A model generated the notes under the pieces. That model did not search any database and had not been told where the DNA came from. It worked only from the letters and a program-made list of their open reading frames with translations. From an uncultured Deinococcales bacterium (lineage in GTDB: Bacteria > Deinococcota > Deinococci > Deinococcales > JAAFIG01): a DNA stretch of 10,904 bases. Positions 1 through 10,904 of the stretch are shown one piece after another. A program made the position numbers and the translations under genes. Where the stretch lies: the NCBI GenBank assembly GCA_964244895.1, contig CAXTKV010000069.1, forward strand, positions 1 through 10,904. Reading direction: 5' to 3'. Position 1 is the first letter of the stretch. Every line of letters begins with the position of its first letter.

Positions 1-2
1 AA

Positions 3-107
3 TTGCAGCTCGAACGCCCGATCTACACGGCGACCCGTTCCTATGGGCACTTTGGACGCCCGGAATTCCCGTGGGAGAACACGGAAAAAGCCGCCAAGCT
101 GGCGTAG
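3..107 (+). CDS. metK: S-adenosylmethionine synthetase, C-terminal fragment (gene starts upstream of the window)
   Basis: Frame 3 reads [34 protein letters not shown] (TAG 105-107), matching the characteristic MetK C-terminus L.RPIY..T..YGHFGR..FPWE. Not in the ORF track because it is truncated. Confidence 0.93.
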
Positions 108-117
108 CGGCTCGAGG

Positions 118-163
118 AACACCGTCCTGGACGCGTTCTGGAATATGCGTGCTGGACGGTGTT
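118..163. repeat. 46-bp palindromic REP-like element, copy 1
   Basis: AACACCGTCCTGGACGC-gttctggaatat-GCGTGCTGGACGGTGTT; starts 10 nt after the metK stop; preceded by CTCGAG (111-116). Confidence 0.9.
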
Positions 164-272
164 CTCGTGTCGATCCGGCTCGAGAATCGCGATCTGGGCG
201 CACTCGAGCCGAGGTTGGAACCCCTGCGAACGTCAGCCTCGTTTCACGCGTTCACCATCGCGTGTATGCAGA

Positions 273-299
273 GCGATTCCTCGAGTCTCGAGGAATCGC
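273..299. repeat. Perfect inverted repeat, 13-bp arms with 1-nt spacer
   Basis: GCGATTCCTCGAG-T-CTCGAGGAATCGC; lies over the -35 region of the predicted dsRBD promoter. Confidence 0.8.
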
Positions 300-302
300 G
301 CG

Positions 303-311
303 TGTTACAGT
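303..311 (+). promoter_or_regulatory. Putative extended -10 promoter of the dsRBD gene
   Basis: TGtTACAGT fits TGnTAnnnT, about 85 nt upstream of ATG 396. Confidence 0.5.
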
Positions 312-318
312 GCGCTCA

Positions 319-373
319 TTCCTCGGTCTCAAGCCGCGTCCGGTGCGACGGGCGCGACTTCAGACCGAGCGAA
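319..373 (+). promoter_or_regulatory. Long 5' UTR RNA stem-loop upstream of the dsRBD gene
   Basis: Pairs 322-329/362-369, 331-333/358-360 and 335-342/349-356 (19 bp, two 1x1 mismatches, 6-nt loop); extendable by 319-321/371-373. Confidence 0.6.
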
Positions 374-395
374 ATCCAGATCTCAAGGGAGCAAC

Positions 396-866
396 ATGAC
401 GAACCCGAAGGGCGACCTGATCGAATACTGTCGCGTCAACGGCCTGAGCGCACCGGGCTTCGAGACGATCGCGAGCGGCCCGGAACACCAGCCGGTCTTC
501 ACCACCCAGATCGTGATCTCGGATCGGGTCTGGGCGAGCGCGCAGGCGCGCACCAAACGCGATGCCGAAAAAGCGGCGGCGGCCCTGGCGCTCGGGGCGC
601 TCGAGCAGGGCGAACCCGTCGCGGGAACGGAACCCGTCGGGCAAACCGATCCGGATGCCCTGCCGACCGTCGTCAGGCTCGAACCCGAGGGCGAGGATTT
701 CGAGGACCCGTGGCCGATCTTTCCGGAAGTGCTGGCCAAAGCGCTCGAGGTGGCGAACGCTCGGGTGGACGCGGGCAAACGCGGCGAGGCCGCCGTGCGA
801 GAAGTCGGCGAGTTGGCGCTGGAACTCTACAAGGATTTGCTCGAGGATCTGGGCGAGTACAGCTAA
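396..866 (+). CDS. Standalone double-stranded RNA-binding motif (dsRBD/DSRM) protein, 156 aa
   Basis: ATG 396 follows RBS AAGGGAG (385-391). NPKGDLIEYC...GPEHQPVFTTQIVI....ASAQARTKRDAEKAAAALAL is the dsRBD signature. No RNase III catalytic domain; acidic linker and helical C-terminal region. The ORF-track start at 159 runs through intergenic repeats. Confidence 0.88.
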   Translation: MTNPKGDLIEYCRVNGLSAPGFETIASGPEHQPVFTTQIVISDRVWASAQARTKRDAEKAAAALALGALEQGEPVAGTEPVGQTDPDALPTVVRLEPEGEDFEDPWPIFPEVLAKALEVANARVDAGKRGEAAVREVGELALELYKDLLEDLGEYS

Positions 867-889
867 AACACCGTCAGGTAAGGCTGTCG

Positions 890-895
890 TAGAAT
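890..895 (+). promoter_or_regulatory. -10 box for a leaderless methyltransferase mRNA
   Basis: TAGAAT, then 6 nt (CCGTTC), then GTG 902; no obvious SD sequence. Confidence 0.65.
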
Positions 896-901
896 CCGTT
901 C

Positions 902-1504
902 GTGGCAAAGCCGGAGCGCGTGCGCGAGATTTACGACCATCAGGCCGCGAATTACGACGCGGTCGGCGGGGCGGGCAGGCTCGAGACGATGCGCGCGAAA
1001 CTCTTCAGCCAAGCGCGCGGCGACGTGCTGGAATTGGGCGTTGGAACGGGCGCGACCTTCGCGCATTACCCGAAGCTCTCGAGCCTGACGGGTCTGGACC
1101 TGAGCGAGAAAATGCTGGAAAAAGCCCGAGCCAGGGCGGACGCGCTGCCGTTTTTGGTCGAGTTGTGGCAGACGGATTTTCAACGCATTCCCTTCGGTGA
1201 CGGCAGTTTCGATACCGTCTCGAGTTCGCTCGGGCTGTGCGGCATTCCCGACCCGGCGCTCTTGTTTTCAGAAATCCGGCGCGTCTTGCGTCCCGGTGGG
1301 CGCTTGCTGGCGCTCGAGCACGTCCGACCGCCGAACGCCGTGCTGGGTCTGGGCGCGGACGCGATCGATCCCATCTGGGACAGGATCGTGGGTTGCCACG
1401 CGAACCGTCGGACGCTCCGTTTGTTGGAGCAGTCGGGTTTCAAATTGCGGATTCTGGAGCGGCACCTGCTGGGCGTGCTGGTCAGCCTGATCGCGGAACC
1501 CTGA
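902..1504 (+). CDS. Class I SAM-dependent methyltransferase (Methyltransf_11/UbiE-like; substrate unknown)
   Basis: Motifs VLELGVGTG, GLDLSEKML, PFGDGSFDTV, EIRRVLRPGGRLLALEH. Confidence 0.92.
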   Translation: MAKPERVREIYDHQAANYDAVGGAGRLETMRAKLFSQARGDVLELGVGTGATFAHYPKLSSLTGLDLSEKMLEKARARADALPFLVELWQTDFQRIPFGDGSFDTVSSSLGLCGIPDPALLFSEIRRVLRPGGRLLALEHVRPPNAVLGLGADAIDPIWDRIVGCHANRRTLRLLEQSGFKLRILERHLLGVLVSLIAEP

Positions 1505-1516
1505 AGTGTTCTGTGT

Positions 1517-1735
1517 TCAGGTGGCTCGAGCCTCGTCTTGGCCCAGATTCTGAACCCCGGCGCAGCTCGGGCAGATGCAGGACTGACCGCGTCGCTCATC
1601 CGGGATGCGCTCGAGAACATCTTGGGAAATGACGGCGCGAAAGCACCAGCAGTCCTCGATGGGTTTTCCTCGCTGGATCGCGCAGGCGTTCCCCTGGCCG
1701 CACAGAGAGCAGATGTTCGCATCCGGGGCGTTCAC
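1517..1735 (-). CDS. Cysteine-rich CWC family small protein
   Basis: CSLCGQGNAC...CWC...CICPSC pattern typical of Cys_rich_CWC; GTG start 6 nt after a TAGACT -10 box. Confidence 0.85.
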   Translation of the reverse strand: MNAPDANICSLCGQGNACAIQRGKPIEDCWCFRAVISQDVLERIPDERRGQSCICPSCAGVQNLGQDEARAT

Positions 1736-1741
1736 GAAGGC

Positions 1742-1747
1742 AGTCTA
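1742..1747 (-). promoter_or_regulatory. -10 box for a leaderless CWC mRNA
   Basis: Minus strand TAGACT-GCCTTC-GTG(1735). Confidence 0.6.
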
Positions 1748-1754
1748 CTCGAGA

Positions 1755-1800
1755 AACACCGTCCTGGACGCAATTTAAGAAATACGTGCTGGACGGTGTT
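1755..1800. repeat. 46-bp palindromic REP-like element, copy 2
   Basis: AACACCGTCCTGGACG-caatttaagaaata-CGTGCTGGACGGTGTT; preceded by CTCGAG (1748-1753); between the permease 3' end and the CWC promoter. Confidence 0.9.
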
Positions 1801-1930
1801 CCCCGAAATCAACCTCACCGAAGCGAGCCGTTGAGCATGAACGACTCGAAATCGCGGGCTCGAGAAACGGATTGGCTCGAGTCGGTTCGAGAACGAGCCG
1901 CGCGAGCCTCGGGAACGCAGCCTCAGCGAT

Positions 1931-2710
1931 TCAGGCCGGAATATCGCGGGTTCGCCAACGCCACACCGCCACCGCGAAACCGATGGCGCCGATCAGCAGC
2001 CAGGCCAATACCGTGCCCCACGGCGCGCCCGCGTTGACGGCCCCTTCGGGCTGGTACGCGCCCCAGATGCTCAAACTGCCCAACCATTTCGCGCCCGTCA
2101 CCACGTCCGCGATGATCGAAATCGCGTATTGCAAGCCGAACAGCCCGAAGACCGCGCCCGTCACCGAGCCCCGATCCCGCGCGAAGGCCGCGATGGCGTA
2201 AGCCACGCCCAGCCACAGCGCGCCGAAGGCGAAGCCCAACACCGCGAAGCGCCACCACGGGGCGGACGCGAACAGGTAGAGCGTTCCGAGCGTCACCAGC
2301 AGGATCACGACCAGTCCGACGAAGCCCGAAACGATCCGGCTCGAGAACCAGCGCGCCCTGGATACGGGCAGTGAAAGCTCGAAATGGATCGTGCCGCGCT
2401 CGATCATGCCGCTGATCGCGCCCGCGCTGCCCGCCGCGAACGCGATCACCACCAGCGGCCAGGTCAGGCTCAGGGATCGCGCCGAGACGTAGCCGACCGG
2501 GCTGGTGAAGCCCGAAACGCTGATCTTGAAGGCGTCCAGAACGGCGGGCGGCAAGCCCTTGATGAATTCCTGGAGCGCCGCCGCATTCTGGTTGTGCAGC
2601 GCGCCCAACCCGACCCCGCCGAGCGCCACCGCGCAGAAGGCCGCAATCGCGTACCAGACGAGACCGACCCGTCCGGTGCGCAGTGCCTGCGCCAGAACGG
2701 TGCGGTTCAT
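1931..2710 (-). CDS. ABC-2 type exporter permease subunit
   Basis: About six hydrophobic segments; ERGTIHFELSLPVSRARW resembles the ABC-2 permease motif; ATGA overlap with the ATPase gene. Confidence 0.9.
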   Translation of the reverse strand: MNRTVLAQALRTGRVGLVWYAIAAFCAVALGGVGLGALHNQNAAALQEFIKGLPPAVLDAFKISVSGFTSPVGYVSARSLSLTWPLVVIAFAAGSAGAISGMIERGTIHFELSLPVSRARWFSSRIVSGFVGLVVILLVTLGTLYLFASAPWWRFAVLGFAFGALWLGVAYAIAAFARDRGSVTGAVFGLFGLQYAISIIADVVTGAKWLGSLSIWGAYQPEGAVNAGAPWGTVLAWLLIGAIGFAVAVWRWRTRDIPA

Positions 2711-3591
2711 CGCGCCACCGGCTGCGCGTGGTTCTGCTCGAGCAGTTCTTCCAGGCCGATACCACCGTATTCAGCGCGCTCCACGCTGAAGGCTGCGAGT
2801 TTCGGCAGCGCGTCCTCGAGCAGGCGTTCTCCGGTCAGAATCGCGTGGGTCGGCGCGACCAGGTGCGGTTTCCAGGCTTCCAAACCGCGCGCTTCGATGG
2901 GCTCGCGCGTCCAGACGGACAGCCTGTGCGTGCCGCCCGTCAGCGCGGGTACGGTTCCGGTTTGCAGCACGCGCCCGCGGTCGATCACGGCGATGCGGTC
3001 GCACAGCGTCTGGACTTCCGCCAGGCTGTGAGAGCTGAATAAGACCGTCGCGCCCGCTCCGGCGCGCTCGCGCAGCACGGACAGCAGTTTTTCCTGAGCG
3101 ATCGGGTCGAGGCCGGAGGTGGGTTCGTCCAGCACCAGCAGTTCCGCGCTCGAGGTCAGCAATCTCAGGAGCGCGATCTTCTGGCGGTTGCCCTTGGAAA
3201 GCGTGCGCATGGGCTGGTTGATCGGGACTTCCCAGTCTCGCGCCAGCCCCGCCAGGCGCGAGCGATCCAGCCCGGCCACCGACGCCTGGTAATCCAGCCA
3301 TTCCCGACCCGAAAGGCCGTCCGGCAAGCGCACGTCGCCGGGCAGCCAGGCCACGCGCGCGTGCAGCGCGGGCACGTCCGTCCACGGGTCGAGGCCCAAA
3401 ACGTTCAGCCTTCCTGACGTGGCCCGGATGAAGCCCATCACGCAAGAGAGCGCGGTCGTCTTGCCCGCGCCATTGACCCCGACCAGCCCGAACAATTCCC
3501 CCCGTGACACCTCGAGACTCAGGCCGTCCAGGGCGCGCGTTCGGGCGTAGGTTTTGGTGACGGATTCGAGCTTGATGGCTGTCTGGGTCAC
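2707..3591 (-). CDS. ABC transporter ATP-binding protein
   Basis: Walker A GVNGAGKT, signature LSKGN, Walker B LLVLDEP, H-loop SSH; GTGA overlap with the regulator stop. Confidence 0.95.
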   Translation of the reverse strand: MTQTAIKLESVTKTYARTRALDGLSLEVSRGELFGLVGVNGAGKTTALSCVMGFIRATSGRLNVLGLDPWTDVPALHARVAWLPGDVRLPDGLSGREWLDYQASVAGLDRSRLAGLARDWEVPINQPMRTLSKGNRQKIALLRLLTSSAELLVLDEPTSGLDPIAQEKLLSVLRERAGAGATVLFSSHSLAEVQTLCDRIAVIDRGRVLQTGTVPALTGGTHRLSVWTREPIEARGLEAWKPHLVAPTHAILTGERLLEDALPKLAAFSVERAEYGGIGLEELLEQNHAQPVAR

Positions 3592-4091
3592 GGTTTCACC
3601 GTCCTCTGAGATGCGGGTTTCTGGGGCGCGGTCGGGTCGGCGGGGTCTTCGAACTGGTAATTCTCAAAAAACCTGCGGATCGTCTCGGTCAGGGCTTCGT
3701 AGACGTGCGCGATCCGCTCGAGCTTGGTGCGAGAGGCGGGCGTCAGGTTCTCGAGTTGGGCGGCGCGTTCGATCAGCTTGGAAAACTCGAGCGATTTTTC
3801 CAGGGTGGTTCGCAGGTATTGGACGTATTCGTCAGGAGCAACGCGGTAGTAATCGCGCCGATCGCCGGGCAGGCTGAGCTTCTCGATCAGCGTGAAGGCT
3901 TGCAGTTGCCGGGCGGAGGTGGATGCGCTCGCCTTGGAGATGCCGAGTTGTTCGGCCATCTCGTCCAGCCCGAGCATCGGGGCGTCGGTGATCATCAAGA
4001 GGCCGTAAATCCGCCCCAGGATGCGCGGCAGGCCGTACTGCTCGAAGTACAGTCCGAAATCTTCGATGACTTTTTCTCGGGGTTCCAGCAC
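3588..4091 (-). CDS. GbsR/MarR family transcriptional regulator
   Basis: FGLYFEQYGLPRILGRIYGLL...LDEMAEQLGISKASAST...PGDRRDYY is typical of GbsR-type winged-HTH proteins; first gene of the ABC operon. Confidence 0.9.
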   Translation of the reverse strand: MLEPREKVIEDFGLYFEQYGLPRILGRIYGLLMITDAPMLGLDEMAEQLGISKASASTSARQLQAFTLIEKLSLPGDRRDYYRVAPDEYVQYLRTTLEKSLEFSKLIERAAQLENLTPASRTKLERIAHVYEALTETIRRFFENYQFEDPADPTAPQKPASQRTVKP

Positions 4092-4097
4092 GCGCAG

Positions 4098-4126
4098 ATT
4101 GTAGTTCGTCCAGTTCGTTCAGTCAA
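4098..4126 (-). promoter_or_regulatory. Sigma70-type promoter of the regulator-ABC operon (leaderless)
   Basis: Minus strand TTGACT (4126-4121), 17 nt, TACAAT (4103-4098), 6 nt, GTG (4091). Confidence 0.85.
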
Positions 4127-4142
4127 TACTGAACGAACTGGA
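4109..4142. promoter_or_regulatory. Putative operator of the GbsR/MarR regulator
   Basis: Perfect 15-bp inverted repeat TCCAGTTCGTTCAGT-caat-ACTGAACGAACTGGA overlapping the -35 box. Confidence 0.8.
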
Positions 4143-4163
4143 TGCTTGCGAGGGTATCTCGAG

Positions 4164-4209
4164 GACACCGTCCAGCACGCGAACTCAAGAATGCGTGCTG
4201 GACGGTGTT
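4164..4209. repeat. 46-bp palindromic REP-like element, copy 3 (overlaps the rnhB 3' end)
   Basis: gACACCGTCCAGCACGC-gaactcaagaat-GCGTGCTGGACGGTGTt with perfect 16-bp arms; preceded by CTCGAG (4158-4163). Confidence 0.92.
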
Positions 4210-4886
4210 GAGGTGTATCCGCCCGAAAACAGACCGTCCACCAGGAGCGCAATTGGCCTGAACGAACGGCGGTGTTCGGGACAAGGCCCGAGGCGCTCCA
4301 AGGCTTCCCGGTGGGTTTTTGCACCGTAACCCTTGTGCGCGCCGAAACCGTAACCGGGAAACGCCACCTCGAGTTCGCGCATGCGCTCGTCGCGGGCGGT
4401 CTTGGCGATGATGCTGGCGGCGGCCACGCTGTAACTCGAGCCATCGGCGCGCGGCGGGGCCAGGAAGGGCAATCGCGTCTCGAGCTTCAGATAATCGGTC
4501 ACGAGCGCGTCGGGCGAAGGCTCGAGCCTGGAAAGGGCGCGAAGCGCGGCGCGTTTGGTGGCGTTCAGCACGCCGAACTCGTCCACTTCAACCGATTCCG
4601 CGAACTCGAGCGCCCAGGCCACGGCCTCGCGCTGAATCTCGAGCGAAAGGCGTTCGCGAGACTTCGGCGTGAGCGTCTTGGAGTCGCGGTACGCGCGCGA
4701 TTGAGCATCGAAGGGCAAAATCACCGCACCGACCGCGACCGGGCCAGCCCACGCGCCCCGACCGGCCTCGTCCACGCCCGCCACCTTGAGCGCACCCCTG
4801 CCTCGAAGCTCGCACTCGAGCGACCACATCGCATCGACGATGTGTGCGTCGGTGGTTTTCGGGAACGCTCGCGGCTGAAATTTCAT
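4185..4886 (-). CDS. rnhB: Ribonuclease HII
   Basis: VAGVDEAGRG..AGPV, DSKTL, SVAAASIIAKTARD, YGFGAHKGY, GPCPEHRRSF motifs; exact start codon uncertain. Confidence 0.96.
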   Translation of the reverse strand: MKFQPRAFPKTTDAHIVDAMWSLECELRGRGALKVAGVDEAGRGAWAGPVAVGAVILPFDAQSRAYRDSKTLTPKSRERLSLEIQREAVAWALEFAESVEVDEFGVLNATKRAALRALSRLEPSPDALVTDYLKLETRLPFLAPPRADGSSYSVAAASIIAKTARDERMRELEVAFPGYGFGAHKGYGAKTHREALERLGPCPEHRRSFRPIALLVDGLFSGGYTSTPSSTHS

Positions 4887-5039
4887 CTGAACCCTCGAAT
4901 TCGTGTTGTTGGATGAAACGTCTTTCAGCCCAGTATCCCTCAGTTTCAGCTCAGCCCAGACACCGCTTCGCGCATCCAGGATGTCGATACGGCCCCGTAA
5001 GAGTTCGGTAGCACTTCATTCATTAGGCTCGAGGTTCAA

Positions 5040-7547
5040 ATGCGTTCTTTCCAATCATCCCTGACGCTGACGGCGCCCATCGCGATCCTGCTGATCGCCT
5101 GCTCGGGCAATCAGACCCCGGTGGTCTCCGGCATCGCGCTGACGCCGAACGGCACCGTTCAGCCGTGCGCGACCGTCGACATCAACGTCACTGCCAGCGC
5201 TTCCCAGGGTGCGAAACTCAAATATCTTTACGCCGTCGTGGACGCCAACGATGCCAGTTTAACGCCGCGTCCAGATGCGTTCGTGGCCTCGAGCGGCCCG
5301 AGCGCCAGCTTCGCGATCTCGCCCAGCCCCAGCCTGAACGCGACCGTGCGCGTGCGGGTCGAAGTCAGCGATGGTGCGCACACCATCACCGCCCTGAGCG
5401 CGCCGATCACCGTGCTGGGCGGGCCGGGGCAACCGTGCGGCAGCATCGAAGGTCGAGTGCGCCCATCGATCCGGTTCTTCGGCCTGTCCGCCGGAATGCC
5501 TGCGGGCGCTGAATTCGTGCCGGACGAAGCGATCCTCAAGCTCAAACCCGAGAATCTGCGCCCGAGCGACCTGACTTCGAGCCGCGACCGCATCTCGTTC
5601 GCCCGCCCCATCGCGGGCGGCGCGGGCGTGATCGAGCGCCCTGGCGCACGACCGCTCGGTCTGGAAGCCCAAAGCGTCCGCGCCGACAGCCCAATAGGGC
5701 TCGAGACGCTGCGCTGGATCGCGCAATTGCGGGCCCGCCCGGATGTCGAATACGCCGAACCCAACCTGATCCTGCGCGCCCAGACCGTACCCACAGATCC
5801 GCTCTACGCGGGTAGCGGAAACCCGGCCCGCAGCCAGCGCTGGCATTACGAGATGCTGAACCTGCCCGCCGCGTGGGATCAATCGCTCGGCGCGGGCGCG
5901 ACGGTCGCGGTGATCGACACGGGCTTGCTCTGGAGCCAGACCGACCCTGCCCGCCGCCACCCGGACTTCGATTGCCAGGTCGCACCGGGCGTCCCCAAAG
6001 TCCTGCCCGGTTTCGATTTTCTTCAAGGTGACGCCGATCCTTACGACAGCGATCCGGGCGCGGAATACCACGGCACGCACGTCGCCGGAACTGTCGGCGC
6101 GTGCGCCAACAACGCTCTGGGCGGCGTCGGGGTCGCGTGGAACGCGCGCATCCTGCCGATCCGGGCGCTCAGCCAGCGCGGCGGCAGCCTCGAGGACATC
6201 GCCCGCGCGATCTACTGGGCCGTCGGTGCGAGCATCCCGGCCAGCTTCAACTCTGGCGCGAACGTGCCCGTCAACCCCAACCCGGCCAACGTCATCAACA
6301 TGTCGCTCGGTGGTCAAGGCCAACCCAGCCAGATCCTTCAGGACGCGATTGATGCGGCCACCGCTCGCGGCGCGGTGGTGGTGGTGGCGGCGGGCAACGA
6401 TGGCATCGACGCCTCCGGGTTCCTGCCCGCCAACCAGCGGGGCGTGATCGCGGTCGGTGCGCTCGGGCCGACCAGGTCTCGCACGTCGTATTCAAATTAC
6501 GGTCCGATCGTCAGCCTGATGGCTCCGGGTGGCGATCAGGGACTGCAGCACCGCACGGAGGACGGTGTGCTCTCGAGCATCGGCGTCTGTCCGAAAGATG
6601 CGAACGGCACGAACGTCATCGGTTGCGGCACCAGCGTCAACCCGAACTTCGAGTACGGTTTCGAGCAGGGCACCTCGATGGCCTCGCCGCACGTGGCGGG
6701 CACGGTCGCGCTGATGATGGGCGCTCAACCCAGCCTGCTCAACCCGACCGATCCGGCGCACAACTGGGTTCGGGTCGCGGGCATGCTGCACGACGCCTCG
6801 AGCCTGACGGGATTGAGCCTTTGCCAGCGCGGCTGCGGGGCGGGCCTGCTGGACGCCAGCAAGGCCGTCGCCAACGCCATCAGCGACACCAGCACCGGGC
6901 CGTTGCTGGTGCAAAGGGACGCGGGAACCGCATCCGGCGGGCTCGATCTGGGTTCCGGCCTGAGCAGCGCGAGCTTCAGCGTGCAGAACCTGGGCACCGA
7001 AACCGCCAGCGTCAGCCTCGACTCGAGCAGCCCCGGACTGAGCGTATCCCCGCGTCAGGCGAGCGTCGCGCCCGGCGAGGTGCTGCGCGTGACCGTCAAT
7101 CTGCAGCGCTTTGGTCTGACCGAAGGAGCATACGGCTCGAGCATCGCGCTGTCCTACGGCAATCGCAGCTTCGTACAACCCGTCTATTACACCCAGGGCG
7201 GCCCCGGAAGCCTGGCGGACACGACCAACGTGCGCGTCAGGTTGTACCGCCGCGATTACGCCTGCCAGTCCAACGAGCAGCGCCTGAACTTTCCGGGATT
7301 GGGCGTGGATCAGGACGGGCACTTCCGCTTTGGCACCCTGGAGAACGGCACCTACGACCTGGTCGCGTACCGCCTGAGCAATGACGGCGCGGACGGCGCA
7401 GTCGTGACCGAACTGGGCCGCCTGGACGACATCGAGGTCGGCGATCAGGGCTTGCGGTTGCAATCTCAGGATGTCGCGCTCGAAGCGGTCAATTTGACCA
7501 TCGGCGCCGAACGACCCGCCTCGAAGAGCTGCATTCCAAAGAACTGA
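5040..7547 (+). CDS. Lipoprotein subtilisin-like serine protease (peptidase S8) with accessory beta-rich domains
   Basis: Lipobox LLIAC; catalytic motifs VAVIDTG, HGTHVAG, AAGN, GTSMASPHVAG; propeptide end VEYAEPN; GAGG upstream of the ATG. Confidence 0.93.
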   Translation: MRSFQSSLTLTAPIAILLIACSGNQTPVVSGIALTPNGTVQPCATVDINVTASASQGAKLKYLYAVVDANDASLTPRPDAFVASSGPSASFAISPSPSLNATVRVRVEVSDGAHTITALSAPITVLGGPGQPCGSIEGRVRPSIRFFGLSAGMPAGAEFVPDEAILKLKPENLRPSDLTSSRDRISFARPIAGGAGVIERPGARPLGLEAQSVRADSPIGLETLRWIAQLRARPDVEYAEPNLILRAQTVPTDPLYAGSGNPARSQRWHYEMLNLPAAWDQSLGAGATVAVIDTGLLWSQTDPARRHPDFDCQVAPGVPKVLPGFDFLQGDADPYDSDPGAEYHGTHVAGTVGACANNALGGVGVAWNARILPIRALSQRGGSLEDIARAIYWAVGASIPASFNSGANVPVNPNPANVINMSLGGQGQPSQILQDAIDAATARGAVVVVAAGNDGIDASGFLPANQRGVIAVGALGPTRSRTSYSNYGPIVSLMAPGGDQGLQHRTEDGVLSSIGVCPKDANGTNVIGCGTSVNPNFEYGFEQGTSMASPHVAGTVALMMGAQPSLLNPTDPAHNWVRVAGMLHDASSLTGLSLCQRGCGAGLLDASKAVANAISDTSTGPLLVQRDAGTASGGLDLGSGLSSASFSVQNLGTETASVSLDSSSPGLSVSPRQASVAPGEVLRVTVNLQRFGLTEGAYGSSIALSYGNRSFVQPVYYTQGGPGSLADTTNVRVRLYRRDYACQSNEQRLNFPGLGVDQDGHFRFGTLENGTYDLVAYRLSNDGADGAVVTELGRLDDIEVGDQGLRLQSQDVALEAVNLTIGAERPASKSCIPKN

Positions 7548-7554
7548 TCTCGCA

Positions 7555-7600
7555 AACACCGTCCAGCACGCTATTCTTAAAACGCGTGCCCGACGGTGTC
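7555..7600. repeat. 46-bp palindromic REP-like element, copy 4
   Basis: AACACCGTCCAGCACGC-tattcttaaaac-GCGTGCCCGACGGTGTc between convergent stops (7547 and 7612); preceded by CTCGCA; loop orientation reversed relative to copies 2 and 3. Confidence 0.9.
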
Positions 7601-7611
7601 CCGGTGAGCGC

Positions 7612-7794
7612 TCAGTCGTCGGCGGGCATCTGCGCGTCAGGACTCGAGTACGCCCAGACATCCCAGCCCGCCAGCCTGGACGGCGTGCATTCCACACCCA
7701 CGCCGCGCTCGGCCAGTTTCTGACTGAGCCGCCTGGCCTGCGCGTTCGAGAGCCCAGAGTCGATCAGGAAACGCGGGCGTTCGGGGTTGGTCAT
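7612..7794 (-). CDS. Small hypothetical protein, 60 aa
   Basis: MTNPERPRFLIDSGLSNAQARRLSQKLAERGVGVECTPSRLAGWDVWAYSSPDAQMPADD; ATG 7794 lies 6 nt after minus-strand TACCCT (7806-7801), the same leaderless geometry as three other genes here. Confidence 0.6.
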   Translation of the reverse strand: MTNPERPRFLIDSGLSNAQARRLSQKLAERGVGVECTPSRLAGWDVWAYSSPDAQMPADD

Positions 7795-8215
7795 GAACAA
7801 AGGGTACGGATTGAAGATTAAAACAAATGAAAAACGGATCGGTTTCGTGCAAGGCGCGAAAGTCCTTCAACCCAGGCTCGAGAAAAACCGATCGGGGCTT
7901 CGAGTGAGCCGATGAAACGGGACGGCTCGGCACGGAAGCCACCCGGATTTCTAATACGGATTTCTAAAAGGATCGTTCAGACCTGAATCCGAACTCCGAA
8001 TCTGGCACCTGAAAGTCCTTCCGGGTCGAACCCTCGTTAAATCCTCGAGAAACCCCGCCCTGGGCGGCACAATCCGCGAGAGGCTCGAGCGGCGAGATGG
8101 AAAGGCCGCACCGCCAGAAAACCCAACCCGATCTCATAAGACGATCAAACAGCGTGCTAGAATCTCGCGCGATGCAACGAGGCGCAAGCTGTCTGGAGGG
8201 CTTTGGCGGGTCGTG

Positions 8216-8252
8216 AAAACCCCCGACGGGCGCTCGAGTGCGCCGCCCGTCG
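8216..8252 (-). terminator. Probable intrinsic terminator downstream of tRNA-Arg
   Basis: 9-bp stem CGACGGGCG (8224-8232)/CGCCCGTCG (8244-8252), followed on the minus strand by GGGG-TTTT. Confidence 0.5.
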
Positions 8253-8267
8253 AAGGTGAGAGCTTGC

Positions 8268-8344
8268 TGGTGCGCCCGACAGGATTCGAACCTGTGACCT
8301 TTAGCTCCGGAGGCCAACGCTCTATCCAACTGAGCTACGAGCGC
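8268..8344 (-). tRNA. tRNA-Arg (anticodon CCG), 77 nt, CCA encoded
   Basis: Reverse complement GCGCTCG-TAGCTCAGTTGGATAGAGC-G-TTGGC-CT-CCG-GA-GCTAA-AGGTC-ACAGG-TTCGAAT-CCTGT-CGGGCGC-ACCA forms a full cloverleaf. Confidence 0.98.
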
Positions 8345-8353
8345 GCGCCAACG

Positions 8354-8382
8354 ACGCTAGCACCGCACGCAAATCAAGTCAA
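8354..8382 (-). promoter_or_regulatory. Sigma70-type promoter of tRNA-Arg
   Basis: Minus strand TTGACT (8382-8377), 17 nt, TAGCGT (8359-8354), with a TG extension. Confidence 0.7.
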
Positions 8383-8427
8383 GTTCAGCACAAAGAAGTG
8401 GGAACCCGTCCCGTAGGAGGACCTCAA

Positions 8428-10797
8428 GTGAGAGATACGCCAGGTAAACCCCGTTCAATCCCGGTTCGTGAAGAACCGGTTTCTCGTCGCACCATCATCT
8501 CGAGGGTCGTGCTCGGTGTGGTGGCCGTCGCCCTCCTGGCGGGCATGGTCGTGCAGTTCACGCCGAACATCGGCAACAGCTCCAGCCCGCAAGCCTCCGA
8601 GGGCGCGACCCTGATGCTGGTCAACGGTCAGCCCGTCAGTGAGCGCGAGATCGACCGTCTGAAAAAAGGCAGCCAGATTTTCAACATGGGTCTGGACGGC
8701 GTGGCCGCCCAGGATCTGGATAATTTGCTGGTCGATCAGGCCGTGCTGATCACCTCGGCGCGGCAGGACGCGGCGCGCGTGAATGTCTCCAACGGCGACG
8801 TCCGCAAGTTCATCGCCGACCTGCGCCAGCAGCAGGGACTGGCGACCGACGCGGATTACCTGGCGCGCATTCAGGGCTTCGGGTACACCGACGCCGGTTT
8901 CCGCGAGGCCGTGCGCCAGCAGTTGCAGTTGAACAAACGCATCAAGGAAATCACGGATGGCGTCACGGTCACCGATGCCGAGTTGAAATTCCATCTCGAA
9001 CAGAACCCGCAGAACTACAAGAACGAAGCCAGGATTCTGGCGCGACAGATCGTGGTCAGCGACAAGAAAGCCGCCGATGACGCCAAAGCCCGTCTGGACA
9101 AGGGCGAGGATTTCGGCGCGGTCGCCAAGGCCGTATCCAAGGAACTGGCGGATCAGAACGGCGCGTTGGGAGCGAAAAAAGGCGAGAGCCTGCCGCAACC
9201 AATCACCAAGATCGCGCTGCCATCCAAAATTGCCGATGAAGCCTTCAAGCTCGCCTCCGGCGCGACCAGCGGGATTCTCGAGGACAGCGGTAAGTTCTAC
9301 ATCATCAAAGTCGAAAAGGCCCTGCCCAGCGGCCCGCAGACCTTCGACGAGGCCAAAGCCAAACTGACCGAGGATGTCAAGGCCGCCAAGTCCAACCAGG
9401 CCATCGAGAACTGGGTCAAAGACATTCAGGCCAAAGCCAAAGTCGAATTCCCGAAGGGCTCCACGCTGTCGTTGTACAACCCGGTCGTCGCCAAGGTCGG
9501 GGACAACGAGATCAAACTTTCCGAACTGAACCGCAACGTCTACTTCAACCCGCAGATCGGGCAGTTCCTGCAGCAGGGCGGCGGACAGGGCGGCACGCTG
9601 ATCCAGCAGTTCTTCAAGCCGCAAGCGCTGGAAAACCTGATCAACCAGGCGGTCGCGGTTAACGCCGCCAAAGTCACGGGCAAGCCTTTCGTCGGTGCAG
9701 CAGCGGACATCGTGACGCAGATGCAGCAGTACCAGACTCGCGATGTCAAGGTCACGGACGCGGAGATAGAAAAGTACTACAAGGACAACGTCGCGCAGTA
9801 CACGACACCCGCCAGCGCGACCCTGAGCGATGCGACCTTCAGCACGCTGGCCGATGCCAAAGCCTTCCGCTCGAGCTTCGCGGCGACCGACGGCAAAAGC
9901 TTCGTCAGCGCGGTCGCCAAAGCCAAAGGCACCGCCAACGAAACCGGCAGCGTCACGCCAGAAACGATAGACCCAGCCTACAAGACCGCCGTGTTCGAGG
10001 CCAAAGCGCTCACCAAAGTCGGCGATACACAGATCTCCGAGGTGATCGAAAAGGGCAAGGACAAGGACTTGAAATTCCACGTCCTGTCGGTCACCAACCT
10101 GGTGGACAAAACCGTCAAGAGCTTCGAGGAATCCAAGGCCGACGCGACCGACAAGGCGCTGGCCATCAAGCGCTCCAGCGAAGGCCAGAAATGGCTGGCG
10201 GAAACCCGCAAGGGCGCGAAAGTCGTCAACAACGTTCAGGCCGTCAACGCGGAACTGGCGGCGCGCGCCGCCAAAGCCGACGCGGGCCGGTTCACCGTGA
10301 ACTCGCCCAGCGATGGCGCGCAACTCGACGCGCAGGATTTCATCATCTCCGGTTCCGGCAAGGCCGGTCAGGAACTCGAGATCGTGCAGAACACCAAATC
10401 GCTGGGTAAGGTCACGGTCGGCGCGGATGGGCAGTGGAGCTACTTCGTGTCCAAACCCGCCGCTGGCGATTACGCCTTCGAGGTTCGCCCGACCGCCGAC
10501 GCGACCCTCGGCAAGAAGTTCAGCGTCAACGTCGCTGCGGGTCGCGCGGACGCTATCAACGCCAAGTGCCCGTGCGTGCTGCGCATCGAAACCAAAGCAC
10601 CGAGCGCCACGATCCGCCTTCTGCAGGCGGGCAAGGAAATCTCCTCCGCGCCCGGCCCGGTTCATTTGTTCCGCGATCTTCAGGCGGGCAAGTACGTCGT
10701 CAAGGTCGAAGCGGCGGGTTACAAGACCTTCGAGAGCGCCGCCGACAAGTTCAGCGCGCCCGCCAACAAGAACATCATCGTTTCGCTGGACAAGTAA
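8428..10797 (+). CDS. Membrane-anchored SurA/PrsA/PpiD-like foldase (parvulin-type peptidylprolyl isomerase) with a C-terminal Ig-like extension
   Basis: GTG 8428 follows AGGAGG (8415-8420); N-terminal TM segment; SurA_N-like helical regions; rotamase motif ARQIVV...LDKGEDFGAVAK...GALG; second degenerate repeat of this architecture; strong codon bias. Confidence 0.88.
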   Translation: MRDTPGKPRSIPVREEPVSRRTIISRVVLGVVAVALLAGMVVQFTPNIGNSSSPQASEGATLMLVNGQPVSEREIDRLKKGSQIFNMGLDGVAAQDLDNLLVDQAVLITSARQDAARVNVSNGDVRKFIADLRQQQGLATDADYLARIQGFGYTDAGFREAVRQQLQLNKRIKEITDGVTVTDAELKFHLEQNPQNYKNEARILARQIVVSDKKAADDAKARLDKGEDFGAVAKAVSKELADQNGALGAKKGESLPQPITKIALPSKIADEAFKLASGATSGILEDSGKFYIIKVEKALPSGPQTFDEAKAKLTEDVKAAKSNQAIENWVKDIQAKAKVEFPKGSTLSLYNPVVAKVGDNEIKLSELNRNVYFNPQIGQFLQQGGGQGGTLIQQFFKPQALENLINQAVAVNAAKVTGKPFVGAAADIVTQMQQYQTRDVKVTDAEIEKYYKDNVAQYTTPASATLSDATFSTLADAKAFRSSFAATDGKSFVSAVAKAKGTANETGSVTPETIDPAYKTAVFEAKALTKVGDTQISEVIEKGKDKDLKFHVLSVTNLVDKTVKSFEESKADATDKALAIKRSSEGQKWLAETRKGAKVVNNVQAVNAELAARAAKADAGRFTVNSPSDGAQLDAQDFIISGSGKAGQELEIVQNTKSLGKVTVGADGQWSYFVSKPAAGDYAFEVRPTADATLGKKFSVNVAAGRADAINAKCPCVLRIETKAPSATIRLLQAGKEISSAPGPVHLFRDLQAGKYVVKVEAAGYKTFESAADKFSAPANKNIIVSLDK

Positions 10798-10810
10798 GTT
10801 GAAACGCGGG

Positions 10811-10845
10811 CTCGAGGATCGGCACAAAGCTGATCCTCGAGTTTT
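10811..10845 (+). terminator. Intrinsic terminator of the foldase gene
   Basis: CTCGAGGATCGGC-acaaa-GCTGATCCTCGAG-TTTT, a 13-bp stem with one G-U pair. Confidence 0.75.
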
Positions 10846-10854
10846 CCATTGAAG

Positions 10855-10900
10855 AACACCGTCTGGGACGTGGTTTCATGTTTGTGTCCAGCACGGTATT
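10855..10900. repeat. 46-bp palindromic REP-like element, copy 5 (diverged)
   Basis: AACACCGTCTGGGACG-tggtttcatgtttg-TGTCCAGCACGGTATT; same length and similar termini as the other copies. Confidence 0.75.
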
Positions 10901-10904
10901 CTTG

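Follow-up and report, generated by a model that had tools for sequence, protein, structure and literature searches.

The closest described counterparts of the palindrome analyzed here are HIP1 (GCGATCGC) and the alternate HIPs GGCGCC, GCsGC, rCCGGy and GGGATCCC of cyanobacteria (Elhai 2015, PMC4390886; Xu 2018, PMC5861425; Rodriguez-Cruz 2026, PMC13756078). HIP1 has been without an agreed function for three decades and is treated as a cyanobacterial, methylation-linked trait. The hexamer CTCGAG itself is the target of orphan methyltransferases in Marinithermus, Meiothermus, Halomicrobium (m6A) and Nocardia (Blow 2016, PMC4752239), partly in the order studied here; the distribution of these enzymes is patchy, and none was detected in the motif-rich family. 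The available part of that survey reports CTCGAG clusters near dnaA in Nocardia only, and no genome-wide excess. Chi sites of RecBCD and AddAB, which like CTCGAG are short, over-represented and frame-independent words, are described as strand-biased and non-palindromic (introduction of PMC5861425). No description of the present CTCGAG excess was found in the literature. The uptake sequences of Pasteurellaceae and Neisseria resemble it in a drive-like accumulation that alters proteins and in the presence of competence genes, but are longer, non-palindromic and of lower density.

Like HIP1, CTCGAG is a short palindrome that is extremely over-represented in every reading frame as well as in intergenic DNA and is conserved clade-wide and beyond codons. 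Its density is of the same order as that of the HIP1 core CGATCG (3.8 per kb in 30 kb of an S. elongatus plasmid), and four HIP1-rich strains likewise lack a recognizable core methylase. Unlike HIP1, it belongs to another phylum, is a different word in a host with 67% GC without a shared methylase being found, is graded over an order, recurs in Natrialbaceae and doubles Leu-Glu in the proteome. HIP1 proper is depleted in the source genome (283 copies, O/E 0.28), whose host is not cyanobacterial. Among the traits of the HIP class, extreme over-representation as an outlier and conservation between genomes beyond codons were found, whereas no shared or cognate-type methyltransferase for the word or its core was. 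The description of the motif as HIP-like in the sequence-only reading is therefore supported, as the excess is genome-wide, family-wide, frame-independent and conserved beyond codons.

The window, i.e. the whole stretch of 10,904 nucleotides analyzed, contains exactly 52 CTCGAG sites between positions 111 and 10841 (4.8 per kb). This agrees with the approximately 52 copies counted by eye, whose listed positions from 111 to 10836 were right, and compares with a mean of 5.46 (sd 2.41, maximum 17) in 200 dinucleotide shuffles. The eight called genes, taken as the coding sequence of the window, encode a dsRNA-binding protein, a SAM methyltransferase, an ABC-2 permease, an ABC ATPase, a MarR-like regulator, RNase HII, an S8 peptidase and a SurA/PPIase-like protein. 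They harbor 32 of the sites (396 to 10797), whereas 2,000 synonymous shuffles of these genes gave 6.0 +/- 2.3 sites (maximum 14). Of these 32, 21 encode Leu-Glu (CTC-GAG), 11 are in the phase xSer-Ser/Arg (xxC-TCG-AGy) and none is in the third phase. The other 20 sites (111, 179, 203, 280, 287, 1525, 1610, 1748, 1859, 1876, 4158, 5028, 7643, 7877, 8044, 8084, 8233, 8499, 10811 and 10836; together spanning 111 to 10841) lie in 2,170 bp outside the genes, corresponding to about 9 per kb; site 8499 becomes coding if the last ORF begins upstream of 8509. Position 1525, previously read as a third-phase site (Ala-Arg-Ala), thus falls outside the called genes, so that the third phase is not demonstrated within the window. 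The claim that all three phases are used stands genome-wide, where 823 third-phase coding sites occur (O/E 16), but not in the window. On the forward strand, three REP-like hairpin repeats have CTCGAG just ahead of their cores, at distances of 8 nt (111 to 163), 8 nt (1748 to 1800) and 7 nt (4158 to 4209). The window is covered by contigs of a related strain with 785 differences, of which the 40 listed were too few for use; no RNA sequencing run was listed for it.

The CTCGAG sites of the window are a sample of a genome-wide feature. The source genome (G000; 5.12 Mb in 328 contigs, 91% complete, 67% GC) contains 21,883 copies, one per 234 bp, which makes CTCGAG its top hexamer; a restriction of the excess to the window thus does not apply. 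The observed-to-expected ratios were 12.8, 9.1, 9.8, 3.4 and 1.25 under Markov orders 0-4, and the excess persists at order 3 (O/E 3.4), where TCGA tetramers are preserved. It also persists under a model that keeps codons and proteins, with O/E of 4.0, 16 and 7.4 by frame, which bears out the earlier argument that codon-pair bias is not a sufficient explanation. Non-coding DNA is denser in CTCGAG than coding DNA. No longer consensus or hairpin extension was detected around the sites of the source genome; the flanks show a weak one-base bias around an otherwise strict hexamer. The excess doubles the Leu-Glu dipeptide in the proteome. In nuo orthologues, Leu-Glu exceeds the frequency in four of the six outgroups approximately 1.4-2.2-fold; it is only marginally more frequent than in genome G025, and the Thermus-type genome is not surpassed. 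CTCGAG is maintained as a DNA sequence so strongly that proteins are altered.

All 19 genomes of this uncultured Deinococcales family carry 4.3-6.8 CTCGAG per kb, i.e. one per 150-230 bp. The earlier placement of the lineage as Deinococcota-like is supported. A weaker excess occurs across most Deinococcales and is absent from Deinococcus-type genomes: 97 of 98 Deinococcaceae have at most 0.46 per kb, the exception being G411 with 3.6 per kb. Genus g13 has a mean of 2.15 per kb and Thermus-type genomes have 0.6-1.6 per kb, and in 30 kb of a plasmid of the cultured relative Allomeiothermus silvanus CTCGAG is the top hexamer (O/E 6.5). A weaker parallel excess was observed in cultured Natrialbaceae haloarchaea. 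A plasmid stretch of H. turkmenica shows a weak excess (O/E 2.3; odds ratios 1.4 and 0.9), which makes no case for archaeal enrichment without methylation. An unrelated CTCGAG motif has been described in the honey bee (PMC3903499). Within the family, sites are uniformly distributed round the single-contig closed chromosome of G006 (68-131 per 20 kb), and none of its 20 windows of 20 kb indicated an origin or terminus bias. A prophage also contains CTCGAG, and an integrative-element cassette is rich in it. No phage of the family was recognizable among 80 IMG/VR loci with triple sites, and five CRISPR spacers were found. Thermus phage phiLo lacks CTCGAG in 45 kb, but this count is uninformative because TCGA is scarce overall.

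The retention of sites was analyzed in 55 orthologous genes of the genome pair G003-G015. At conserved Leu-Glu pairs, CTCGAG was present in both genomes at 184 of 247 positions. Its loss is about 7-fold slower than that of identical codons outside the motif (estimated loss 0.12 versus 0.43 + 0.44; for the other two frames, 0.09 and 0.15), and all six positions are retained. One-step precursors stood opposite CTCGAG in the partner genome in 25 of 34 cases. The codon CTC is kept at 87-99% within the motif versus 18-70% outside, the motif base is favored in 16 of 16 synonymous contrasts, and in nearly all cases transversions are disfavored no less than transitions. Synonymous odds ratios were 3-37 in the source genome, 8-134 in G006, 10-128 in g4 and 18-1301 in g5. 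Sites thus combine slow loss, fast gain and all-or-none specificity. A Vsr-type very-short-patch bias, which would act on C only, is excluded because T/A positions and transversions are held, and no C5 enzyme occurs in the source genome. Translational selection was likewise rejected, since CTCGAG use is flat over codon-bias deciles (0.56-0.61) and independent of expression level. An opportunity is filled more often the farther away the next site is: occupancy of Leu-Glu pairs rises from 0.50 (neighbor <24 bp) to 0.72 (>384 bp). The logit slope per doubling of distance is 0.157, compared with 0.005 in global and 0.056 in within-gene permutations, and reaches 0.41-0.43 in G006, g4 and g5, exceeding every permutation. 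CTCGAG is maintained by a force that becomes stronger the more remote the neighboring site is. The description of an abundant, maintained palindrome is almost certain, and it is probable that CTCGAG serves as a recognition signal independent of methylation.

A Chi-like role, which was absent from the sequence-only reading, fits these data at least equally well. The leading but tentative explanation is that CTCGAG is a recombination signal for a DNA-tracking enzyme, i.e. a palindromic Chi; the AddAB helicase-nuclease is the foremost candidate reader. In this model, AddAB would degrade DNA ends, whether broken or incoming, up to the first CTCGAG it encounters. Ends bearing the site would survive and recombine. 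Where it is missing, degradation would continue beyond that point and the lost stretch would be restored from a second copy of the chromosome, and gene conversion would favor alleles carrying CTCGAG. Such a bias would be strongest for sites remote from their neighbors, would act without methylation and also on prophages and integrative elements, and could drive CTCGAG to one per 150 bp in the family. On this view, the orphan CTCGAG methylases of some relatives would follow from the high abundance of the site, which they would protect against restriction of the XhoI/TaqI type. Like hosts of known Chi sites, the source genome encodes native addA and addB (C128:11540-14110), the latter with a predicted N-terminal recognition domain (PF21445) that aligns with B. 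subtilis AddB (3u44_B, E 0.008). This N-terminus is better conserved than the C-terminus (61% versus 45% between two genera), and the observed distance dependence is as predicted for a tracking enzyme. According to the consulted portions of PMC11143384 and PMC9751324, addAB is missing in Deinococcus and present in Thermus, where AddAB acts strongly against incoming DNA; no Chi for the Thermus enzyme was found named in the available literature. The motif-rich G411 has orthologues of both AddA and AddB, which together with the loss in Deinococcus fits co-occurrence with the motif. However, CTCGAG is its own reverse complement, unlike described Chi sites, and Thermus-type genomes have AddAB at low CTCGAG density, which counts against AddAB. 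Native AddA and AddB also occur among proteins named Deinococcus roseus and D. cellulosilyticus, with AddB N-terminal segments resembling that of G411; this clade is probably a counter-example, because only one of 98 Deinococcaceae is motif-rich. Genus g54, with 109 and 290 CTCGAG per genome and none in 2 x 15 kb, is at a guess this clade. PF12705 matches occur in a motif-rich and a motif-poor haloarchaeon alike, and thus AddAB-like genes do not explain the archaeal pattern. Metagenome scans for AddA loci yielded no close relatives. The more specific proposal that CTCGAG is the first palindromic Chi, read by Deinococcales AddAB, lost with it in Deinococcus and paralleled in Natrialbaceae, is rather doubtful. 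The spacing dependence is also expected from uptake, from site-directed mismatch repair and from a spaced nucleoid protein.

If CTCGAG were an uptake tag, a competence receptor would prefer fragments containing it, and uptake with recombination would enrich the site, as proposed for HIP1. A spacing dependence over a few hundred bp suits the uptake of short fragments, and proteome distortion is known for DNA uptake sequences. Intact ComEC was found in five of five genomes searched, but this is weak evidence, as ComEC is near-universal (10 of 14 controls) and also present in D. radiodurans, whose family avoids CTCGAG. Known uptake sequences consist of about 10 bp with an extended consensus and are not known to be palindromic, whereas CTCGAG is a strict hexamer without flanking consensus. 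As far as the available text of PMC13756078 indicates, HIP1 raises transformation and co-varies with competence genes; its effect on transformation requires a methylase, and none is shared in the CTCGAG family. This explanation is considered unlikely.

A nucleoid or chromosome-organizing protein might instead bind CTCGAG, its benefit saturating when sites are close. A palindromic hexamer suits a dimeric binder, and a nucleoid-type role has been proposed for HIP1 by Xu et al. (in the part of PMC5861425 available). Such a protein would be in line with the uniform spread, with the maximum of 10.2 sites per kb in spacers between convergent genes, with the reduced density at ribosome-binding sites and with the under-representation of very close pairs. 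However, spacing is near random (gap CV 0.96, dispersion 0.98 at 1 kb) without a clear short-range period, and no candidate protein was identified. The probability of this role is low.

Methylation-directed repair or protection would imply that an unrecognized or recently lost methyltransferase marks CTCGAG and steers mismatch repair to the marked strand (Elhai's ratchet). Such site-directed repair likewise predicts lower loss, higher gain and distance dependence, and orphan m6A CTCGAG methylases are active in the cultured relatives Marinithermus hydrothermalis, Meiothermus ruber and M. chliarophilus (S3 table of PMC4752239). A methylase gene may also be missing from the source assembly, which is 91% complete. 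However, the search for an orphan CTCGAG or TCGA methyltransferase revealed no family-wide enzyme by Pfam families (PF02086, PF07669, PF01555 and PF12950, as well as PF00145, PF02384 and PF05063 in 3-5 relatives), motif regexes on six frames of the source genome or two cognate-type queries. TaqI-like methylase orthologues and the XhoI nuclease (PF04555) were each found in 0 of 19 family genomes and PaeR7I-like orthologues in 0 of 18 at >=47% identity (best 32%); TaqI_C is absent from the source genome and G006. Among the loci listed, matches to PF01555, PF07669 and PF02086 form patchy clusters of at most 4, 4 and 8 genomes, and C5 enzymes of five relatives are mostly unrelated. The density in g13 is the same with (6 genomes) or without (20) a PaeR7I-like enzyme, and the published methylome of A. 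silvanus lacks a CTCGAG motif, although m5C is poorly seen by that method. The latter two lines of evidence indicate that methylation is not required for the excess. Thus the earlier inference of a methylation-linked signal is not supported for the family, whereas the three cultured relatives do methylate CTCGAG, and this alternative appears improbable. In Thermus-type genomes, 20 of 21 and 19 of 27 TCGA lie inside CTCGAG, a preference that may reflect sparing from TCGA avoidance by a conserved TaqI-like methylase.

A by-product of codon-pair bias, protein composition, REP repeats or assembly artefacts, as might be suggested by the Leu-Glu phase of 73% of coding sites and the 9.3 CTCGAG per kb of REP-containing spacers, is refuted by O/E of 4-16 under synonymous models in all frames, 5.7 per kb in non-coding DNA away from REPs, a REP-core-abutting context at 402 of 21,883 sites, which cannot account for the excess, O/E of 36-67 in genomes with 46-53% GC, independence of codon bias, the occurrence of the excess in 19 separate assemblies, and the conservation of sites at orthologous positions.

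Thus, a lineage outside the cyanobacteria attains HIP1-like density with a different word and apparently does so with no shared methylase. CTCGAG probably serves as a recognition signal for an enzyme that processes DNA; the break-repair enzyme AddAB is a possible reader. As the graded order includes the genetically tractable Thermus and Meiothermus as well as Deinococcus as a natural negative control, and cultured haloarchaea offer a weaker parallel, models of selection, conversion drive, uptake and methylation are separable by experiment, and the HIP1-like puzzle would become testable in Thermus and Meiothermus. If AddAB reads CTCGAG, this would supply a Chi for a model thermophile and show that a repair signal can double a dipeptide of the proteome. 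In that case, highly iterated palindromes would act as signals for recombination that need no methylation and can rewrite a proteome.

The window contains exactly 52 CTCGAG sites, as the sequence-only reading had approximately counted, against 5.46 ± 2.41 expected from 200 dinucleotide shuffles. Eight Pfam-annotated genes hold 32 of them (6.0 in synonymous shuffles) and 20 lie outside these genes. The excess extends beyond the window: the genome (5.12 Mb, 62.7% GC, 91% complete) carries 21,883 sites (on average one every 234 bp), making CTCGAG its commonest hexamer, and each contig longer than 5 kb contains 1.6-8.3 per kb. No longer consensus around the motif was found across the genome. Observed/expected ratios were 9.1 and 9.8 with Markov models of first and second order and 3.4 with a third-order model, which preserves TCGA; under a synonymous-codon model they were 4.0, 16 and 7.4 by frame. 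The excess thus persists under both the TCGA-keeping and the codon-keeping model. The earlier example of a site in the third codon phase, at position 1525, falls outside the called genes, but across the whole genome this phase is well populated.

Based on our own gene calls (4,401 genes, 80% coding), site density is 6.35 per kb in non-coding and 3.75 per kb in coding DNA. CTC-GAG writes 59% of the Leu-Glu pairs, and no dipeptide is more over-represented than Leu-Glu (2.11, against 0.99 for Glu-Leu). Convergent, tandem and divergent spacers contain 10.2, 7.5 and 5.5 sites per kb, density drops at ribosome-binding sites, and the 71 tRNA/tmRNA genes harbor seven sites in 5,855 nt. One tRNA gene, tRNA-Arg(CCG), lies in the window on the minus strand (8268-8344). 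The SurA/PPIase-like protein encoded at 8398-10797 has an extra C-terminal region lacking a Pfam match. REP-like hairpin repeats occur in the window at 119-163, 1756-1800, 4165-4209, 7556-7600 and 10856-10904; the genome has about 2,500 core matches, 1,081 of them paired with a matching second arm no more than 70 nt away. The hairpin is often located 3' of a CTCGAG site, yet explains just 402 sites.

All 18 other genomes of this uncultured Deinococcales family show 4.6-6.8 sites per kb (genome sizes rounded), and in family stretches of 46-53% GC the first-order ratio reaches 36-67. The reversed control word GAGCTC has 0-25 copies in most family genomes, and in two genera (g4 and g5; L191-L246) GGCC, CCGG and some twenty palindromic hexamers hardly occur, an extreme avoidance alongside one favored palindrome. 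According to tabulated densities for 301 genomes of the order, CTCGAG occurs at 1.4-3.5 per kb in genera g13, g22 and g24, 0.3-2.8 in family f2, 0.7-2.9 in family f4 and 0.6-1.6 in the Thermus-type genus g9. Among 98 Deinococcaceae genomes, 97 have at most 0.46 per kb; only G411, at 3.6, departs from this. Synonymous odds ratios, calculated from 15-60 kb samples with small counts in two frames, favor the motif in G411, g22, g13, f4, f2 and g9 and indicate avoidance in one Deinococcus-type genome. Among 50 genomes chosen for having triple CTCGAG sites, only three, one family member and two Natrialbaceae, contain it more than 10 times as often as the control word. Natrialbaceae haloarchaea (L247-L250, L451-L457, L461) show a weaker all-frame excess that follows the spacing trend of the bacterial family. 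Of 80 relatives of Natrinema versiforme, not labelled by family, 39 have 2.2-4.4 sites per kb with the control word at 0.62 or less, and two motif-poor ones show no preference. In Natrinema, CTC-GAG writes 251 of the 287 Leu-Glu pairs, with a 4-12-fold enrichment in the other frames.

The HIP-like character proposed earlier was supported: in the portions available of the HIP1 literature (Elhai 2015, PMC4390886; Xu 2018, PMC5861425; Rodriguez-Cruz 2026, PMC13756078), the highly iterated palindrome of cyanobacteria shares with CTCGAG its abundance, frame independence and conservation. However, CTCGAG is not HIP1 itself, and the methylase link of the HIP class was not found for it. The available main text of Elhai 2015 and Rodriguez-Cruz 2026 contains neither "CTCGAG" nor "Deinococc", and no description of the excess in Deinococcales or Natrialbaceae was found in full-text searches, which cover few subscription journals.

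Within two genera, orthologous genes share 67-96% of their CTCGAG sites at a four-fold site identity of 39-74%. For the pair G003-G015, a rough two-state estimate from non-independent pairs gave a Leu-Glu site loss of 0.12; the corresponding value for these two codons where they are not part of the motif is about 0.87. Of 34 one-step precursors, 25 are matched by a complete site in the partner. In five data sets, each of the 16 synonymous contrasts, which together span all six positions, favored the motif base; CTCGAG is thus read as one complete hexamer. The share of Leu-Glu encoded by CTCGAG stays level across codon-bias deciles. Spacing overall resembles random, but the filling of Leu-Glu opportunities rises from 0.50 to 0.72 with distance to the nearest other site, and in the other frames from 0.22 to 0.52 and from 0.06 to 0.16. 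The logistic slope exceeded every permutation in this genome (8 permutations) and in G006, g4, g5 and Natrialbaceae (20 each), although the trend flattens or drops in the sparsest bins of g4 and Natrialbaceae. This indicates that a site's benefit reaches saturation within a few hundred bases. Around the closed G006 chromosome, density is even. It is somewhat below that of core genes in a G003 prophage (C40, ~6-42 kb, L443-L445; terminase, capsid, C5 methylase), whose capsid and tail-tube-like genes have about 1 per kb, and above it in an integrative-element cassette of the genome carrying the window (C50:10089-18598; methylase, helicase, PRTRC-like genes), where most genes have 5-18 per kb.

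The contrast between Deinococcus and the other lineages suggested AddAB as reader, as the available text of two papers describes this enzyme as missing from Deinococcus and as handling broken and incoming DNA in Thermus (PMC11143384, PMC9751324). Both addB and addA are present in our genome, and orthologues are plentiful in the family, Trueperaceae and Meiothermus. Motif-rich G411 has both, whereas a search of motif-poor G028 retrieved only a distant, different AddAB-like pair; G411 also carries this second pair (L585, L586, L589, L590), and similar genes occur on Deinococcus plasmids. The N-terminal part of AddB can be aligned with B. subtilis AddB, through segments that presumably form the Chi pocket, and its conservation exceeds that of the C-terminal part. 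Deinococcales AddB (L681:241-2808, C128 of our genome) keeps the N-terminal domain and C-terminal cysteines, and its nuclease motif appears degenerate, the canonical form being seemingly absent. A Chi-like signal with AddAB as candidate reader is the leading, though tentative, interpretation. Against it, proteins listed under D. roseus and D. cellulosilyticus are native AddA and AddB whose N-terminal segments are similar, while CTCGAG is abundant in just one of the Deinococcaceae genomes sampled; in Thermus-type genomes the preference is only mild and possibly linked to restriction; and AddAB does not account for the archaeal pattern. Chi sites are also non-palindromic as described in the accessible part of Xu 2018 (PMC5861425).

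An uptake tag, a nucleoid protein and hidden methylation are rival readings, about equally probable among themselves and each less so than the Chi-like one. Orphan m6A methylation of CTCGAG was measured in Marinithermus hydrothermalis, Meiothermus ruber and M. chliarophilus, and is not among the marks given for M. silvanus or Haloterrigena turkmenica in the available part of Blow et al. 2016 (PMC4752239); for Natrinema versiforme BOL5-4 the accessible review text has only CTAG, CATTC and TCCTCGG (PMC11033074). As presumed stand-ins for the Blow enzyme types, a TaqI-like methylase from G025 has orthologues in 7/7 g9 genomes (L480-L486) and a PaeR7I-like one from G042 in 16/301 genomes of the order; neither has one in the family. 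In two of these Thermus-type g9 genomes most TCGA lies inside CTCGAG, and a TaqI-like copy with 72% identity occurs in Thermus phage phiLo (L601:17312-18454). Our genome harbors BREX-type, type I, two restriction-linked and one mobile-element methylase, no C5 methylase was found in it, and family-wide searches gave patchy clusters only, with no methyltransferase common to all members. Genomes of g13 average 2.15 per kb whether or not they encode the PaeR7I-like enzyme. The suggested methylation link was not supported for this family, as no shared family enzyme was found and Allomeiothermus silvanus shows the excess without a reported mark; an unrecognised methylase or m5C mark may nevertheless be involved. 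Deamination-repair bias is ruled out by recognition of the hexamer as a whole. The CTCGAG excess is a real and strong feature, and its saturating benefit is as expected if something samples or moves along stretches of DNA.
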